Assembly (NCBI GenBank): GCA_963751275.1
Contig: CAVVTZ010000009.1
Location: forward strand, 352,001-416,000
Direction: 5' to 3'
DNA length: 64,000 nt
DNA from: an uncultured Gemmatimonadaceae bacterium
Lineage (GTDB): Bacteria; Gemmatimonadota; Gemmatimonadetes; Gemmatimonadales; Gemmatimonadaceae
Shown: positions 1-64,000 of the stretch, in pieces
Layout: each line of letters opens with the position of its first letter
Position numbering within the stretch: position 1 is the first letter of the stretch
Program-made: the position numbers and the translations under genes
Notes under the pieces: generated by a model
What the model was told of the DNA's origin: nothing
Databases searched by the model: none
What the model saw: only the letters and a program-made list of their open reading frames with translations

Positions 1-348
1 GGTGTCGGGCAGGCTGGAGAGGTCGCCGGAGGCCACGCGCTCGGCGCTCTCGGCGAGCACCGCGGCGGGATCGGTCACGCGCCGCGCGACGTAGCGGCTC
101 ATGGCCCAGAGCAGGAGCTGGATGAGCGCGAGGATGAAGGCGGCGCCCAGCATGATGCGGTCGTGCGCGGCATCGTATTCGTCGATCGGCCGGCCGGCGA
201 GGAGCGTGTCCACCCAGCGCATGAGCGCCCACGCGAGCGTGCCGACGACGGCGAGCGAGACGATGCCGAGCATCGCGGCGATGCGCGCCTGGATGCCGCG
301 CTGGAGGCGCGCTCGCTTGTGGGGCTTGGTCGTGCGGCTAGATTTCAC
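1..348 (-). CDS. Membrane sensor (two TM helices + HAMP domain; chemoreceptor or histidine kinase), N-terminal part, runs off the window edge
   Basis: Not in the ORF track. Manual translation gives ...IAAMLGIVSLAVVGTLAWALMRW...IMLGAAFILALIQLLLWAMSRYVARRVTDPAAVLAESAERVASGDLS, i.e. TM-loop-TM then a HAMP-like 'P...L...A.R.A.GDL' motif. Start is GTG 348 or ATG 273. Confidence 0.75.
   Translation of the reverse strand, partial: MKSSRTTKPHKRARLQRGIQARIAAMLGIVSLAVVGTLAWALMRWVDTLLAGRPIDEYDAAHDRIMLGAAFILALIQLLLWAMSRYVARRVTDPAAVLAESAERVASGDLSSLPDT
317..344 (+). promoter_or_regulatory. Putative sigma70 promoter of leuS
   Basis: TTGTGG (317-322), 16-nt spacer, TAGATT (339-344), 12 nt before the leuS ATG. 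Confidence 0.45.
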
Positions 349-356
349 GGCCCACC

Positions 357-2797
357 ATGACACACTCCGCGTCCGGTCAGGATCCAGAGAACGAGCACCC
401 GTACGAGCCGACGGCCATCGAGAAGAAATGGCAGGAGCGGTGGGAGCAGGCGCGCACCAATTCGCCCGATCTCGATCACGCTCCGCGGCCGTACTACCAG
501 CTGATGATGTTCCCCTATCCGAGTGCCGAGGGGCTGCACGTCGGCAACGTGTTCGCGTTCACGGGGAACGACATCCATGGACGATTCCAGCGGCTGAAGG
601 GGCACAGCGTGTTCGAGCCGATCGGCTTCGACGCGTTCGGCATCCACTCCGAGAATCACGCGCTGAAGACGGGGACGCATCCGGGGGATCTGATCCCGCG
701 GAACATCGCGAATTTCCGGCGGCAGCTGCGCCGTGTGGGGCTGATGGTGGACTGGACGCGCGAGCTGAGCACGACCGATCCGCGCTACTACAAGTGGACG
801 CAGTGGATCTTCCTGCAGCTGCTGCGGCGCGGGCTCGCGTACAAGAAGGAAGCGGCGGTGAACTGGTGCCCGTTCGACAAGACCGTGCTCGCGAACGAGC
901 AGGTGGAGCACGGTCTGTGCGAGCGCTGCGGCACGAAGGTGGAGCAGCGGCGGCTGGCGCAGTGGTTCTTCCGGATCAGCGACTACGCGCCGCGGCTGCT
1001 CGCGAACCTCGACGTCATCGACTGGAGCGCGACCACGACCACGGCGCAGCGGAACTGGATCGGCCGCTCCGAGGGGGCGGCGATCTCGTTCGCGACGGAG
1101 GGCGGCGAGTCGATCGAGGTGTTCACGACGCGCCCCGACACGATCTTCGGCGCGACGTATCTCGTGCTCGCGCCGGAGCATCCGCTGCTGCAGTCGATCA
1201 CCACGGCGGCGAAGCGCACCGAGGTGGATGCGTACCGCGAGCACAGCACCAAGCAGGACCTGGTGGCGCGCAAGACCAACAAGAAGAAGACGGGCGCGTT
1301 CACGGGCGCGTATGCGGTGAATCCCGCGACGGGCGGGAAGATCCCGGTGTGGACGGCGGACTACGTGCTCATGGAGTACGGCACGGGCGCGATCATGGCG
1401 GTGCCGGGGCACGACGAGCGCGACTTCGAGTTCGCGTCGGCGTTCGAACTCCCGATCGTGCGCGTCGTGGCCTCGGAGGGCGACGGCGCGCGCACGCCGC
1501 TGGCCGAGCCGTTCGTCGGCGACGGCCGTCTCGTGAACTCGGCGGAGTTCGATGGCATGTCAAGCGAGGCGGCCATACGGAAGATCACGGAGTGGCTGGC
1601 GGAGCGGGGGACCGCGCGTGCCGTGACGAATTATCGTCTCCACGATTGGTGCATCTCGCGGCAGCGGTATTGGGGGCCGCCCATCCCGATCATCTACTGC
1701 GATGAGTGCGGGATGCAGGCCGTGCCGGAGAAGGACCTGCCGGTGATGCTGCCGCACATCGACGATTTCCGCCCCGACGATACGGGGGTGAGCCCGCTGG
1801 CGCGCCACGAGGAGTGGTACCGCGTGCCGTGCCCCGAGTGCGGCAAGATGGCGCGCCGCGAGACCGATGTGAGTGACACCTTCCTGGACAGTGCGTGGTA
1901 TTTCCTGCGCTATCCGTGCACCGAGTACGACGACGTGCCGTTCGACCGCGGCGCGGATCAAGCGGTGGCTGCCGGTGGATTCGTACATCGGCGGCAACGA
2001 GCACGCGGTGCTGCACCTGCTGTACACGCGGTTCATCACGATGGTGCTGCACGACGCCGGAGTATCTCGAATTCGAGGAGCCGTTCAAGAAGTTCCGCGC
2101 GCACGGGCTGATCATCCGCGACGGCGCGAAGATGTCGAAGACGAAGGGGAACGTGGTGAACCCCGACGATTATCTCGATCGCTGGGGGGCGGACGCGTTC
2201 CGGACGTATCTGATGTTCCTGGGTCCGTTCGACGAGGGCGGGGACTTCCGCGATCAGGGGATCTCGGGGGTCGCGCGCTTCCTGGACCGGCTGTGGGCAT
2301 CGGTGCACGATGCGACCGCCGTGGGCGCCCCCGACGCGGCGGTGATGCGCAAGCTGCACCAGACGATCAAGAAGGTGGGGGAGGACATCCCCAAGCTGAG
2401 CTACAACACGGCGATCGCGGCGATGATGGAATACATGAACACGCTGCGCGCGGGCGAGCGCGCGGTGCATCGCGCGGAGGTGGAGCCGCTCGTGCCGCTG
2501 GTGGCGCCTTTCGCGCCGCACATCGCCGAGGAGCTGTGGGAGCGGCTCGGCCACACGACGGGCGTATTCGAGGGGACGTGGCCCGCCTATGACGAGAAGA
2601 TGATCGTCGAGGACGAAGTGGAGCTGGCCGTGCAGGTGAACGGCAAGCTGCGCGGCACCGTGCGCGTGGCGAAGACCATCGCGCAGGCCGACGCGCTGGC
2701 GCTCGCGATGAAGGATCCGGCCATCGCGAAATTCGTGACGGGGCCGACGAAGAAGGTGGTGTTCGTGCCGGGGCGGCTGTTGAATCTGGTGGTGTAG
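357..2797 (+). CDS. leuS: Leucine--tRNA ligase (two apparent frameshifts near 1950 and 2060)
   Basis: [14 protein letters not shown] (HIGH-type motif), FTTRPDT editing domain, [33 protein letters not shown] and C-terminal VQVNGKLRG, spread over ORFs 357.., 1873.. and 1895..2797. Confidence 0.97.
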
Positions 2798-2812
2798 TTC
2801 GCGGGATCCTTT

Positions 2813-2953
2813 ATCATGTCCATCATGTTCATCCTGTCAGATGCAGTTCCGAGAGATGGCAGGGGACTGCTTTGACAGGATGAACATGATGGACATGATG
2901 GTTTTCCAGGGGAAAGATCTTGGACCCAGGACTCGCCCCCTCGTGGCCGGAGT
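2813..2953. repeat. Palindromic element family A, copy 1
   Basis: Perfect 27-bp inverted repeat ATCATGTCCATCATGTTCATCCTGTCA (2813-2839 / 2873-2899) made of three 9-nt units, with an inner stem GCAGTTCC/GGGACTGC and a roughly 55-nt tail homologous to copy 2. Confidence 0.9.
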
Positions 2954-2974
2954 CATCACGTCCAACTTCTGCCG

Positions 2975-4515
2975 TTACTTCGCCTCGCGCCGGATGACTT
3001 TCCCCGGATACGCCCCACTCGCCTTCCCGAACTCATACACCACGACGCCGTTCACCCACACGCTGCGGATCCCGCTGCTCACAGCGTGTGGCTCGGCGAG
3101 CGTCGCGCGGTCGGCCACGGTGGCGGGATCGAACAGCACGAGATCGGCGTACATGCCCACGCTCACCCGCCCGCGGTCCTTGATCCCCATGTTCGCCGCC
3201 GCGAGGGTGGTCATCTTCCGGATCGCCTCCTCCAGCGTGATCACATGCCGCTCGCGCACGTACACGCCCAGCACGCGCGTGAACGCGCCGTAGCCGCGCG
3301 GATGCTTGCCATCGAGCTCGCCGTCGGATGAAATGTTGCTCCACGGCCATTTCAGAATGGCCTCGATGTCCGGCTCGATCATGCTCGTGCCGATCACGGT
3401 CTCCTCGCCGTCGCCGCCCGGCACCTTGCCCGCCGCCTCGGCGTCGCGGATCAAGCGTCATCAGTGCGGTCGTGTCGTCCTCGTGCCGGAGCACGGCGAT
3501 CTGCTGCAGCGTCTTGCCGTCGTACGAGCGATTGGGGCCATAGTGCGTGAGCAGCAGGCCATCGCTCGGCGACACCTGCTCGAGCGCGAACGCCGCCGAG
3601 TTCCGGTTGTCGAAATCGCGCGCGGGGAAGAGCACCGTGAGCGTACTCTGCCAGTACGCGTAAGGATAGACGTCTGCGGTGATGTTTACTCCTTCCGCCC
3701 GCGCCCGGTTCAACATGCTGAGCAGCGAATCGTGCATCCCCCAGATCGCCTTCATCGCGAGCTTGGTGTGCGACACCTGTACCGGGAGGAAGTCGTGCCG
3801 TCCGATGGCGATGATCTCGTTGATCGCGGCCCAGAAGTAGCGGTCCTCGCTGCGCACGTGGCTGATGTAGCGGCCGTTCATGTGGTCGAGCGGCTTGGCG
3901 AGCGTGAACAGTTCGGTGCTGTCGGAGTAGATGCCCGGGTCGTACTCGAGGCCCGTCGAGAGGCCGAGCGCGCCCGCCTTCATCTCGTCGTCCAGCAGCT
4001 CGCCCATCTTCTGCACTTCCTGCGGCGACGACACGCGGCGGAAGTCGTTGCCGAGCACTTTGCCGCGCAGGGTCCCGTGGCCCACGTAGCTCGCGATGTT
4101 GACGGCGGCCGGCGTCGCTTGCAGCTTGGCGAAGAATCCCGCCAGCGGAAAGACGGATTCGCCGTCCTGCCCGACGATCACGGTGGTCACGCCCTGGCTC
4201 ACATCGGCCAGCGCATCGCGGTGCTCGAAGATCTGGTCGTCGGCGTGGCTGTGCGTGTCGATGAATCCCGGGGCGAGCACGAGGCCGTTGCGAAGACGAC
4301 CTGGACTCGCCCTGGCGCTGATGCAGCTGGCCGATGTCGGCGATGCGGTCGCCGATGATGCGCACGTCCTCGATCACGGCGGGGCGGCCGGTGCCGTCGA
4401 GTACGCGCGCGCCGGAAATGAGCGTGGACTGCGCGGCGGCCGTGACCGGAGCCGCGAGGAGGGCGATGGCGACGACCCGGTATGTATCGTACAGCGCGGT
4501 CCGCAGCTGGGACAT
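2975..4515 (-). CDS. N-acyl-D-amino-acid deacylase / D-aminoacylase family amidohydrolase, probably exported (frameshifts near 4290 and 3452)
   Basis: Signal-like N-terminus, ISGARVLDGTG, LAPGFIDTHSH, GVTTVIVGQDG, GALGLSTGLEY, HPRGYGAFTRVLG, GMYADLVLFDP. Confidence 0.88.
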
Positions 4516-4600
4516 GAGTCCGCGGCTCACTGCGTGGATCACTCCGGAATGAGTGTCTCCAATATGCGCGCCCGCATTCGCCGGGGGAACCCGCGGGCGG

Positions 4601-5732
4601 TCACCGCAGCAGCTGCGCCACCCACTCGCCCGCGTAGTACCCGATCACCGCCACGCCGAGGCCGACGACGAGCATGTCGAACCCCGAACGGAAGATCCCG
4701 CGGCCCGTGAACACCGACCGCGCGCCGCCCACGAGGAAGTGCGACAGCATCGCGACCGCGAACGACGTGATCATCGCCGCGAGCCCCGTGAAGAACAGGA
4801 AGGGCAGCACCGGAATGAGTGCGCCGATCGCCGTCGCGAGCCCCGGTGATCCAGCCCTCGCGCAGCGGCGACAGCGTCATCTCGCCGATCTTCAGCTCTT
4901 CCTGCACCTGCTCCTGCAGCATGCGCTGCGGATCGCGCATCACGTCGCTCGCCAGCGTGTGCGCCGCGGCGCGGTCCATTCCCTTCGCCTCGTAGATGAG
5001 TGCGAGCTCGTCGCGCTCCACCTCGGGCATCAGCTCCACCTCGGTCTTCTCCATCGCGATCTCGTGCTCGTACACCTCGCGCTCGCTCTTCGCCGCGAGG
5101 TAGCCGCTCGCGCCCATCGACAGCGCGTCGGCGATGATGCCGGCCACGCCCGCGAGCACCACGGTGTCGTGCTGCGCCGCGGCCGTCGCGCCGATCATGC
5201 CGGCGACGAGGCCGAAGTTCGCGGTGAGCCCGTCGTTGAAGCCATACACCACATTGCGCAGCAGTCCGCCGCTCTCCGCGCGGTGCCATGGCTCGCCCGC
5301 GCGGCCGGCGATCGTGCCGAGCGTGGTCGCGTGGTCGGCGCTCTCGCGCGCGAGCGTGAGCGCCTCGCTCTTGCCGGCCACGCCCGCCGGCGTCTCGCGG
5401 TGCATGGCGAGATAGCCCTTCACCTCGCGCCCCTCTTCGGCGAGCAGCATGGGCAGGAGGAACTTGGGGCCGAAGCTGCGCCCGAGGAACGCGAGCACGC
5501 GCGCGCGGCCGCTGGGGCGGAAGGGCTTGGGCGGCATGCCGCCGCGCGTCAGCAGATCGCCCCAGATGGCGACGTGCCGCTCCTCCACCTGCGCGAGGCG
5601 CAGATAGAGGTCCTTCTTCTTCGCGTCCGACTCCGCGTCGCTCAGGATGCGGTAGAGGAAGGCGGCGTCGGCTTCGTCCTGCCAGTGATGGGCGAAGGTA
5701 TGCAGGTCGGGCTGGGCGGCTGGCTGTGGCAT
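4601..5732 (-). CDS. Ferritin-like (rubrerythrin)-VIT1/CCC1 iron transporter fusion, MbfA-like (frameshift near 4845)
   Basis: N-terminal ExxH motifs (EERH, ESADH) followed by the VIT1 signature LRNVVYGFNDGLTANFGLVAG...ALSMGASGYLAAKSE. Confidence 0.85.
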
Positions 5733-5849
5733 GGCGCAATATCGCACCCGCGAAGGGGGTCGGGAACGGCCCCGGCAACCCCCGGCGGTGTCCCGGTGAC
5801 CTATCATCGACAGCGCAGGCCAATTCCTTCCATTGCTCGAGAGGCTCCC

Positions 5850-7265
5850 ATGCGGTCGTCCGCTCTGATACTCGGTCTCTTCACCGTCGCGCTCGGCGCG
5901 CAAGCGCAGGACGCGGCGCCCACGCCGGCGCCCACGCCGCGCGCGTCGAACTACCGGTTCGTCCGCACCGACGACATGGGCGACCGCGCGGTGCTCGGCA
6001 TCAACACGTCGGGTGGCAGCAAGCGCGACACGCTCGGTCTGCTCATCTCGAGCGTCACGCCGGGCGGCCCCGCGGAGAAGGCGGGACTCACGGAAGGCGA
6101 CCGGATCGTGTCGATCAACGGCACGTCGCTCAAGGTGTCGCCGTCCGACGCGGGCGAGCCGGAAATGAGCGGCCTGATGTCGCGCCGCCTCGTGCGCACG
6201 ATGTCGGACCTCACGGCGGGCGACGAAGTGACGCTCGTCGTGCTGAGCAACGGCAGCACCAAGACCGTGAAGGTGAAGACCATCGCGATGGACGATCTCA
6301 ATGACGGCAAGATGAAGAAGAAGTCCAGTGATCGCGCCGTGATCGGCGTCGGCTTCGGCGGCGGAAGCGTGCGCGACACGCTCGGCCTGTTCATCGAGAG
6401 CGTGACGGCGGGCGGTCCGGCCGACAAGGCGGGGATCCAGGAAGGGATGCGCATCGCGTCGATCAACGGCGTGGACCTGCGGGTGTCCGCCGCGGATGCG
6501 GCGGATGGCTCGCTGACCTGGGCGAAGCAGGAGCGCCTCACGCGCGTGCTCAATGGGCTCAATCCGGGCGACGCGGTGGAGCTGAAGGTGTGGGCCGACG
6601 GCAGCTGGAAGACGGTCAAAGTCACGACGGTGAAGTCGTCGGACCTCTACGGCAAGAACAGCGATGCGTGGCAGAAGTACGCGGAGAGCATGTCGATGAT
6701 GGCGCCGCGCGTGCGGGTGGACATGGCGCCGATGGCGCCCATGCCCCCGATGCCGCCCATGGCGCCGATGGCGCCGATGCCGCCGATGCGCATGAACATG
6801 AGGATGGTGCCGGATTACGGCGGCTCCACGACGATGACCTGCACCTCGCAGGGTGACGGCACGACGATCTGCAGGAGCACGGGAAGGGGCCAGAGCTCAG
6901 GGGGCAACAAGTACTACGTGAATCCCGACAACGCACCGGGTGCGAGCCGCGCGCCGGCGGCGATGGCCTACTCGAACAGTGACACCGACAACGACACCGA
7001 CATCAACTTCCCGGGCCTGCGCATGACGACGGTGACGCCCGATCTCGCCGGCTACTTCGGTGCGGGCAGCGAGAACGGCCTGCTCGTGCTCGAGGCGTCC
7101 GATGAGTGGGCGCCGGTGAAGACGGGCGACGTGGTGCTCACGCTCAACGGCCGCGCCGTGGTGAAGAACAAGACCACGTCCGTGTCGCTCGACACGGGGC
7201 GCGACAACACGTTCGTCGTGCTACGGAAGGGGAAGAAGATCACTGTCGTGGTGAAAGCGAGATAA
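5850..7265 (+). CDS. Exported multi-PDZ-domain protein with Met/Pro-rich linker
   Basis: Signal peptide MRSSALILGLFTVALGAQA. PDZ repeats (GLLISSVTPGGPAEKAGLTEGDRIVSING; GLFIESVTAGGPADKAGIQEGMRIASING; a third C-terminal PDZ-like unit). No protease motif seen. Confidence 0.85.
   Translation: MRSSALILGLFTVALGAQAQDAAPTPAPTPRASNYRFVRTDDMGDRAVLGINTSGGSKRDTLGLLISSVTPGGPAEKAGLTEGDRIVSINGTSLKVSPSDAGEPEMSGLMSRRLVRTMSDLTAGDEVTLVVLSNGSTKTVKVKTIAMDDLNDGKMKKKSSDRAVIGVGFGGGSVRDTLGLFIESVTAGGPADKAGIQEGMRIASINGVDLRVSAADAADGSLTWAKQERLTRVLNGLNPGDAVELKVWADGSWKTVKVTTVKSSDLYGKNSDAWQKYAESMSMMAPRVRVDMAPMAPMPPMPPMAPMAPMPPMRMNMRMVPDYGGSTTMTCTSQGDGTTICRSTGRGQSSGGNKYYVNPDNAPGASRAPAAMAYSNSDTDNDTDINFPGLRMTTVTPDLAGYFGAGSENGLLVLEASDEWAPVKTGDVVLTLNGRAVVKNKTTSVSLDTGRDNTFVVLRKGKKITVVVKAR
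6723..6788 (+). repeat. Coding 9-nt tandem repeat (MAP/MPP x7)
   Basis: Seven ATG-(GCG/CCS)-CCS units encoding MAPMAPMPPMPPMAPMAPMPPM. Confidence 0.85.
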
Positions 7266-7278
7266 CGACCTAACGGCA

Positions 7279-7393
7279 GGCTGTCGGCTGGCGGCTGTCG
7301 TTCAAAGCCACGGCGGGCTGTGGGCTGTCGGCTGTCGGTGGCTGCGAACCCATGCTCGCAGGTGCCGCCAGCCGCCGGCCGACAGCCCGCCGT
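7279..7393. repeat. Palindromic element family D (GGCTGTC heptamers) between convergent genes
   Basis: Tandem GGCTGTC/GGCTGGC units at 7279-7299 and about 7316-7336, with complementary units at 7365-7387. Hairpin closed by ACGGCGGGCTGT (7310-7321) / ACAGCCCGCCGT (7382-7393). Confidence 0.75.
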
Positions 7394-7399
7394 ATCAGT

Positions 7400-8174
7400 T
7401 CAAAAGTGCCCCGCGTTCCACGTCAGCCCTGCAAACACGGAATGCGGGAGCGGCCCGCTCAGCGGGATGATCACGCCGGCATCGAGCACGAACCAATCGT
7501 GCATCTGGAACGTGGGCGCGGCGAGGAAGCCCACGAGCGGGGCGCTGCTGCCGGGGCCGCTCGTGCCGGGGAAGCCGAAGACTTCGCCGGTCCAGCCGAA
7601 CTTGCCGCGAACGGGACCCGCAGTGGATACCGTCCACAGCGTGGCCACGTGCGGGTAGTTGCCGGTGTAGGCGGGGGCGAAGGTCCCGAAGTTCACGTCG
7701 AGCTCCACGGGGCCGAGCTTCTGGCTCGAGATCAGAAGCACGGACCACACGGTGGTGTTGGCGCTGAGCGCCGCGGCGCCGGTGGGGAGCCGCACCGCCG
7801 GCTGCACCGCGAGCGCGCCCAGGAACGGCAGCGAATCGGCGATGCGCCACTTGAACGCGACCACGACATCGGTGAAGCCCTGCACGGCGCCGCTGTCACC
7901 GGTGCCGTGCGCCCACGGCGAACGTCGCCTCGATCTGCGTGCGGTGCGTGATGCCCACCTTGTACGTGGTGGGCGTCGAGAACAGTTGCGCACCATCTAG
8001 TCGGTCGAATTGGACGCCGAATTCCACCTCGGAATATCCCGGCCACACGGTGTACGCGTGCGTGGCGACGGTGGGGCGCTCCGGTTGCGCCGAGTGCGGA
8101 TCGCTCGCCTCCTGCGCGCCGAGCGCCGCGGCGGCCGCGAGCGCCAGCGCGGCGAGCGCCACGCCCGCGCGCAT
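7400..8174 (-). CDS. Putative outer-membrane beta-barrel transporter (MetA-pathway/phenol-degradation-like family; frameshift near 7915)
   Basis: Signal peptide [35 protein letters not shown] motif, alternating beta-strand pattern, C-terminal Phe. ATGA overlap with the kup stop. Confidence 0.6.
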
Positions 8175-10166
8175 CAGAACTCGATCTGCGCGCCGAGCTC
8201 CACGACGCGGTTCGGTGGCAGGCCGAAGAATTCCGTGGCGGCGCGCGCGTTCCGCGACATGAACACGAAGAGCTTCTTCCGCCAGAGCGGCATCTTGGAC
8301 GCGCCGGTGGGAATGAGTTGCTCGCGTCCCAGGAAGTAGCTCGTATCGCCCGGGCGCATGGTGATGCCGGCGGGCGCGCAGAGGCCGAGCACTTCGCGCA
8401 CGTTCGGCGTCTGCATGAAGCCGTAGCGCGCGATCACGCGGTAGAAGCCGTCGCCGAGCGGCGTGACGGCGGTGCGTTCGGTCGCCGGCACCTCGGGCAG
8501 GCCGGCGGTGATGACGGAGAGGAGGATCACCTGCTCGTGCAGCACCTTGTTGTGCTTGAGATGATGGAGCAGCACCACCGGCGCGCCCTGCGTGTCCGAC
8601 GTGAGGAACACCGCGGTGCCGCGCACGCGCACGGGCTTGCCCAGCCGCACGCTCTCCAGGAACTGGTCGATCGGCAGGCTCGCCTCGCGCAGCATCTCGC
8701 TGCACCTCGGCGCGCCCGCGCTTCCAGGTGGTGAGCATCACGTGACGACGATGGCCGCCACCGCGAGCGGGAACCAGCCGCCGTGCTCGATCTTCACCAC
8801 GTTCGCCGCGAGGAAGCGAGGTCGATGGTGAGGAACGAAGACGAGGAACAGATACGCGCGCCAGCGCGGCCAGTCGAGCTGCTGCCGCGCGATCACGGTG
8901 AACAGGACGGTCGTGATCGCCATCGTGCCGGTGACGGCGATGCCGTAGGCGGCCGCGAGCGTGGTCGAGGAGCGGAAGCCGAGCACGAGCGCGAGGCAGC
9001 CGATCGCGAGCGCCAGTTCACCTCGGGGATGTAGATCTGGCCCCTCGTGCTTGCGAGGTGTGCACGATCGTGACGCGCGGCGAGTAGCCGAGCTGCATCG
9101 CCTGCTGCGTGAGCGAGAAGGCGCCGGAGATGAGCGCCTGCGACGCGATGATCGCGGCGACGGTCGCGAGCAGCGACCATCGGGTAGAGCAGCGGCGCCG
9201 GCACGAGCCGGTAGAACGGGTTCGACGCCGCGCCGGCGTCGCGCAGCAGCAACGCGCCCTGCCCGAAGTAGTTGGCGAGCAGCGCCGGCAGCACGACCAC
9301 GAACCAGGCGAGCGGATCGGGCGGCGGCCGAAGTGTCCCATGTCGGCGTAGAGCGCCTCGGCGCCGGTGACGACGAGCACCACCGCGCCGAGCACGAGGA
9401 AGCCGTTCATGCCGTTCTCAGCGAAGAAGCGCGCGCCGTACAGCGGGTTGATCGCGCGCAGGATCGCGGGCTCACGCACGATCTCCATCACGCCGAACAC
9501 GCCGATCGAGATGAACCAGGCGAGCATGATCGGGCCGAAGACCTCGCCGATGCGGTCCGTGCCGAAGCGCTGAACGGCGAACAGGAACGCGAGGATCAAC
9601 AGACTGATCGGCACGACGACGCGCGCGAGCAGCGGGCTCGCCACTTCGAGCCCCTCCACCGCGCCGAGCACGGAGATGGCCGGGGTGATGATGCCGTCGC
9701 CGTAGAGCAGCGCGGCGCCGAAGAGGCCGAGCGTGGTGAGCACGGCGTACGCCTTGTGCTTGTTATCCATGCGCCGGTGGATCAACGCGAGCAGGGCGAG
9801 GATCCCGCCCTCGCCCATGTTGTCGGCGCGCATGATGTACAGGATGTACTTGAAGCTCACCACCAGCATCAGCGACCAGACGATGAGCGAGAGGACGCCG
9901 TAGACGTTCGGAATGCTCGGCTCGAGGCCGAGCGCGTGGCCGAAGCATTCCTTGAGCGCGTAGAGCGGGCTCGTGCCGATGTCGCCGTACACGACGCCGA
10001 GCGCCGTGAGCGAGAGGATCGCGAGCCGTTTGCCGGTGGGCTTCGCTTCGGGGCGGTGACGGTCGAGCATCACCGGGAATGCGCCGGAGACGGGGAAGGG
10101 GCCGGTGATCTCGGGAACGGCCGGCTTGGCGGCCGGCGGAGGAGGTGAGCCCGCGGCGTCGCTCAT
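8174..10166 (-). CDS. kup: KUP/HAK/KT potassium uptake protein (several frameshifts between about 8700 and 9310)
   Basis: [87 protein letters not shown]. Confidence 0.95.
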
Positions 10167-11152
10167 CGGGACAATGCGATCGCCGCGAGCGCGCGCTGCA
10201 CGTGCACGCGCACCATCTCCTTCCGCCACGCGAGGGTGTAGTCGGTGTTGTCCATCGGTTTCGCGGGGCGATAGGCGGCGTCGGCGGCGGCGGCGATGGC
10301 GTTCACCTCGAGGCGCGAGCCGACGAGGGCGGCGGCGGCCTCGGGGATCTCCTGCGGGTGCGACGCCACGGCGCCGAGGACGATGCGCGCCTCCTTCACC
10401 GTGCCGTCGTTCGCGCGCGACACCCACGCGGCGACGCCGAGCACCGGGAAGTCGAACGATCCGCGGCGGCGCAATTTCAGGTAGCTCGCGCGCCAGCCGT
10501 TCGGCGCGGGCAGGTGGTATGCGACGAGCAGTTCATCGGGCCGCTTGGTGAGGTACGCGATGCCGTCGTTCGCGTAGAGGTCCGCCGCGCGCACCGTGCG
10601 CTCGCCGCGCGCGCTCGCGAGCGTGACGCTCGCGCCCAGCGCCACCGCCACCGGAACGCCATCCGAACTCTGCACCGCCCAGCAGCGCGGGCTCGACGGC
10701 GCGACCCAGCAGATCTTGCCGTCCTTCTTCATGCAGTAGTCGATGGCGCTGCGCCACTCTTCCGTTTGATCGTAATAATTGCAGCGCGTGTCGAGCAGCA
10801 GATTGCCGCCGATGGTGCCCATGTGCCGCAGCGTGGGCGTGCTCACCACCTCGGCGGCGTGCGCGACCGCGGCGTACTTCGCGCGCACGAGCGGGTGGCG
10901 CGACACGGCCTCGAGCGACGCGCCGGCGCCGATCGTGAGGCCGCCGTCATTCGCGATGCGGATCTCCGCGAGCTCCTTGATCCGCGAGAGCGCAATGACG
11001 GTGGCGGGCGTCTGCTGGCGGCGTTTCATGTTCGGCCAGAGGTCGGTGCCGCCGGCCACGTAGCTCGCGTCGTCGCCGGCGTCGGCGCGCGCGCGCACGG
11101 CCTCGGCCACGGTGCGCGGCTCCACCAACGTGAAGCGCGGCAGGCGCAGCAT
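10163..11152 (-). CDS. Molybdenum hydroxylase family FAD subunit with [4Fe-4S] insert (4-hydroxybenzoyl-CoA reductase beta-like)
   Basis: YVAGGTDL and TLRHMGTIGGNL FAD motifs, plus a C-x15-C-x7-C-x8-C insert (TRCNYYDQTEEWRSAIDYCMKKDGKICWVAPSSPRC). Confidence 0.9.
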   Translation of the reverse strand: MLRLPRFTLVEPRTVAEAVRARADAGDDASYVAGGTDLWPNMKRRQQTPATVIALSRIKELAEIRIANDGGLTIGAGASLEAVSRHPLVRAKYAAVAHAAEVVSTPTLRHMGTIGGNLLLDTRCNYYDQTEEWRSAIDYCMKKDGKICWVAPSSPRCWAVQSSDGVPVAVALGASVTLASARGERTVRAADLYANDGIAYLTKRPDELLVAYHLPAPNGWRASYLKLRRRGSFDFPVLGVAAWVSRANDGTVKEARIVLGAVASHPQEIPEAAAALVGSRLEVNAIAAAADAAYRPAKPMDNTDYTLAWRKEMVRVHVQRALAAIALSR

Positions 11153-13623
11153 TATCGCGAGCCTGCGGCGAGCGGCGCGTCGGCCGGCCCGCCCACTTCG
11201 CTGTGCGCGCGCTCGTCGGCCTCGTGGCCGTCACCGCCCTGCGCCGGCGTGAGGATGGGCGCCGCATCCGGGAACTTGTACTCCGGTACGGCGCCCGGGC
11301 CGAAGCGCGGCGCCTTGCCCTTCTGTTTGTCGCGCAACGCGCGCAGCACCATGTGCGGCTGGCAGGGCACGCAGTCCACGCGCACGCCCACGGCGTCGTA
11401 GATCGCGTTCGCGACGGCGGGCGGGATCGGCAGCAGCGGACCCTGGCCGACCTCCTTCGCGCCGAACGGCCCGCTCGCCTCGGGCTCCTCGATGAGGATC
11501 GTCTCCACGTCGCACATCTCCAGCGTCGTCGGGCTCTTGTACTCGAGCATGCTGGGATGGTGGTGCACCACATTCCGCTCGGCGTCGCGGTAGGTCATCT
11601 CCTCCATGAGCGCTTCGCCGAGCCCCATGTACACCGAGCCCTCGACCTGGCCGATCGCGAGCATCGGGTTGATCGCGCGGCCGATGTCGTGCGCGATCCA
11701 CATCTTGGGCACGCGCACGATGCCGGTGTCGGGATCCACCTCGACTTCGACCACCGCGCACGAATACGAATACGCGGGCGACGGGCCGACGCCGGCGCCC
11801 TTGTAGCGGCCGGGCGACTTGGGCGGCGTGTACGAGCCGGTGGCGCCGATCGCGCCGAGCGCGCTCTCGGCGATGCGCACGGCCTCGGCGAACTCCATGC
11901 CGCGCTCGGGGTCCTCGCTGTCGAACACGCGGCGGTGCGAGAAGACGATGCGCTCCGCGGGGACGCCGAGCTTCTGGCGCGACGGGCACGGCGACCATTT
12001 CCCGCGCGCGGCTCGCGGCCTGGATCGCGGCGTGGCCCGTCATGAGCGTGACGCGCGAGGAGTACGAGCCGAGGTCGACGGGGGTGAGGTCCGTGTCGCC
12101 GGTGACGACGCGGATGTCCACCGGCTCGATGCCGAGGACTTCGGCGACGAACATCGCGAGCATCGTGTCGGAGCCCTGGCCGATGTCGGTCGCTGCCGCA
12201 GAAGGCGGTGACGCCGCCGGAGCGGTCGAGCTTGAGCTGCACGCTCGAATGCGGAAGCTGGTTCCAGTAGATGGGCAGGTTCGCGCCGGAGAGGTAGCAG
12301 GAGCACGCGATGCCGACGCCGCGGCCGAAGGGGAGCTTGCGGAACTTCTCGCGCCAGCCGCTCGCGCGCACCGCGGCGTCGATGCACGGGCCGAGGCCCA
12401 TCGAACCGATGCGCAGCCAGTTCGCGGTCAGCGGAGTTCGGCGGCTGCAGGATCTTCGAGCGCATCTCGGCGGGATCGAGCTGGAGATGCTCCGCGATCT
12501 TGTCGAGCTGTACTTCCAGGCCGAAGCGCGGCTGCGGCGTGCCGTGTCCGCGCTTGGGACCGCACGGCGGCTTGTTCGTGAAGACGCGCAGGCCGCGGAA
12601 GCGGTACGCGGGGATCTCGTAGGTGACCGTCTGCAGCGCGCCCGTGTAGTACGTGCAGGCCACGCCGTAGCTGCCGTAGGCGCCGCCGTCGAGGACGGAG
12701 GCGAAATCCATCGCGACGATGCGCCATCGTTCTTCACGCCGGTGCGCACGCGCATGAGCACCTGGTGGCGTCCGCGGTGGCAGTGGAAGACCTCTTCGCG
12801 CGTGAGGCAGATCTTCACGGGTCGTCCGGTGCGGCGCGCGAGTTCGGCGACGACGATTTCGTGATTGAACGGATCCGATTTGCCGCCGAAGCCGCCGCCG
12901 TTCGGGCGTGGCGATCACGCGGATGTGCGCGGGCGGCATCTGCAGCACTTTCGCGAGCGCGCGGTGCAGGTAGTGCGGCGTCTGCGTGCTGCTCCACACC
13001 GTGAGCTTGCCCTCGGTGGACCACTGCGCGAGCGTCGCGTGCTGCTCGATCGCGAGGTGCGTGTTCCCCTCGTAGAAGAACGTGTCGTCGGCGATGTAGT
13101 CGGCGCCCTTCATGGCTTCATCTACGCCGCCGAAGTCGAGCGCGATCTCCTTGTGGATGTTGCCGCGGTCGCCGTACTCGTGGAGCTGCGGCGACGGCGT
13201 GGCGATCGCATCGTCCACGCTCTCGATGGCGCGGAGCGGCTCGTATTCCACCGCGATGAGGCGGCAGGCCTCCTCGGCGGTCATCTCATCGATCGCGGCG
13301 ACCGCGGCGATCGGGTCGCCCACGAAGCGCGCGACGTCCTGGCAGAGCGCGTGCTCGTCCTGCGAGATGGGGAGGATGCCGAAGGGGATGGGGAGCGCGT
13401 CGCCGGTGAGTACCGCGATCACGCCCGGCAGCGCCGACGCGCGGCGCGTGTCCACGCGCTTGATCTTCGCATGGGCGTAGCGCGAGCGGTGCAGCTTGCA
13501 GTGCAGCATGCGCGGCAGCACGAGGTCGTCGGCGAAGAGCGTTTGGCCGGTGACCTTGGCGCCGGCGTCCACTTTCTCGCGCGGTGTGCCGACGACGTGG
13601 AACGTGCGCTCTTCCTCAGCCAC
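11152..13623 (-). CDS. Molybdenum hydroxylase family molybdopterin-binding subunit (4-hydroxybenzoyl-CoA reductase alpha-like; at least 4 frameshifts)
   Basis: KVDAGAKVTGQTLFADD, RSRYAHAKI, STQTPH, GGGFGGKS, KRGHGTPQ, GSYSSRVT, GQVEGSVYMGLG, GPFGAKEVGQG. Confidence 0.9.
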
Positions 13624-14095
13624 GCGCGTTCTCCATCCAGCCGGCGGCGAGTTCCACGGCTTCGTAGATCTTCAGATAGCCGGTGCAGCGGCAGAGATTG
13701 CCGGCGAGCGCCTCCTTGATCTCGTCGCGCGAGGGGTGCGGGTTCGCGGCCAGCAGCGCCTGCGCGGAGAGCAGGAAGCCCGGCGTGCAATAGCCGCACT
13801 GCGCCGCGCCCAGCTCGGCGAATGCCTGCTGCAGCGGGTGCAGCACGCCGCCCTCGGCCATTCCTTCCACCGTCTCGATGGGGCGTTCGGCGTACTGCGC
13901 CGCGAGCGCCAGACAGGAGAGCACCGGCGCGCCATCGACGAGCACCGTGCAGACGCCGCATTCGCCGAGCTCACAGCCGTGCTTCGTGCCGGTGAGCGCG
14001 AGGTCCTCGCGGAGGACCTCGAGGAGCGTCTTGTTCGGGGCGAAGGCGATCTCGCGGCGCTCGCCGTTCACGACGAACGCGGCGTGCGCCGTCAT
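13616..14095 (-). CDS. Molybdenum hydroxylase family 2x[2Fe-2S] subunit (CoxS/HcrC-like)
   Basis: GTKHGCELGECGVCTVLVDG...SCL and QCGYCTPG...GNLCRCTGY motifs. Confidence 0.95.
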   Translation of the reverse strand: MTAHAAFVVNGERREIAFAPNKTLLEVLREDLALTGTKHGCELGECGVCTVLVDGAPVLSCLALAAQYAERPIETVEGMAEGGVLHPLQQAFAELGAAQCGYCTPGFLLSAQALLAANPHPSRDEIKEALAGNLCRCTGYLKIYEAVELAAGWMENARG

Positions 14096-14184
14096 TCGCG
14101 CGGGAGCCTCGATTTGGACGGGTTTTGGCACGGATGGAGGATGCGCCCCCGGACGCGGGGCGGGCAAGGGTGTTCATACAGAAG

Positions 14185-14302
14185 CCGGGAACCGATTACC
14201 GGGAACCGGTGACGCATGAAAACACATGGCATCACGACTTCGCGCGATGTCGTGATGCCATGTATTGTCATGCCTCACCGGTTCCCGGTAATCGGTTCCC
14301 GG
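14185..14302. repeat. Palindromic element family B, copy 1
   Basis: Perfect 28-bp arms CCGGGAACCGATTACCGGGAACCGGTGA (14185-14212 / 14275-14302), then GCATGA/TCATGC, then a 15-bp inner stem ACATGGCATCACGAC/GTCGTGATGCCATGT. Confidence 0.92.
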
Positions 14303-14318
14303 TCGTTCGCGTTACAGG

Positions 14319-15536
14319 CTATTCGTACCGCAACGCCGTGATCGGGTCCATGAGCGCGGCGCGCCGCGCCGGCCAGACGCCGAAGACCACGCCCACGAGC
14401 GCCGAGAACAGGAACGCGAGCGCGACGGACGCCGGGGCCACATCGGTGTTCCAGTGGAACCCGTATCGCATGCCGATCGCGCCGCCCGCGCCGAGGATGA
14501 TGCCGAATATCCCGCCGAGCACGCACAGCACCACGGCCTCGATCAGGAACTGCAGCAGGATGTTCATCTTCGTCGCGCCCAGCGCCTTGCGCACGCCGAT
14601 CTCGCGCGTGCGCTCGGTGACGGACACGAGCATGATGTTCATGATGCCGATGCCGCCCACGACCAGGCTGACCGCCGCGATGCCGCCCAGCAGCAGGCCG
14701 AACACCTGCGTGGTGGACGAGAGCGTGTTGAGGAAGTCCGCCTGGCTGCGGATCATGAAATCATCGTCGCGCCCGCTGGGAATGCGGTGCTGTCGGCGCA
14801 GGATGCGTTCGATCTCGGTCATCGTCTCCGGGATCATCGCCTCACTGGGGGCGACCACGCTGATCGTGCGGAGATAGATCGTGTCGAACACGCGGAAGCG
14901 CGCCGTATTGATCGGGATCACGACCTCGTCGTCGGGGTCCTGGAAGCCCGCGGCGCCCTTGGGTTCGAAGATGCCGATGACCTGGAACTCGATGCCGCTG
15001 ATGCGGATGTTCTCGCCCACGAGCGCGCCGGGCGCGCCGGGGGAGAGATTGTTCGCCGTGGTGGCTCCGAGCACGGCGACGCGCTTGCGGCCCTCGTCTT
15101 CCTGCGTCGTGAACATGCGGCCGCTCTGGACGTTGTACTTGCGCACGTCGGCATAGTTCGCGGTGGCGCCGATGATCGAGGTGCTGGTGTTCGTGCGGCG
15201 CCACTGCACCTGCAGCGTGCGCGCCATCTCGGGCTCCACCGCCGCGAACAGCGTCCCCTGCGTCTGCAGCGCCGTGGCATCATCCACCGGCAGCTTGGCG
15301 CGGTCGGACGAAGACGCGATGCCGCCGGTGAACACCTGACCGGGCACCACCGAGAGCAGCGTCGTGCCGAGCGCGGTGATGCGGTCGTTCACGGCCTGCT
15401 GCGCGCCGCGGCCGAGCGCGACCACGGCGATGACGGCCGCCACGCCGATCACGATGCCGAGCATCGTGAGCGCCGAGCGCAGTTTGTTCGCCCGCAGCGC
15501 GATGAGCGCGACGGCGATCGTTTCGCCGAGCATCAT
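14319..15536 (-). CDS. MacB-like ABC transporter permease
   Basis: ANKLRSALTMLGIVIGVAAVI, ISLVVGGIGIMNIMLVSVTERTREIGVRKALGA-type motif, PARRAALMDPITALRYE. Confidence 0.95.
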   Translation of the reverse strand: MMLGETIAVALIALRANKLRSALTMLGIVIGVAAVIAVVALGRGAQQAVNDRITALGTTLLSVVPGQVFTGGIASSSDRAKLPVDDATALQTQGTLFAAVEPEMARTLQVQWRRTNTSTSIIGATANYADVRKYNVQSGRMFTTQEDEGRKRVAVLGATTANNLSPGAPGALVGENIRISGIEFQVIGIFEPKGAAGFQDPDDEVVIPINTARFRVFDTIYLRTISVVAPSEAMIPETMTEIERILRRQHRIPSGRDDDFMIRSQADFLNTLSSTTQVFGLLLGGIAAVSLVVGGIGIMNIMLVSVTERTREIGVRKALGATKMNILLQFLIEAVVLCVLGGIFGIILGAGGAIGMRYGFHWNTDVAPASVALAFLFSALVGVVFGVWPARRAALMDPITALRYE

Positions 15537-15537
15537 G

Positions 15538-17133
15538 TTACGGATTCCCCGGGCGTGGGGCCGGCGGCGCGGCGGGAGGCGCCGCGGGCGTCGCGCCCTT
15601 CTGGCCGCCGCCCTTGGCGGTCGTCGTATTCCCCGACTGGCTCACGCCCGGCAGCCCCATGCGGCTCTGGATGCGCGCCTGCAGGTTCTGGCGCGCCGCC
15701 TGCAGCATCGCGGCGTTGATGAGCGCCACCTGGTCGCCCTCGGCGAGCCCGCTCAGCACCTGGGTCACGTCGTAGTTGCCGACGCCGAGCGTGAGGATCT
15801 TGGGGACGAAGGTGCCGTTCTGCTTGACGAATACCAGGCCGGGCCGCGGCTTGGTGTTGCCGGGATTCATTTCTTCGCCGCCGCCCATCGCCAGCTGCGT
15901 GCCGCCGGCGCTCGTGCGGCGGAGCTGCGCGCAGGCGCGCGCCGCGGTGGCGTCGATGTGCAGCGTGTCGTACACCGCGCGCATCTGCGCGCCGAGCGCC
16001 TGCCGGTCGCCGCCGGCCATCATCGAATCGCGCAGCGTCTGCATCTGCTTCTGCTGCGCCGGGTGCTTGGCGATCACGGCATTGATCGAGTCGCACTGCG
16101 GCTGCGACACCGACACCGCGGCGGTGCTGCCCGCGCTGTCGCCGTTGCGCCGGCCGCCGCCGAGTGACGCCATGACCGCGTTCACGTCGAGCCCGAGCGC
16201 CTGCGCGGCGGCGCGGGCGTCGCGCGGGCTGCGCACGGCGTCGTTCGGCACGGCGAGCGCGTTGTCGCGCTGCTCGACGAGGATCGAGACGTCGCTGTTC
16301 ATGCCGGGCATGAGCGCGCCGTCCTGGTTGTCGATCTTGATGAACACGGGGAACATCGTGACGCTCTGTTGCACCGTGGCCTGCGGCGAGATCTTCTGCA
16401 CCGTGCCGTGGAAGGTGCGGTTCGGATACGCATCCACCTTGATCGTGGCGCTCTGCCCGACCTTGACGTTGCCGATGTCGCTCTCGGCGACGAGCGTGCT
16501 GTCCATGATCTGCGCGAGGTTCGCCATGACCAGGAGCGTCGTGCCACCGCTCACGTTGCCGGTGGCCGAGGCGATGACCTGCCCCTCGGACACGTCGCGC
16601 TCGATCACCGTGCCGGACGCGGGCGCGCGGATCGTGACGTCCTCGAGCGCGATCGACGCGTTGTCGAGATTGGTGCGGGCGCCGACGAGCTGCGATGCCG
16701 CGTTCGCGTACGCGAGCTGCGCCGACTCCATGTCCGTCGTGGTGAGGACGCCGTTCTTGAAGAGCGACGAGTCGCGCAACAGCTGCGACTTCGTGACGGC
16801 CACGTTGGCTTCCGCAGCTTTCACCGAGGCGGCCGCCTGATCGTAGCTGTTCTGCGGGATGCGCGGGTCGATCTTCACGAGCAGGGCGCCGGCTTTCACG
16901 AGCGAGCCGGACTCGACGAAGATCTTGAGTACCGTGCCCGACGCCTTGGACTTCACCTGCACGGGATTGATCGGCGTCACGACGCCGGTCGCCTCGACAT
17001 CGACCACGATGTCCTGACGCGTGACCTGGGCGGTCTGGACCGCGGGGCCGGCAGCCTGTTTGGCCTTGCAGCCGGCGGCGGCGAGCGCGAGGAGCAGCAG
17101 CGAGGTGGTTCTCTTCACGTGGCGGATCCTCAC
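15538..17133 (-). CDS. Efflux periplasmic adaptor (MacA-like membrane fusion lipoprotein)
   Basis: Lipobox LAAAGC, VQVKSKASGTV...GSLVKAGALL, IRAPASGTVI, LMPGMNSDVSI. Confidence 0.9.
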   Translation of the reverse strand: MRIRHVKRTTSLLLLALAAAGCKAKQAAGPAVQTAQVTRQDIVVDVEATGVVTPINPVQVKSKASGTVLKIFVESGSLVKAGALLVKIDPRIPQNSYDQAAASVKAAEANVAVTKSQLLRDSSLFKNGVLTTTDMESAQLAYANAASQLVGARTNLDNASIALEDVTIRAPASGTVIERDVSEGQVIASATGNVSGGTTLLVMANLAQIMDSTLVAESDIGNVKVGQSATIKVDAYPNRTFHGTVQKISPQATVQQSVTMFPVFIKIDNQDGALMPGMNSDVSILVEQRDNALAVPNDAVRSPRDARAAAQALGLDVNAVMASLGGGRRNGDSAGSTAAVSVSQPQCDSINAVIAKHPAQQKQMQTLRDSMMAGGDRQALGAQMRAVYDTLHIDATAARACAQLRRTSAGGTQLAMGGGEEMNPGNTKPRPGLVFVKQNGTFVPKILTLGVGNYDVTQVLSGLAEGDQVALINAAMLQAARQNLQARIQSRMGLPGVSQSGNTTTAKGGGQKGATPAAPPAAPPAPRPGNP

Positions 17134-18437
17134 AGTTCGCGACCGATGAGCGCCTCGAGCTGCGCCTTGGCCACACGGTAGTTGAAGCGCGCCTGGATGA
17201 GCGCGAAGCGCGCCTGATTCAGAGTCGTCTGGGATGTCAGGGCGTCGAGGATCGTCCCCGCGCCGAGCTGGTACCGCTGCTGCTGCACGCGAAGGTCCTC
17301 GTCCGCGGCGGCGACCGACACGAGCTGGATGTTGATCTGTTCCTGAGCGGTCTGGAGCGCGCCAAGGTATTGCACGAGGCTCTGCTGCGCCGCGAACTTC
17401 GCGTCGCGCAGCGCGGCGTCGGCATTCATGGACGCCACGTCCGCCGCCACGATGCTCGATTCACGTTGCCACTGGTTGAAGATCGGGTACGACGCGGAGA
17501 AGCGGAGCTGGCCGCTATAGGAATAGTCGCCCGGCGAGAAGCTGAAGACGCTGTCGGCGGCGACGCGGTTGCGGCCGTACGACATGGAGATCGTCGGGAG
17601 CCACGCGGACCGCGCCGCCTGCGCGCCGCTCTGCGCCGCCTGCAGCGACGCCGTGGCCTGCTGCACCGCGGGCCCCTGGAGCGCGAGCTGCGCGATCTGT
17701 GCGCTGTCGGCCTTGAGCTGCGGCTCGCCCAGCGTGTCGTCGGGGATCGCGGTGACGGTCACTTTGGCCGCCACGAGGCGCGTGAGCGCCGCGTTCGCCG
17801 TCTGCAGATCGTTGTTCGCGGTGAGGATGCCGAGCTGCGCGTTGCCCACCTGGATCAGCGAGCGCAGCGAATCGGACTTGATCGCGGTCTTCGCCTGCAC
17901 CATCAGCACCGACATCTTCATCTGCTGCGTGGCCTGGTCGAGCGCCGCCTGGGCATCGCGCCGCTCCTCGATCGCGGCGAGCACGGCGTAATACTGCTGC
18001 TTCACGAGGTACGCGATCTGCCAGTTCTGCGCGTTCTCGCCGGCCACCGCGGCGCCGAGATTCGCGCGCGCCTGGCTCAGGTCGAAGAGCCGCCGCCCGC
18101 CGTCGAACAGATCGAGGGCGAAGTTGAAGCCCTGCGTCGTCTGCCACTTGCCGGAGATGAGCTGGCCGGTGGTGGTGTTCACGCGGCTCGCGGCGGGGCT
18201 GAGCGACGAGCTGGACGTGTTCACCGTGAGGCTGGGGATGAACGCCGACCACGCCGAATGCACGCCGGCCTCGGACGTCAGGAGGTTCCCGCGCGCGGCG
18301 ACGGTGGCCGGATTGTTCTTCACGGCCAGCTGGATCGCTTCGCTGAGCTGAATGGGATGGGCGCCGGTGTCCGTCGCGACCTGCGCCGACAGCGGCGCCG
18401 CGGCGAGGACCGCGAGCGCCAGGAGTCTGGATCTCAC
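17130..18437 (-). CDS. TolC family outer membrane efflux protein
   Basis: Signal peptide, LSEAIQLAVKNNP, two OEP repeats, QRYQLGAGTILD. Confidence 0.9.
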   Translation of the reverse strand: MRSRLLALAVLAAAPLSAQVATDTGAHPIQLSEAIQLAVKNNPATVAARGNLLTSEAGVHSAWSAFIPSLTVNTSSSSLSPAASRVNTTTGQLISGKWQTTQGFNFALDLFDGGRRLFDLSQARANLGAAVAGENAQNWQIAYLVKQQYYAVLAAIEERRDAQAALDQATQQMKMSVLMVQAKTAIKSDSLRSLIQVGNAQLGILTANNDLQTANAALTRLVAAKVTVTAIPDDTLGEPQLKADSAQIAQLALQGPAVQQATASLQAAQSGAQAARSAWLPTISMSYGRNRVAADSVFSFSPGDYSYSGQLRFSASYPIFNQWQRESSIVAADVASMNADAALRDAKFAAQQSLVQYLGALQTAQEQINIQLVSVAAADEDLRVQQQRYQLGAGTILDALTSQTTLNQARFALIQARFNYRVAKAQLEALIGREL

Positions 18438-18799
18438 TTGCGATTGGCCTCCGCGCGGTCGTGCTCCTGCAGGATCTCCTGGAACTTCTTCTGCTGATCG
18501 GGACTCAGGATGCCCATGATCTGCTTGCGCGCGGCGGTGCGCGCCGAGTCGAGCTGCGGTTTGATGGGCTCCGCGATCTTGGTCATCACGCGGCGGCGGT
18601 CATCGAGGATGGAGTCGAACTGCGCCATCTGCACGGCCGACAGGTCGAGTTGCGCGGCAATGTAGTGGCGCATCTCACCCGGCGCGCCGGGCGCGTCGGC
18701 GCGCGCATCCATGAGGTGGCTGGCCGCGAAGCCGAGCGCACCGCCCGTGATCAGCGCGCCGGCGAGCAGCGCGAGCGCGATCTCCTTGGGTCGTTGCAT
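18434..18799 (-). CDS. Periplasmic helical protein (Spy/CpxP/heavy-metal-resistance-like)
   Basis: N-terminal hydrophobic helix, QLDLSAVQ and ILSPDQQKKF (LTxxQ-like motifs). Confidence 0.6.
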   Translation of the reverse strand: MQRPKEIALALLAGALITGGALGFAASHLMDARADAPGAPGEMRHYIAAQLDLSAVQMAQFDSILDDRRRVMTKIAEPIKPQLDSARTAARKQIMGILSPDQQKKFQEILQEHDRAEANRK

Positions 18800-18812
18800 G
18801 ATCGGGATACCG

Positions 18813-19205
18813 TCAGGGCGTGAGGACGTAGCGGAGCACCGCTTCGTTGTCCGGCTTCGCGCCGGCGACGGCGCTCAACTGCGCGATGGGCGGGTTCGCG
18901 TGGAAGAGCAGCGCCTCGAGCTCGGTGCGCTCGCGCGTCTCGCGCGCGCGCCAGAGCGTCATGCCGGCCACCGCGAACGCGATCGCCGCCGCAATGAGGC
19001 CGGGCGTGGCCCACCGCGAGAGCGACACCCACCATGCCGCGTCCGGCGCGCCGGCGGCGGACGCGCCGGCGACGCGCGCGAGGATCTTCCCTTCGAGCTC
19101 GTGCCAGTACGCCTCGCCCTCGGGCGCCGCGTACAGCCGGCGCAGGGCGCGGGTCATGTCGTCGTCCCGTCCATCGGGTCCGATCCGGTATTCGGTGCTC
19201 ATCAT
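18813..19205 (-). CDS. Putative membrane-anchored anti-sigma factor
   Basis: Single TM helix, overlaps the ECF sigma stop (ATGA), short cytoplasmic N-domain. Confidence 0.6.
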   Translation of the reverse strand: MMSTEYRIGPDGRDDDMTRALRRLYAAPEGEAYWHELEGKILARVAGASAAGAPDAAWWVSLSRWATPGLIAAAIAFAVAGMTLWRARETRERTELEALLFHANPPIAQLSAVAGAKPDNEAVLRYVLTP

Positions 19206-19786
19206 TCGCCTCGCAGGTCGCTCAGGGTCTTTCGCAGCGCTGCCCGCGCGTGGTGCAGGTGCGCGCGCGCCGTGCCTTCCGGTATGTCCAACAGCCCGCC
19301 GATCTCGGCGTGCGTGAATCCCTCCACATCGTGCAACACCATCACCGCGCGCTGCGGCGGCGTCAGCGTGTCGAGCGCTTCGGCCAGCCGGCGCCGCAAC
19401 TCATCGTCCACACCCGGGTCGCGGAACGGATGCGCGATCTGCTCCGTCAACGGCTCCGCCACCCGCACCTTCCGGCGCCGCGCGATATCCAGCGCAGCGT
19501 TCGCCACGATCCGGCTCAGCCACGCCGCGAACGGCTGGTCCGGCCGGAACCGCTCCAGCGCCTGGTACGCGTGCAGGAAACCTTCCTGCACCGCATCCTC
19601 GGCGTCCTCGTGCGTGGCGGAAATCGCCCGCGCGACGGTGTACGCCCGGCGCTGGTGACGCCGCACAAGTTCGGCGAATGCCTCCGCCGAACCCTTCTGC
19701 GCCGCGAGCGCCAACTCGCGCTCGGACGCCGGCTCCGGTGATTCCGGATCGGTCTTGCCCGGACCGGGGATCGTGTGCGTTGCCAT
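19202..19786 (-). CDS. ECF RNA polymerase sigma factor
   Basis: AFAELVRRHQRR, DAEDAVQEGFL, FAAWLSRIVANAALD, region 4 LHDVEGFTHAEIGGLLDIPEGTARAHLHHAR. Confidence 0.95.
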   Translation of the reverse strand: MATHTIPGPGKTDPESPEPASERELALAAQKGSAEAFAELVRRHQRRAYTVARAISATHEDAEDAVQEGFLHAYQALERFRPDQPFAAWLSRIVANAALDIARRRKVRVAEPLTEQIAHPFRDPGVDDELRRRLAEALDTLTPPQRAVMVLHDVEGFTHAEIGGLLDIPEGTARAHLHHARAALRKTLSDLRGE

Positions 19787-19792
19787 GGGTAG

Positions 19793-19818
19793 TACGCGCT
19801 GGGGCGCCGGAGCGTTGT
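19793..19818 (-). promoter_or_regulatory. Putative ECF-type (auto)promoter of the sigma operon
   Basis: Minus strand ACAAC-N17-CGTA, 6 nt before the ATG. Confidence 0.45.
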
Positions 19819-19822
19819 GCGG

Positions 19823-20425
19823 TCAGCCGGCCGCCGGCGCGCCGGCGAGACCGAGCGCGGGCGCGACGCCGCGCATCGCGGCGATCACGAACGTGATGTG
19901 CTCATCCAGGTCCACGCCCAGCTCCGCGGCGCCCTGAATCACGTCCTCGCGGCTCACGCCGCGCGCGAACGCCTTGTCCTTCATCTTCTTCCGCACCGAC
20001 GGCGTCTCCACGTCGTGCACGCTGCGAGAGGGTTTGACCAGCGCGGACGCGGTGATCAATCCCGTCAGCTCATCGACCGCGAACAGCGTCTTGGCCATTC
20101 GCGTGTCGCGCGGCACGCCGGTGTACGACGCGTGGCCGAGGATCGCCTGCAGGACGTCGTCGGGATAGCCGCGCTCGCGCAGCAAGCGCACGCCGTGCGC
20201 GGGATGTTCGGCGTCGGCGGCGTGCGCGGCGTTCGGGAAGCGCTCGTAATCGAAGTCGTGGAGCAGGCCGGCGAGCGCCCAGCGGTGCTCGTCCTCGCCG
20301 AACTTCACGGCGTAGGCGCGCATCGCGGCCTCCACGGCCAGCATGTGCTTCCGCAGCGAGTCGCTGGCGGTGTTTTCGTGGACGAGCGCGAGCGCGTCGT
20401 CGCGGGTCGGCAGTGCAGCGGTCAT
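19823..20425 (-). CDS. HD/HDIG-domain metal-dependent phosphohydrolase
   Basis: SLRKHMLAVEAAM, AGLLHDFDYE, LFAVDELTGLI, SVRKKMKDKAFARGVSRE. Confidence 0.9.
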   Translation of the reverse strand: MTAALPTRDDALALVHENTASDSLRKHMLAVEAAMRAYAVKFGEDEHRWALAGLLHDFDYERFPNAAHAADAEHPAHGVRLLRERGYPDDVLQAILGHASYTGVPRDTRMAKTLFAVDELTGLITASALVKPSRSVHDVETPSVRKKMKDKAFARGVSREDVIQGAAELGVDLDEHITFVIAAMRGVAPALGLAGAPAAG

Positions 20426-20471
20426 GACTCTGATGATAGAGGGGGCGTGCGCTGTGCGTCAGGGCGGCGGA

Positions 20472-22055
20472 TCAGTGTGCAGCCGAGCCGGAGATGGCGC
20501 GGCTCTTGCCCGTGTGGAAGAGCAGCAGCACCGGGAGCGCGGCCACCAGAAGGATGCCGCTGAGCAGGTAGATCTTGGAGAAGGCGAGCACGCTCGCCTG
20601 GGCGGAGATCTGGCGGTCGAGAATGGCGAGCGCCGCGCGCTGCGCCTGCGCCGGATCCACGCCGCGCGCGATGAGCCCGCGCGCCATGCCCGCCAGCCGG
20701 GCCACGACCTGCGGATCGCCGGCCACCACGTGCTCCGACAGCAGCGACTTCTCGATCACCATGTAGCGCGTGAGCAGCGTGGCCATGATCGCGATGCCGA
20801 GCGATCCGCCCAACTGGCGCGTGAGGTTGAACATGCCGGTGCCCTGCGGCAGCTCGGAATCCTTGAGCTCGGCCATCGTGGCGCCGGTGAGCGGCACGAA
20901 GATCAGGCCGAGCCCCACGCCGCGCAGGATGAGCGGCCAGAAGAGATCGCCCACGCCGACATCGATCGTGATGATCGACATCATGTACATTGAGGCGAGG
21001 AAGAGGAACGAACCGATCACGACCGTGACGCGCGCGTCGAGCTTGGCGGCGTTCCGGCCCACCACCGCCATCGTCGCCGCGGAGGCGAGCGCGCCCGGGA
21101 GGATGACGCGCCCGGTCTGCCAGGCCGTGAATCCGTGCAGGCTCTGCAGGAAGATCGGCAGCACGAACACCGATCCATACAGCGCGAGCCCCATGAACGC
21201 GGCGAAGGTCACGCCGGCGGTGAGCTGGCGGCTCTTGAAGACGCGGAAGTTGATGACCGGTTCCTCGATCCGCAGCTCGTACCACACGAGCAGGACGCCC
21301 GCCACCAGCGACGTGATCGCGAGCGTCGTGATGAACCCGGAGTCGAACCAGTCGTTGCGCTCGCCGCGCTCCAGCATCCATTGCAGCGATCCCACGCAGA
21401 GCGCGAGCAGGAAGATGCCGACGAAATCGACGGTGTCGGCGCGCTCCTGGTGCGTGGCATCCTTCACGTAGGCGAGCACCATGAAGAACGCGAAGATCCC
21501 GAGCGGCACGTTGATGTAGAAGATCCAGGGCCACGTGTAGTTGTCGACGATCCAGCCGCCGAGGGTCGGCCCGATCGTCGGGCCCACCATGACGCCGACG
21601 CCGAAGATCGCCTGCCCGATGCCGATCTCCTCGGGCGGGAACGACTCGAACAGGATGGCCTGGGCGGTGGAGAGGAGCGCGCCGCCGCCGAGCCCCTGGA
21701 TCACGCGCCAGAAGACGAGGCCCCAGAGCGAGCCCGCGGCGCCGCAGAAGAAGCTCGAGATCACGAAGATCACGATCGAGCCCGCGAGATAGCGCCGCCG
21801 GCCGAACCAGCCCGAGAGCCAGCCCGACATCGGGATCACGATGACGTTCGCGATGATGTAGCCGGTGGACACCCACGCGATCTCGTCGAGCGTGGCGCCG
21901 AGGTTCCCCATCATGTCGGGGATCGCGACGTTCACGATGGACGTGTCGATCAGCTCGAGCACGGCCGCCAGCGTCACCACCATCGCGATGAGGTAGCGAT
22001 TGCGGTAACGCGGATCGGCCGCGATCTGCGCGGCGCGGGCGGCGGAGACGGCCAT
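20472..22055 (-). CDS. emrB: DHA2 family MFS efflux permease (EmrB/QacA-like)
   Basis: LELIDTSIVNVAIPDM, WVSTGYIIA, GPTIGPTLGGWIVDNYTWPWIFYINVPLG, 14-TM pattern. Confidence 0.92.
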   Translation of the reverse strand: MAVSAARAAQIAADPRYRNRYLIAMVVTLAAVLELIDTSIVNVAIPDMMGNLGATLDEIAWVSTGYIIANVIVIPMSGWLSGWFGRRRYLAGSIVIFVISSFFCGAAGSLWGLVFWRVIQGLGGGALLSTAQAILFESFPPEEIGIGQAIFGVGVMVGPTIGPTLGGWIVDNYTWPWIFYINVPLGIFAFFMVLAYVKDATHQERADTVDFVGIFLLALCVGSLQWMLERGERNDWFDSGFITTLAITSLVAGVLLVWYELRIEEPVINFRVFKSRQLTAGVTFAAFMGLALYGSVFVLPIFLQSLHGFTAWQTGRVILPGALASAATMAVVGRNAAKLDARVTVVIGSFLFLASMYMMSIITIDVGVGDLFWPLILRGVGLGLIFVPLTGATMAELKDSELPQGTGMFNLTRQLGGSLGIAIMATLLTRYMVIEKSLLSEHVVAGDPQVVARLAGMARGLIARGVDPAQAQRAALAILDRQISAQASVLAFSKIYLLSGILLVAALPVLLLFHTGKSRAISGSAAH

Positions 22056-22067
22056 CGGCGGCTCCGC

Positions 22068-23150
22068 CTACTTGATCTTCACGCTGACCACGGCGCTCAT
22101 GCCCGGGCGCAGCGGCTTCGTGGGGCCGAGGCCCTTCGTCACTTTCACGCGCACCGGCACGCGCTGCACGACCTTCGTGAAGTTGCCCGTGGCGTTGTCG
22201 GGCGGGAGCAGCGCGAAGCGCGCGCCCGTGGCGGCGGACAGGCTCTCGACCTCGCCCTTCACCGTGAGCCCGCCGTACGCATCGATCTTCACATCGACCT
22301 CCTGGCCGACCTTCATCGCCGCGAGCTGCGTCTCCTTGAAGTTCGCGGTGACCCACGTGCCCGTGTCGGCGACGATCGAGATCAGCTGCTGCCCCGCCTG
22401 CACGAGCTGTCCGATCTCGACGAGCTTCTTGGCCACGGTGCCCGCGTCGGGGGCGGTGATCGCCGTGTACGACAGCTGGAGCGCGGCGTTGTCGCGTGCG
22501 GCCTGCGCGGCGGCGACGCGCGCGTCGGCCATGCGGAGACCCGCCTGCGCGCCGCTGACGCCCGCGTTCGCCGCGGCCGCCTGCTGCTCGAGCGCGCGCA
22601 CCTGCGCGGCGGCGGCATCGTACGCGGCCTGCGCCGCGTCCACCTGCTGCGCGCTCACGATCTGCTTGGCCACGAGCTCCTTCGCCCGCGTGAGATCGGC
22701 CTGCGCCTTGGTCAGGTTCGCCTTCGCCGCGTCGATCTGCGCGTCCACGGACGAACGCTGGCCCGCCGCGGTCGCCACCGCGGCGCCCGCCTGGCCGACG
22801 CCGCCGCGCGTGCCCGCCATCGCGCGTGCCGCCGCCAGATCGGCGTCGGCCTGCTCGAGCTTCACGCGATACTCCGCGCTGTCGATCGCCACGAGAAGCT
22901 GGCCGCTCTTCACGGAGTCGTTGTCCTGCACGGCCACCTGCTGGACGTAGCCGCCGACCTTCGCGATCACGGGGATGATGTGCCCGTCGACTTGCGCATC
23001 ATCGGTGGTCTCGTGCGTGTGCGCGTAGTACCAGGTGGGGATCCCCCAAATGAGCCCCGCGATGAGCACGACACCGAGCGCGCCGTACATGATCTTGCGC
23101 TTGGTGGTGAGCGGGGCGTCGGGAGCGCCGGGGTCGTTCGGATTCGCCAT
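22068..23150 (-). CDS. emrA: HlyD/EmrA family efflux adaptor
   Basis: ETTDDAQVDG, ANFKETQL, FALLPPDNATGNFTKVVQRVPVR, LRPGMS. Confidence 0.92.
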   Translation of the reverse strand: MANPNDPGAPDAPLTTKRKIMYGALGVVLIAGLIWGIPTWYYAHTHETTDDAQVDGHIIPVIAKVGGYVQQVAVQDNDSVKSGQLLVAIDSAEYRVKLEQADADLAAARAMAGTRGGVGQAGAAVATAAGQRSSVDAQIDAAKANLTKAQADLTRAKELVAKQIVSAQQVDAAQAAYDAAAAQVRALEQQAAAANAGVSGAQAGLRMADARVAAAQAARDNAALQLSYTAITAPDAGTVAKKLVEIGQLVQAGQQLISIVADTGTWVTANFKETQLAAMKVGQEVDVKIDAYGGLTVKGEVESLSAATGARFALLPPDNATGNFTKVVQRVPVRVKVTKGLGPTKPLRPGMSAVVSVKIK

Positions 23151-23185
23151 GGATCGGATACCGGGAAGACGTTGGGCTGCGGTGA

Positions 23186-24523
23186 CTACGGGAGCGCGGT
23201 GACGGTGCCTTCGGCGCGCGCGAGCTGCACACGCGCGACCTGGTACGCCGCAAGCGCCTCGACCAGCTGGCTGCGCGCGGTGTTCAAGTTCGACGACGCC
23301 TGGATCACGTCGAGATTGCCGGAGATGCCGGCGACGAAGCGCTCGCGCGCCTGCGTCACCTCGAGCTGCGACAGTTCGAGCCGCTCCTCGGCGGCCGCCA
23401 TCTGCTCGCGCGCGGCGGCGAGATCGTCGAGGCCGCCGCGCACTTCGATCGAGGCCTGGAGCACGAGCGCGCGCTGCTTGGAGGTGGCCTCGTTCACCGC
23501 GGCCTTGTTCTCCTCGATCCGCGCCTCGCGGCGCAGGCCGTCGAAGATCGGCACCTGGAGCGCCACGCCCCACGTATAGGTCGGGAGGTACGACGCGCCG
23601 TTCTTGCCGATCGCGCCATAGCTCGCGCCGACGCCGAGCGAGGGGAGCCGCTCGGCCTTCACCGCGGAGACCGCGGTCTCCGACGCCTGGAGCTGCATCA
23701 TGGCGGCGCGGAGATCGGCGCGCGAGTTCATCGCGATGTTCACCGCCGCGCTCTCGCTCGGGAGTTCGGCGGGGACGGGGAGCCGGTCGAGCGAATCGGC
23801 GAGCGCGAGCCGCGTGGTGAGCGGCAGGTTGAGCACACGCAGGAGGTCGAGGCGCGAATGGTCGCGGTCGGCGCGCTGGAAGATCAGCTGCGCGCGCACG
23901 GTGCTCAGCTGCACCTTGGCGCGGGTCACGTCGATGGCGACGCCGACGCCGGACTTGAGCTGATCGCCGGCGATGCTCAGGAGCGAGTCGGCGAGCAGCG
24001 AGTCGGCGACGCGCGCGGCGACGAGCGCTTCGGCGCGCTGGAGCCGGATGTAGGCGCGCGCGGCGAGCTCGCCGGCGAGATCGCCGATGTTCGCGGCGTC
24101 GGCGGCGCTGGCGCCGGCCTCGGCGGTCGCGCCGGAGACGCGCTTGTATGCGGCAATGTCCACCAGCGAGAGCGCGATGCGCGCGCGCATGTCGAGCGTG
24201 TTCAGCGGACCGACCAGCTCGCCCTCGGGATTAAGGGGCCCGAGCTGGAAGCCCAGCGGCGGGAAGAGCGCCGCGGTATTGAACGTCGCGCCGCTCTCGA
24301 CGGCGGACGCGGAGAGCTGCGGCAGGAGATCGGAGCGGCGCTGCGTGATGCGCGCCGTGGCGGCGTCGGCGCGGTCGCGCGCCTGCTCGGCCTGCGCGTT
24401 CCGGCGCGCGGCGAGGCGCGCGGCGTCGCCGAGCGTGAGCGGGTGCGCGATCGCGGTATCCTGCGCGCGGGCGCTGCCCACGGCCAGGACGGCCGCGAGC
24501 GCGAGAAGGGGGAGTCGTGTCAT
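23186..24523 (-). CDS. TolC family outer membrane efflux protein
   Basis: Signal peptide MTRLPLLALAAVLAVGSARAQ, OEP repeats, ERFVAGISGNLDVIQA. Confidence 0.88.
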   Translation of the reverse strand: MTRLPLLALAAVLAVGSARAQDTAIAHPLTLGDAARLAARRNAQAEQARDRADAATARITQRRSDLLPQLSASAVESGATFNTAALFPPLGFQLGPLNPEGELVGPLNTLDMRARIALSLVDIAAYKRVSGATAEAGASAADAANIGDLAGELAARAYIRLQRAEALVAARVADSLLADSLLSIAGDQLKSGVGVAIDVTRAKVQLSTVRAQLIFQRADRDHSRLDLLRVLNLPLTTRLALADSLDRLPVPAELPSESAAVNIAMNSRADLRAAMMQLQASETAVSAVKAERLPSLGVGASYGAIGKNGASYLPTYTWGVALQVPIFDGLRREARIEENKAAVNEATSKQRALVLQASIEVRGGLDDLAAAREQMAAAEERLELSQLEVTQARERFVAGISGNLDVIQASSNLNTARSQLVEALAAYQVARVQLARAEGTVTALP

Positions 24524-25236
24524 GCGGTGGTTCTCCGGCGGGATCGCGTGGTGGGAGCGGGACCCGGTTCCAGGGCGTGATCGATGAAGTCGAGCATCTC
24601 GGCGAGGATCTGCTCGTCGCTCGCGTTCGCGACGAAGGGGATGACATTGCGGTGCGCGCACCAGTGGCCGTGCTTGATGAGCGTCGCGTGGATCATGCGC
24701 GCGGCGGCCTCGGGATCCACCTTCCGGAATTCGCCGCGCGCGATGCCGCGACGGATGATCCCGGAGCAGACCTTGAGCGCGCGGGCGGCGGTCTCCTGGA
24801 CGTAGAACTTCAGGAGGTCCGGGAATTCCGGGAGCTCGCCGATGGTGAGGCGGTAGAGGATGGGGAACGCCGGCCGGCGCACGTGGTCCCAGACGCCGGC
24901 CACATAGTCGTGGAGCTGGACGCGGGCGGGCGCATCGCTGGCGGCGTGGTGCGACTCGAAGGCATCGATTCCGCGTCCAGTGACGTGGCGGACCATGGCG
25001 CGGAAGAGCGCGTCCTTGGTCGGGAAGTACAGGTAGATCGTGCCCTTGGCGACGCCGGCGCGGCGCGCGATGTCGTCGAGGCGGGTGCGGCCGAGTCCGC
25101 GCTCGCCGAACTCGATGAGCGCGGCGTCGAGGATCTGGCCGGGGCGCTCTTCGGGTTTGCGGTGCCAGCGCGGTGCGCTGGCGGTGGGGGCGATGGGGCG
25201 GGCCGGGGGCGGAGCGGCGGTCTTGCGGCGGGACAT
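24520..25236 (-). CDS. TetR/AcrR family transcriptional regulator
   Basis: ILDAALIEFGERGLGRTRLDDIARRAGVAKGTIYLYFPTKDALF HTH. Confidence 0.95.
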   Translation of the reverse strand: MSRRKTAAPPPARPIAPTASAPRWHRKPEERPGQILDAALIEFGERGLGRTRLDDIARRAGVAKGTIYLYFPTKDALFRAMVRHVTGRGIDAFESHHAASDAPARVQLHDYVAGVWDHVRRPAFPILYRLTIGELPEFPDLLKFYVQETAARALKVCSGIIRRGIARGEFRKVDPEAAARMIHATLIKHGHWCAHRNVIPFVANASDEQILAEMLDFIDHALEPGPAPTTRSRRRTTA

Positions 25237-25244
25237 TCGCCGCA

Positions 25245-25272
25245 ATTAAATGACCGACCCGTCAGTTATCAA
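25245..25272 (-). promoter_or_regulatory. Promoter of the TetR efflux operon with an embedded palindromic operator
   Basis: Minus strand TTGATA-[ACTGACGGGTCGGTCA]-TTTAAT-8 nt-ATG. The spacer contains a TGAC-N6-GTCA dyad typical of TetR autoregulatory sites. Confidence 0.6.
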
Positions 25273-25301
25273 GTGCCCCTCACGACTTGCGCGTGTGGGC
25301 C

Positions 25302-25458
25302 CTAGTACCGCTTGAGGGGCGCGTCTAGGAGGCAGCGTGTGGTACGGCGCGGCGTGAGTGACGGTGCGCCTGTGGGAATTGGATGGAGCCGGCCGCAGCT
25401 ACTCACGCCGCGCCGTACCACACGCTGCCTCCTAGACGCGCTGTTAGAGCGGTACTAG
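25302..25458. repeat. Palindromic element family C (CTAG-bounded, MITE/REPIN-like)
   Basis: Outer 11-bp IR CTAGTACCGCT/AGCGGTACTAG plus a perfect 41-bp inner IR (25319-25359 / 25401-25441). Confidence 0.9.
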
Positions 25459-25473
25459 TCGCTACTCACGCCC

Positions 25474-25626
25474 CTATGGTTGCGCCGCGGCAGCCGGCGC
25501 CGCCTCCCCCGCGTATTTTTTGTTCACCATCATCACGATCGCGCCGAGCAGGAGCACCATCACCAGCGCTCCCACCACCAGCCCGGTGAAGCCCGCGCCC
25601 TTATCCCCCTCCATTGGTGCCGCCAT
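25474..25626 (-). CDS. Small (50 aa) single-TM membrane protein
   Basis: MAAPMEGDKGAGFTGLVVGALVMVLLLGAIVMMVNKKYAGEAAPAAAAQP, with a strong GAGGAGAG SD upstream. Confidence 0.7.
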   Translation of the reverse strand: MAAPMEGDKGAGFTGLVVGALVMVLLLGAIVMMVNKKYAGEAAPAAAAQP

Positions 25627-25658
25627 GTCAGTCTCTCCTCGAATGGATGCGGGCGCGA

Positions 25659-26117
25659 CTACGCGACGCGCACCGACGTGATGGTGTCGTTGGCCTTGAT
25701 CTGTTTCACCGCGTCGATCCCCTTGGTCACCTTGCCGAACACGGTGTGCACGCCATTCAGGTGCTTCGTGTTCGCCTCGCTCAGCACGATGAAGAACTGG
25801 CTGCCGCCGGTGTCCTTGCCGGCGTGCGCCATGGAGAGCGAGCCGAGCTGGTGCGTATGCGGATTCCCCTTGGTCTCGCACTTGATGTGCCAGCCGGGGC
25901 CGCCGGTGCCGATCTTCCGGTCGCCCGCGGGGAGGTCGCGCGAGAGCGGATCGCCGCCCTGCACGACGAAATCGTCGATGACGCGGTGGAACTTGACACC
26001 GTCGTAGAACTTGCTGTTCGCCAGCTTCTCGAAGTTGGCGACGGTGAGCGGCGCTTCCTGCTCATAGAGCTCGGCGACGATGGTGCCGCGGTTGGTCTCG
26101 AAGGTGGCGGTCTTCAC
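25659..26117 (-). CDS. Cyclophilin-type peptidyl-prolyl cis-trans isomerase
   Basis: [49 protein letters not shown]. Confidence 0.95.
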
Positions 26118-26182
26118 GGTGGGGAATGGTATGGGGAGAGTGACGTGCCCGCGGGGAAATTACTCGCGGTGCGCGCGCGCGG

Positions 26183-26659
26183 CTACTTCATGCCCAGCGC
26201 GTGCACGATCTTCCATTCGTTCTCGGTCACCGGCATCACGGAGAGGCGGCTCCCTTTCTGCAAGAGCACCATCTTCTCGAGCCCCTTCACGCCGCGCAAC
26301 TCCGGCAGCGTCACCGGGTGCTTGAAGGGCGCCACCGCCTTGAGGTCCACCACGTACCACGCCGGGTTCGCGGGATCGCTCTTGGGATCGTCGTGATGGT
26401 CCTTCTTGTCGAACGCCGTGGCGTCCGGATACCCCTCGCGCACGATCTCGCACTCGCCCATGATCACCCCGGGCTCGGCGTTCGAGTGATAGAAGAAGAC
26501 GCGGTCGCCCTTCTTCATCTGGTCGCGTAGCATGTTCCGCGCCTGGTAATTGCGCACGCCGTCCCACGAGGTGGTGCGCTTGGGCTGCTTCCACAGATCC
26601 GGCCACGCGAAGCTCTCCGCGTCGGTCTTCACCAGCCAGTACCGCGGCGCACCGCTCAC
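26183..26659 (-). CDS. EVE domain protein (PUA-like, modified-base reader)
   Basis: [52 protein letters not shown] start overlaps the nth stop. Confidence 0.92.
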
Positions 26660-27375
26660 GGCCGCGCCGACGGACAGAGATCGGCGAGCACGCACTCGCC
26701 GCACTTCGGCCGGCGCGCGATGCAAATGCGGCGCCCGTGCTCGATCAAGAGATGCGACAGCATCGTCCACTCCGCGTTCGGGAATTGTTTGATCAGGTCC
26801 TGCTCGATCTTCACCGGATCAGTCTCGCGCGTCAGGCCCATGAGGTGCGACAGTCGCGCGACGTGCGTGTCCACCACGACGCCCGCGTTCACGCCGAAGG
26901 CGTTGCCGAGGATCACGTTCGCGGTCTTGCGGCCCACGCCGGGGAGCTTCGTGAGCTCCTCCATCGTGCGCGGGATCTCGCCGCCGTGCCGTTCCATCAC
27001 GGCGCGCGCCATCCCCTCGAGACTCTTCGCCTTGTTCCGGAAGAAGCCGGTGCTCTTGATGAGGTGCTCGAGGTCGCCGCGGTCGGCATCGGCCAGCGCG
27101 GCGGCGTTCGGATACTTCGCGAAGAGCGCCGGCGTCACCATGTTGACGCGCACGTCCGTGCACTGCGCGCTCAGGATCGTCGCGACCAGCAGCTCGTAGG
27201 CGTTCCGGTGGTCGAGTGCGCAGTGCGCGTCCGGGTACGCGTTGCGCAGCCGCCGGTAATACTCGGCGGCCATCGCGGGCGTCGCGCGTTTGACGCCGCG
27301 CTTCGCGGCGGGCTTCCTCGCCGCCTTCTTCGCTGGCAGTTTCTTCGCGGCCTTCTTCACGGTCTTCTTCTTCAT
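26656..27375 (-). CDS. nth: Endonuclease III
   Basis: [18 protein letters not shown], Hh[22 protein letters not shown], 4Fe-4S C-x6-C-x2-C-x5-C. Confidence 0.97.
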
Positions 27376-29021
27376 CGCGTGACCCGCCTGCTCCTCGCGC
27401 GCTCGACAATGTCGTGCGCGTGCTGGGTGTTGAGCACATCGCCGGCTTCGAGCCAGCCTTTGCGCGCGGTGTTGATGCCGTACGTCATGTTGTCGAGCCC
27501 CGCCACCGAGTGCGCGTCGGGGCCGATCTCGATGAGACAACCGAGTTCCTTCGCGCGGCGGCAGAGCGTCCAGTCGAGATCGAGCCGATGCGGATCGGCG
27601 TTCAATTCCACGGCGACGTCGAGCTCGCCGGCACGCGCGAGCACCGCCGGCATGTCGATCGCGTACGGTTCGCGCGTGAGCAGCAGGCGCCCCGTGGGGT
27701 GGCCGAGGATCGTGACGAAAGGATTCTCGAGGGCGCGCAGCACGCGGCCGGTCATGGCGCGCTCATCCATCGCGAAGCGCGAGTGCACGGAGGCGATCAC
27801 GTAGTCGAACGTTTCGAGCAGCGCCTCGTCGTAGTCGATGCGGCCGTCGGCCAGGATGTCGGCTTCGATCCCCTTCAAGATGCGGAAACCATCGAATCGT
27901 TCCTGCAGCCGATCGATCTCATCGTGCTGGCGTTTCACCGCGCCGGGCGAGAGTCCGCCGGCGTAGGCGGCCGATTGCGAGTGGTCCGAGATGCCGAGGT
28001 AGCTCCAGCCGCGGGCGCGCGCTGCGGCCGCCATCTCGGCCACCGTGGTCGCGCCGTCCGAGTATTGCGAGTGACAGTGCAGGATGCCGCGGATGTCGCC
28101 GATCGTGATCAATCGCGGCAGGCTCCCGTCCAGCGCCGCTTCGACCTCGCCAAGCCCTTCACGCAGTTCCGGTACGATCGCCGCATCGAACGCCGCGCGG
28201 CCGCCGCGTGCGCCGGCCTGCGCGACGTGCGCCTGGCTGCCGGTCGCCCGCCAGAGTGCCGCGGTGAAGTCGCGCGGCGCGACGCAGTACAGGTCCAGGC
28301 GCGTGCCGTCGGCGTAGCGGATCGTCACCGCATCGCCGCCCACGCCGATCGCGTCCTTCACGCCCTCGCCCCGCGCGACCTCGGCGGCCACTTCGCTTGG
28401 CGCACGCGTGCACTCCGCCACGATGTCGATGTCGCGCACCACCGGGCAGCGGCGCCGGATCGAGCCGGCGATCTCCGCGCGCGCCACTCCCGGAACCGCG
28501 AGGATCGCCGCGCGCAGCCGCTCCGCCTCCGCCAGCGCGTGCGGATACAGCATGAAGTCGCTCGTCTCCCGCAGGTACGCGATGCCGCGCGCGATCTTCT
28601 CCGCAGTCTTCGCGCCGAATCGCGGGAGCGCGGCGAGGCGCCCGTCGCGCGCGGCCGCCTCGAGATCCTGCAGCGTGTCGATGCCGAGTCCTTCGTGGAT
28701 GGCGCGGATCTTGGACGTGCCGAGCCCCGGCACGCGGAGCATCTCGAACAGCCCCTCCGGCGTGTCCTCCTGCAGCTGTGTGAGGAGCGTCGAATCGCCG
28801 CCGGCCGCGAGTTCGGTGATGACCGCGAGCGTCGCGGGGCCCACGCCGCGGATCTTCGCGAGCGCGCCGCTCGTCACCGCGGCGGCGAGTCCGTCCTCGG
28901 GGATGCTCAGGAGCGCGCGCGCCGCCGCGCGATACGCGCCGCTCTTGAAGCTGCTCTCCCCCTTGAGTTCGAGCAGGTCGGCGATCTGATCGAGAACGTG
29001 CGCGGCGGCGCGGGGCTGCAT
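27372..29021 (-). CDS. polX: DNA polymerase X family with C-terminal PHP domain
   Basis: [22 protein letters not shown], HhH motifs, AGSIRRR...DIDIV, PHP motifs HCHS, SDHS, HPTGR, GPDAH. Confidence 0.93.
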
Positions 29022-29068
29022 GCGGGGAAGATAGCCGCCGGTGGTAGGGCGGCTACCCTGCTGAACTA

Positions 29069-29185
29069 CCGGGAACCGATTTCCGGGAACCGGTGTGGCA
29101 TAAAAAAGAATTCCCTAACGGCAGCATGTCGTGTCGTTAGGGAATGATTGTCATGCCTCACCGGTTCCCGGTCATCGGTTCCCGG
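29069..29185. repeat. Palindromic element family B, copy 2
   Basis: Same outer arms as 14185-14302 (near-identical) but a different 14-bp inner stem ATTCCCTAACGGCA/TGTCGTTAGGGAAT. Confidence 0.9.
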
Positions 29186-29199
29186 CGGTTAGTACTTCG

Positions 29200-29571
29200 T
29201 TATTGGACCGTCACGACTCCCACCATTCCTTGATGCAGCGTGCACGAGTACGCGAACGTGCCGGCCACCGGAAAGGTGCGCTGGAAGGTGCCGGTCTGCT
29301 GATCGGGCGACGTGCCGTTGCCATCGGCAAAGGTCACGTTGTGGATGCTGTCGCCAGCCCAGGTCCACGTGACCGTCTCGCCCACCGCGACGATGGCCGC
29401 GGCCGGGCTGAAATTGTTGTCATTGACCGTGACGCCGGTGCCCCCGCCGCCACCACCACCACCGCCGCCACCGCCGCCACCGCCGTATCCAGGATAGGTG
29501 GGGCCGTACGCCTGGCACGCGACGATCGATGCCAGCGCGAGGATGCGAAAGATCGGGAAGCGTGAGCGCAT
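29200..29571 (-). CDS. Plastocyanin/azurin-type blue copper lipoprotein with Gly15 linker
   Basis: Lipobox IVAC, 15 consecutive Gly, type-1 Cu ligands HNV...C-TL-H-QG-M. Confidence 0.88.
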   Translation of the reverse strand: MRSRFPIFRILALASIVACQAYGPTYPGYGGGGGGGGGGGGGGGTGVTVNDNNFSPAAAIVAVGETVTWTWAGDSIHNVTFADGNGTSPDQQTGTFQRTFPVAGTFAYSCTLHQGMVGVVTVQ

Positions 29572-29651
29572 GGGTTCCTCTTCCTTTCCAGGTGCGATTG
29601 GGCGCCGCCGGGCACTCCGGTCCGCGACGCTCCGGCCGCGGGGGCAATAAG

Positions 29652-29679
29652 TAGACGCGTGAACCATGCGGAACGTTGC
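29652..29679 (-). promoter_or_regulatory. Putative ECF-type promoter of the cupredoxin gene
   Basis: Minus strand GCAAC-N17-CGTCTA. Confidence 0.45.
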
Positions 29680-29722
29680 TGGCACTGATACCCCCCCCGG
29701 GGGCCGGGGGATCGCGCGCCGG

Positions 29723-30487
29723 CTACGGGACGATCACATGCGCGAGCGCGCTCCCTCCCGGCGCCGCGCTCCCCTCCTCGCGCACGAGCGCGCGGGACTC
29801 CGCCTCCAGCAGATGGAACGCGCGCAGCACGAGCGCCTCCAACTCGTTCACGGTGGCAATGGTCTGATACCCCATGCGTTCGCCGCCGGGGATGGCGTTC
29901 GTGAACGGCGCGGCGCCCTCCCGCCACGGATGCGCCGCGCGCTCGGCGAGCCCCGCGTCATCGATCGTGGCGTGATGCATGATGAGCGAGACACCGGGCC
30001 GTTCGGCGCGGAGGCCGAGCACGGCGAGGATGCGGAGCTCATGCGCGCCGTTCGGGAGATCGCGGGCGCAGACGAAGCATCCGTCCACGGGCTCGTACGC
30101 GGCGCCGGCGGCGACGCGCGCCCAGAGGCGCTGGTGCGGGAATTGGAGGTACGCCGCGGCGGGCGCGGCGAAGCGCCACCGTGCGGTGGAGTATTCCGGC
30201 GCGGTGAGGCGAGCCGTGGCGGCATCCGACAGCACGTACATGCGCAGGCCCGTGTCCCAGAGTCGCCAACTCTGCCAGAGCAGCTCGGCGGCCTGGTCGA
30301 GCGCCGCGGATTCCGCGTCGTCGGGCAGCATCTGCTTGAGCGCCGCGCCCGCGTGCGCGAGCAGCAGGAACGTATCGCGGTCGGCGCCGTCGCCGTGGCG
30401 CTGGGCGGTCTCGTCGCGCAGCGCGGGAAAGAAGTGGCCGGCGAGCGGCTCCATGAGCAGCTCGTACGGGGTGACGCGCGCGGTCAG
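29723..30487 (-). CDS. Hypothetical protein (start ATG 30454 or possibly CTG 30487)
   Basis: 243-254 aa ORF with normal codon usage, abutting the upstream gene. No recognised domain. Confidence 0.7.
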   Translation of the reverse strand: MTARVTPYELLMEPLAGHFFPALRDETAQRHGDGADRDTFLLLAHAGAALKQMLPDDAESAALDQAAELLWQSWRLWDTGLRMYVLSDAATARLTAPEYSTARWRFAAPAAAYLQFPHQRLWARVAAGAAYEPVDGCFVCARDLPNGAHELRILAVLGLRAERPGVSLIMHHATIDDAGLAERAAHPWREGAAPFTNAIPGGERMGYQTIATVNELEALVLRAFHLLEAESRALVREEGSAAPGGSALAHVIVP

Positions 30488-30948
30488 GGGCGGCCGTCCT
30501 CCACGCCGGCGACCTCGCGCAGGCGGCGGATCAGCTCGTGCAGCTGGTGCTCGGTGACGTCGATCTCCTGCGCGGCGCCGTCGAGATCGATGAGCCCCGC
30601 GCGCATCGAGATCGCCACCTGGTTCAGGTAGCGCACCTTGCGCAGGAACTCATCGGTGACCGAGCGCAGCGCGAGGAAGCGCCGCTTGTTCGCGGCGGCG
30701 CGCTTGTAGCGCGCGACGAGCTCGTCGCCGGTGAGGCGGCGCGCCTGCGCCACCACTTCATCGCGGCTGCGTCCCGGCAGCACGCCGCGGTCGGGAATGC
30801 CCGCATCCTCCCAATCCTCTTCCGCGTACCAGAGGCGCCCGACGTACTCGATGCCGTCATACGAGATCAGCACCGACACGCCGAACCGCTGGCCGCCGAC
30901 GCTGATCGTCGCGATGTGAGGCTGCACCGATTCTTCCGATGGTCGCAT
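30484..30948 (-). CDS. Hypothetical protein
   Basis: 154 aa, natural composition (YDGIEYVGRLWY...helical C-terminus), TAGGTT -10 box upstream. Confidence 0.8.
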   Translation of the reverse strand: MRPSEESVQPHIATISVGGQRFGVSVLISYDGIEYVGRLWYAEEDWEDAGIPDRGVLPGRSRDEVVAQARRLTGDELVARYKRAAANKRRFLALRSVTDEFLRKVRYLNQVAISMRAGLIDLDGAAQEIDVTEHQLHELIRRLREVAGVEDGRP

Positions 30949-30951
30949 GCG

Positions 30952-31869
30952 CTAGGAACCTATGGTCGCCGGGTCGGTCTGCGTGAGGAAGCGGCGGAGC
31001 GCCGCGAACAGCGCATCCGCGGCTTCAACGTAAGGCACATGGCCGCTCCCGTCGAGAACCTCGAGACGGGCGTGCGGCATGATCGACGCCGCGAGGCGGC
31101 TGGATTCGAGCGGGATCGGGTCCTCGCGGCCGTGCACGATGAGCACGGGGCAGCGGACGAGCTTGAGCGCGTCGCGAATGTCGTAGTCATCGAGACTGTC
31201 CCACACCGACTTCTGCACGCGGCCCGTCACGCGGAACGGGGTCAGCTCGCGCGCGCGCGCCGGATCGGCGAAGTAGCCGGCGACACTGATCTCGAACAGC
31301 CGCTGGCGGTACGACGCGGGGTCGCGGTCGCGGAGCCCGGTTGCGACCACCTGTGCGCGCAGCTGCTCCACTGCGCCGCCGGCCTGCCGCTCGGCGAGCT
31401 CGACTTCGAAATCCTCACGGAATTCCCGCGTGATCGGCGCGGGCGACATGAGTACCATGCGGCGAGGCGCGAGCGATGCGGCGGGGAGCGGCGGATCGCC
31501 GCCGCCGTTCGAGGCGATCGCGTAGAGCATCGCGAGCAGCCCGCCCCAGGAATAACCGATGATCGACGGCGCGCCCGCGATGAGCTCGTGCGCGACGAGC
31601 GCGAGGTCCAGCACCTGCGTGCGCCAGGTGACCGCTCCGGGGCCATCGTACTTGGACCGTCCGCCGCCGCGCTGGTCGTAGAAGACGAGCTCGTAGTCAT
31701 GCGCGAGCTCGAGCATCTGCGGCAGCATGTAGTCGTGATGCGCGCCGGGTCCGCCGTGGAGCAGGAGGAGCTGCGGCGCGCCGGGCGGGCCGTACTTCGC
31801 CCAATACAGCGGGAGCGACGTGGACTTCGTGAAGCCGGACTCGCGCGGTGGCGGGATCTCGTTGGGCAC
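30952..31869 (-). CDS. Alpha/beta hydrolase (proline iminopeptidase S33-like)
   Basis: LLHGGPGAHHDY, YDQRGGGRS, GYSWGG nucleophile elbow, HGREDPIP, SGHVPYVE. Confidence 0.9.
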   Translation of the reverse strand: MPNEIPPPRESGFTKSTSLPLYWAKYGPPGAPQLLLLHGGPGAHHDYMLPQMLELAHDYELVFYDQRGGGRSKYDGPGAVTWRTQVLDLALVAHELIAGAPSIIGYSWGGLLAMLYAIASNGGGDPPLPAASLAPRRMVLMSPAPITREFREDFEVELAERQAGGAVEQLRAQVVATGLRDRDPASYRQRLFEISVAGYFADPARARELTPFRVTGRVQKSVWDSLDDYDIRDALKLVRCPVLIVHGREDPIPLESSRLAASIMPHARLEVLDGSGHVPYVEAADALFAALRRFLTQTDPATIGS

Positions 31870-31957
31870 GCGGAACAATCGGGCCGCAGCGCGAGGGGGT
31901 CAAGTACGAAATACCGTTGACGGCAGACGTCGACTGGCGAATGGCGACTGACGCCCG

Positions 31958-32860
31958 CTACTGCAACGCGACCGCAACGGCGACGGTGTTGCGGTGGATC
32001 TCCACGGTCTCGGCGATGTCCTTGCCGTAGCCGCCGGCGATGGTGATCGCGACGGGGAGACCCACCTCGCGACAGGCTTCGAGCACCATCGCGTCTCGGC
32101 GCGCGAGGCCGTCCAAGGTCAGCGCGAGGCGGCCGAGCGCGTCGCGCTCGTGCGGGTCGGCGCCGGCGAGATACACGACGAGGCCGGGGCGCGCCTCGCG
32201 CAGCACGGCGGGGAGCGCGGCCGCGAGCGCCGCGAGGTACGCGTCGTCGCCGGTGCCGTCGGGGAGTTCGATGTCCAGCGAGCCCGCGACGCGCGTGAAC
32301 GGATAGTTGCGCGCGCCGTGCATGCTGAAGGTGTACACGCTCTCATCGCCCGCGAAGATCGCGTTCGTGCCGTTCCCCTGGTGCACGTCGAGGTCGATCA
32401 CCGCCGCGCGCGCGATGCGCCCCTCGTACTGCAGCGCGCGGATCGCGACGGCCACGTCGTTGAACACGCAGAACCCCTCGCCGTGATCCGCGAACGCGTG
32501 GTGCGTGCCGCCGGCGAGATTCATTGCGATCCCCCGCTCGAGCGCGCTGCGCGCGGCGGCAATGGTGCCGCCCACCGCGCGGTGCGAGCGCTCGACGAGT
32601 TCGGGCGACCAGGGGAATCCGATGCGGCGCATCGCGGCCGCGTCGAGCGTGCCGGCATCGAGCGCGTCCACGTACGCGGCGTCGTGCGCGCGCAGCAATT
32701 CTTCACGCGTCGTGCGCGGGGGATCATGGAGCCGGTCGCGCGGGATGAGCCCTTCCGCGAGCACGCGCTCGCGGAGCAGCGCGTACTTCGCGATCGGGAA
32801 GCGGTGCGCGGCCGGGAGCGGGATGACGTACGCGGCCGAGCTCCACGCGTGCAGCGTCAT
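31958..32860 (-). CDS. Histone deacetylase family protein
   Basis: HRFPIAKY, AGGTHHAFADHGEGFCVFNDVA, DLDVHQGNGT, AGADPHERDALG, AGGY. Confidence 0.95.
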   Translation of the reverse strand: MTLHAWSSAAYVIPLPAAHRFPIAKYALLRERVLAEGLIPRDRLHDPPRTTREELLRAHDAAYVDALDAGTLDAAAMRRIGFPWSPELVERSHRAVGGTIAAARSALERGIAMNLAGGTHHAFADHGEGFCVFNDVAVAIRALQYEGRIARAAVIDLDVHQGNGTNAIFAGDESVYTFSMHGARNYPFTRVAGSLDIELPDGTGDDAYLAALAAALPAVLREARPGLVVYLAGADPHERDALGRLALTLDGLARRDAMVLEACREVGLPVAITIAGGYGKDIAETVEIHRNTVAVAVALQ

Positions 32861-32879
32861 CCCGCCCCGCGGCCGGCGG

Positions 32880-34229
32880 TCAGGTGCCGCGCTTGCCGAG
32901 CGTGGCCGTGAGCGTCACGCGCTGGCCGTCGCGCATCACGACCACCTGCACGACATCGCCCGGCTTGTGCTTGGCGAGCGCGTCGGTGAAGGTGTAGATG
33001 TCCTTGATCGGCGCGCCGCCGAACTCCACGATGATGTCGCCCTTCTGCGCGCCCGCCTTCTCGGCCGGCGATCCGGCGCTCACGCCGGCGAGCTTCACGC
33101 CCACGACATCCACGGCGCCCATGTCGGGCACCGAGCCGAACCACGCGCCGTTGCCGCCGGGCCCGCGCGACGGCGGCGGCGCCTTCACGAACGTGAGACG
33201 CGTCGGCCGGTCGGCGAGTTCGCGGATGAGCGCGACGCTGTAGTCGATCACGCGCGCTTCCCCCTCGAAGTTGATCTTGCTCGCGATGTCGGTGGCGCGG
33301 TGGTAGTCCTCATGCTGGTCGGTGAAGAAGAAGAGCACGGGCACGCCGGCGCCGTAGAAGCTCGATTGGTCGGAGGGGCCGTAGCCGTCGCCGATGGCCG
33401 CGACCTGGAAATGCGCGACGGCGGTGTTCACGCTGTCCACCAGCGGCTTGAGTTCCGTGGCGGTGGCCACGCCGTACACGAGCAGCTTGTCGTTCCGCAG
33501 CCGGCCCACCATGTCGAAGTTCTGCATGATCTGCATGCTGTCGAGCGGCACCGGCGAGTGCTCCACGAAGTACTGCGAGCCGAGCAGCCCAAGTTCTTCG
33601 CCGGAGAAATTGAGCAACAGCAGGCTGCGCTTGGTGGGATGCTTCGCGAACAGCCGCGCGATCTCCATCACGGCCGCGGTACCCGACGCGTTGTCATCCG
33701 CGCCGTGGCGGATGGCGGTGCCCGCGTCGGGGTCCATCGAGTTGAAGGCGTTGCGGCCGAGGTGATCGAAGTGCGCACCGACCACCACATACTCGTTCCG
33801 GAGCGCGGGATCGGTGCCTTTGATGATCGCGACGACGTTCTGCGTGGGGAGCGATGACGGCAGCCCCGCGTGCGCGGCGGCGACGGACTTCGCGAAGAAG
33901 CGCTGCTGATAGTCCGGGGCGCACTGGAACCCTTCGGTGAACCCGGCCATGCATTGGACGATCCGTGTGCGCTGCTCAGGAGGAAGTTCGAGCTTGAGCG
34001 ACGTGTAGAGTCGCGCGATATAGGCCGCCGCGCTGTCGTTGCCCGCGGTGCCGGTGCCGCGCCCCTCGAGCGCATCGCTCGCGAGATACGTGATGTCCTG
34101 CCGGATCAGCGCGGTGTCCTGCAGCGCCGAGCGCGGCGCGGGTGCGATCGAGGAGCTGGGGCACGCGCTGAGCGCGAAGAGGAACGTCGCGCCGGCGAAG
34201 GCGGCGCGCGAAAGGCGGGCGGGGATCAT
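32880..34229 (-). CDS. M28 family aminopeptidase lipoprotein with C-terminal PDZ
   Basis: Lipobox LSAC, LASDALEGRGTG, GAHFDHLG, GADDNASG, SGEELGLLGS, NFDMVG, DYHRATD, PDZ. Confidence 0.93.
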   Translation of the reverse strand: MIPARLSRAAFAGATFLFALSACPSSSIAPAPRSALQDTALIRQDITYLASDALEGRGTGTAGNDSAAAYIARLYTSLKLELPPEQRTRIVQCMAGFTEGFQCAPDYQQRFFAKSVAAAHAGLPSSLPTQNVVAIIKGTDPALRNEYVVVGAHFDHLGRNAFNSMDPDAGTAIRHGADDNASGTAAVMEIARLFAKHPTKRSLLLLNFSGEELGLLGSQYFVEHSPVPLDSMQIMQNFDMVGRLRNDKLLVYGVATATELKPLVDSVNTAVAHFQVAAIGDGYGPSDQSSFYGAGVPVLFFFTDQHEDYHRATDIASKINFEGEARVIDYSVALIRELADRPTRLTFVKAPPPSRGPGGNGAWFGSVPDMGAVDVVGVKLAGVSAGSPAEKAGAQKGDIIVEFGGAPIKDIYTFTDALAKHKPGDVVQVVVMRDGQRVTLTATLGKRGT

Positions 34230-34284
34230 GTCGGATTGGGCTGGCGTGGTGAGTGACGGGCGACTGGGAGTATGTTATCGGGCA

Positions 34285-34872
34285 ATGCGCGCCACGGCCA
34301 GTCGGCTGTTCTCCCTTTCGACGCTCAGCCTCGCGCTCATCCCGCGCGCGGTGGCGCTGAACCTCGCGCTCGGCGCCATCGTGAGCGCGCTCAAGCTCCC
34401 CGTGTACCTCGATTCCGTGGGCACGATCCTCGCGGCGGCGCTCGCCGGCCCCTTCGCCGGCGCGGTGACGGGGGTGCTGTCGAACACCGTGCTCGGGCTG
34501 CTCGTGAATCCGGTGCTGCTCGCGTTCATCCCGGTGACGATCGTGATCGGCGTGCTCGCGGGGATCGCGGCGCGGCTGGGCGCGTTCAAGCGGCTGTGGA
34601 CCGCGGCGCTCGCGGGCGTCGTGATCGGCACCGCCGCGGCGCTCGCGAGCGTGCCGATCGTGATCGGGCTGTACGGCGGCCTGTCGCCCACGGGCACCGG
34701 CGTCGTGACGATGGTGCTGCGCGCGACCACGGGCATGTCGATGGAGACCGCGGCGAAAGTGTCGAGCGTCGCGACCGATGTGATCGACAAGCCGCTGAGC
34801 TGCGTGCTCGTGGCGCTCATCCTCGCGCGGCTGCCGGCGCGCATCACCGCTCGGTTCCGGAGCGGCGCGTGA
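34285..34872 (+). CDS. ECF transporter substrate-specific (S) component
   Basis: Highly hydrophobic 195 aa, LKLPVYLDSVGTILAAALAGP motif, coupled to EcfT and EcfA genes. Confidence 0.85.
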   Translation: MRATASRLFSLSTLSLALIPRAVALNLALGAIVSALKLPVYLDSVGTILAAALAGPFAGAVTGVLSNTVLGLLVNPVLLAFIPVTIVIGVLAGIAARLGAFKRLWTAALAGVVIGTAAALASVPIVIGLYGGLSPTGTGVVTMVLRATTGMSMETAAKVSSVATDVIDKPLSCVLVALILARLPARITARFRSGA

Positions 34873-35606
34873 GCGCACGCCTCGACCGCTGGAACCCGCT
34901 CACTCCGCTCGCGATCGCGCTGCTGCTCGTGACGGCGGCGTACACCGGGCCGGCGCCATGGACGGCGGCGCTCGCACTCGGGCTCGCGCTCGGCGCGGCG
35001 TGGTGGAGCGGGGCGGGGCGCCGGGTGACGACACTCGCCGCGGCGGTCGCGATCCCGACGTTCGCGCTGCTCGCGCTCACGAACGGCGTGCTCGCGGCGG
35101 AGCACGCGACTTCCGTGTTCGGCGCGCTGCGCTACGATCCGGATGGCGTGCGCGATGCGCTCGCGGTGTCGCTGCGGCTGGGCGCGGCGGTGGCGGCGCT
35201 CGGGACCTTCATCGCGGGCGTGGCGCCGCGGCGCCTGACGCGGGCGCTCGCCGCGCGCGGGATGCCCGGCTGGGCGGCGTATCTGATCGTCGCCTCGCTC
35301 GAGGCGGCGCCCGAGGCCAAGGCGCGGGCGCGCGAAGTGCTCGACGCGCAGCGCTGCCGCGGATTGTCGATGGGCGGCGGCGCGCTGGGCCGGCTGCGCT
35401 CGCTCGCTCCGCTGGTCGGTCCCCTCGTGGCCTCGCTCGTGACCGAGAGCGATGAGAGCGCGCTCGCGCTCGACGCGCGCGGCTTCGTGCCGGGGCGGCG
35501 CCGCACCGCGCTCACGCCGATCGCGGATCCGGCGGGGGAGCGCGCGCTGCGCCTCGTGCTCTGGTGCGCGATCATCGCGCTGCTGGCGTGGGGGGCGCTG
35601 CGATGA
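34869..35606 (+). CDS. ecfT: ECF transporter T component
   Basis: WNPLTPL start, DAQRCRG and ALDARGF (XRX) motifs. GTGA and ATGA overlaps on either side. Confidence 0.88.
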   Translation: MSARLDRWNPLTPLAIALLLVTAAYTGPAPWTAALALGLALGAAWWSGAGRRVTTLAAAVAIPTFALLALTNGVLAAEHATSVFGALRYDPDGVRDALAVSLRLGAAVAALGTFIAGVAPRRLTRALAARGMPGWAAYLIVASLEAAPEAKARAREVLDAQRCRGLSMGGGALGRLRSLAPLVGPLVASLVTESDESALALDARGFVPGRRRTALTPIADPAGERALRLVLWCAIIALLAWGALR

Positions 35607-37021
35607 GCGACCCGGTGCTCGAGCTGGCGCTCGAAGAAGCGCGCTATGGCGCGCGTGTGGCGCTGCGCGGCGTGACGCTCGCGATCGCGCGCGGTGAGAT
35701 CGTGGGCGTCGCGGGGCACGTGGGTGCGGGGAAGAGCACGCTCGCGCTCGCGGCGGCGGGGCTGCTCGAGCGCGCGACGCGCGCGACGATCGCCGGCGCC
35801 GTGCGGCATCCGGCCGGCGGCTCGCCGCCATCGTCGTTCGTGTTCGCGAACCCGTGGACGCAGCTCACCGAGCTCGGCGGCACGGTGGAGGAGGAGGTGG
35901 CTGTGGGCCCCGAGAACCAGGCGCTGCCGTCCGCCGAGATCCGCGTGCGCGTGGACCGATCGCTCGCGACGGCCGACGGCACGGCGCTCGCGCCGCGCAT
36001 TCCGCGCGAACTCTCCGGCGGCGAGCTGCAGCGCGTGGCGCTCGCGTCGGCGTTGGCGCTTGACGCGCCGCTCGTGGTGCTCGACGAACCCACCGCGCAG
36101 CTCGATCCCGAGGCCGCGCGGCGGTTCGCGACCGCCGTGCGCGCGCTCGCGGCCGGGGGGCGCGGCGTGCTCCTCGTGTCGCAGGATCTCGCGCTGCTCG
36201 TGTCCGTGGCATCGCGCGTGATCGTGCTCGCCGACGGCGCCGTGCTCGCAGCGGGCGATCCGCGCGAACTGCTCACGCGGCAGCCTCCGCTCGACGCGCG
36301 GCTGGGTTCCGTGGAGCGCGCGGCGGAGCGCGCTACCCTCGAGCGCGCCGCGGGCGAACCGCTGCTCGAGATCCGCGATCTGGCGGCGGGCTACGCGGAC
36401 CGCGACGTACTGACCGGCGTCTCGCTCACCGTGCCGCGCGGCGTGATCTCGGCGTGGATGGGCGAGAACGGAGCGGGGAAGAGCACGCTGGCGCGCGCCG
36501 TGATGGGACTCATCCCCGCACGTGGCGGAAGCGTGGCGGTGGGCGGCGTGCCGCTCGATGCGCTGCCGGTGGAAGTGCGCGCGCGCCATGTGGGGCTCGT
36601 CTTCCAGAACCCGGCGGCGCAGCTGTTCGGGCGCACCGTGCTGGACGAAGCGCTCTTCGGCCCGCGTGTGCTCGGGATACCCCGCGACGCGGCGCTTGCG
36701 GGTGCGCGCGAGGCGCTGGAGGCCGTGGGGCTTTTGGGCGAGCTCGAGACCAACCCGGCCGACCTCACGCCGCAGGCGCAGCGCCGGGTGGCGATCGCCG
36801 CGGCGATGGCGGCGCGTCCCCCGATGCTCATTCTCGATGAGCCCACCGCCGGGCAGGATGCGGCGGGCCGCGACTGGATCGCCCGGGCGCTCGGGATCCA
36901 GCGGACCCGGGGGGCGGCCGCCGTCATCACGCATGACCTTCCATTCGCCCAACGTCATGCCGGGCAAGTTGTTACGCTCGCCCAGGGGAAGGTGTCGAAT
37001 ATCAGGGATTACCGCGCGTAG
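35603..37021 (+). CDS. ecfA: ECF transporter ATPase, duplicated ABC domains
   Basis: Walker A GHVGAGKST and GENGAGKST, LSGGELQR, LDEPTAQLD / LDEPTAGQD. Confidence 0.9.
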   Translation: MSDPVLELALEEARYGARVALRGVTLAIARGEIVGVAGHVGAGKSTLALAAAGLLERATRATIAGAVRHPAGGSPPSSFVFANPWTQLTELGGTVEEEVAVGPENQALPSAEIRVRVDRSLATADGTALAPRIPRELSGGELQRVALASALALDAPLVVLDEPTAQLDPEAARRFATAVRALAAGGRGVLLVSQDLALLVSVASRVIVLADGAVLAAGDPRELLTRQPPLDARLGSVERAAERATLERAAGEPLLEIRDLAAGYADRDVLTGVSLTVPRGVISAWMGENGAGKSTLARAVMGLIPARGGSVAVGGVPLDALPVEVRARHVGLVFQNPAAQLFGRTVLDEALFGPRVLGIPRDAALAGAREALEAVGLLGELETNPADLTPQAQRRVAIAAAMAARPPMLILDEPTAGQDAAGRDWIARALGIQRTRGAAAVITHDLPFAQRHAGQVVTLAQGKVSNIRDYRA

Positions 37022-37101
37022 CGGCTTCACCGCTCTTGCGCGTATGCTTGTCGTCCGCGCTCGTTGCGCGGACGACAGCCTGCGCGCGCAGCCGGACTGC
37101 C

Positions 37102-38996
37102 ATGGATTATTCGCTCACATTCGCTCGCCACTTCGCCAGGCTCGTGTGGCTGCTGCTCAACGAAGGCCACGCCTTCGATGCGCAGATCGCCACGCTGCGC
37201 TCACTGGTGAACGTGTCGCGCGATGGTGAGGTGAAGATCACGACGAACGACTGGCGCCTGATGGCGAACGGCAGCCGCTGCCCGACCGTTTCACCGGCAC
37301 GCAGGATCTCGTCGCGCAGCTCATCGGGCATTCGGTGCTCGCGCTCAGCATCTCGCAGGGCGCATCGCCCGCGGATCTGCTGCTCGCGGCGCGCGTGCTC
37401 GCGAGCGAGGCGGCGCCGGGCGACGGCGGGCGCAACGTGATCGCGCGGCTCGCCGCGCTCGATGCGCACACGCTGCGCGTGGACATTGATCCGGCCGCGT
37501 TCGCGGAGGAGCCGAAGGCGGCCGCGCCCACGCCGGCGACCAAGACGCCGACGCCGGCGTCGGCCCCCGCGCCGCTGCGTGCGCGCACGCCGACGATGAA
37601 CATGGTGATCCAGCACGACGACGACATCACGGTGTTCAGCAACGAGGAGGATCTCTACGGCGCGGCGTCGCTCACCGGCACGCACAGCGTCGATCCGCTC
37701 GGCATGGCGCCGCTCAGCATCCTGACGCCGAACACGACGCCGGGGATCCCGGTCCTGGAGGGCGCCTTCGCGCCGACCCCGCCCGGCGGGATCTCCTCCG
37801 TTCCGCCGCTGCCCGACATGATCGACACCGGCCCGCCGCTCGAGCCGCTGCCGCCGCCCGAGCCGATCGCGCCCTTCCCCGAGCTCAAGCTCGACGAGCC
37901 CGAGATCATGCGCGGCGCCGACCCCGAGCAGGTGCTGCAGGCGAACACGGCCGTCACGCCCAAGGGCACGATGGTCAAGATGTTCGAGGCGCTCGACGCC
38001 GCGACCTCGTCCGCGAACGCCGCGAAGCAGCTCGAGCTGCTCGTGAAGCTCGCCACCGAGAGCGCGCGCAAGGAACGCGTGGACATGGTGGCCGACATCT
38101 TCTACGGCATCGTGAAGCGCGAGGACACGGTCGAAGAGAAATCGATCAAGCGGCAGTTCTCGATGTCGATCCGCCGCCTCTCGACGCCCAGCGTGCTGCA
38201 GTGCCTCGTGGAGCTGTTGCCGCGCCGGCGCGAGAATTACGACCAGTACATGGCGGTGTTCGAGAAGTCCGACGAGGCCGGCGTCGAAGCGCTCGTCGAG
38301 GCGCTCGTGGCCGCGCCGTCGATCCAGGACCGGCGCGTCTTCTACGACGCGCTCCTCCGCCTGCGCTCGGGGATCCGTACGCTGATGTTCATGCTCGGCG
38401 ACCCGCGCTGGTACGTCGTGCGCAACGCCGCCGAGCTGCTGGGCGAGATGAAGAGCATGGAGGCGGAGCCCGATCTCACGAAGCTGCTGCAGCACCGCGA
38501 CGACCGCGTGCGCACCGCGGCCGCGGCCGCGCTCGCGAAGCTCGGCGGCACCGCGGCGGTGCGCGGCATGCGCGCGTCGCTCGCGGGCGAGGCGGTGCGC
38601 GAGCGCGTCTCGGAGGCGATGTCGCCGCGCGAGGGCAGCTCGGTGGACTCGCTCATCCGCGCCGTGGACCGCGAGGAGGACAGCCGCGTGCAGATGGCGA
38701 TGCTCGCCGCGCTCGGCCAGCTCGGCACGCCCGCGGCCGTGGACAAACTGCTCGAGATCGCGCGGAGCGACCGCAAGCTGCTGGCGCGCAGCCGCCCCAC
38801 GCCGATGCGCGTCGCGGCGGTGCACGCGCTGGGCGACGTGAAGAGCAACACCGCGCATAGCGCGCTGCAGGCGCTGCTGCACGACAAGGAGAAGGCGGTG
38901 CGCGGCGCCGCGAGCTGGGTGATCATGGGGCGCCGCCGCGAGACCGGGCAGTGGCCCGAGGAGAACGGCGGCGGCGCCGCCGAGGACCAGGAGTAG
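37102..38996 (+). CDS. HEAT-repeat protein with Pro-rich linker (frameshift near 37275)
   Basis: DPRWYVVRNAAELLGE, HRDDRVRTAAAAALAK, DKEKAVRGAA HEAT repeats. N-terminus MDYSLTFARHFARLVWLL in an adjacent frame. Confidence 0.8.
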
Positions 38997-39008
38997 CGCC
39001 GCGCGCGC

Positions 39009-40076
39009 CTAGCGCGCGGTGAAGTCCGTCGCCGCGCTCACGCGCCGGCACACTTCCGCGATCAGCGTCGCCGCGCGATCGATGTCCTCCAGACTCACCA
39101 TCTCGCTCGGCGAGTGCATATAGCGGTTGGCCACGCTCACGAGGCCCGTCGCGATCCCCTCGCGCGCCACGTGGATCGAATCGGCATCGGTGCCGGTATC
39201 GCGCCCCGCGGCGTGCAGCGTGTACGGGATCTTCAGGTCGTCGGCAGTGGAGCGGAGCAGCCGGTGCACCACCGGGCTCACGACCGATCCGCGTGAGAGC
39301 ACGGGGCCGCCGCCCAGCGGATTGTCGCCGATCTCCTTCTTCTCGATGCCCGGCGTGTCCGTCGCGTGCGTGACATCGACGACGATCGCCATCGCGGCGC
39401 CGCTCGCCGTGGCGCTCACGCCGGCGCCGCCGCCGCGCCAGGAGATCTCCTCCTGTGTGGTGGCCACCGCGGTCACGCGCGCCTTGCCCGGCTTCTTCGC
39501 GTAGCGGCGCAGCGCCTCGAGCACGATGAACGCGCCGATGCGGTCGTCGATCGAGCGCGACACCAAGCGCCTGTTCGGGAACTCCATCGCGCGCGCATCG
39601 ATCACGCCGCAGTCGCCCACATCGAGATGCTTCTTCGCCTCGGCCTTGTTCTTGGCGCCGATGTCCACCCAGAGGTCGGAGAGTTGCGTGCCCTTGTCCC
39701 GGTCCTCCTTCTTCATCAGGTGGATCGCCTTGCGCCCCACCACGCCGAACACGTCGCCCTTGGCGCCGAGGAAGCGGATGCGCTGTCCCACGAGCACCTG
39801 GGCATCCCAGCCGCCGATCTCGCTGATGTAGAGGAAGCCGTCGTCGTCGATGTGCTGCACGATGACGCCGATCTCATCGATGTGGCCGGCGAGCATGATC
39901 GTGGGCGCGCCCTTGGCGTGCACTGTGGCGAGGGAATTGCCATGCGAATCGCCTTTGACTTCGGCGAAGGACTTGGCTTCGTCGCGCCAGACGCGCGCGG
40001 GGGCGGCCTCGAAGCCGGACGGGCCGGGCGTGTCGAGGAGTTTGCGGAGGAAGGTAAGCGAGGATTCGGAGAGCAT
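39009..40076 (-). CDS. M42 family metallopeptidase (TET aminopeptidase)
   Basis: PGPSGFE, AGHIDEIG, SIDDRIG, TTQEEI, VDVTHATD, GTDAD, RYMHSPSE. Confidence 0.95.
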   Translation of the reverse strand: MLSESSLTFLRKLLDTPGPSGFEAAPARVWRDEAKSFAEVKGDSHGNSLATVHAKGAPTIMLAGHIDEIGVIVQHIDDDGFLYISEIGGWDAQVLVGQRIRFLGAKGDVFGVVGRKAIHLMKKEDRDKGTQLSDLWVDIGAKNKAEAKKHLDVGDCGVIDARAMEFPNRRLVSRSIDDRIGAFIVLEALRRYAKKPGKARVTAVATTQEEISWRGGGAGVSATASGAAMAIVVDVTHATDTPGIEKKEIGDNPLGGGPVLSRGSVVSPVVHRLLRSTADDLKIPYTLHAAGRDTGTDADSIHVAREGIATGLVSVANRYMHSPSEMVSLEDIDRAATLIAEVCRRVSAATDFTAR

Positions 40077-40486
40077 TATTCGGGGCGCTTGATGGGGAAG
40101 AGCATGAAGCTGGCGAGGAGCACGAAGATGCCGGCGACATAGAAGCGCGGATCGTCGGTGAGGAAATAGTACACGCCGGCCGCGAGCGCGGCACCTTCGC
40201 CCATCGCCCAGCCCATGAGCGCGTACGTGAAGCGCTGCGCTTCGCCCGTGGCCCGCGACCAGATCGGGCGAACGGCGAAGATGCCCCCGAGCGCGAGAGC
40301 GATCGCGATGGCCGGCACGTAGATCAGTTCCTGCGGATTCGGCGCGGGCGTGAACGTGCCTTGGTGGTGCTGAAAGTAGACCACCGCGCCGAACATCACG
40401 ACGCCGCCGAGTAGTGAGGCTCTGATCAGCATGCGCGTCCGCATGATCGCTGCGGGTGAGCTGTCCCCTTGCCGTGGTGCCGTCAT
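40076..40486 (-). CDS. Hypothetical membrane protein (about 4 TM)
   Basis: Hydrophobic 136 aa ORF coupled (TAATG) to the M42 gene. Confidence 0.7.
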   Translation of the reverse strand: MTAPRQGDSSPAAIMRTRMLIRASLLGGVVMFGAVVYFQHHQGTFTPAPNPQELIYVPAIAIALALGGIFAVRPIWSRATGEAQRFTYALMGWAMGEGAALAAGVYYFLTDDPRFYVAGIFVLLASFMLFPIKRPE

Positions 40487-40493
40487 GCGCGCC

Positions 40494-42152
40494 TCACTTG
40501 TGCTCGTACACCGGCACGCCGCCTACCCACGTCGCCACCACCTGCGCGCTCAGGATCTCCTCCGGTGCGGCGCGCACGATGTCGCGGTCGTACACTACGA
40601 AGTCCGCGTATTTCCCCGGCGTCAGCGAGCCGAGCATCGTCTCCTGGAACGCGGCGACGGCGGGCCAGATGGTGATCGACTTGAGCGCCTCTTCGCGCGT
40701 CATCGCTTCCCACGGCTGCCAGCCGCCGGGCGGCCAGTTGAACGCGTCCTGCCGCGTGATCGCGGAGTGATACGAGTAGAGCGGATTCACCAACTCCACC
40801 GGGAAATCGCTCCCGTTCGGGATGATCACGCCGGTGTTGAGCAGCGCGCGCCACGCGTACGCGCCCAGGATGCGCGACGGGCCCAGCCGTTTGGCCGCCC
40901 AGTACATGTCGCTCGTCTGGTGCACGGCCTGCATGCTCGGGATCACGTCGAGCTGTGCGAAGCGCGGGATGTCGGCGAAGTTCAGGATCTGCGCGTGCTC
41001 GATGCGAAAGCGATGGTCGGCCACCGGCACTTCCTTGAGCGCCGCCTCGTACGCGTCGAGCGCGATGCGGTTGCCGCGGTCGCCGATCGCGTGCGTCGCC
41101 ACCTGGAATCCGTGCTTGAGCGCCTGCACACTCACGGCGCGCAGATGTTCGGGCGGGGACACGAGCAGGCCGATGTTCCCCGGATCGTCGCTGTACGGAT
41201 CGAGCAGCGCCGCGCCGCGCGAACCGAGCGCGCCGTCGGCGTACAGCTTGATGGCGCGCACCCAGAGATGGCCGTCGTACATCGCGCTCCGTGGGCCGAG
41301 GCCGAAGTAGTACGCGATGTCCGCCGAATCGTCGGAGATCATCACGTAGGCGCGCAGCGTGAGCTGGCCGGCCTTCGCGAGCTCCTCGTATAGATCGATC
41401 GTCGCGCGCGACTCGCCCGGGTCGTCGATGCCGGTGAGCCCCCACCGGTTCGCCTCGGCGATCGCGGCCTGCAGCGCCGCCTTGCGCTGCGCTCGCGACA
41501 GCGGCGGGATCACTCGGGCGATGAGCTCCTGCGCGTTGTCCACGAAGACGCCGGCGGGCGCGCCACCCGCGCCGCGCTCGATGCGGCCGCCGTCGGGATC
41601 GTGCGTGGCGGCGGTGACGCCCGCCGCCTTGATCGCCATGGCGTTCGCGAGCACGGCGTGACCGTCGATGCGTTCGAGCACCACCGGGTGGTCGGGCACG
41701 GCGGCGGACAACTTTTCCTGCGTGGGGAATCGCGTGTCGCCCCAATGGTTCTGGTCCCAGCCGCGGCCGGTGATCCACGCTCCCGCGGGCGCCGTCTTCG
41801 CGCGCGCAACGACGCGGGCGATCACTTCGTCGTAGCTCGTCGTGCCCACGAGATCCACACTCGAGAGCGCCATGCCGAGCCCGAGCATGTGCGCGTGCGC
41901 ATCCGTGATGCCGGGGACGATCGTGCGACCGCTGTAGTCGACGACCTTGGTGTTCGCGCCCTTGAGCGCCATCGCGCCGCGCAGCGAACCGACGAACACG
42001 ATGTGGCCGCCCTTGACCGCCATCGCTTCGGCGATCGGGCGCGCGTCGTCCACCGTGTAGATGCGTGCGCCAGTGATGATGAGATCGGCCTGCTGCGCGG
42101 GCGCCGCGGCGGCGACCGCGATCAGGCACGCGATGAGTAGGTGCTTCATCAT
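40494..42152 (-). CDS. Exported amidohydrolase (YtcJ-like, Amidohydro_3)
   Basis: Signal peptide [63 protein letters not shown]. Confidence 0.92.
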   Translation of the reverse strand: MMKHLLIACLIAVAAAAPAQQADLIITGARIYTVDDARPIAEAMAVKGGHIVFVGSLRGAMALKGANTKVVDYSGRTIVPGITDAHAHMLGLGMALSSVDLVGTTSYDEVIARVVARAKTAPAGAWITGRGWDQNHWGDTRFPTQEKLSAAVPDHPVVLERIDGHAVLANAMAIKAAGVTAATHDPDGGRIERGAGGAPAGVFVDNAQELIARVIPPLSRAQRKAALQAAIAEANRWGLTGIDDPGESRATIDLYEELAKAGQLTLRAYVMISDDSADIAYYFGLGPRSAMYDGHLWVRAIKLYADGALGSRGAALLDPYSDDPGNIGLLVSPPEHLRAVSVQALKHGFQVATHAIGDRGNRIALDAYEAALKEVPVADHRFRIEHAQILNFADIPRFAQLDVIPSMQAVHQTSDMYWAAKRLGPSRILGAYAWRALLNTGVIIPNGSDFPVELVNPLYSYHSAITRQDAFNWPPGGWQPWEAMTREEALKSITIWPAVAAFQETMLGSLTPGKYADFVVYDRDIVRAAPEEILSAQVVATWVGGVPVYEHK

Positions 42153-44307
42153 GTCATTCTCCTTCCCACCCGGAACAATGGATACGAGAGCGCGAGTACG
42201 TAGATGACCATCGCCGCGAGCGCGCTGTTGGACAAGGCGGGGAGCAGGTGGGACATGTCGAACATCGTGTCGGTCCCCTTCGCCTGGAACGCGGCGATCA
42301 CGACGCCCATGATCGCGCCGCCCGCGATGAGTCCCGAACTGAACAGCACGCCGGGCCCGGAGTCGCCGGCGTTCGCGGCCTTCGCGGCGGGATCCATCTT
42401 CCGCTCGACGATCCATCGCACCATGCCGCCCATGAACATCGTGGCCGACGTCGAGATCGGCAGGTACACGCCGACCGCGACCGGCAGCGACGGGATCCCG
42501 AGGATCTCGATGACCACGGCGATGAAGGCGCCGATGAGGATCAGCCCCCACGGCAGCTTCTGCGTCAGGATGCCGTCGACGACGAGCGCCATGATCTGCG
42601 CCTTGGGGGAATCGAGCTTGTCCTTCGTGAAGCCGCGCGCGTCCTTCGGCTCGCGGCCGCCGATGCCCGGGTCCACGAGGTAGGCGATCGCGCCGGCGCT
42701 GTCCACGAGGTAGTGGCCCGCGGGCGCCTCGCCCGTCCGCTCGATGAGATGGCCCACGCGATACCAGACGCCCTTCACGGAATCGCGCGCGCCCGTCTCG
42801 ATGTCGGTCACGGTGACGCCGGGATAGTCGCGCGCCACCTCGGTGGTCTTCGCGTTGTTCAGGAAGGCGATCATGCCGCCGATGATCATGGCCGATGTCG
42901 TCACGCCGAAGAGCAGGCCGATCTGCTGCCGCGCCGGCGTCGCGCCCACGAGATAGCCGGTCTTGAGATCCTGCGACGTGGCGCCCGCCACGGCCGCGGC
43001 GACGCACACGACGCCGCCGATCGGACAGCGCGAGCACGCGATGCTCGATCCCCGTCCACCCGACCGCGAGGAAGATCAGCGACGTGATCAGCACGGCGGC
43101 CACGGTCATGCCGGAGATCGGGTTCGACGAAGCTGCCGATCTGCCCGCAGATCCGGCTCGAGACGGTCACGAACAGGAAGGCGAACAGCACCGCGAGCAC
43201 CGCCGCCGAGCGAGGATTGATGCGATCTGCGGCAGCATCACCATCGCGATGACCAGCGCGACGAGCCGCCGACCACGACGCCGATCGGCAGCTCGCGCTC
43301 GGTGCGCACGTCGCGGCGCTTCGCCCCGCTTCGCGGCGGCCGCGCCCGAAGCCCGCGACGAGCGCCGCGACGATCGTCGGCAGCGCACCGGCCGAGCGAG
43401 ATCAGCCCGGCCGCGGTCACCGCGCCGGCGCCGATGTAGTAGACGTAGTTCGCGCGCACGTGTCATCGCGTCCATGTCGCGCGATCAGCATGTTCGCCGG
43501 CGGGATGATCGGTGGTCAGCCCGGCGCCGAACAGCTTGATCGCCGGGATCAGCACGAAGAACGAAAGCACGCCGCCCGCGAAGAGGTAGTCCGGCGATGC
43601 GCGGCCCGATGATGTAGCCGACGCCCGTCAGCTCGGGGCTCACCTCGGCCTGGATCTCGCCGATCAGCTCCGTCGGCCGGCCGGGGATGATGCTGCTGGA
43701 ACACGTGGCCGGCACGTCGCTGCCAGAGGTTCAGGAACGCCGTTGCGGAACTTGTAGAGCGCCGCCGAGGCCGAAGCCCATGAACACGGTGCGCGCCTGC
43801 ACGCCGCGTTCCTCGCCGACGATGAGCACCTCGGCGCACGCCGTCCCCTCGGGATACTTCAGGTTCTCGTGCTCCTTCACGATGAGCGTCGTGGCGGAGC
43901 GGGATCATCAGGAGCACGCCGAGCAGGCCGCCCACGACGGCGATCGCCGCGCACCGTGCGTCCACGGGCAGCGAGTAGCCGAGCAGCAGCAGCGCCGGCA
44001 GCGTGAACACCACCCCCGCGGCGATCGATTCGCCCGCGGAGCCGGTGGTCTGCACGATGTTGTTCTGGAGGATCGTCGCGGGCGTGGCGCCGAACGCGCG
44101 GACAGATAGCGGAAGATCGTGATCGAGAGCACCGCGATCGGGATCGACGCGCTCACGGTGAGTCCGACCTTCAGCGCGAGGTACACGCTCGACGCGGCGA
44201 AGACGAGGCCGAGGAGGCACGCCGAGGACGATCGCACCCGGCGTGAGTTCACGGAGGATCGTGGAGGCGGCGACGTACGGACTGCGCGGCGTATTCGGGG
44301 CGGACAT
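42149..44307 (-). CDS. OPT family oligopeptide transporter (many frameshifts)
   Basis: [83 protein letters not shown]. Confidence 0.9.
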
Positions 44308-44375
44308 CGGAGCTCCAGAGGGTTAGCGCGCGCTGAATATGAGACGCATGCACACCAGTTGCTAGAACCCCGAAG

Positions 44376-44566
44376 ACCGTGAGGCGTGAGACGCACCCCG
44401 AACACCGTGAGGCGTGAGGCGTGCGCCGAACCGATTGCACGGCGTGCGACGAAACCCGAACGCCGTGCGTGACTCGCGTTGTTCGGGTTTCGCCTAACGC
44501 CTCACAATCCGTTCGGCGCACGCCTCACGCCTCACGGTGTTCGGGGTGCGCCTCACGCCTCACGGT
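44376..44566. repeat. Palindromic element family E (GTGAGGC heptamers in about 28-nt units)
   Basis: Imperfect arms of about 85 bp, each with roughly 3 units of CCGAACACCGTGAGGCGTGAGGCGTGCG. The right arm supplies the stop codon of the DUF4349 gene. Confidence 0.88.
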
Positions 44567-45516
44567 GTTTCTGGAGCCTTCTTCGTGAGTCGCCGGAGGA
44601 TCATGATCACGCCCGCGACAGTAGCGACCAGGATGATGATCGTCGGGATGATCGTCCCCAGCGCGGCGATCAATCTCGCCGTGAATTGCACGAAGTTCCT
44701 CCAGCTCTGCTTGAACGCCTCCCCGATCACGCTCGTGCTGCCGCGCTGGCCGACCACGGGGTACGGCTCGTGCACGGTGATGCTGAGCGACGACACCGAC
44801 GTGCGCGCGCGCAGGTAACGGAGCCGCCCGTCCATGCGCTCGATCTCCTCGCGCACGCGCGCCAGCTCGCGCTCCACATCGAGCACGTCCTTGAGCTTGC
44901 CGGTCTTGGTCTCGAGCACCTGGATGAGGCGCTCCTCCAGCCGCCGCGAGTTGGCGGCGCGCGCGGTGACATCCACGAACTCCTCGCCCACATCCTCGGC
45001 CGAGACGTTCACCGACTCGATCTTACCGAGCGGGGTGAGGCCGTTGATCGCTTCGTCGAAGCGCGAGCTGGGGAGGCGGATCTCGAGCGTCGCGGACTTG
45101 ATCTGGTTGGGGCCGGCCTGCATCTGCGTATTGGCGACGAACCCGCCCACCCGCGCCGCGAGCGCGCGCACGCGCTGCACGCCGTTGGCGAGCGTGTCCA
45201 CCTGCACCGACGCGCTGCCGGTGCGGATGATCATGGTCGGGGTGAGCGTTTCCGTACCGAAGGCGGAGTTGGGGTGCACGGTCTGGGACGCCTGCTCCGC
45301 GGGCGCGTTCTCGGCGTCGGCGAGCGCTTGCCGAGTGCCGGCCATCCGTCCCGCGACGGAGATGTCCTTGGCCTTCAGTTCGTCGACGGAGGCGGGCGCC
45401 GCCATCGGTTGGCCATCCAGGCGGCTTTCGTTCTGCATCTTCGCCGGCTCGGCTTTGTCGCTGCAGGCGGCGATGAGCGTGATGGCGGCGAGCGTGGCGA
45501 GCATCGTGGTGCGCAT
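44560..45516 (-). CDS. DUF4349 domain lipoprotein
   Basis: Lipobox IAAC, IIRTGSASVQV, GGFVANT, EDVGEEFVDV, VERELARVREEIERMDGRLRYL, C-terminal TM. Confidence 0.88.
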   Translation of the reverse strand: MRTTMLATLAAITLIAACSDKAEPAKMQNESRLDGQPMAAPASVDELKAKDISVAGRMAGTRQALADAENAPAEQASQTVHPNSAFGTETLTPTMIIRTGSASVQVDTLANGVQRVRALAARVGGFVANTQMQAGPNQIKSATLEIRLPSSRFDEAINGLTPLGKIESVNVSAEDVGEEFVDVTARAANSRRLEERLIQVLETKTGKLKDVLDVERELARVREEIERMDGRLRYLRARTSVSSLSITVHEPYPVVGQRGSTSVIGEAFKQSWRNFVQFTARLIAALGTIIPTIIILVATVAGVIMILRRLTKKAPETP

Positions 45517-45639
45517 GGTCTTCCTCGTGGGCAGGGGTCGGTGGTGCGAGCCGCACAAGGGACGCCATCGGCCGCGGGGTTTGCACACGTGATGCGCGCG
45601 GGGGATATTGCATCACCCACCTTCACCGAAAGCTCATCA

Positions 45640-47442
45640 ATGATTCGTCGTCTCTTCGTTCCGGCCCTCCTGCTCGCGGCCCCCGTCCTGGCCGCCCAGG
45701 CCGCGCATCCCCGCCACGCCGTCGGCGCCGGTGACCGATGTCACGTACCGCGTCACCTTCGACCGGCCGCTCGCCGCGCGACGCGTGGTGCAGGTGGAGA
45801 TGAACTTCAAGACGCCGGGAAACGCGCCGGTGCTGCTCTCGCTGCCGGCGTGGACGCCCGGCGCGTACGAGATCAGCTACTTCGCGCGCTGGGTCACGAA
45901 TTTCTCGGCGACCGCCGCCGGCAAGCCGCTCGCGTGGGAGAAGACCGACTACGACACGTGGCGCATCGTGCCGGCCGGCGCGACGCAGATCAGCGTCGAC
46001 TTCGACTACCGCGCCGATTCGCTCGACAACGCCATGGCGTGGGCGCGCCCGGACTTCCTGATGTTCAACGGGACGAACTTCTTCCTCTATCCCGAGGGGC
46101 GCAGCCCGGACTTCCCGGCGATCGTCCGCATCGTGACCGACAGCGCGTGGCGCATCGTCACCGGAATGACGCCGACCGCGGCGCCGAACACCTTCGGCGC
46201 GTCGAATTATCACGATCTCGTGGACATGCCCTTCTTCGTCGGGCGCGTCGACATCGACAGCACGCGCGTGGGCGCGACGTGGGCGCGCCTCGCGTGGTAT
46301 CCGCTCGAGAGCGTGCCGCCCGGCGAGCGCGCGCACGAGCTCTACCAGATCGCGCAAGCTCATTCCGGTCGAGGCCGCGGTGTTCGGCGAGACGCCGTGG
46401 AAGAGTTACACCGTCATGCAGATCGCCGACTCATCGTTCGGCGGACTCTCCGGCCTCGAGCACCAGAACTCCCACGTCGACGTGATCACGCCGCTCGCCG
46501 TCGGCGACCCGATCCTCGGCAGCTTCTACGCGCACGAGATCTTCCACTCGTGGAACGTGAAGCGGCTGCGCCCGATCGACCTCTGGCCCTACGACTACGC
46601 CCGCGAGCAGCCCACGCCGTGGCTCTGGGTGAGCGAGGGGATCACCGACTACTACGCGGATCTCGTCCGAGGTGCGCGGCGGCGCTGATCGACGCGCCGG
46701 GTTCTTCGATCTCATCGCCGGCAAGATCGAGCACGTCGCGAAGACGCGGACCGTCGCGCTCACCGACGCGTCGCTGAACGCCTGGATCCACATGATGGAC
46801 GGCACGGAGGACATCTACTACGACAAGGGCTCGCTCGCCGGCCTCATGCTCGACATCCTGATCCGCGACGCGAGCGACAACAAGCGCTCGCTCGACGGTG
46901 TCATGCGCAACCTGTACCGCGACGCCTACAAGAAGGGCGAGGGCTTCACCCCCGCGGAGTGGTGGAGCGCAGTGAGCGCCGCGGCGGGCGGGAGGTCGTT
47001 CACGGACTTCGACGCGAAGTACATCGAGGGACGCGAGCCCTATCCGTGGAGCACGATCCTGCCGCTCGCGGGGCTCGTGCTGCATGCCGACACGGTCCGT
47101 TCGCCCGCGCTCGGCATCACGTATGAGCACGACAGCGTCGGCGCGATCATCATCGCGGCCATCGATCCGGGAGGGATGGCGGCCGAGGCGGGGATCCGTC
47201 CGGGCGACAAACTCGTCGCGGTGGGTGACGTCGCCGCGACCGACCGCGGATTCCTCGGCGGCGCGATGTCGCGTTACGGCGTGGCGGGGGAGACCGTGGT
47301 GATCAAGGTGCGGCGGGGCGGAACGACGCTCTCGCTGCCGGCGCGGGTGCAGATCCGCGAGCGCGTGAGCACGACGGTGACCGCCGATCCGCGGGCGAAC
47401 GCGAAGGCGGTGGCGATCCGCACCGGGCTGATGCGCCCGTAG
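45640..47442 (+). CDS. M61 glycyl aminopeptidase with PDZ (3 frameshifts)
   Basis: LPAWTPGAY, GLEHQNS, AHEIFHSWNVKRLRP, LWVSEGITDYY, YYDKGS, C-terminal PDZ. Confidence 0.92.
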
Positions 47443-47446
47443 CGGA

Positions 47447-48865
47447 TCAGCGCTTCATCGCGGCTTCGATCTCGGTGATCTCGCGCGGCGCGCGCGAGAT
47501 CCACTCGACGCCGCTGGCGGTCGCGAAATAGTCATCCTCGATGCGCACGCCGGTGTCCTTGAACTTCTCGAAGGCGGCGCGCACGTGCGCGATCAGCGCG
47601 CGGTTGCGCGGGGTGTCGGGGAGGATGTCCAGCGCGTTGCCGCGCACGTAGAGGCCGGGCTCGATCGTGAACGCCGCACCGGCGAGGATCTTGTAGGGCG
47701 GGTAATACCACGTGCCCGGGTCGTGCACCTCGAGGCCGATCCCGTGGCCGAGGGCATGATTGTAGTAGAGCGAGAGCTGGCGGCAGCCCTTGGCCACCAG
47801 AAAGGAGCATCCGCCCTGCGGCGCGTCGTACAGTGCATCGGCGCTCTCGATGAGACCGAGCTTCACGAGTCCGGCCGCGAGCACGGCATTCGCCGAATCG
47901 CTCATGAGGTGCGCGGGCGCGCCGACGATCGCCTGCCGCTCGCCCGCGGCCTGCGCATCGCGCACCACCTGGTACAACGCGCGCTGCTCCGCGGTGAACG
48001 TGCCGCTCACCGGCAGCGTGCGCGTGACGTCGGCGGTATAGCCGTGCCAGCTGGCGCCGATGTCCATGACGACGAGCTCGCCGGCGAGCATCGTGCGGTC
48101 GTTCTTGTCATAGTGGAGCGAGGTGCTGTTGGGCCCGGAGCCGACGATGCTCGAGAAGCCCGGCCGTTCGGCGCCCTCCTTGCGGAAGGTGTATTCGATG
48201 GTGGCCTGCACCTCGTTCTCGCCCACGCCGGGCGCCACGACGTGCAGCACCGCGCGTTGCGCGTCCACGGTGATCGCGGTCGCGCGCCGCAGCAGCGCGA
48301 GCTCCGCGTCGCTGTGCCGCGCGCGCAGCGAATCCTCGAGATTGCCGGCGTCCACGATCTGGAGCCCGATGTGGCCGCGGCGGAGCGAGGCGACGAACTG
48401 GTCATTGGCGGAGAGCGTCGCGCTGGCGTCGAGATCGCCGAGCACGTAGAGCGTCTTCGCGCCGGCGAGCGCGCTGTCCAGTGATGCGCGGAAGCTGGAC
48501 GCGGGGAGCGCCGGCAGGCCCGTGAGCGCGGCAGCGCCGGACACGCCGAGCCGGTCGCCGGTCCAGGCTTCGCGCGCGGGATCGCGCGGGAGCACGAAGA
48601 GCGTGACGGCCGACGTCGCGCCACGCTTCACCATGAGCAGCGAGGCGTTCGGTTCGAGATAGCCGGTGAGGTACCAGAAGCGCGGCGTCTGGAAGAAGCT
48701 GATGAAGTCCTCGCGCGGCTCGGCGGCGCCGAGGACGATGGCGACGGCGGTGTCGGGGAGCTGCGAGAGGAAAGCGGCGCGGCGAGAGGAGTACTCGGAT
48801 TGGGGGACTTGCGCGATGGCAGGGGCCGCGAGCATCACGAGTGCTGGGATCAGTTGGAGGCGCAT
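47447..48865 (-). CDS. pepP: Xaa-Pro aminopeptidase (M24B), exported
   Basis: FWYLTG, IVGSGPNSTSLHY, MDIGA...YTADVTRT, HALGHGIGLEVHD, TIEPGLY, GVRIEDD. Confidence 0.93.
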   Translation of the reverse strand: MRLQLIPALVMLAAPAIAQVPQSEYSSRRAAFLSQLPDTAVAIVLGAAEPREDFISFFQTPRFWYLTGYLEPNASLLMVKRGATSAVTLFVLPRDPAREAWTGDRLGVSGAAALTGLPALPASSFRASLDSALAGAKTLYVLGDLDASATLSANDQFVASLRRGHIGLQIVDAGNLEDSLRARHSDAELALLRRATAITVDAQRAVLHVVAPGVGENEVQATIEYTFRKEGAERPGFSSIVGSGPNSTSLHYDKNDRTMLAGELVVMDIGASWHGYTADVTRTLPVSGTFTAEQRALYQVVRDAQAAGERQAIVGAPAHLMSDSANAVLAAGLVKLGLIESADALYDAPQGGCSFLVAKGCRQLSLYYNHALGHGIGLEVHDPGTWYYPPYKILAGAAFTIEPGLYVRGNALDILPDTPRNRALIAHVRAAFEKFKDTGVRIEDDYFATASGVEWISRAPREITEIEAAMKR

Positions 48866-48900
48866 ATCGGAACGTTACGCTCCGCGAGCGAGAGTGGCGA

Positions 48901-49005
48901 CCCGAACTCCGTTATTCGTACCCCGAACTCCGCTATTCGCCATTGGTTCGTAACACAGCCTACGGCTCACGTCGTCGTGCCAAACGCGTACGACTAACGA
49001 CTGCC
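48901..49005. repeat. 21-nt tandem repeat (3x7) plus a solo arm of palindrome family F
   Basis: CCCGAACTCCGYTATTCG.. x2 (48901-48942). AAACGCGTACGACTAACGACTGCC (48982-49005) matches the arm of the 58091-58147 element. Confidence 0.7.
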
Positions 49006-49080
49006 TTGGCCCTTGTCACTAGCACGCCGGCGGTTAGAATGGAGCCGGATACCGATTTCCCCATTCGAGGTGACGCGCAT

Positions 49081-49788
49081 ATGGCGACCGGTCAGGCACC
49101 AGAGGCAGCGGCGAAGGCGTCCGTGTTCGAGGACTTCATCGACATCTTCACGTCGCCGGCGGAGGTGTTCAAGCGGCGCATGGGGGCGGGCGTCTGGCTC
49201 CAGATGCTCATCCTCACCGTCATCGCCGTCGGATTGTACCTCGTCACGCGCAGCATCCTGGCGCCGATCTTCGACGCCGAGATGGCGCGCGGACTCGCGA
49301 AGAACCCGAACCTCACCGCGGACCAGATCGAATCGGCCAAGGCGATGGCGAGCAAGATCGGACCCGTCGCCGTCGCGATCGGGATCCCGATCAGCATATT
49401 CTTCACGGGATTGTTCGTTTGGCTGGCGGGGAAGATGTTCAGCGCGCAGCAGACGTTCGGCGACGCGGTGATGGTCGCGACGTACGCATGGATCCCGCGC
49501 GTGCTGCAGTTCGTCGCGGCGGCCGCGATGGGCGCGATGATGGATGCGTCGAAGATGACCGGATTGTTCAGCGCGAGCCTGAGCGTTGGGAAGCTGCTCG
49601 ATCCGGACACGACCTCACGCGCCGTCTACGTCCTGGCGGGGCGGATCGACCTCTTCGTCATCTGGCAGACGATCCTGCTCGGCATCGGCCTCTCGGTCAC
49701 CGGCAAGATCGCGCGCTCGCAGGGCTACATTGCGGCGGCGTTGCTGTGGCTGATCGGGGCCGGCGCGACGATGCTCTTCCAGCGCTGA
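49081..49788 (+). CDS. Yip1 family membrane protein
   Basis: DIFTSPAEVFKR start, 5-TM pattern, GAGGTG SD. Confidence 0.8.
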   Translation: MATGQAPEAAAKASVFEDFIDIFTSPAEVFKRRMGAGVWLQMLILTVIAVGLYLVTRSILAPIFDAEMARGLAKNPNLTADQIESAKAMASKIGPVAVAIGIPISIFFTGLFVWLAGKMFSAQQTFGDAVMVATYAWIPRVLQFVAAAAMGAMMDASKMTGLFSASLSVGKLLDPDTTSRAVYVLAGRIDLFVIWQTILLGIGLSVTGKIARSQGYIAAALLWLIGAGATMLFQR

Positions 49789-49842
49789 CCCGCCGGTTCC
49801 CGCAGGCTCGCGCGCGGCGCCGGACTTCGGCGCCGCGCGCTG

Positions 49843-51004
49843 TCATTTGAGGAGCAGCTTCGCGATCGTCTGCAGCTGCATGTTGGACGTGCCCTCGTAG
49901 ATCGTGCCGATCTTCGCGTCGCGGTAGAATTTCTCCACGGGGTAGTCCTTGGTGTACCCGTAGCCGCCGTGCAGCTCGAGCGCGAGCGACGTCACGCGCT
50001 CGGCCACCTGGCACGAGAAGAGCTTGGCCATCGCCGCCTCGCTTCGTGAACTCGATGCCGGCGTCCTTGAGCCGCGCCGCGTTGTACACCATGAGCCGCG
50101 CCGCCTCGAGCTCGGTGGCCGCCTGCGCGAGCTGGAACTGCACGGCCTGGAAATCCGACGATCGCCTTGCCGAACTGCTTGCGCTCCTTCACGTACGCGA
50201 TCGCCGCGTCGAGCGCGCCGCGCGCGACGCCGATCATCTGCGCGCCGATGCCGATGCGCCCTTCGTTCAGCGTCTCGATCGCGATCTTGTAGCCCTGGCC
50301 GACGGGGCCGAGCACGTTCGCGGCCGGCACCTCGCACCCGTCCAGGATGAGTTCCGTGGTGCTGCTCGCGCGGATCCCGAGCTTGTCCTCCTTCTTCCCC
50401 ACCGAGAATCCCTTGAATCCGCGCTCGACGACGAACGCCGTGATGCCCTTGTAGCCCGCCGACGGGTCGGCGTTCGCGAAGATCGACGAAGATCGCCGCC
50501 TCCGCGCCGTTCGTGATCCAGAGCTTGCGCCCGGTGAGCACCCAGTCGATCGCCTTCTTCTCCGCGCGCGTCGCGAGGCCGAAGGCGTCGGAGCCGGAGC
50601 CGGGCTCCGAGAGCGCGTACGCGCCGACGGTCTTCGACGTGAGCCGCGGGAGGTAGCGCTGCTTCACGTCGTCGCTGCCGTAGCGCGCGATCGGGTAGTT
50701 GACGAGCGTGTTCTGCACGTCCACCATGATCGCACTCGACGCATCCACGCGGCTGATCGCTTCCACGGCGATCGCCACCATCGACGAGCGAGCCGCCGGC
50801 GCCGCCGTACTGCTCGGGCACCTCGATGCCCATCAGGCCGAGCTCGAAGAACTTCGGGATCAGCTCGGCGTCGAGCTTCGCGGCGCGGTCCATCGCCATC
50901 GCGCGCGGACGCACTTCGGATTCGGCGAACTGCGCGACGGCATCCTGGAACGCGGATTCATCGTCCGAAAGGGTGGTGAGCGCGGGTCTGAATGACTCTG
51001 TCAT
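49843..51004 (-). CDS. Acyl-CoA dehydrogenase (short/branched-chain-like; about 4 frameshifts)
   Basis: GLMGIEVPEQYGG, ALSEPGSGSDA, KLWITNG, KLGIRASST, GRIGIGAQ, ERKQFGK, HGGYGYTKDYPVEKFYRDAKIGTIYEGTSN. Confidence 0.95.
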
Positions 51005-51019
51005 AAGGTAAGACTAGTG

Positions 51020-51156
51020 CTCCGGCCATAAGAGGAATGGTCTTGTTCCAAGCGGGCAGTACGATTCCATCATGTCCATCATGTTCATCCTGTCAAATGC
51101 TCTTTTCTCCAGCCTCCGGGAACTGCATCTGACAGGATGGACATGATGGACATGAT
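51020..51156. repeat. Palindromic element family A, copy 2 (inverted relative to copy 1)
   Basis: 27-bp arms 51069-51095 / 51130-51156, identical to copy 1 except one G.T. The loop and the 51020-51052 tail match copy 1 as reverse complement. Confidence 0.9.
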
Positions 51157-51182
51157 ATACATGGCCGGAGTCATCCTGTCCG

Positions 51183-53062
51183 TCAATCGCCGCCGCGAAC
51201 CACGCGCGATCGCGAGCTCCGCGCGCCCGAAGGGCGCCGAGACCTGCACGCCCTGCACGGCGCCGCGCACCCGCGCGAGCATCTCGCGCGCGATCGCGAC
51301 CCCCTCGGCGGCGGCGTGCTCCTTGGACTGCTCGTTCGCGCGGCGCATGCGCGCGACGATCGCGTCGGGCACCACCACGCCGGGCACCTCGTTCGCGAGG
51401 AACTCGGCGTTGCGCGCGGAGGTGAGCGGCCAGATGCCGGCCACCACCGGGATGCGCACGTGCTGCACCGACGCGAGGAAGCGCTCGAGCTGCGCCGCGT
51501 CGAACACCGGCTGCGTGACGGCGAACTCGGCGCCCGCCTCCACCTTGTACTCGAAGCGCTTGCGCTCCTGCGCCGCGTCGAGCGCCGCGGGATTCACGCC
51601 GACGCCGATGACGAAGCGCGTGGGTGCGCCGATGTCGTGGCCGCCGGGATCGAGCCCGTGATTGAGCCGGCTCACGAGATTCGTGAGGCCGATCGAGTCG
51701 ATGTCGAACACGGCGGTCGCGTCGGGATACGGCCCCATCTTCGGCGGATCGCCCGTGATCAGCAGGAGATTGCGGAGTCCCATCGCCGAGGCGCCGAGCA
51801 GGTCGCTCAGCATGCCGAGCAGATTGCGGTCGCGGCAGCAGTAGTGCGTGATCGTCTCGATGCCGACGCGCTGCTCGATGAGCAGCGACGTCATGAGCGC
51901 GCCCATGCGGCTCTGCGCGCGCGGCCCGTCGGGGACGTTCACGGCGTGCACGCCGGCGGCCTTCAAGGCGGCGACTGCTTCGAGCATCTTCGTCGCGTCC
52001 ACTCCCCTGGGCGGCACGATCTCCACCGAGGTGACGAATTCCCCGGCGGCGAGCCTCCGCGCCCAGTTCGAGCGCGTCGCGAAGGGGACGGGCTCAGCAC
52101 CCTTGGGTTCGGGAGTCGGGAGTCGGGAATCGACGGCACCGATCGTGCGCGGTCGATTCCCAAGTCCCGATTCCCGAACGTTGAGCCCCTTAATGCCGGC
52201 CACCATCGCGGAAATATGCTCCGGCGTTGTGCCGCAGCACCCGCCGATGATCTTGGCCCCAGCATGGAGCAAGTGCCGTGCATACGACGCCATGTACTCC
52301 GGGGAGGCCATGTACATCTGCCGTCCGCTCACATCCCGCGGCATGCCGGCGTTGGGCTGCGCGCTCAGCTTGCGCGTGGTGAGCGGCGCCATCTTCTCGA
52401 TCGCCTCGAGGATCGTCTGCGGACCGACGGAGCAGTTCAGGCCGATGATGTCGGCGCCCCAGCCGTCGAGCGCGCGCGCGATGTCCTCGGGGGAGGCGCC
52501 GAACGCGGTCATTCCGTCGGGACCGATCGTCATCTGCGCGATCACCGGCATCGTCGGCATCCACGTCGCGCGCGGCGAGAATGGCCTGCTCCATCTCCGC
52601 GAGGTCGCTGATCGTCTCGATGATGAAGCAGTCCGCGCCGCCGTCGCGCAGCGCGGTCATCTGCTCGCGGAAATGCGCGCGTGCCTCGTCGCGGCTCGTC
52701 GGGCCGAAGGGTTCGATGCGGATGCCGAGCGGACCGACCGCGCCGGCCACCAGCGCGCGCTCCCCGGCGGCCTCGCGCGCGATGCGCGCGGCGTTGCGGT
52801 TGAACTCGGCGACGTGCGACTCGAGCCCATGTTGCGCGAGCTTCACGCGATTCGCGCCGAAGCTGTTCGTCTCCAGCACCTGCGCGCCGGCGCGCACGTA
52901 CGCGTCGTGCACCTCGCGCACGAGCTCGGGCGCCCGCGTGTTGAGCTCGTCGTAGCATTGGTTGATGTAGACGCCCTTCGCATAGAGCATCGTGCCCATC
53001 GCGCCGTCGAAGACGATGACGCGCGCGGGATCGAGGAGGGTGGAGCAGTCGCGTGGGGTCAT
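51183..53062 (-). CDS. yitJ: Bifunctional homocysteine S-methyltransferase / 5,10-methylenetetrahydrofolate reductase (frameshift near 52560; 3' end uncertain, 51183 or 51085)
   Basis: FDGAMGTML, ETNSFGAN, GLNCSVGP, PNAGMP, GGCCGTTPEH, then MTHFR motifs VEIVPPRG, VNVPDG, HYCCRDRN, ITGDPP, FAVTQPVFD. Confidence 0.92.
52107..52179. repeat. Palindromic element family G inside the yitJ-like CDS
   Basis: GTTCGGGAGTCGGGAGTCGGGAATCGAC ... GTCGATTCCCAAGTCCCGATTCCCGAAC (28-bp arms, 3 mismatches), read in-frame as VRESGLGNRPRTIGAVDSRLPTPEP. Confidence 0.88.
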
Positions 53063-56000
53063 GGGGTCGCCTCGCCGGCACCGGCGCGCACGGCATAGTA
53101 TTTCGCGGCCGGGTGGTGCACGATGAGCGCGGCCGTGCTCTGCTCGGGGAGCAGCTGGTGCGCCGTCGTGAGCGACATGCCGAGCGCGCCGGCCGCGGGG
53201 AGCAGGCGGAACACCGTGTCGTGTCCATCCAGCTCCGGACAGGCCGGGTAACCCCACGAGTAGCGCTTCCCCTGTTGCGCGGGAATGCCGAGTTCGCGGC
53301 GGATGCGCTCGTGCATCCATTGCGCGGTCGCCTCGGCGGCTTCCACCGCGATGCCGTGCGCGTAGAACGCCTCGGAATATTCGCCGCGCGCCTGCAGCGC
53401 CTCGAACCGGCGCGACGCGGCATCGCCCACGGTCACCACCTGCACGGCGAGCACGTCGGTCTCCTCCGATTCCACGGAACGGAAATAGTCGGCGAGGCAG
53501 AGGTGTTCGCGCAATGCCTGGCGGGGGAAGGTGAAGCGCGCGATCTCGCGCCGCGATCCACCATCCGCGGCGAAGGCCGCCGGGTCGTACACGATGAGCT
53601 CGTTCCCGCTCGATTGCACCGGGAAGTATCCGTATACCGCCTGCGGCGCGATCCATCCTTCGTTGCGCGCCGACGCGGAGAGCCGCTCGAGGGCCGGCGT
53701 GAATTCCTCGCGCACGGCGCGCGTGTACTCATCGCCCGACCCGCGTCCGCCCCACTGCAGCCGGAACAGTTCGTCCAGGTCGAGCAGCGCGAGCACCTCG
53801 TCGAGCGGGATGTCGCGCACCACGCGCACGCCGAGGAAGGGCGGGGCGGGCACCGCGACATCCGCCGCGACGGCGCTGCGTGCGGTGCTCGTGCTGCCGG
53901 CCGCCGCGTCCTTGCCCGTGGCGGTGTGCAGGAAGACGTCGTCGCGCGCCTCGCGCAGATTGTCGCTCACCGCGCCGGCGCGGCGCGCCGGGTCCACGAG
54001 GCGCTCCATGGTGTCCAGCCCCTCGAACGCGTCCTTGCAATAGAAGACGCCCGGCGCGTAGGCCCGCTCACCCTCCACGAAGAGCGCACGGCGACCGAAG
54101 CGGCGGTTGATCGCCGCGCCGCCGATGAGCACGGGCATCGCGAGCCCGCGCCGGTCGAGCTCCTGCACGCACAGCGGCATCTGTTTCGAGGTGGAAACCA
54201 GCAGCGCCGAGAGTCCCACGGCGTCGGCCTTGTGCTCCACGGCCGCGTCCACGATGCGGTTCACCGGCACCTGCTTGCCGAGATCCACCACGGTGTAGCC
54301 GTTGTTCGAGAGGATCGTGTTGACGAGCGATTTCCCGATGTCGTGCACGTCGCCGTACACGGTGGCGAGGACGATCGTGCCCTTGGTGTAGCCTTCCTTC
54401 CGTTCGAGGAACAGCTCGAGATGCTTGACGGCGCGCTTCATCACCTCGGCGCTCTGCAGCACGAATGGCAGGATCAACTCTCCGGCACCGAACTTGTCGC
54501 CGACTTCCTTCATCGCGGGCAGCAGCACCTCGTTGAGCACGCGCACGGGATCCTTCCTCACACCTGCCGTGTCGAGCGCATCCTCGATCCCTTCCTTGCG
54601 GCGATGCACCACCATCCACGATACGACCGCGTCGGCGCTCAGCCCGGCCAGCGGATCCGCCGCGGCCGTTCCGGCAGGCGAGAGCCGGCCGCCGCCAGCC
54701 TCGTATTTCTGAATGAACCGCGAGAGCGCATCGGGCCGCCGGTTGAACACCAGGTCATCCGCGAGCGCGCGTTCCTCGCCATCCAGCTCGGCGTACGGCC
54801 GCACATGCGCCGGATTCACGATCGCCATGTCCAGCCCCGCCTGCACGCAGTGGTGCAGGAACACCGAGTTGAGCACGGCGCGCGCGTCGGGGGTGAGGCC
54901 GAAGCTCACGTTGCTCACGCCGAGCGATGTGAACACGCCGGGCAGCTCACGCTTGATGAGCGTGATCCCTTCGATCGTCTCCACCGCGCTCGCCACCCAC
55001 TCGGCCTCGCCGGTGGCGAGCGTGAAGGTGAGCGCGTCGAAGATCAGATCGCCGGGCTCGAGACCGAACTCGCCGGTCGCGAGATCGTGGATGCGCCGCG
55101 CGATCTCGAGCTTCCGCTCCCGCGTCTTGGCCATGCCGGTCTCGTCGATCGTGAGCGCGACCACCGCGGCGCCGAACTGCTTCACCACGGGCAGCAGCGC
55201 GTCGATCTTCGCGCGCCCCGCCTCGAGGTTCACGGAATTCACCACCGCGCGCCCGGGCACGTGCTCCAGCGCGCGCGCGATCACCTCGGGCTCGGTGGAA
55301 TCGATCATGAGCGGCGCCTCGACGGTCATCGACAGCAGCTTCACCACGCGCGCCATCTGCTCCGCCTCGTCCGCCCGCTCGGTGAGCGCCACGCACACGT
55401 CCAGCACGTGCGCGCCGGCCTCCACCTGCTCGCGCGCCACGCGCGCGATCCCCTCGTAATCATCGGCGAGCAGCATGCGCTTGACCGCGCGGCTGCCTTG
55501 GGCGTTGACGCGCTCGCCGATGATCAACGGCGCTGGATCTTGATGCAGGGTTATCGCCCGCATGGCGCTCGAGATTCGCGGCGTTCGGGAGTCGGGAGTC
55601 GGGAATCGCGAACCCCGCCGTCGACTCCCGACTCCCGACTCCCGAACATGTCGAACCACGTGCTCCAAGTGCTCCGGCGTGGTGCCACAGCACCCGCCGA
55701 CGATGGCGACACCGAAGTCCCGAACGAACTCGGAGAGCGCCAAGGCCAATGGCTCCGGCTCCAACGGATACACCGCGTCCCCCGAGCCCGTATTAAGCGG
55801 CAACCCCGCGTTCGGGATGCAGCTCACCGGCAGCCGCGCGTGTTCGGCGAGCCACCGGATGGGCTCGCGCATGTGCTCGGGACCCGTGGAGCAATTCAGG
55901 CCGATCACGTCCACGCCGAGCGCTTCGAGCGTCGTCATCGCGCTCGCGATGTCGGTGCCGAGCAGCATGCGGCCGCTCGTGTCGAGCGTCACCTGTGCCT

Positions 56001-56592
56001 GGAGCGCCACGCGGCGCCCCAGTTCGGCGAAGAGGCGCTCGATGCCGGCGATCGCGGCCTTCACCTCCAGGATGTCCTGCGCCGTCTCGAGGAGCAGCAC
56101 ATCCACGCCGCCTTCCACGAGCGCCGCCGCCTGCGCGTGGAACTCGGCGCTCAATTCGCCGAACGAGACCGCGGAGAGCGTGGGGTCGGCGCTCGACGGG
56201 AGCATGCCGGTGGGGCCCATGGAGCCGGCGACGAAGCGCGGGCGGCCATCGTGCGCCGCCGCATCGCACGCCGCGCGCGCGAGGCGTGCGGCCTCGACAT
56301 TGATGTCGCGCGCGCGGGCGGCCAATCCCCACTCGCCCAGCCGGCGCGGCGTGCTCTGGAAGGTGCAGGTCTCCACGACGTCGCATCCTACGGCGAGGAA
56401 CGACTCGTGGATGCCGCGGATCACGTCGGGGCGCGTGAGCACGAGGTGGTCATTGCAGCCGGCGAGCGCGTCACCGCCGAAATCGAGCGCGGTGAGCTGT
56501 GCGCGCTGGATGTTCGTACCCATCGCGCCGTCGTAGACGAGCGTGCCGCGCGCGAGCGCGTCCAGGTACGGTGACGGGAATCGGCGAGCCAT
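53059..56592 (-). CDS. metH: Cobalamin-dependent methionine synthase
   Basis: YDGAMGT, GLNCSTGP, GGCCGTTPEH, IIGERVN pterin domain, GDVHDIGKSLV cobalamin motif, RYSWGYPACP reactivation domain. Confidence 0.97.
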   Translation of the reverse strand: MARRFPSPYLDALARGTLVYDGAMGTNIQRAQLTALDFGGDALAGCNDHLVLTRPDVIRGIHESFLAVGCDVVETCTFQSTPRRLGEWGLAARARDINVEAARLARAACDAAAHDGRPRFVAGSMGPTGMLPSSADPTLSAVSFGELSAEFHAQAAALVEGGVDVLLLETAQDILEVKAAIAGIERLFAELGRRVALQAQVTLDTSGRMLLGTDIASAMTTLEALGVDVIGLNCSTGPEHMREPIRWLAEHARLPVSCIPNAGLPLNTGSGDAVYPLEPEPLALALSEFVRDFGVAIVGGCCGTTPEHLEHVVRHVRESGVGSRRRGSRFPTPDSRTPRISSAMRAITLHQDPAPLIIGERVNAQGSRAVKRMLLADDYEGIARVAREQVEAGAHVLDVCVALTERADEAEQMARVVKLLSMTVEAPLMIDSTEPEVIARALEHVPGRAVVNSVNLEAGRAKIDALLPVVKQFGAAVVALTIDETGMAKTRERKLEIARRIHDLATGEFGLEPGDLIFDALTFTLATGEAEWVASAVETIEGITLIKRELPGVFTSLGVSNVSFGLTPDARAVLNSVFLHHCVQAGLDMAIVNPAHVRPYAELDGEERALADDLVFNRRPDALSRFIQKYEAGGGRLSPAGTAAADPLAGLSADAVVSWMVVHRRKEGIEDALDTAGVRKDPVRVLNEVLLPAMKEVGDKFGAGELILPFVLQSAEVMKRAVKHLELFLERKEGYTKGTIVLATVYGDVHDIGKSLVNTILSNNGYTVVDLGKQVPVNRIVDAAVEHKADAVGLSALLVSTSKQMPLCVQELDRRGLAMPVLIGGAAINRRFGRRALFVEGERAYAPGVFYCKDAFEGLDTMERLVDPARRAGAVSDNLREARDDVFLHTATGKDAAAGSTSTARSAVAADVAVPAPPFLGVRVVRDIPLDEVLALLDLDELFRLQWGGRGSGDEYTRAVREEFTPALERLSASARNEGWIAPQAVYGYFPVQSSGNELIVYDPAAFAADGGSRREIARFTFPRQALREHLCLADYFRSVESEETDVLAVQVVTVGDAASRRFEALQARGEYSEAFYAHGIAVEAAEATAQWMHERIRRELGIPAQQGKRYSWGYPACPELDGHDTVFRLLPAAGALGMSLTTAHQLLPEQSTAALIVHHPAAKYYAVRAGAGEATP
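55583..55647. repeat. Palindromic element family G inside metH
   Basis: GTTCGGGAGTCGGGAGTCGGGAATCG (identical to the 52107 arm) ... CGACTCCCGACTCCCGACTCCCGAAC, read in-frame as VRESGVGSRRRGSRFPTPDSRT. Confidence 0.9.
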
Positions 56593-56612
56593 CGCGCGAA
56601 CGTGTCCCCCGA

Positions 56613-56647
56613 AAGAAAAAAATGCCCGGTGCGCACAGGCACCCGGC
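56613..56647 (-). terminator. Intrinsic terminator in the metH leader (riboswitch expression platform)
   Basis: Minus strand GCCGGGTGC-CTGTGC-GCACCGGGC (one mismatch) followed by ATTTTTTTCTTT, upstream of the metH ATG. Confidence 0.65.
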
Positions 56648-56649
56648 CG

Positions 56650-56704
56650 GCGCTTTAGCTGAATATTTAACGTGGCCGCAAGTTGCCTGAAATCGCCACG
56701 GAAC
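56650..56704 (-). ncRNA. SAM-II (SAM-alpha)-type riboswitch aptamer
   Basis: Minus strand CCGTGGCGATTTCAGGCAACTTGCGGCCACGTTAAATATTCAGCTAAAG: P1 CGTGG/CCACG, GATTT...TTGC loop, TTAAA linker and GCTAAA pseudoknot strand, directly upstream of metH. Confidence 0.85.
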
Positions 56705-56731
56705 CGTTGTGCTCCCTCTATAGGACGAATG

Positions 56732-57151
56732 CTATAGCCGCGGCGGCACCTCCGGTAGCCCCGACGGCCGCTGCACGATCTCGCGCCCGGTGACGCGCGC
56801 GCGGTCGGCCAGGCGGAAGATCAGCGCCATCAGCCGGTTCCGCTCGAGGGGCAGCGTGAGATCGGCGAGCACGTAGCGGTGCATCGCGGCCGGCAGCGAG
56901 CTGGGCGCGTCCTCTTCGGCGTGGCAGAGGAGCACCGCGCCGCCGCTCGCGAGGGGAATGCGCAGCGCATCCGGATCCGACTCGGCGCTTCGCCGTTCGA
57001 CCACCACCACCAGCGGGCGGTCGGCGAGTGCGATCTCCACGCCCTGCGCGGCGGTGTGCGCGTGGTGCGTGGTGTGTCCCGCATTGACGAGTGATTGCGC
57101 GAGCCCTTCGAGCATCGCACCGTTCGACCCGATCAGCAGGATAGTTGCCAT
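56732..57151 (-). CDS. Atypical (pseudo-)receiver domain protein
   Basis: MATILLIGSN...GHTTHHAHTAAQGVEIALADRPLVVVVE follows the CheY-like pattern but lacks the canonical Asp and Lys residues. Confidence 0.6.
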   Translation of the reverse strand: MATILLIGSNGAMLEGLAQSLVNAGHTTHHAHTAAQGVEIALADRPLVVVVERRSAESDPDALRIPLASGGAVLLCHAEEDAPSSLPAAMHRYVLADLTLPLERNRLMALIFRLADRARVTGREIVQRPSGLPEVPPRL

Positions 57152-57160
57152 GTCGCTCCG

Positions 57161-57454
57161 TTAGTCTCCTTCCGCGAGCCGGCGCACCAGCTCCGCGGTC
57201 ACGCCGGACACTTCCACTACTTTCACGCGCGCCGTCGCGCCCGTCACGATCGTCACCGCCCGACGCGGCACATCCAGCCACGCGGCGAGCACCTCCACCA
57301 GCTCCTCGTTCGCCGCGCCATCCACCGGCGCCGCGTTCAATCTCACCTTCAGCGCGCCGGCGTGCATCCCCGCCACCTCGCTGAACGAGCTCCGCGTCTG
57401 CACGCGCACGGTGAACCGCACCGCGCCGCTCCGCTGCTCCACCGCGAGTGTCAC
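57161..57454 (-). CDS. yggU: DUF167 / YggU family protein
   Basis: VRFTVRVQ, LKVRLNAAPVDGAANEELVEVLA, VTIVTGATARVKVV. Confidence 0.92.
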   Translation of the reverse strand: MTLAVEQRSGAVRFTVRVQTRSSFSEVAGMHAGALKVRLNAAPVDGAANEELVEVLAAWLDVPRRAVTIVTGATARVKVVEVSGVTAELVRRLAEGD

Positions 57455-57455
57455 G

Positions 57456-58043
57456 TCACCACGCCCATCGGAGCACGCCCTCGGCGCCCCAGAGGATCAG
57501 GAGCGCGACGAGCGGACTGATGTCGATCATCCCCATGGGCGGCAGCACGCGCCGCAGCGGCCGCAGCATCCATTCCGTGAGGAAGGTGCACCATCGCATC
57601 CAGCGAACGTACGGAGAGATCCGGAGCCACGACGCGATCACGCGCACCACGAGCGCCAGCCGGAGGATCCCGAGCGTCCACGCGACGAGCAGATAATAAA
57701 GCGCGCGCGCGGAATGGGAAGCCGCCATCGCTTCGGCGACGATGTCGCGCGCCGTCTTGAGCAGCAGGAGGAGGAGAATGCCGCCGGCCACCGCGGCCAC
57801 GAGGGCCCACCACGGCGCCGCGGCGGGCATGCCGCCGGCGCGTATGACGCGGCGCTCCACGGGTTCGAGCAGGGGGTCCACCGCACGGCGGAAGAATCGC
57901 GCCGTCGCGCCGAAGGGACTGATCCGCCGCGTCCGCACGAGCCAATCGACGGCGAAGATGAGGAAGAGCACCGCCGCAACCGCGACGAGCGCCCGGCCGA
58001 CCAAAAGGATCAGGAGATCGATTACCTGGATCGGATCGGTCAC
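57456..58043 (-). CDS. yggT: YggT family membrane protein
   Basis: RVIASWL...LTEWMLRPLRRVLPPMGMIDISPLVA, two YggT repeats, adjacent to yggU. Confidence 0.9.
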   Translation of the reverse strand: MTDPIQVIDLLILLVGRALVAVAAVLFLIFAVDWLVRTRRISPFGATARFFRRAVDPLLEPVERRVIRAGGMPAAAPWWALVAAVAGGILLLLLLKTARDIVAEAMAASHSARALYYLLVAWTLGILRLALVVRVIASWLRISPYVRWMRWCTFLTEWMLRPLRRVLPPMGMIDISPLVALLILWGAEGVLRWAW

Positions 58044-58090
58044 GACAGGTAAAGTGACCGACCGCATCGTGCTGGGCAAGTGGTGGACGA

Positions 58091-58147
58091 GGCAGTCGTT
58101 CGTCGTACGCGTTTAGAAGTGCTAAACGCGTACGACCAACGACTCCC
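58091..58147. repeat. Palindromic element family F
   Basis: AGTCGTTCGTCGTACGCGTTTAG-AAGTG-CTAAACGCGTACGACCAACGACT, 23-bp arms with one mismatch. Confidence 0.85.
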
Positions 58148-58168
58148 TTTCGACTGTCTCCCGTTGTT

Positions 58169-59758
58169 TCAGATGGGCCTTTCGTGCGTGAAGAGCATCT
58201 TCACCGACCGCCAGATCCCGCCGAGTCGGTCGCCGAGCCTCCGCCCATGCCAGAAGCGCAGGAACGCATCAAGATCCGCCGCGTACTCGGCGCTGTACCC
58301 GAACCACCAGGGCTGGCGCCATCCCACGATCCGGTCCACGATCACCGTCTTCGTCCGCGTGCATTCGAGCAGTCCCTCGATGCCGTGCGAGCTACCAAAA
58401 CCGCTCTCCTTCACGCCGCCGTGCGGCACCTCCGCGATCCCCGCGGCCACGATGCTGTCGTTCACCACCACGGTGCCGGCCTCGAGGCTGCGCGCGACGC
58501 GCTCCGCGTGCGCGCGATCGCGGCCCCACACGCTCGCCGAGAGGCCGTAGCTGCTCGCGTTCGCGATCCGCACCGCTTCGTCGGCGTCGCGCACGCGCAC
58601 CACCGGCAGCAGTGGTCCGAACGTCTCATCCCGCAGCACCTGCATGTCCGGCGTCACGTTCACGAGCAGCGTGGGCGCCATGAAGTCGCCGCCCGCCGCG
58701 GTGCCTCCCTGCGCCGCGATGGTGGCGCCGCGCGCGAGCGCATCATCGAGCTGGCGCTGCAGCGCCGCCGTCTGCGACGGCCGGATCATCGGTCCGACAT
58801 CCGTGTCCAACGAGGCGCCCGGCCCCACGTGCAGCGCGCGCACGCGCGCGCCGAGCTTCTCGACGAACGCGTCGTAGACGGCGCTCTCCACGAGGATCCG
58901 CTTCGACGCGGTGCAGGTCTGTCCCGCGTTGCTGAAGCGTCCCCAGACGATGCCGCTCGCCGCGCTGTCGAGATCGGCGTCGGCGAGCACGATCGAGGGG
59001 TCGCTGCCGCCCAGCTCGAGCACGCAGGGCGTGAGGCGCATGCCGCACTCCTGCGCCACCTTCCGCCCCGTGGCCGCGCTCCCGACGAAGAAGACCTTGT
59101 CCACGCCCGCCTCGATCACCGCGGCGCCGGTGCTGCCGTCACCGGTGAGCACCTGCACGAGCCCCGGCGGGATCCCCGACGCGTTCAGGATCTCGCCGAG
59201 CAGCACGCCCGTCGTGGGCGAGAATTCCGACGGCTTGAACAGTACGCCGTTGCCGGCGGCCACCGCGGGCAGCAGGAGCCCGGCCGCGAGCATGAACGGA
59301 TAATTCCACGGCGAGATCACGCCCACGACGCCCAGCGGCTCGTGCCGCACCGTAACGCGCTTCCGCCACATCGCGATGTTGAACGGCGTGAAGTGCCGGT
59401 CGGCGAGCACGTGGGGCGCGCGCCGCGCGAAGAAGCGCGCGAGGTCGAGCGTCACCATGATCTCGGTGGTCAGCGCCTCGGCCGCCGGCTTGCCGTTCTC
59501 CCGCATCACGACGCCGGCCACTTCGGCGCGCCGCTCGAAGAGCAGGCGCCGAAAGCGCTCCACCGCCTGCGCGCGGTGACGCAGCGATTCCGCGCCCCAG
59601 ATCGACTGTGCCGCGCGCGCCGCATCCATCGCCGCACGAACGGCGGACGCATCGGCTGTCGCGTAGCTGCGCCACACTTCGCCGGTGGCCGGATCGCGCG
59701 ACTCGGCCTTGCGGGGCGCCGCGGGCGCGGGTGCCGCCGGCGTCAGCGTCGCGCTCAT
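58169..59758 (-). CDS. NAD(P)-dependent aldehyde dehydrogenase
   Basis: ISPWNYP, KPSEFSP, VGSAATG, LELGGSDP, NAGQTC, ETFGP, PHGGVKESGFG. Confidence 0.95.
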   Translation of the reverse strand: MSATLTPAAPAPAAPRKAESRDPATGEVWRSYATADASAVRAAMDAARAAQSIWGAESLRHRAQAVERFRRLLFERRAEVAGVVMRENGKPAAEALTTEIMVTLDLARFFARRAPHVLADRHFTPFNIAMWRKRVTVRHEPLGVVGVISPWNYPFMLAAGLLLPAVAAGNGVLFKPSEFSPTTGVLLGEILNASGIPPGLVQVLTGDGSTGAAVIEAGVDKVFFVGSAATGRKVAQECGMRLTPCVLELGGSDPSIVLADADLDSAASGIVWGRFSNAGQTCTASKRILVESAVYDAFVEKLGARVRALHVGPGASLDTDVGPMIRPSQTAALQRQLDDALARGATIAAQGGTAAGGDFMAPTLLVNVTPDMQVLRDETFGPLLPVVRVRDADEAVRIANASSYGLSASVWGRDRAHAERVARSLEAGTVVVNDSIVAAGIAEVPHGGVKESGFGSSHGIEGLLECTRTKTVIVDRIVGWRQPWWFGYSAEYAADLDAFLRFWHGRRLGDRLGGIWRSVKMLFTHERPI

Positions 59759-61929
59759 GGCGTCGCGGGCTGCGGTGCGGGTGGCATGGCCGGTTTCATG
59801 CCGAGGTTCGCGACCGTGAACGCGAGCTCATCCGCGGTGACGTCGAGCACCTTGTCCAGCGGCTTGCCCCCGCCGTGGCCGGCCTTGGTCTCCACGCGGA
59901 TCAGCACCGGCGCGGGCCCCGCCTGATCCGCCTGCAACGTCGCTGCGAATTTGAACGAATGCCCCGGAACCACCCGATCGTCGTGATCGCCCGTGGTGAC
60001 CAGCGTCGCCGGGTAGCGCACGCCCGGGCGGATGTTCTGCAGCGGCGAGTACCTGATCAGATAGGCGAACTGCGCGGAGTCGTCGGACGAACCGTACTCG
60101 ACCTTCCATCCCCAGCCCGCCGTGAACTTCTGGTAGCGGAGCATGTCCATCACGCCCACCGCGGGGAGCGCGACGCCGAACAGTTCCGGCCGCTGCGTCA
60201 TCACCGCGCCCACCAGCAGGCCGCCGTTCGAGCCGCCCTGGATCGCGAGCTTCGACGGCTCCGTGTACTTCTCGCCCACGAGATATTCCGCGGCCGCGAT
60301 GAAATCGTCGAACACGTTCTGCTTCTTCTCGAACATCGCGGCCTGGTGCCACGCCTCGCCGAACTCGCTCCCGCCGCGGATGTTCGCCACGGCGTACACG
60401 CCGCCCAGCTCGAGCCACATGATCCGGTTCGGCGAGAACGCCGGCAGCGATGGGATGTTGAACCCGCCGTAACCGTAGAGCAGCGTGGGATTCTGCCCGT
60501 TGAGCAGCAGTCCCTTCTTCGCCGTGATGAACATCGGCACGCGCGTGCCGTCCTTGCTCTTGTAGAAGACCTGGCGCGTCTCGTACTTGGACGGGTCGAA
60601 CGTGAGCTTCGGCTCGAAGAAGACCGACGAGGTCTTCTTGTCGAGCAGGTAGCGGAAGATCGTCGGCGGCTGGAGGTACGACGCGAAGCTGTAGAACAGC
60701 TCCGGCTCGTCGGGCTGGCCCGACAGGCCGCCGATGGTCCCGATCCCCGGCAGCGACAACTCGGCCACGGAGCGGCCATAGACGTTGAACAGCCGCAAGA
60801 TCGAATGCGCGTTGTGCAGGTAGTTGACCACGAAGTGGCCGCCGATCAGCTCGACGCTCTCGATCTTGTCCTCCATCTCCGGTACGAGCACGGTCGGGGT
60901 GAGGCGCTGCCCCTGATCGATGTTGGCGCGCACGATCCGGCCGCGCGGCGCGTTGAGGTCGGTGAGGACGAAGAAATCGTCGCCGGCGTTGTCGATGAAG
61001 CGGTACGTCGCGTCGAACCGGTCGATGATCTTCACCAATGGATTGTGGATGTTGGGGTCGCCCGGGTCATCCAGGTCCATGAAGTAGAGCCGGTTCTTCG
61101 GGCTCGTGCCTTCCGTGATCGTGAGGATCAGGAACTCCCCATCATCGTTCACCTCGCCGCGCACGTACCACTCGGGCTGGTCGGGGCGATCCCAGATCTT
61201 GACGTCCTTCGACTGCGGATCGCCGAGCTTGTGATAGTAGAGCTTCTGTCCCTTGCTCGCGGCGAGCAGCGCGCTGTCGGCGGTGGGCTCGGCGTAGCGC
61301 GAGTAGAAGAATCCGCGGTTGTCCTTCGTCCACGCGATGCTCGTGAATTTCGCCCAACGCACCGTGTCCTTGAGGTCCTTCAGCGACTCGACGTCGCGCA
61401 CGCGGATCTCCTGCCAATCGGATCCGCTCACGTTCACGGCGTAGCCGAGGTAGCGCGCGTTGCGGCTGGGCGCCCAGCTGCTCAGCGCCACCGTGCCGTC
61501 GGCGCTCAGCGTGTTCGGGTCGAGCACGATCTTCTTCTCGCCGTTCGACACGCGCTGCGCGTAGATCACCGGCTGGTTCTGCAGCCCCGTGTTGTAACTG
61601 TAGAAGTACGTCTTCTCGCGGCGGATCGGGATGCCCTCGCGCGCGTAATCCCAGAGCGTCCCGAGGCGTTGGCGGATCATCGGTCGCTCGGGGATCGTCG
61701 CGAGGTACGAGAAGGTCAGCGTGTTCTCGGCGTCGATCCAATCGCGGACTTCGGGGTCGTTCGTATTCTCGAGCCAGCGGTAGGGATCGGCGACGGAGGT
61801 GCCGAAGAAGTCGTCGACCTGGCCGCTCTTGCGCGTCTCGGGGTACTTGAGCGGCGCCTGCCCGGGCAGAGAGATCGCGGCGGCGGCGAGGATCGCGAGG
61901 GAGGGACGGCTGAGCTGGGCGAGTCGCAT
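59755..61929 (-). CDS. Prolyl oligopeptidase (S9A), exported
   Basis: Signal peptide, VADPYRWLE, YGYGGF, NIRGGSEFGEAWH, GGSNGGLL, DHDDRV, KAGHGGGK. Confidence 0.97.
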   Translation of the reverse strand: MRLAQLSRPSLAILAAAAISLPGQAPLKYPETRKSGQVDDFFGTSVADPYRWLENTNDPEVRDWIDAENTLTFSYLATIPERPMIRQRLGTLWDYAREGIPIRREKTYFYSYNTGLQNQPVIYAQRVSNGEKKIVLDPNTLSADGTVALSSWAPSRNARYLGYAVNVSGSDWQEIRVRDVESLKDLKDTVRWAKFTSIAWTKDNRGFFYSRYAEPTADSALLAASKGQKLYYHKLGDPQSKDVKIWDRPDQPEWYVRGEVNDDGEFLILTITEGTSPKNRLYFMDLDDPGDPNIHNPLVKIIDRFDATYRFIDNAGDDFFVLTDLNAPRGRIVRANIDQGQRLTPTVLVPEMEDKIESVELIGGHFVVNYLHNAHSILRLFNVYGRSVAELSLPGIGTIGGLSGQPDEPELFYSFASYLQPPTIFRYLLDKKTSSVFFEPKLTFDPSKYETRQVFYKSKDGTRVPMFITAKKGLLLNGQNPTLLYGYGGFNIPSLPAFSPNRIMWLELGGVYAVANIRGGSEFGEAWHQAAMFEKKQNVFDDFIAAAEYLVGEKYTEPSKLAIQGGSNGGLLVGAVMTQRPELFGVALPAVGVMDMLRYQKFTAGWGWKVEYGSSDDSAQFAYLIRYSPLQNIRPGVRYPATLVTTGDHDDRVVPGHSFKFAATLQADQAGPAPVLIRVETKAGHGGGKPLDKVLDVTADELAFTVANLGMKPAMPPAPQPATP

Positions 61930-62012
61930 GGGCACGGTGCGAAAGGGCGGTTCGGGGAGCGGGACGCTCCCCGTCCAGAATCTACACCGCAAAACTTGGA
62001 AAGGCGCGAGGG

Positions 62013-62139
62013 GAACCGCTGACGGCGAGGGTGACACCGCTGAGAGCGCCTGTGGTCGTTGACCTGTGGCAACAGCGATGTAGTTGCTACACGTCAACGA
62101 TCACAGGCGCCGTCAGCGGCGTCACCCTCGCCGTTTGCG
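62013..62139. repeat. Palindromic element family H, copy 1 (upstream of the M48 gene)
   Basis: About 55-bp imperfect arms ACGGCGAGGGTGACACCGCTGA..GCGCCTGTGGTCGTTGACCTGTGGCAAC / GTTGCTACACGTCAACGATCACAGGCGC..TCAGCGGCGTCACCCTCGCCGT. Confidence 0.85.
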
Positions 62140-62216
62140 TTGCAGGGGCCCTCCGCAATCGCGCCGCGCGCGCGAACATCGAGCACCAGGTCGATCCACC
62201 CTCCCAGGTGCCCATC

Positions 62217-63536
62217 ATGACTTTGTTCCGTCGTTCCATCTTCGTATTCGCGCTCCTGCTCGCAGGGACGGCTTCCGCCCAGACGCCGGCTCCTCTCGCG
62301 ACGCTGCCCGCCCCGCCCGCGGCGGCATCCGGCGCGTCGGGCTCCATCGACGTCGCGGCGACGACGCGCGCCTATCTCGACGTCCTCACGCCGGAGCAGA
62401 AGGCGAAGTCGGACGCGTATTTCGAGGGCGGCTATTGGCTCATCCTTTGGAACTTCCTCTGGGTGTCCGCGATCTACCTGCTGCTCCTGCAGACCGGGAT
62501 GTCGGCGAAAATGCGCGACCGGGCGGAGCGGATGACCCGCTTCAAGCCCGTGCAGACGTTGATCCACGGTTTCCAGTTCCTCGTGGTGCTCACCGTGCTC
62601 GAGTTGCCCATCAACTTCTACGAGAACTACGTGCGCGAGCACGCGTACGGGATGTCGAACCTCACGGCGCCCGCCTGGTTCGGCGAGGAAGCGAAAGGGT
62701 TCGTGATCTCGCTCGTGCTGGGCGGCATCGCGCTCATGGGACTCTACGGCATCGTGCGCCGCATCCCGCGCACCTGGTGGGTCTGGGGGAGCATCGCCGC
62801 GATCGCCTTCTCGGCGTTCATTGCCGTGATCGCGCCGGTGGCGATCTCACCGGTGTTCAACCACCCCACGCGCCTCGCCGACCAGCGGGTGGTGCAGCCG
62901 ATTCTCTCCCTGGCGCGCGCGAACGGGATCGACGCGAAAGAAGTCTGGCAGATCGACGCCTCGAAGCAGACGAAGCGCATGAGCGCGAACGTGAGCGGCC
63001 TGCTCGGCACCGAGCGGATCACACTCAATGACAATCTCCTGGCGCGCGCGTCACTCCCCGAGATCGAGGCCGTGATGGGTCACGAGATGGGGCACTACGT
63101 GCTCAACCACGTCTACAAAGGATTGATGGAGATCGGGATCATCCTCGTGATCGGCTTCGCGCTCGTGAACCTCTTCTTCGAGCGGCTGCGCGTGCGCTAC
63201 GAGGCGAAGTGGCAGGTGCGCGGCATCGGGGACCTCGCGGGGCTGCCGCTGGTGGCGCTCCTCTTCGGCGCCTACTTCTTCCTGATGACGCCGGTGCTCA
63301 ACTCGGTGATCCGCACGCAGGAATACGAGGCCGACATATTCGGCCTGAACGCCTCGCGTCAGCCCGACGGCTTCGCGCAGGCCGCGCTCCACCTGAGTGA
63401 GTATCGCAAGATGGAGCCGGGGCCGATCGAGGAAATGCTCTTCTACGACCACCCGAGCGGGCGGACGAGGATCTACAGTGCGATGCGATGGAAGGCGGAA
63501 CATCCGGAGACGTGGGAGGCCCCAACGGCGAGGTAG
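62217..63536 (+). CDS. M48 (Ste24/CAAX-like) zinc metallopeptidase
   Basis: Signal peptide, multi-TM, DASKQTKRMSANVSG, AVMGHEMGHY (HExxH), EYEADIFG, YDHPS. Confidence 0.93.
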   Translation: MTLFRRSIFVFALLLAGTASAQTPAPLATLPAPPAAASGASGSIDVAATTRAYLDVLTPEQKAKSDAYFEGGYWLILWNFLWVSAIYLLLLQTGMSAKMRDRAERMTRFKPVQTLIHGFQFLVVLTVLELPINFYENYVREHAYGMSNLTAPAWFGEEAKGFVISLVLGGIALMGLYGIVRRIPRTWWVWGSIAAIAFSAFIAVIAPVAISPVFNHPTRLADQRVVQPILSLARANGIDAKEVWQIDASKQTKRMSANVSGLLGTERITLNDNLLARASLPEIEAVMGHEMGHYVLNHVYKGLMEIGIILVIGFALVNLFFERLRVRYEAKWQVRGIGDLAGLPLVALLFGAYFFLMTPVLNSVIRTQEYEADIFGLNASRQPDGFAQAALHLSEYRKMEPGPIEEMLFYDHPSGRTRIYSAMRWKAEHPETWEAPTAR

Positions 63537-63542
63537 CGCGTT

Positions 63543-63703
63543 GAACCGCTGACGGCGAGTGTGACGACGCTGAAGGCGCCTGTGACGTGTGAGACGTGTA
63601 GCAACGGCCGCGGCGTGGGTAGTTGCCACACGTCTCACACGTCACAGTCGCCCCCAGCGGTGTCAGACTCGCCGTCAGCGTCGTCACACTCGCCGTCAGC
63701 GGT
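63543..63703. repeat. Palindromic element family H, copy 2 (downstream of the M48 gene)
   Basis: Starts with the same GAACCGCTGACGGCGAG-GTGAC as copy 1. Long imperfect arms, with one extra 21-nt unit in the right arm. Confidence 0.85.
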
Positions 63704-63717
63704 GCGAGGCCCGACCT

Positions 63718-64000
63718 TCAGACGGCGGAAAGCGCCTGCTCCAGGTCCGCGATGATATCTTCGTAATGCTCCACGCCAATCGACAGCCGCACCATGGACG
63801 CCGTGATCCCCATGCGCGCCTTCCCCTCCGCGGTCACGTCGGCGTGCGTCATGCTCGCCGGATGCTCGGCCAATGATTCCGTGCCGCCCAGGCTCACCGC
63901 CAGTTTGATCAGCGTGAGCGCGTCGAGCAGCCGGAACGCCTCGGGCATCCCGCCCTTCACATCGAACGAGATCATGGAACCGGCCGCGGTGCACTGGCGC
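63718..64000 (-). CDS. PLP-dependent trans-sulfuration enzyme (Cys/Met metabolism family), C-terminal part
   Basis: [50 protein letters not shown]. Confidence 0.92.

What the first reader, a model, noticed from the sequence alone, without database searches (positions are those of the whole stretch)
52107..55647. The same palindromic element sits in-frame at the equivalent linker of both metH and yitJ
Seen: a (GGGAGTC)n hairpin with an identical 26-nt arm lies inside two neighbouring genes (52107-52179 and 55583-55647). In both it is in the same orientation and frame (VRESG...), 7-12 codons after the GGCCGTTPEH Zn-ligand motif that ends the homocysteine-binding domain. It adds about 22-25 atypical residues (ESGVGSR, PTPDSR) to the inter-domain linker. 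Coding-region palindromes are established for Rickettsia RPEs. Inference: the shared site in two paralogous domains implies a sequence or structure-specific target, gene conversion between paralogues, or a selected mRNA hairpin (pausing, cleavage, differential stability) in a SAM-riboswitch-controlled operon.
Basis: partly seen in the sequence, partly recalled or inferred. Interest (0 to 1): 0.72.

Follow-up and report, generated by a model that had tools for sequence, protein, structure and literature searches.

The report
Rewritten repeat hairpins in enzyme linkers
Two neighbouring methionine-synthesis genes each carry, in frame, a hairpin built of 7-base repeats in a floppy protein linker; these are two of about a hundred copies of a genome-wide repeat, and related bacteria have different repeat letters at exactly the same spots, so the hairpins are likely tolerated passengers overwritten in place rather than a methionine-specific signal.

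Summary
Both hairpins are real and in frame, but they are not specific to methionine genes. They belong to a CGGGA-NN triple-heptamer family with 94 loci in this genome. Heptamer arrays lie inside 16 unrelated genes. The hairpins add no net length: linkers are 59 and 73 codons, against medians of 59 and 76 in array-free orthologues. The same two linkers carry heptamer arrays of many other units in 16 of 74 cases across 40 other genera, against 3 of 819 control windows. Double hits are no more frequent than independence predicts.

Three congeners have hairpins at the same positions but with other letters. In yitJ the alignment is gapless and only 1 of 3 changed pairs is compensated. At 22 of 26 orthologous sites the repeat type differs wholly. 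Congener arms match 33-34 of 35 bases of arms around four-helix-bundle (PF05635) genes; this genome's arms match no such cassette.

Best reading: tolerated gene-less copies, likely overwritten in place from other copies. The scan noted this system before, on other DNA and in this genome. New variant of a known kind.

The parts
55583..55647 (-). Triple-heptamer hairpin in frame in the MetH homocysteine-to-folate domain linker (VRESGVGSRRRGSRFPTPDSRT)
   Evidence: (z -8.1)
55622..55647 (-). metH mRNA-5' arm, CGGGA-GT/GT/GT
55583..55608 (+). metH mRNA-3' arm; on + it reads as the 26-mer GT/GT/AT consensus arm (5 copies in the genome)
52107..52179 (-). Triple-heptamer hairpin in frame in the YitJ homocysteine-to-MTHFR domain linker (VRESGLGNR...DSRLPTPEP)
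   Evidence: (z -5.9)
52154..52179 (-). yitJ mRNA-5' arm, units AT/CT/AT; the middle unit keeps the CT type that all three congeners have throughout
52107..52132 (+). yitJ mRNA-3' arm, identical to 55583-55608
55669..55698 (-). GGCCGTTPEH-coding motif of metH (its zinc-ligand role is recalled, not tested)
52216..52245 (-). GGCCGTTPEH-coding motif of yitJ
53059..56592 (-). metH, cobalamin-dependent methionine synthase, 1177 aa
51085..53062 (-). yitJ (homocysteine S-methyltransferase + MTHFR). Its start overlaps the metH stop. It reads in two frames because of one extra base near 52558, likely an assembly error
   Evidence: contigs of relatives in 3 of 4 runs lack that base
56631..56709 (-). SAM-II (SAM_alpha, RF00521) riboswitch upstream of metH; operon context, not part of the element
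   Evidence: 43.3 bits, gathering 36

Best explanation
The two hairpins are copies of a genome-wide family of inverted triple-heptamer repeats that sit in two variable protein linkers, likely as tolerated passengers inherited from an ancestor of the four closest genomes, and their arms are likely overwritten in place from other copies of the family, a process in which the small four-helix-bundle (PF05635) gene found between such arms may take part. SHOWN: three 7-mers make 21 nt, so an arm keeps the frame, and CGGGA-GT/AT/CT has no stop in any frame. The linkers vary in length and sequence across the family. The hairpins replace linker sequence rather than add to it. Position is kept between genomes while the two variable letters of each unit change to genome-typical types. 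INFERRED: persistence is by tolerance, not by a methionine-specific target (about 0.85). One inherited element was changed in place, not re-inserted (about 0.7). The new letters were copied from dispersed copies in a single length-neutral step, because a 7-nt slip inside a gene would shift the frame (about 0.55). The Avd-like four-helix-bundle protein promotes the copying (about 0.3, untested).
For: Abundance: 94 CGGGA-NN loci; 123 arm calls against 0 in the reversed genome. Heptamer arrays lie inside 16 of 2771 called genes, among them DnaX, a 2-oxoacid acyltransferase, UvrA-like, V-ATPase A, B and E, an aldehyde dehydrogenase and a NYN protein. Most lie between or at the edge of Pfam domains; V-ATPase B and E and the FTCD protein carry theirs inside a matched stretch. 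Stop-free families are inside genes more often than stop-bearing ones, 16 of 160 vs 3 of 115, p = 0.017. Tolerance: linker lengths run 51-93 (MetH, n = 34) and 67-92 codons (YitJ, n = 40). Arrays occur in 9 of 34 and 7 of 40, against 3 of 819 control windows, and period 7 is specific (0-1 of 74 for periods 5, 8, 10, 11). In place: the yitJ hairpin aligns without internal gaps to G002, G004 and G005, with the same arm positions and loop length, and the metH 5' arm starts at the same base in all four. Of 30 valid orthologous sites against G005, 26 keep an arm and 22 of these have a wholly different type. Arm types differ by genome (RT 21 of 43 vs 3 of 49; AG 0 vs 15; p = 5e-8). Common template: unlinked RT arms share an ordered pattern (unit 2 G in 31 of 33, unit 3 G in 5 of 33). 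The G002 and G005 metH arms agree in only 29 of 35 bases although metH is 95% identical, yet each matches a PF05635-cassette arm in 33-34 of 35. All eight PF05635 proteins with CGGGA-type arms form one clade, 98/96, among 17.
Against: No PF05635 cassette with this genome's GT/AT arms was found. The metH arm matches the genome's own CGGGA-clade cassette in 18 of 35 bases, and 0 of 80 public loci with the exact 23-mer have such a gene within 700 bp. The G005 metH arm matches a cassette of G002 (34 of 35) better than the one found in G005 (28 of 35). No Y1 transposase or reverse transcriptase was found in this 83%-complete genome, so no catalyst is identified. 'All three units differ' (23 of 31 arm pairs) is close to the binomial expectation of 19, and the conservation of CGGGA is built into my arm caller. 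The metH loops differ in length between genomes, which also fits re-insertion. The control windows are conserved domains, so the enrichment cannot tell tolerance from targeting. These assemblies have indel errors. The protein groups on the tree were labelled by me, and kin share labels.
Confidence: 0.6

Rival explanations
1. Independent re-insertion: a MITE-like element jumps repeatedly into the same permissive spots, and each lineage received its own current version, with nearby deletions restoring linker length.
For: Many different heptamers occupy these linkers in unrelated genera. The metH loop length and inner stem differ between G000, G005 and G002/G004. 4 of 30 orthologous sites have no arm in G005. 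Whole PF05635 cassettes differ at one orthologous locus.
Against: The yitJ hairpin has identical boundaries and loop length in four genomes, and one G000 unit still has the congeners' type. No target duplication is seen at either site. No Y1 transposase was found; other transposase families were not searched.
Confidence: 0.15
2. Local homogenisation plus selection: a mutation in one unit is copied to its neighbours and to the other arm by transient mispairing, and a repeat-binding protein or structure (possibly the four-helix-bundle pentamer, or a G-quadruplex) selects genome-specific versions.
For: Needs no unknown enzyme. Within-arm identity at the two variable positions is higher (0.51-0.94) than between genomes (0.28, 0.58). 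GGGAATC repeats of four units form G-quadruplexes in vitro (PMC4692102, abstract, introduction and passages).
Against: Local copying gives uniform arms, but 26 of 33 clean RT arms are G-G-A or A-G-A. The inner extension CGCCGCGGGA follows 1 of 48 RT arms but 14 of 15 CG arms. Arms here have three G-tracts, not four.
Confidence: 0.13
3. Selected mRNA hairpins tune the SAM-controlled metH-yitJ message by ribosome pausing between domains or by RNase III cleavage.
For: Very stable stems, kept at both sites in four genomes. The metH stem is fully re-paired after the letter change. RNase III cuts a 28-bp IVS stem that holds three heptamers (PMC4990558, passages) and Correia elements in mRNA (PMC10969869, passages).
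Against: Absent from most relatives with the same operon. G001 and G003 have single arms that do not fold (z 0.0 to -2.0). In yitJ 1 of 3 changed pairs is compensated and covariation is not above shuffles, 126 of 500 (only 4 related rows). The same design occurs in unrelated genes. A side effect on the mRNA is not excluded.
Confidence: 0.08
4. Gene conversion between the metH and yitJ paralogues copied the element from one linker to the other.
For: One 26-nt arm is identical, and the motif-coding DNA upstream is nearly identical over about 30 nt.
Against: The 26-mer has three more copies elsewhere. The distance from motif to arm differs by 15 nt, the loops and 5' arms differ, and the other flanks are unrelated. 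In G002 and G004 the two linkers differ in type. In other genera both linkers are hit in 3 of 34 genomes, as independence predicts (p = 0.35).
Confidence: 0.04

Closest known systems
GGGAATC/GGGNATC heptamer repeats of Xanthomonas and Nostoc (PMC4692102; abstract, introduction and passages seen)
   Same: Same heptamer class, mostly intergenic, often in inverted pairs, 7-11% overlapping ORFs in Xanthomonas, 83% kept at the same place between two species. The exact 23-mer occurs in Xanthomonas, Lysobacter and cyanobacteria.
   Different: Three units per arm rather than four. The passages I saw do not describe a change of repeat type at fixed sites or a link to a four-helix-bundle gene. Supplements were not read.
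Rickettsia palindromic elements, RPE (as reviewed in PMC10969869, passages)
   Same: Palindromic repeats translated in frame in unrelated genes, also found between genes.
   Different: RPEs are about 150 bp and encode a conserved peptide. These are 65-73 bp of tandem heptamers, the peptide changes with the repeat type (RESGVGS vs RDSGLGT), and linker length is not increased.
REPIN-RAYT systems (REPORTH preprint 10.1101/2024.10.14.618302, passages and Results section; PMC3116915 seen as listing only)
   Same: Paired inverted repeats with a partner gene; different repeat types at orthologous places, proposed there to be overwritten.
   Different: No Y1/RAYT transposase was found here. The arms are tandem heptamers rather than REPs. 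The partner candidate is a PF05635 protein, and the overwriting reaches into translated sequence.
ORF-bearing 23S rRNA intervening sequences with S23p/PF05635 (Coxiella; PMC4990558, passages)
   Same: A four-helix-bundle ORF inside a terminal stem with three tandem heptamers upstream. This genome's cassette protein matches Xcc0516, 2gsc (E 4e-21).
   Different: The hairpins studied here are gene-less and lie in mRNA, not rRNA. Excision by RNase III was not tested.
Diversity-generating retroelements (Avd likeness of PF05635 per PMC10053308, passages)
   Same: An Avd-like pentamer, and replacement of one repeat by a copy of another.
   Different: No reverse transcriptase was found. No template/variable repeat pair or adenine-directed pattern was shown; the main change is G/A versus C at one heptamer position.

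Membership tests
GGGNATC-type heptamer repeats (PMC4692102) | Tandem G-rich 7-mer of the GGGA(A/G/C)TC kind, dispersed, mostly intergenic, often inverted pairs | tested here: met
GGGNATC-type heptamer repeats (PMC4692102) | Four units able to form a G-quadruplex | tested here: not met
   Three units per arm at both sites. A fourth G-run lies in the metH loop, but folding into a quadruplex was not tested.
Rickettsia palindromic elements | Palindrome translated in frame in unrelated host genes | tested here: met
Rickettsia palindromic elements | About 150 bp insert adding a conserved peptide | tested here: not met
   65-73 bp; the peptide differs among congeners; no net length gain
MITE | Target-site duplication and terminal repeats shared with an autonomous transposon | tested here: inconclusive
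   No direct repeat flanks either hairpin. Empty sites in G005 are too diverged to read junctions. Only the Y1 family was searched.
REPIN-RAYT | Cognate RAYT (Y1_Tnp) gene in the genome | tested here: not met
   0 matches in an 83%-complete genome; absence is not proven
REPIN-RAYT | Different repeat types at orthologous places | tested here: met
   22 of 26 occupied sites
23S rRNA IVS with S23p ORF | PF05635 ORF inside the stem, located in rRNA | tested here: not met
   The two hairpins are gene-less and lie in coding genes. Related arms enclose PF05635 genes elsewhere.
23S rRNA IVS with S23p ORF | Excision by RNase III | not testable with these tools
   No RNA run was listed
Diversity-generating retroelement | Reverse transcriptase plus template and variable repeat | tested here: not met
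   0 PF00078 matches in an 83%-complete genome

The most novel reading that the evidence does not exclude
An Avd-like four-helix-bundle protein drives a transposase-free homing system that copies its own flanking heptamer arms over older arms anywhere in the chromosome, including inside translated genes, so that it rewrites seven codons of enzymes such as methionine synthase in one frame-neutral step.
Probability: 0.22. Interest if true: 0.85.

Novelty: new variant of a known kind. Interest (0 to 1): 0.48.

Why it matters
Heptamer repeats are abundant in bacteria and their way of spreading is unexplained. In-frame copies are the most constraining cases: a 7-base slip would break the gene, so the gapless change of both arms in yitJ must be length-neutral. 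That narrows the mechanism to templated overwriting or strong selection, and gives a concrete reporter for testing a function of the PF05635 (Avd-like) family. It also warns annotators that odd linker peptides such as RESGVGSR or TPDSRLP can come from a repeat and are not methionine-specific motifs. As a methionine-pathway regulatory finding it is ordinary.

Tried and rejected
Target motif shared by the two sites: rejected, the common GTT is part of the element. Paralogue conversion: rejected. Net peptide insertion: rejected. Rfam found only the riboswitch in the window. Y1 transposase and reverse transcriptase: not found in the 83%-complete genome. Expression: no RNA holder was listed, and all 24 runs held under a tenth of the words. 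Four DNA runs laid gave only relatives' contigs, useful for the frameshift but not for the hairpins. Mutational halo, a lead from an earlier scan note: within this genome A+T at fourfold sites is 106 of 672 near internal arrays vs 157 of 3048 far, and divergence from G005 is 120 of 310 vs 448 of 1497. At the metH and yitJ linkers of 40 other genera, array-bearing and array-free cases do not differ (p = 0.16), so the halo is inconclusive and is not used. The z-scores were partly mis-anchored and were replaced. Site 50 (an anchor from another contig, likely a paralogue) was dropped, leaving 30 of 31. Literature searches showed no paper on palindromes in MetH or YitJ linkers, and none on heptamer hairpins rewritten with PF05635 cassettes. 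The library lacks most subscription papers, and no supplements were read.
Full report
OBSERVATION. The window holds metH (53059-56592, minus) and yitJ (51085-53062, minus) behind a SAM-II riboswitch. yitJ reads in two frames because of one extra base near 52558, which contigs of relatives lack in 3 of 4 runs. Each gene has a hairpin at the stated place, with folding z-scores of -8.1 and -5.9. Each arm is three copies of CGGGA plus two variable letters (XY). One arm of 26 nt is identical in both genes, but it has 5 copies in the genome. Both hairpins are translated, starting VRESG, 7 and 12 codons after GGCCGTTPEH. The zinc-ligand role of that motif is recalled.

THE ELEMENT IS COMMON. Period-7 runs stand out in this genome: 227, against 9 or fewer for periods 4, 5, 8, 10 and 11. 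The CGGGA-XY family has 94 loci, with 123 arm calls against 0 in the reversed genome. Gene calls come from my own codon model and are approximate. Arrays of all heptamer families lie inside 16 of 2771 called genes: DnaX, a 2-oxoacid acyltransferase, V-ATPase A, B and E, an aldehyde dehydrogenase, a NYN protein and others. Most sit between or at the edge of Pfam domains, but not all. Three 7-mers keep the frame, and families without a stop codon are inside genes more often (16 of 160 vs 3 of 115). One neighbouring pair of hit genes is expected with P = 0.17; two were seen (P = 0.013). This agrees with general clustering: 94 of 178 loci lie within 4 kb of another, against 66 plus or minus 8 at random.

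THE HAIRPINS REPLACE LINKER SEQUENCE. Motif-to-anchor distances are 59 codons (MetH) and 73 (YitJ). Twelve orthologues from other genera without evident repeats have 54-63 for MetH; G024 and G017, which carry relics, were set aside (one of the twelve is the unpublished G012, and the range holds without it). In 40 further genera, one genome each, picked blind to linker content from the 164 matches, array-free medians are 59 and 76. The solved MetH 8ssc is 8 residues shorter here. The whole family has longer linkers than distant homologues (51 and 62-63 codons), so an ancient insertion cannot be excluded.

THE LINKERS ARE REFILLED. All 6 genomes of the genus have heptamer arrays in both linkers: full hairpins in G000, G002, G004 and G005, and single arms of another unit in G001 and G003 (scores 11-14 of 14). 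In the 40 other genera 9 of 34 metH and 7 of 40 yitJ linkers score 12 or more, with many different units, against 3 of 819 control windows. Other periods give 0-1 of 74. A few of the 16 are pure G+C runs and may be chance. Both linkers are hit in 3 of 34 genomes, as independence predicts (p = 0.35). The controls are conserved domains, so this shows tolerance but does not exclude targeting.

SAME PLACE, OTHER LETTERS. The yitJ hairpin aligns with three congeners without internal gaps. They have CT in all six units; this genome has AT-CT-AT and GT-GT-AT. One changed pair is compensated and two are mismatched. At metH the 5' arm begins at the same base in four genomes but reads GT-GT-GT, CT-CT-CT, CG-AG-AG and CG-CT-AG. 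I compared contig C9 with 800 kb of syntenic G005 DNA (83% identical in the first 400 kb). Of 30 valid sites, 26 keep an arm, 22 with a wholly different type and 3 with the same. Types are genome-specific (p = 5e-8). The caveats are that CGGGA conservation is built into the caller, and that the count of arms differing in all three units (23 of 31) is near the binomial expectation of 19. The stronger sign of a shared template is the ordered pattern in unlinked arms: G-G-A 15, A-G-A 11, G-G-G 5 and 2 others of 33.

LINK TO FOUR-HELIX-BUNDLE GENES. This genome has 6 PF05635 matches and five congeners have 4-13 each. Nearly all of the 20 loci inspected have inverted repeat arms, mostly of heptamers. 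The G002 metH arm matches its own cassette in 33 of 35 bases and the G005 arm matches a G002 cassette in 34 of 35, while the two metH arms agree in 29 of 35. An orthologous cassette has GACTGAC arms here and GGCTGTC arms in G005, and the acyltransferase linker shows the same switch. The eight proteins with CGGGA-type arms form one clade among 17 full-length rows; partial hits were left out and the labels are mine. Against this, no cassette with GT/AT arms was found here (18 of 35 to the own cassette), none lies near 80 public loci with the 23-mer, and no Y1 transposase or reverse transcriptase was found. The protein matches Xcc0516, which a paper relates to Avd.

MECHANISM. An ancestor of the four close genomes likely acquired gene-less hairpins in two linkers that accept almost any sequence. 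Frame-neutral, stop-free arms let them persist. Their arms were then likely overwritten, arm by arm, by the versions current in each lineage. A unit-by-unit slip would pass through frameshifts, so in yitJ the change was likely a length-neutral, templated replacement. The catalyst is unknown, and a role for PF05635 is a hypothesis. Rivals are re-insertion (0.15), local homogenisation with selection (0.13), a selected mRNA hairpin (0.08) and paralogue conversion (0.04).

COMPARISON. The heptamer class is published for Xanthomonas and Nostoc, translated palindromes for Rickettsia, possible overwriting at fixed places for REPINs, and three heptamers beside an S23p gene for the Coxiella IVS. The element works like an RPE in effect and like a REPIN in turnover, but fails defining tests for both. 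I found no paper joining these parts. Earlier notes of this scan describe the same system in other genomes and in this one. They are unchecked and not independent support. My link to PF05635 was stated before and the site comparison came. The lineage was not established by a dedicated call; Gemmatimonadota is my impression.

VERDICT. Real feature, partly mis-described. Not a methionine-specific target or signal. A clear in-frame example of an unexplained repeat system that changes in place. New variant of a known kind; interest 0.48.

Noticed in passing
window 51060-51170: A hairpin of 8/9-nt units (GGACATGAT, GACAGGAT) overlaps the called 3' end of yitJ. The same arms flank two GxxExxY (PF13366) genes on contig C7. 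The odd C-terminus of YitJ suggests a second indel near 51210, not tested.
   Followed up: partly
window 14185-14302 and 29064-29190: Long gene-less hairpins whose arms are of the same type as those around this genome's PF05635 cassette L031.
   Followed up: partly
window 44373-44569: Hairpin with 98-nt arms of the most common family (ACGCCTC, 66 arrays, none inside genes). G005 has a related but different repeat at this and four other orthologous sites and none at one.
   Followed up: partly
L135 (G000:C9:154528-159512): Three genes of one V-type ATPase operon (A, B, E) each carry an in-frame heptamer array.
   Followed up: partly
L148 (G000:C14:15500-27000): Four CGGGA-RT hairpins lie between genes of the ribosomal protein and EF-Tu/EF-G operon, 4-6 bases from the downstream coordinate neighbour.
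   Followed up: no
L147 (G000:C9:280000-281300): A gene 3' end with its terminator-like stem and a single repeat arm occurs twice, about 820 bases apart, around DNA of different composition. It looks like an integration with end duplication.
   Followed up: no
L031, L082, L092, L080: One orthologous locus holds PF05635 cassettes with three different arm types and different proteins in four genomes, which points to whole-cassette swapping.
   Followed up: partly
G000, genome-wide: Fourfold sites within 120 nt of arrays are richer in A+T and show a strand-polar C/G skew. The effect was not seen at metH and yitJ linkers of other genera.
   Followed up: partly
L142 (G000:C12:17802-19049): Two opposed arms lie in frame about 190 nt apart inside one BatA-domain gene, and both are of the CT type in G005.
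   Followed up: partly
window 56631-56709: The riboswitch is of the SAM-II class, which Rfam describes as alphaproteobacterial.
   Followed up: no
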